Made by a program: the position numbers and the translations under genes. The notes beneath the pieces were generated by a model. That model worked only from the letters and a program-made list of their open reading frames with translations, was not told where the DNA came from and made no database searches. A DNA stretch of 45,505 nucleotides from Chromera velia (taxonomy: Eukaryota): positions 1-45,505 of the forward strand of contig JAHBMJ010000509.1 of the NCBI GenBank assembly GCA_018398765.1, written 5' to 3'. This document shows, piece by piece, positions 1 through 45,505 of the stretch. Within the stretch, counting starts at the first letter, position 1. Each line of letters begins with the position of its first letter.

Positions 1-288
1 GGGGGGGGAGAGAAATATAAAAAGAGCATGAGAAAGAGAAAGAAGGGGGAGGGGGGAAGAGTGCCAAGAAGAAATGGCGACAGACAGAAGAGCACCGCAT
101 CTTTATACCCACGCACCCTCCAACCAACTGACCGACCGACCTGTTTGTAGTCTCCTTCCCGTCTCCCGACATGCTCAGAGCCTTCACGAGTCCCTCAAGA
201 CTCCACTCATCTCCCCCCGCCTGCTGCTGTTGAGAGGGGGCAGAAGAGGAGGCAGTGGTGTGCGATGCGCTCAAGGTGTTGTCGAGCA

Positions 289-1509
289 CTAAAGGCTGAA
301 TGGAGGGGTTCCATCCCGGGGGGGGTTGCAGGAGGTTCGGCTGGGTCGTCGGGGTCGTGCTGGTACTCCCAGGGATGATGAAGATGGGACGGGGGGGGGA
401 GCGGGTGCTCCACTGATGGCACACAGTTGAAGGGGGAATTTGACCTTTGCGTCGTTGATACAGAAAGGGGTCTTCAGAACGACATGGGCTTTGTGGAAGA
501 TCTCCACGAGGTTTCCTTTGTATGTCTGGAGTGCGTAGGGGTTGAGATGAACATCCAGGCGGGGACATTGGCCGGACTGAAGCTGCTGGTAGATATCCTG
601 GAGGAGGGCGGTTGCAACCAGGTCTCTGGACTTGGCGCTCTGCTTCTTCTGCAACTTGGCAGTGACAGCGCCCAGCTTTTCTCCTGGGACTCTGACCTCC
701 CCAACCTCCGTCTTGACCTCTCCTTTCTTTCCCTGGGCCTTAATCTTCACGTGCTGCTTGACGACGACCTCGAGGCTCTCCAGGTTCACCGTCGACTGGT
801 TCTTGAATGCGACTTGAGCAGAGAACACTTGGCCAGGCTGCAACAAAACCGGGTCGCTCTTTGCCCCCAGACACACAAACCCCCTGTTGATACAGCAACA
901 TGCGTTGACATTCTGGGTGTCGGGCTCAACGAAATGGGAGGGGATGCGCTCGACATTCTTGGGCAGGGCAAGGACTCTGAGGTCGGTCTTGCACATGAGC
1001 GTATCCTTTTTCGAAGGGTTCTTGAGCTCAAACACCTGCTTCCAGTCCCCGTGGGGGGCAACGAGAAAGACACCTGCCTTGTAGCCAATCTCAAAGGACT
1101 GCTTGTCGTAACCTCTTCCGGGTTCTCTCGAAACGTTGTGCTGGCTGCGCCCCTCATGAAGAAAGGTGAGGGAAGAAGAAAGGTCGGAGGGCAACTGCAC
1201 TTGGAAGGGAAACTCGTACTGGCCTGGGGGGAGAAGGCCGTTGGCCGGGCTGAACACAGGCAGAGAGATCTTCAAGAAGACCTGCTGGTCACGTGCACTC
1301 CGTCTTTCCAAGTGCTTACTGTCCCCACTCCCCACCTCCTCCTGCCATTCAAGATAGGTAGTCTCTTTGCCCTGCAACTCGACTCTGATGCACGAGACGG
1401 GCGTCTCCTTTGAGCACTGGCAGTAGACAGTTCCCTGCACAGTGTCACCGGCAACATACGTCTCCTGGTTGAGCCTGATGCCCATGTAGATCGAACTGGA
1501 ACCCCCCAT
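289..1509 (-). CDS. Arrestin-fold (alpha-arrestin-like, arrestin_N/C) protein, intronless; C-terminus possibly frameshifted
   Basis: ATG at 1509 (MGGSSSIYMGIRLNQETYVAGDTVQGTV). Arrestin-type motifs IRVELQGKE, LPPGQYEFPFQVQLPSDLSSS, C-domain FKNQSTVNL...VKQHV, TYKGNLVEI and a Pro-rich tail. Confidence 0.85.
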   Translation of the reverse strand: MGGSSSIYMGIRLNQETYVAGDTVQGTVYCQCSKETPVSCIRVELQGKETTYLEWQEEVGSGDSKHLERRSARDQQVFLKISLPVFSPANGLLPPGQYEFPFQVQLPSDLSSSLTFLHEGRSQHNVSREPGRGYDKQSFEIGYKAGVFLVAPHGDWKQVFELKNPSKKDTLMCKTDLRVLALPKNVERIPSHFVEPDTQNVNACCCINRGFVCLGAKSDPVLLQPGQVFSAQVAFKNQSTVNLESLEVVVKQHVKIKAQGKKGEVKTEVGEVRVPGEKLGAVTAKLQKKQSAKSRDLVATALLQDIYQQLQSGQCPRLDVHLNPYALQTYKGNLVEIFHKAHVVLKTPFCINDAKVKFPLQLCAISGAPAPPPVPSSSSLGVPARPRRPSRTSCNPPRDGTPPFSL

Positions 1510-2390
1510 AGCTTCAATCAACCTCCTCTGCTGTGGTACACCAGTGAAGGAAAGTGAGACAGACGAGAGACAAAGACACTTAAACAACTAACTTCTCGGA
1601 GACAAAGCCGATCCACGCAAGCACACACAGTTGGTGGACGAACTCTCTGGTATCTTCGAAAGCAGCACACAGCTACACACAGCAACCGGGCAGGTAACCG
1701 AAGTATGGAGATGCATATATATGTGGAGAATAGATCGCGTACACGCGGTGAATCCGGGTGAATCTGTTCCATCGGTGTGCCAGATGCCTGCAACAGTGCA
1801 ACATGCATGCAGATTCCCCCGCGCGCAGCTGCATGGCAGGCTGGCGGGCCGTGCATTATATGGCCTGTTTCACCATGTTTCACCATGCATTGAACTGTTG
1901 TTCAGAATGCGTGTGTCCCGGCCCAACCGGCTATAACCGGCTCCATTTGAGGGTCAATGCGCACGCGGAAAGGTGGATGGACGGGATGCACATGCAGAGG
2001 TCTGCGTTGCGTGCATTCGGTGGCGTAGATGGGCATTCCACAAGCTTGTCAGTTGACAAACGGGTCTTTCCTCCTGCCCCTATATATATAGGTGCGAATG
2101 GAGTTTCCTACTTTGCGGTACGTGTGCTTCATGAGCAAATCGTAACCGTCGCACGTGTCAATACTGAAGTGACCCTAGCTTTTGTGACTCCAGCCTTATT
2201 TCGGGTGCTCTTTCTGGGAAAGCGCAGAGCCTCTCGAGCTTTGGCCGCTTTTGGCTTTGGTGACTCTCCGGTCTTTGTCAGTCGTTGATACGGAGTGTCC
2301 AGGATGCACACGCAGGTCAGTATGCTTCTGCTGCCGTGGAGGAGCTGAGGACACCGGAGTACTGTAGTCTCGATCGCTGTACGCATCAGC

Positions 2391-11274
<8,884 letters not shown>

Positions 11275-12131
11275 AAGAATCCCTTGTGTGTTTGGGGTTC
11301 TAGAATTTTTAATGCACTTGTTGCAGGGATCTTCAATTCCTGCAGCAGTAAAGGGTTCCTTCCGTTTTGCGTAATGTTTCTTTCTATTTCTGGTCCGTTT
11401 TGTGTGCGTTTCAATCCATCGTACTCAATATGCCCTCATGTGCGTGGGCCTCTTTTGGCATCTCGGAGACTCTGTAGTGCCACCTGAATCATCATGGTGT
11501 TCCCAATGCTTCTGTCTGCAGCGTGTTGCGAAAGTTGAAAGACGAAAGAAGCTCTTTGCGCCTGTTCGGGGAACCGCCATGAACCGGGAGAACGGCAGTT
11601 CGATCCGAAACGGGCTGCACGACGGTTCGATCGATGGATCATTATTGGCGATTTTGCAAAGCGTGGGTGTCGGTGTTGGAAGAGTTCTTTCCCTTCTCCC
11701 TATCTCTGTCAAAGCACTTTTTCATTCAAAGGAGGGTTCCTGTTCAGGCTTGAAAACGGCCTTTCTTTGTGAGGCCGTTTGAAAGTAAACGTTTACAAAC
11801 TGTTATGTACCTTAGTGCAAAAAACTTTTGAAAAAACAAGTATCTGTTATAATGATTATGCGGACATAAATCTAGATATAAATACAACAATTAAGTGACA
11901 TCTCTAATACACTCTATGCAAGACTCTATGTAGACACTAAGACTCACGATGCATAAAATTTTAATAATGACCTGTTAGTACCTCTTAGGAACTCTTGCAT
12001 ATCAGTCATGTTTATTTAGGTGGTCATTATACCTTAAAAGCCTAGTTAAAAGCTATTATAATTTATGGACAGAAATTATATAACTTACTTTTAAATTTAG
12101 TGTAAAGTTTTATTCACGTACAGTTTTACTG

Positions 12132-12506
12132 CTAAGTGTCGACAGCTAGGTCAGCAGCACGGTTGGCTAAAGGAAAACGTAGAAGAAAAAAAAAAAACTT
12201 TAAAACTATCAGAAGTTTTTTTTTTTTCTTTTTTACTTTTCTAGACTAAATTCTAGTTACTTTTTGACCCTGCAGGAACAACTTGAACACTTAACAACAC
12301 TTATACAACATATGAACAATTAATTTGAACATTTATACGACGTTCTAGGCTAGGTTTTAAGCAATGTTTGAACCTAGGTTTGAAGAACAATTGCTAGAAC
12401 ACCTGTTTTATACTATAGGTTTTATACTGTATATTAAAAAACTTAAAAAAATACATATAAAGAGTTCTGGAAGAATTTTTTTTTTTTTTAACCGGTCGAC
12501 GCCCAG
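12132..12506. mobile_element. Non-autonomous TIR element (MITE), CTRGGC-end family, 375 bp
   Basis: Ends CTAAGTGTCGAC / GTCGACGCCCAG are inverted copies differing by 3 transitions. Perfect 8-bp TSD TTTTACTG at 12124-12131 and 12507-12514. Subterminal A-tract/T-tract hairpins. Confidence 0.75.
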
Positions 12507-13208
12507 TTTTACTGTTGTAAACTCAGAGCTAGTAGTTGAACATTGACCTGGTAGATGACTTAATTGAGTGGATATACTCTAGTGATATACTAGTCCGTCA
12601 TTGGCCCCGTCAAAGCAGCTGTCGCAATTCTGCCAACCCCCCTGAATTGACAGCTCAGAGATGGTTTCATACCTAGATTCATACACCCATCCCAGCCTCA
12701 GCTCCGTGGATGGCGAGAAGCTTTCATTTTCCTGATCGATTGGCAAGTCCCACCAGCCCCTCACCGCATCCAGTCAATCCGATCGCTCTTCGCAACTCGC
12801 AACTGCAAACCTCAAAATCGAACCAAGCAAAGCGAAAGGACGGAAAATAGGCACGCATAGTCAGACACAACACAAGAGACCAGCAACAAACACACAAACA
12901 TAATCATCAATCGACCAACTGCTTGCAGCCCTCCATATTTCTTTTGCCTCGTTTCACGAAAGGCTTCTCAAAGAGGGTAGTAGGTGAAGTTTTTGCAGAA
13001 GCATGAACATGGCTTGGTTCCAATTTAGTGTAATTCCGACGGGTTAGAGCTTGTGCAGCAAGAGGAAGTCGGATGAGGGGGTGACTGAATTCAGACTGTG
13101 CATGTGCTGCGTGAGACAAAACAAGAGCCAGACCGAATATTGCACCAATTTCAAGCACAGTGACAGATTCACCTGAAAAAGAAACGATTCCCGCACTGGC
13201 ACACATCC

Positions 13209-16200
13209 TTACTCCAGATTCCTCAACCTCACTGCCTTGTACAGGACACCTGCAAGCACAGATGATGTCATCTGGCAAGGTAGCAGAAGGAAGTTCTTGG
13301 ACACACTCACAAACGAGCGGAACGCCCACCCGTACAAGCCAGCTGCCAGTGTACGACGGGCAGCAATAGTGCTGAAGACCGAGAAAGCCACAAGCGATGG
13401 CAGCAAATCCCAAAAAAATGGAGACAACAACGGCCACCCGACACTCCCCAACCACTTTGAAACCTTGTCCTCTGTTCTCTTTGGCAGCTTGGTATCCCTG
13501 ATTTGTTTCTGGACTTCAGGAATTCCTCGCAATCCCGCCATCCATCCACAGCGCAGCTCCTCAAGCACACGTCCACAGGCCAACGCGAACAGCATTGGGT
13601 GCTGATGCGCGAGCTTTGCTACGTCCACTCGAACTGCTGCACCAGCTCTGGTCAGAAGTCTTCCAAAGAGATGCAGCCCCTGCTGAAGAGACGCAAGGAA
13701 ATGTCCGCAAGCGGTTTGCTGCTGTGTGGGAGAAGAGACTTTTGTGCGTACACACACACAGGCAAAGATCCCCAGTCCCAAAAAAACGTATGTGGTGACA
13801 TTGCAGGGGCGAGGCCAAATTTTTTCAGGCAGTAGGCTGCCAACCTCGCATGCCACCTCGACAGCTTTTGCTTTCAGACGGTGCGCGTGACCTTGTGCGC
13901 AGCGCCTGCAGACTCTGGGCGGCAACCCCGAGTCTTTGGCTGGGCAGACCAATGAAACGCACTGCCAGCCTGAAGCCCACGGGCCGGCGTGCCCACCCCT
14001 CTTTCCCTCACAAATGTGGCACTTCCAGTCCACCAGATCGGCGAAGGGCTGCATCGGCTGCCCGCAAGAGCACGCGGGTTGTAGCAGCCTTCGAAAGGTG
14101 GATTGACTCTCCAAAGGGTAGTACAGCACCCGGAGAGGAACGGGGTCGGCAGAGGTTAGCAGAGAGGCAAAAGGGGAACCTAACCCCGGCACATAGCCAG
14201 TGGTACTTTGCCCATCAACCTCAAGCACCCAGAGGCCTGCAAGGCGTCGGGGTTCTCCGACAAGCCAGGGGCCCGGACCAGGGAACAATCGCACTCCCTC
14301 TAATTTGGGTCTGCAGGTCACCGAACGGATAAGCTCCGGTCGTGCTACTGCCCGAGCGCCCACCACTCCAAGCTCCTCTGCTGTTTTCTCTGCCCTTAAT
14401 AAAAAGACGCCCAACAGCCGCCTCGAAACTTCTAGTCTCTTGACTAACTCAACAATTTGGGGATGTGGGGCGGAGTTACCCTGTCCATGAGGGGAAAGCT
14501 GGAAAACTCCTCCTGGGCCCTCCCAGCGAAAGAGCGATACAGCAGAGTCGAGTATGCTGAAATCCGTCCCTGATCCCCGCTCTTTCGCAACCAGCGCTGA
14601 TGTGTAGATGAGCATCGCATCCCCCAGGGTGCTGAGCGGGAAACCGCTGCAAAGCCGCACAAAATCCGGGGGGATCTGTGACAAGAAGTCGCACATCAGA
14701 CCTATGAGCCGCAGCATGGTGACCGGGTCAAACGATTCCATGATCCTGCCGAGGCGTATGGTCCCGAAGAAGCCCCATCTGTCCAATGCAAATTGTTCAG
14801 CAATATTTGAATCTAACTCTAAGGCACGCGTGTTGACAGACGCAACCAAAAGTGAGCTGTCCATCGACAGCGCCTCGCCGAGTTGTTTGCTCAGCTCTCC
14901 CTCAAAAGAACTTCGACCCTCCCGCCCCTCCCCGTACAGGAGTCGGGCAACATCCTCGAAGTCCAAGCTGTCGCGTTGGATGCCCCACTTCAACACTCTC
15001 TTGTGGAGTTGTGCGGGACGTTCATCATCCCGCCGCCGAGCCACAAAAAGCTCTCGAATTTGGTCAATGTCCAGGTTTCGAATGCCTTGAAGAACAGAGT
15101 CAGATGGTGGCGCCGCAGAGGCCACCGCCGATGAGCCTGCGCACCAGGAGCGGCAAACGCATGCTATCTCGAATTTCACACTTCGCTCAAGCGGGCAAGG
15201 AGAGACTGTGACAGCGGACACTTCCATTAGACTGAGAAATTTCTGGAGCACTCACAAGAACATGATTCACGGTCAGGAAGGAAAGGGCCGCAGCGAAATC
15301 CGATTCGAAAGCACTGACCATCCGAGGAGTCAGACGATGAGTCATTGGGTGTTGAACTTGAGTTAGAGTCGAGGTCAATGCTGGAGGTCTTCGCACTCAA
15401 GCCTGCAAATCAGGACAGGGGAACAGACCAACAAGCTGAGCAGAGAACGAAGAGGGGCTCTGCAAAAAGACGTTTTGAAGCGAAACACCTGAGTTCAATG
15501 GGAATGCCTGAAGCATGACTGTGTCTCTGTCCAAGTCCGTCTGAATGTAAGTCTGACTCGATGTTTCTCTGGGCCTGTCCCGCCCTCTCTATCTCTCTCT
15601 CTCCCCCTCCCTCCCTCGCTCTCCCCCTCCCCCCCCCTCACGTCCCAAGGCACCTACCTTCGGAGACAGTGGACGCAGAGTCACTTTGCTCCTCGGATTC
15701 CAGCTCCATCCCCCTTTCCGCGCCTCCGTCAGAATTGACTGCGTCAGCGTCACCAGAGTGTGACATCAGGATGCCCACGTCTTGCTGTGAGGTCACCTCA
15801 AAGAACTTGCCCTCCTTGACCAGTCGTATACCCCCGTCCTGCTCAGAAACCAGGATGGCAACGAGCCCTGGATAGGAAGCAGTGGTTTGCCTCATGGAAA
15901 GGTGCCGCAGGCCATGGCTCCCCGGATCTTGCCCAGGAATGCAGGGAAGGGGGACTTTCGCGTGAAGACGACCGTTCACGATGAACAGAACTCCATCATG
16001 AAGAGGACTCTCCTTGTCGAACAGCCTCACTAGCGCATCCACCGAAACCTCAATACTTAGGGGCCGTCCAGCTTCCAGCCACGGCTTCACCAGGTCAGCA
16101 TCAGATCGCACAAGGACGATACTACATCCTGTCTTCGTGGTTGACATCTCAGAGGCAGCAGCAAAGATGGTTTTGAGGTGCACCATGAACCCATCAGCCG

Positions 16201-16558
16201 AGCCGCTCGAGGACCTCCCTTCTACTATTTCCGCCATTCGAATACTCAAACGAGCACCGGCATCCACCATCTCGCGGTGAGCCAACTCTTCCGTAGAGTA
16301 GCTCTCACGGGCTGGGAAACTGTGAAGCTCAGTAGACACTGCTCGACGAAAAATGTGCCCCAAAGCATGCCCACTGCTGTTAGTAATAGAGATCGATGTT
16401 TTCAACGCTGCTTGCAAATCGCTGTTCGGGCAAAACATTGACAAGATACCTGGCACTCCTTCTTGGGAACCAGGATTGCGAACACTCCACGAAACTTGCG
16501 TCCAAAACTTCCAGGAACCTTCGACTTCGAGCACTCGGTCCGGCTTCTGCGAATCCAT
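13209..16558 (-). CDS. Diadenylate cyclase (DAC/DisA_N, CdaA-like) domain protein, ~929 aa, with Cys-rich zinc-finger-like region and hydrophobic C-terminus
   Basis: Exons 16558-15658, 15402-15319, 15136-13845, 13721-13209 join in phase with GT-AG introns. The DAC domain (~16177-15764) reads IFAAASEMSTTKTGCSIVLVR...LEAGRPLSIEVSVDALVRLFDKESPLHDGVLFIVNGR...LP...HGLRHLSM...ILVSEQDGGIRLVKEG. This matches the CdaA pattern GALIV...SPLHDGAVII...GTRHRAA...VVSEETGxIS. The extreme C-terminus is uncertain (possible small intron 13310-13250). Confidence 0.85.
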
Positions 16559-17176
16559 TCTTCGAGAAAGTGGCTTCTCATGCAGTCAGCAGGTGGAAGC
16601 GAGGATATGCACAGACTTCCACGAATACTGAGCGAAAGGGTCTCCGATTCAAGACTCCGAGCATCTCCGAGAGCATGTACAATCAGTACAAACCTGTGGA
16701 GGCGTACGTACTGCTTATCAGATGAACATCCTTCGAACAGTCCAGTTTTCTCCCGAGTGACCGAGTCCCGACTGGCTGGCCGCGGTTTTGATTTCAGTGC
16801 ATGGCGTCAACCTGACAAAACGCAATGCATACGGGGCGGCGCGCAATGCGCGCGCGTTGTTTGGATTGGACCGTCGATTATCTGATGATGCAGTGGCAGA
16901 TGCACTGCCTTCTGGGCTCAGTTGGCTGAGTGGGCTCTGGATTTCTCAACTTGAACGGTGGATGACCTGGTGAGCAACACGTGAAAGAAGAGTGTCTCGT
17001 GACTGCCCTTTGAGTAGCGCACAGCTGCTCCGCTACGATCAAGGGAACACAATCTGTCTCGCAGTGGAATCTTTGACTGACCTTGATTTGTGATCCAAGT
17101 ATATCCAAGTAAATTTTCTGTAGCTCGGCCTTCACAGTTCCACTCAGACTTGGCCGGTACCTTTTTGCCTTGAACC

Positions 17177-18667
17177 ATGACTCTGCCGTCAGCTGCTTCT
17201 CCCTCAGCTCGCTCTTCTTCCAAATCTCTCGGGACCACAGGACCAACAGCGGACCCTGTCAGGACAACACCCCCCTGCAAAGAGGTTGTTGAGTCTCCAT
17301 CAGGGGAAGGGTCCCTGGCACTCCCCGAGGATTCTCCTTCGTCCCCCTCCAGATTTCAGTTGACGCCCATGATTCTGCAGAATGTGCGAAGATTCAGACC
17401 CGTCTCTGCGGAGTTTTTGAAAAGGATGGTGAAGTGCCGGTGGTCAGGTGAAGCGGAAGACGAAAAGCATGAGAGAAGTGTCAACCTGCTGCTGCTTCTC
17501 CGCGTCGGTGCCGATGTGAACGGCTCATTAGACATTCCTTCCTCCGACGTGTCTTCCTGGATGAGGCCTGCGTGCCTCCTCGGGGGCCCTAAAGAGTCCA
17601 TTTTGCACTTCGCAGCTAGAAGAGGGGACACCGTAGCCGTCTCCACTCTGCTGTCCCTCGGTGTTGCAGTGAACAGAAGCACACCGGGGGGGTTCACGGC
17701 TCTGTTTGCGGGAGCTGCAGAGGGACATGCGGAGGCAGTGAAGATTCTTTTGCGCGCGGGGGCAGACGCGCGCATCCAGAGCAACTGGGGGTGGAGTGCT
17801 CTGCTTGTTGCGTCGTCTTCCGGGCAGACGGCTGTTGTGAGGGAGATAGTGAGCGTCGAGAAGGGGAAGGGGAACATTGCCGAACTGCTTGAAGCTCAGG
17901 GGGCCGGTTTCGGCTTTGAGGGCACCACTGCTCTCATGGTGGCTTCTGGGAGGGGTCATCTTGATGTGGTCAGGGTCCTGATTGAGGCAGGGGCCCTTGT
18001 AGACGCGGTAGACAGACGGGGGTGGACTCCACTGCATACTGCGTCGTTCAAGGGAAATGTGGATGTGGTCCTAGAGTTACTGCAGTGTGGAGCGTCTGTC
18101 AATCAGGGTTGCACAGGGAGCATTGGGGAGGTGAATGGGACATCTGTGGGTTGGGTGTCCGGGCGCACGCCTCTGATGGCCGCGTCCTTCAAAGGCTATA
18201 CGGAGATTGTGGTTGCCCTCATAAAGGCAGACGCGGACGTGGAAGCAAAAGACCATTGGGGGGAGACTGCACTCATCAGAGGGGCACGGCAGGGCAGTAC
18301 CGGTGCTGTGCGGGCACTCTTGAGCGCAGGGGCAGATCCGAATGTGCGGACTAGAAGTCTGTATGGGGGCTGCATTGCTCTCGTTCTGGCTGCCCGTGGG
18401 GGACATGTGGAGGTTGTGAGGGCTCTTCTTGAGTCCAACGCTGGAGTGAACAACCAGGAGAAAGATCGCAGGATGGCGTTGGAGGCAGCCTCCGAGAGGG
18501 GGCACGTGGAGGTTGTGAAGACGATGCTCGAGGCAGGGGTGACAGATGATCCCCTCGGGCAGCCGGCTTTGGAGGCAGCATCACGAGAGGGGCACACTGC
18601 GGTTGTGCAGGTTTTGGAAAAAGGGAATTTCCCGCTTGGACACGTACCACGCAAGCTAAGCAAATGA
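17177..18667 (+). CDS. Ankyrin-repeat protein, 496 aa, intronless
   Basis: About ten ankyrin repeats, e.g. GFTALFAGAAEGHAEAVKILLRAGAD, GTTALMVASGRGHLDVVRVLIEAGA, GWTPLHTASFKGNVDVVLELLQCGA. Confidence 0.95.
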   Translation: MTLPSAASPSARSSSKSLGTTGPTADPVRTTPPCKEVVESPSGEGSLALPEDSPSSPSRFQLTPMILQNVRRFRPVSAEFLKRMVKCRWSGEAEDEKHERSVNLLLLLRVGADVNGSLDIPSSDVSSWMRPACLLGGPKESILHFAARRGDTVAVSTLLSLGVAVNRSTPGGFTALFAGAAEGHAEAVKILLRAGADARIQSNWGWSALLVASSSGQTAVVREIVSVEKGKGNIAELLEAQGAGFGFEGTTALMVASGRGHLDVVRVLIEAGALVDAVDRRGWTPLHTASFKGNVDVVLELLQCGASVNQGCTGSIGEVNGTSVGWVSGRTPLMAASFKGYTEIVVALIKADADVEAKDHWGETALIRGARQGSTGAVRALLSAGADPNVRTRSLYGGCIALVLAARGGHVEVVRALLESNAGVNNQEKDRRMALEAASERGHVEVVKTMLEAGVTDDPLGQPALEAASREGHTAVVQVLEKGNFPLGHVPRKLSK

Positions 18668-18861
18668 GCGCCTTGTGTAGCGTCTCAATTAGTCTTCATA
18701 TATCTTAATGTGATTGAGTTGATCGTGATCGTCGATACATTAACAAATGATTATCTCAGAATTGAACCTTCAAGCAACTATCAGGCGAAGTCTAGGGCTA
18801 AGTCACTACGGTTAGCCAGAACAGATGATCATTGTGCGGATTTCTCTTAGTGATCGATAGC

Positions 18862-19928
18862 CTAGGCGACGCACAGTGGTAAAAAAAAAAAAAAAATCTG
18901 AAAACGTCTATTCTTTTTTTTTTATTATTTAAAATTTTATTGTATATATGTTTAAAAAAAATAAAGGTTAAATAACTAGCTTCAACTAGAGTTTGAATCA
19001 TATCTAGAATCTCAGTTTCACTTTTAGCTTAGTAGACGCTTAAAAGGATTGACCAAAACTAGCTTCGACTAGAGTTTCGAAATGTATATCGTCCTAGATA
19101 TCGTTAAAGAGCCAGTTAAAGAACTTTTCCTCTGTCTGCTCTTCTGTCTGCATCCATGCATCCATCCTTCTTGTCACTCTTTGCATAGGACAAAAGAGAG
19201 CCCCCTTTTCCCTTCATCCGCCTGCTCGCCTTTGTCCCTGTAATCCCCTTTTGCGATGGTCACTGCGTGCAGTGCCATATACGCAGACTTCATTCATTTT
19301 TCAATTAGTATGAATGGTGAAACGACAGACCGGATCACTCGCTCTGTCTCCCTCATCTCTCACACTCAGTTGGTCCATCACTTAGTCCATCACCCGGCAT
19401 CCCTCAGAGGAGGGAAGCAAGAAAGACGTCAAATATATCTGAGAGAACCACCACAGACGTATGTGTATGTGTGTGCGTCTTTGTGTCTATGTTTATCTAA
19501 CTGATAGCGCCTCTCAGATGAATACGCGGACCGTCTGAAATGAACACACAAAACAAAGGAAGCGAAAGCAGGAGCAAAGACCACCATATTTACCTAATCT
19601 TCGTGATGGCCTTGTAATCACTCAGGAGGTCAGCAATGCGAATTGTCTGGCTTCCGTCCTCCTCACACTAGTAGAGACACTAGTAGAGATAAACGTATAA
19701 TAATAACTAGCCTGAGGACTAGAACTAGGGTTAAAACTAGGGTTGAAAGATGTTTAAAACTTTGAGTTGAGTAATAAGTTCGCAAGGAAGTTAGTTTAAA
19801 AGTAGTTCTAAAAGGTGCTCCTCTAGGTACTCCTAGAGGTGCTCTAGGAAATCCTTCGTAGAAAAAAAGAAAAAAAAAAAATCTGGAAAGGTCTATTTTT
19901 TTTTTTTTTACCACTGTGTGTCGCCTAG
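18862..19928. mobile_element. CTAGGC-end TIR element, 1067 bp, with an internal segment of host-like composition
   Basis: TIR CTAGGCGAC(G/A)CACAGTGGT followed by an A-tract at both ends. 8-bp TSD TCGATAGC (18854-18861) / CCGATAGC (19929-19936). Confidence 0.85.

Positions 19929-45505: not shown

Follow-up and report, generated by a model that had tools for sequence, protein, structure and literature searches.

c-di-AMP and the diadenylate cyclase (DAC) enzymes are regarded as bacterial and archaeal, and we know of eukaryotes that sense c-di-AMP but of none that makes it. The gene Cvel_17946 of the chromerid alga Chromera velia, located on the minus strand of the 45,505-nt stretch of DNA analysed here (the window), encodes a DAC domain and raises the question of whether a eukaryote could use such an enzyme to make a cyclic dinucleotide of its own. 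The presence of the domain is already known from automatic annotation in UniProt (A0A0G4FND4, 'DAC domain-containing protein'), which our homologue search returned as the self match. In the accessible parts of three papers (PMC10249747, PMC10167629 and PMC11376277), DAC is discussed for bacteria and archaea only. Our literature search, which lay mostly outside subscription papers, where a printed mention may exist, returned at listing level no paper on a eukaryotic DAC and none for Chromera.

Cvel_17946 is a spliced nuclear gene

Joining exons 16558-15658, 15402-15319 and 15136-13209 on the minus strand yielded exactly the 970-aa transcript-derived protein that forms a two-member protein cluster with an 874-aa model. 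This public model begins at a later methionine, Met97 of the 970-aa protein. The 2913-nt frame is open across two introns, and the layout of the locus is as follows.

16559..16697, minus strand: 5′ UTR, covered by transcript contigs, with upstream ATGs at 16676, 16664 and 16581
15658..16558, minus strand: coding exon 1 (901 nt, from ATG 16558), encoding an N-terminal extension followed by the DAC domain and the first part of a Ser/Asp-rich linker
15806..16159, minus strand: DAC domain (PF02457), aa 134-251 of the 970-aa protein
15403..15657, minus strand: intron 1 (GT-AG, 255 nt)
15319..15402, minus strand: coding exon 2 (84 nt), continuing the Ser/Asp-rich linker
15137..15318, minus strand: intron 2 (GT-AG, 182 nt), retained in one contig of run X1
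13209..15136, minus strand: coding exon 3, which runs through the stop codon and supplies about 640 aa for which neither relatives nor families were detected
12803..13172, minus strand: intron 3 (GT-AG, 370 nt), lying within the 3′ UTR, with skipped and retained forms both assembled

Of the upstream ATGs, the one at 16581 lies in another frame and overlaps the start of the main frame. The N-terminal extension ahead of the DAC domain comprises about 125 aa and matches no known family.

Transcript evidence came from contigs of four runs out of eight listed, the runs being labelled RNA by guess. Both coding junctions were skipped in three of the four runs (two studies), the fourth having no cover there, and the 3′-UTR junction was skipped in all four (three studies), so that transcript contigs bridge the 255-nt, 182-nt and 370-nt gaps as splicing predicts. 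A single 3099-nt contig spans all coding exons, from the DAC exon through the last. Although the RNA label was guessed, the exact GT-AG skipping and this bridging contig demonstrate a spliced transcript. A preliminary description of the locus had counted three GT-AG introns within the gene. All three are GT-AG introns, but only two interrupt the coding sequence; the third begins 36 nt past the stop codon, which puts it within the 3′ UTR and beyond the interval 13209-16558 assigned to the gene, and the earlier count of coding introns was therefore one too high.

The same description had placed the gene in a eukaryotic neighbourhood, and the neighbouring genes, which encode arrestin-domain, ankyrin, SF1 helix-hairpin and zinc-knuckle proteins, agree with this, as does an upstream neighbour with 11 GT-AG joints. 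Where architecture or name was checked, all but one of the protein's 149 best non-self matches resemble bacterial CdaA, which would favour bacterial contamination or a chimeric assembly; this reading nevertheless has next to no chance of being correct, because spliced, intron-skipping contigs connect the DAC exon with the exons downstream of it, the transcript-derived 970-aa protein is identical to the spliced frame, identity to bacterial DACs is 30-40% at best, and the GC3 of the DAC (0.60) agrees with that of the C-terminal exon (0.59) and of the ankyrin neighbour (0.62). Contamination, against which the preliminary description had also argued, is excluded, and Cvel_17946 is a genuine spliced nuclear gene.

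Fold and active site of the DAC domain

The proposal that the first exon encodes a complete DAC fold was borne out at the levels of sequence and predicted structure. The Pfam DAC match (E 3.5e-16, 59.3 bits, cut-off 27) covers model positions 3-118 of 119, and the 17 PDB sequence matches of the domain consist entirely of DAC proteins and the CdaS-type entry 2fb5. AlphaFold2 (AF2) modelled the domain with a pLDDT of 88 from a 124-row alignment, a confidence that is partly inherited from the CdaA alignment used for the model. The best Foldseek match of the model was CdaA 6hvl (E 1e-11, TM 0.78); comparison with CdaA/CdaM gave Z 20.6 and an rmsd of 2.2 Å over 145 residues, versus Z 11-12 for DisA. 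The motif landmarks lie where they had been placed, in one minus-strand frame from ATG 16558: KTGCSIV (16135-16115), SPLHDGV (16009-15989), GLRHL (15913-15899) and VSEQDG (15850-15833).

The domain scored 43 bits against the CdaA equivalog TIGR00159, below its cut-off of 188.8, and 30.4 and 25.7 bits against the NCBIfam CdaS and CdaM models (cut-off 225). Its Pfam DAC score of 59 bits compares with 104-162 for ordinary single-domain homologues. The N-terminal transmembrane domain of CdaA (PF19293) gave no Pfam match, and aa 1-125 contain no hydrophobic segment. Having lost the membrane anchor and lying close to the N-terminus of a much longer chain, the Chromera DAC is, in our view, CdaA-like in fold, not a CdaA member. 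With CdaA/DacA (TIGR00159; PF02457 plus PF19293), above all the Bacteroidota type, it shares the fold and the HDG, GxRH and SE motifs, but it differs in lacking the N-terminal membrane domain, in the position of the DAC within a 970-aa spliced protein and in an altered adenine pocket.

We mapped the active site onto the numbering of Listeria CdaA, for which the available text of PMC7288161 gives ten ATP/metal contact residues.

15992..16000, minus strand: His187-Asp188-Gly189 (Listeria His170-Asp171-Gly172), all three unchanged; the next residue, Val190, replaces Ala173, the Ala of homologues
15899..15913, minus strand: Gly216-Leu-Arg218-His219-Leu220 (Listeria G201-T-R-H-R205), with G, R and H intact
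15839..15847, minus strand: Ser238-Glu239-Gln240 (Listeria S222-E223-E224), with Gln at the position of the metal-binding Glu224

Seven of the ten contacts are identical in Chromera. The changed contacts are Leu131 to Ser146 (an adenine contact), Thr202 to Leu217 and Glu224 to Gln240 (metal). At the motif level, the domain carries DGV for DGA, RHL for RHR, GCSI for GALI and SEQ for SEE. In the adenine pocket, the Leu131 to Ser146 change is accompanied by Tyr187 to Pro203 and by deletion of one residue before Ala200.

For comparison, we assembled 231 homologues from phmmer matches, 80 GTDB loci and a few references, picked by similarity to the Chromera protein; most phmmer rows were taken as bacterial from their architecture, and P0012, P0013 and P0028, which are broken or carry two domains, were left out. 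Within this set, 6 rows keep seven of the contacts, 45 keep eight, 117 keep nine and 63 keep all ten. Leu217 occurs in 108 homologues, Gln240 in 27, both together in 14, and Leu220 (RHL) in 10; the combination of RHL with SEQ occurs in none of the 231. By comparison, Ser146, Cys145, Val190, Pro203 and Gln224 were each found in 0 of 230-231 homologues. The gene carrying Leu217 and Gln240 is the sole DAC match in all four Bacteroidota genomes tested, as is the RHL gene in the one genome tested (all metagenome-assembled, completeness not given).

According to the accessible part of PMC13640721, an Asp, two Gly and an Arg are the only residues found in every curated DAC, and the minimal DAC PanS is killed by mutating the Asp or the first Arg. 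Chromera keeps this entire Asp-Gly and Gly-x-Arg floor (D188, G189, G216 and R218), including both residues essential in PanS. As given in the available portions of the respective sources, active PanS enzymes carry DGF/GGR (10.64898/2026.08.10.743927), whole-motif replacements of DGA or RHR by AAA are dead (PMC4568413), a mutant of the Tyr lid loses most activity in CdaA and DacM (10.1101/2022.03.11.483894), and the lid Tyr is absent from DisA and CdaS (PMC6368335). The DGA to DGV and RHR to RHL changes had been flagged as leaving room for a pseudoenzyme or nucleotide sensor. Both are present, but the emphasis was misplaced: they probably matter little, since the Ala of DGA and the last Arg of RHR lie outside the ten contacts, RHL occurs naturally and PanS is active with DGF/GGR. 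The informative changes are Leu131 to Ser, Tyr187 to Pro and Glu224 to Gln. Of the active site, the half that performs the chemistry is preserved and the half that recognises the base is remodelled.

PanS, from the Panoptoo/PanDA anti-phage systems, keeps the same catalytic floor with a different base-contacting part and provides a precedent for a product other than c-di-AMP. It is a stand-alone bacterial protein of ~150 aa with HDGF/GGR and an adjacent 2TM-beta membrane effector, whereas the Chromera protein has 970 aa and HDGV/GLRH, and its gene neighbours are ankyrin and orphan genes.

When the alignment columns were ranked by conservation among homologues, retention proved steeply graded. 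Chromera retains the consensus in 16/17 columns conserved at ≥95%, 11/29 at 70-95%, 13/36 at 40-70% and 13/72 below 40% (16/17 versus 11/29, Fisher p 2e-4). It misses 20 of the 44 columns conserved at ≥70%, for which the median is 5, and its branch is very long (2.7-4.6 changes per site). The retention of near-invariant columns alongside the loss of moderately conserved ones points to selection on the active site, and neutral decay is unlikely given that the ≥95% columns were spared despite the very long branch. On this pattern, the catalytic core looks to be under selection.

Origin and eukaryote-type relatives

The Chromera DAC likely came from a bacterium, with Bacteroidota as the best guess for the donor. 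Of the best 80 GTDB loci, 79 belong to Bacteroidota (4/64 parts scanned), a signal that is partly circular because the search pattern was built from top matches. At the motif level, too, the domain resembles Bacteroidota, sharing the KTG, FxKxSPLHD, GLRH and SEQ variants typical of that group. Tree placement shifted with sampling, to Bacteroidota or to other eukaryote-type DACs: the domain fell inside Bacteroidota in one quick 30-row tree (support 89), a placement absent from the other trees. Atlas searches with the Chromera domain and with P0175, a eukaryote-type DAC described below, returned bacterial clusters only, at 0.90 or lower.

A plastid derivation had also been suggested, and our data lend it no support. 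The domain grouped with cyanobacterial CdaA in none of five free trees, which held only three cyanobacterial-type rows (p-AU 0.58, not rejected), and the protein has no hydrophobic N-terminal targeting segment. It is probably cytosolic or membrane-tethered, not plastid-targeted.

Four eukaryote-type DACs form a separate clade (P0075, P0175, P0176 and L083/P0191; starred in the trees). P0075 is a phmmer match of the Chromera protein from the source 'merc', presumably a catalogue of transcripts from marine eukaryotes. When P0075 and the Chromera domain were combined into a profile, a search that covered proteins of 102-524 aa only found P0175 (EukProt) and P0176 (merc). None of seven candidate viral contigs with P0075 was confirmed. 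L083 was found by a metagenome scan as a 681-aa frame with a predicted leader, a Cys-rich ectodomain, a membrane segment and a C-terminal DAC, about 200 residues separating the last two.

The clade and Chromera have in common eukaryotic sources or architecture and the residues His215, Asp241 and Arg245, and both have lost the final Arg from RHR and the Leu from GALI. They share 6 of 45 rare characters, a number reached by only 2 of the 231 homologues. L083, unlike Chromera, keeps DGA, Thr, Glu and the aromatic lid, and it retains eight of the ten contact residues. Chromera has no N-terminal hydrophobic segment and aligns with P0191 only in the DAC. Chromera joined the clade in two quick trees (SH-aLRT 93 and 88, with long-branch warnings) and fell apart from it in the 30-row tree; a common origin was not rejected (p-AU 0.53), and the Chromera domain ranked 108 of 236 on a profile of the clade.

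Function of the DAC and its C-terminal region

The DAC is linked through the Ser/Asp-rich linker to an orphan 640-aa region. A phmmer search of 1.84 billion representatives with the Cvel_17946 protein gave 637 matches at E ≤0.001. In the best 150 of these, non-self matches lie only around the DAC, so none covers the C-terminal region at ≥42 bits, and no close relative, orthologue or paralogue of the protein was found among the matches listed. The C-terminal region had no Pfam match up to E 10 (six slices), no PDB sequence match below E 0.016 and no Atlas feature match, with rows only at TM < 0.3; its single-sequence AF2 model has a pLDDT of 37. Two features stand out.

13881..14072, minus strand: Cys/His cluster, aa 684-747 (CxC, CxxC, Cx4C, CxxC, HxH)
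13752..13808, minus strand: hydrophobic segment from aa 772 (Kyte-Doolittle 1.9), with a second, weaker segment from aa 898

The Cys/His cluster has no significant family match, and its spacing suggests a putative zinc-binding domain. The segment from aa 772 might conceivably serve as a membrane anchor. At first sight, aa 340-400 resembled degenerate ankyrin repeats, but nothing supported this.

A second strain differs in Cvel_17946 by 11 coding SNPs, 10 nonsynonymous and 1 synonymous, with no stop or frameshift. None of the 11 lies inside the DAC domain (p 0.19, weak). The nonsynonymous share of 10/11 exceeds the 9/17 of the neighbouring genes (p 0.049; neutral expectation about 75%), indicating weak constraint on the gene taken as a whole. 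On these small numbers, the SNPs point to weak constraint, or diversifying selection, outside the DAC domain.

With its core catalytic residues intact and its base-binding pocket altered, the Chromera DAC is predicted to make, or at least bind, a cyclic dinucleotide, and this we consider likely. Our leading reading, to which we give a little less than an even chance, is that a CdaA-type DAC, likely derived from a bacterium, may still cyclise a pair of nucleotide triphosphates to give c-di-AMP or a variant cyclic dinucleotide. We counted in its favour the 16/17 near-invariant columns, the 7/10 contacts, the natural Leu/Gln pair, the natural RHL, the Asp and first Arg that PanS needs, the activity of PanS with DGF/GGR, the fold match and the SNP-free domain, and against it the pocket changes seen in no homologue, the activity lost by the Tyr-lid mutant in CdaA and DacM, the RHL-SEQ combination absent from homologues, the 20/44 missed columns, the low Pfam score, the orphan status and the weak constraint on the whole gene. 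By analogy with CdaA and DisA, two DAC domains would meet head to head, and Asp188, Arg218, His219 and Ser238, together with a divalent metal, would hold the ribose and phosphates. The changes in the adenine pocket (Ser146, Pro203 and the deletion before Ala200) could weaken ATP binding or shift base choice, as remodelling of the lid does in PanS. The C-terminal region, with its probable zinc finger and possible membrane segment, may set the oligomer state or location.

Alternatively, the protein could be a pseudoenzyme or sensor that takes up ATP/ADP or preformed c-di-AMP, such as that released by nearby bacteria, as its ligand and signals to the C-terminal region without cyclisation. The clustering in the adenine pocket of changes seen in no homologue, together with Gln as metal ligand, fits this reading, which is possible but somewhat doubtful: pseudoenzymes usually lose first such residues as the catalytic Asp and its adjacent His, both intact here, and the Leu/Gln pair occurs naturally in genomes with a single DAC match. 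Binding alone could nevertheless preserve the Asp, Gly, Arg and His, since the same residues also contact the product, according to the available part of 10.64898/2026.08.10.743927.

An unlikely alternative holds that a transferred DAC, long functional and selected, lost its role and now drifts as a decaying relic in an expressed orphan gene. The strain SNPs do look neutral, no orthologue or paralogue appeared among the phmmer matches listed, and the out-of-frame upstream ATG overlaps the start. Set against this, the 2913-nt frame has stayed open across two introns and free of stops and frameshifts between strains, the near-invariant columns are intact, and all 10 nonsynonymous SNPs fall outside the DAC domain.

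In the accessible parts of PMC13640721 and PMC7288161, Dictyostelium c-di-GMP signalling and eukaryotic cGAS/CD-NTases provide precedents for the synthesis of cyclic dinucleotides by eukaryotes. Their folds are unrelated to that of the Chromera DAC, and our searches turned up no precedent with a DAC. If the leading reading of an active cyclase applies, Chromera and, separately, the receptor-type DAC protist clade might each make their own cyclic dinucleotide, a third eukaryotic route that we put forward with considerable reserve; the Chromera product may differ from c-di-AMP and be coupled to a fast-evolving region that bears the zinc finger. The two other routes are cGAS-like enzymes and the c-di-GMP synthase of Dictyostelium, which we take to be a GGDEF protein. 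Even without synthesis, the Chromera gene would offer a DAC-derived nucleotide sensor. Because Chromera, a relative of apicomplexans, can be cultured, its spliced nuclear DAC gene, together with a second, eukaryote-type clade, makes the question of whether eukaryotes make c-di-AMP directly testable.

A eukaryote-type diadenylate cyclase clade

One locus from the metagenome scan, L083, encodes a cyclase domain joined to receptor-like modules:

L083:45-2090, + strand: receptor-like protein in which a Cys-rich ectodomain is followed by a membrane segment and a C-terminal diadenylate cyclase (DAC) domain

Together with P0075, P0175 and P0176, L083 forms a tight clade of eukaryote-type DACs, which carry the motifs HDGA, GTRHASA and SEEDG. 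The L083 domain retains 8 of the 10 residues that contact ATP or metal in Listeria CdaA. If any eukaryote makes c-di-AMP with such a domain, L083 may be a stronger candidate than the Chromera gene.

Bacterial DAC domains

One bacterial DAC of the RHL type is plasmid-borne:

L086:1450-1959: stand-alone RHL-type DAC of 169 aa, on a mobilizable Picosynechococcus (cyanobacterial) plasmid, NZ_CP016482.1

An ATP-binding protein adjoins this gene on the plasmid, and similar copies occur on plasmids of three strains. L059, whose contig bears the title Acutalibacteraceae (Bacillota), has a DAC that hardly differs from one of Paludibacteraceae (tree support 100), reflecting either transfer or mis-binning.

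Variants and neighbours of the Chromera gene

The 3'-UTR intron of the DAC gene (12803-13172, − strand) occurs in skipped and retained forms in three runs, and one contig retains intron 2 (15137-15318, − strand). A second strain carries an 11-nt insertion at 16640, within the 5' UTR. Other genes in the window include:

289-1587, − strand: gene with arrestin N- and C-domain matches
2061-11274, + strand: long multi-exon gene with 11 GT-AG joints
17174-18667, + strand: ankyrin-repeat gene (Pfam Ank_2, E 3e-71)
27181-30892, − strand: splicing factor 1/branchpoint-binding protein-like gene (SF1-HH, E 6e-19; zinc knuckle)

The ankyrin-repeat and DAC genes form a head-to-head pair, with ~600 nt between the DAC start and the start of the ankyrin frame, and may be regulated together. 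The long gene encodes repeated Thr/Glu-rich and beta-rich modules and had no Pfam match in the slices searched; its product resembles proteins that are secreted or displayed at the cell surface. Simple repeats fill the introns of the SF1-like gene.
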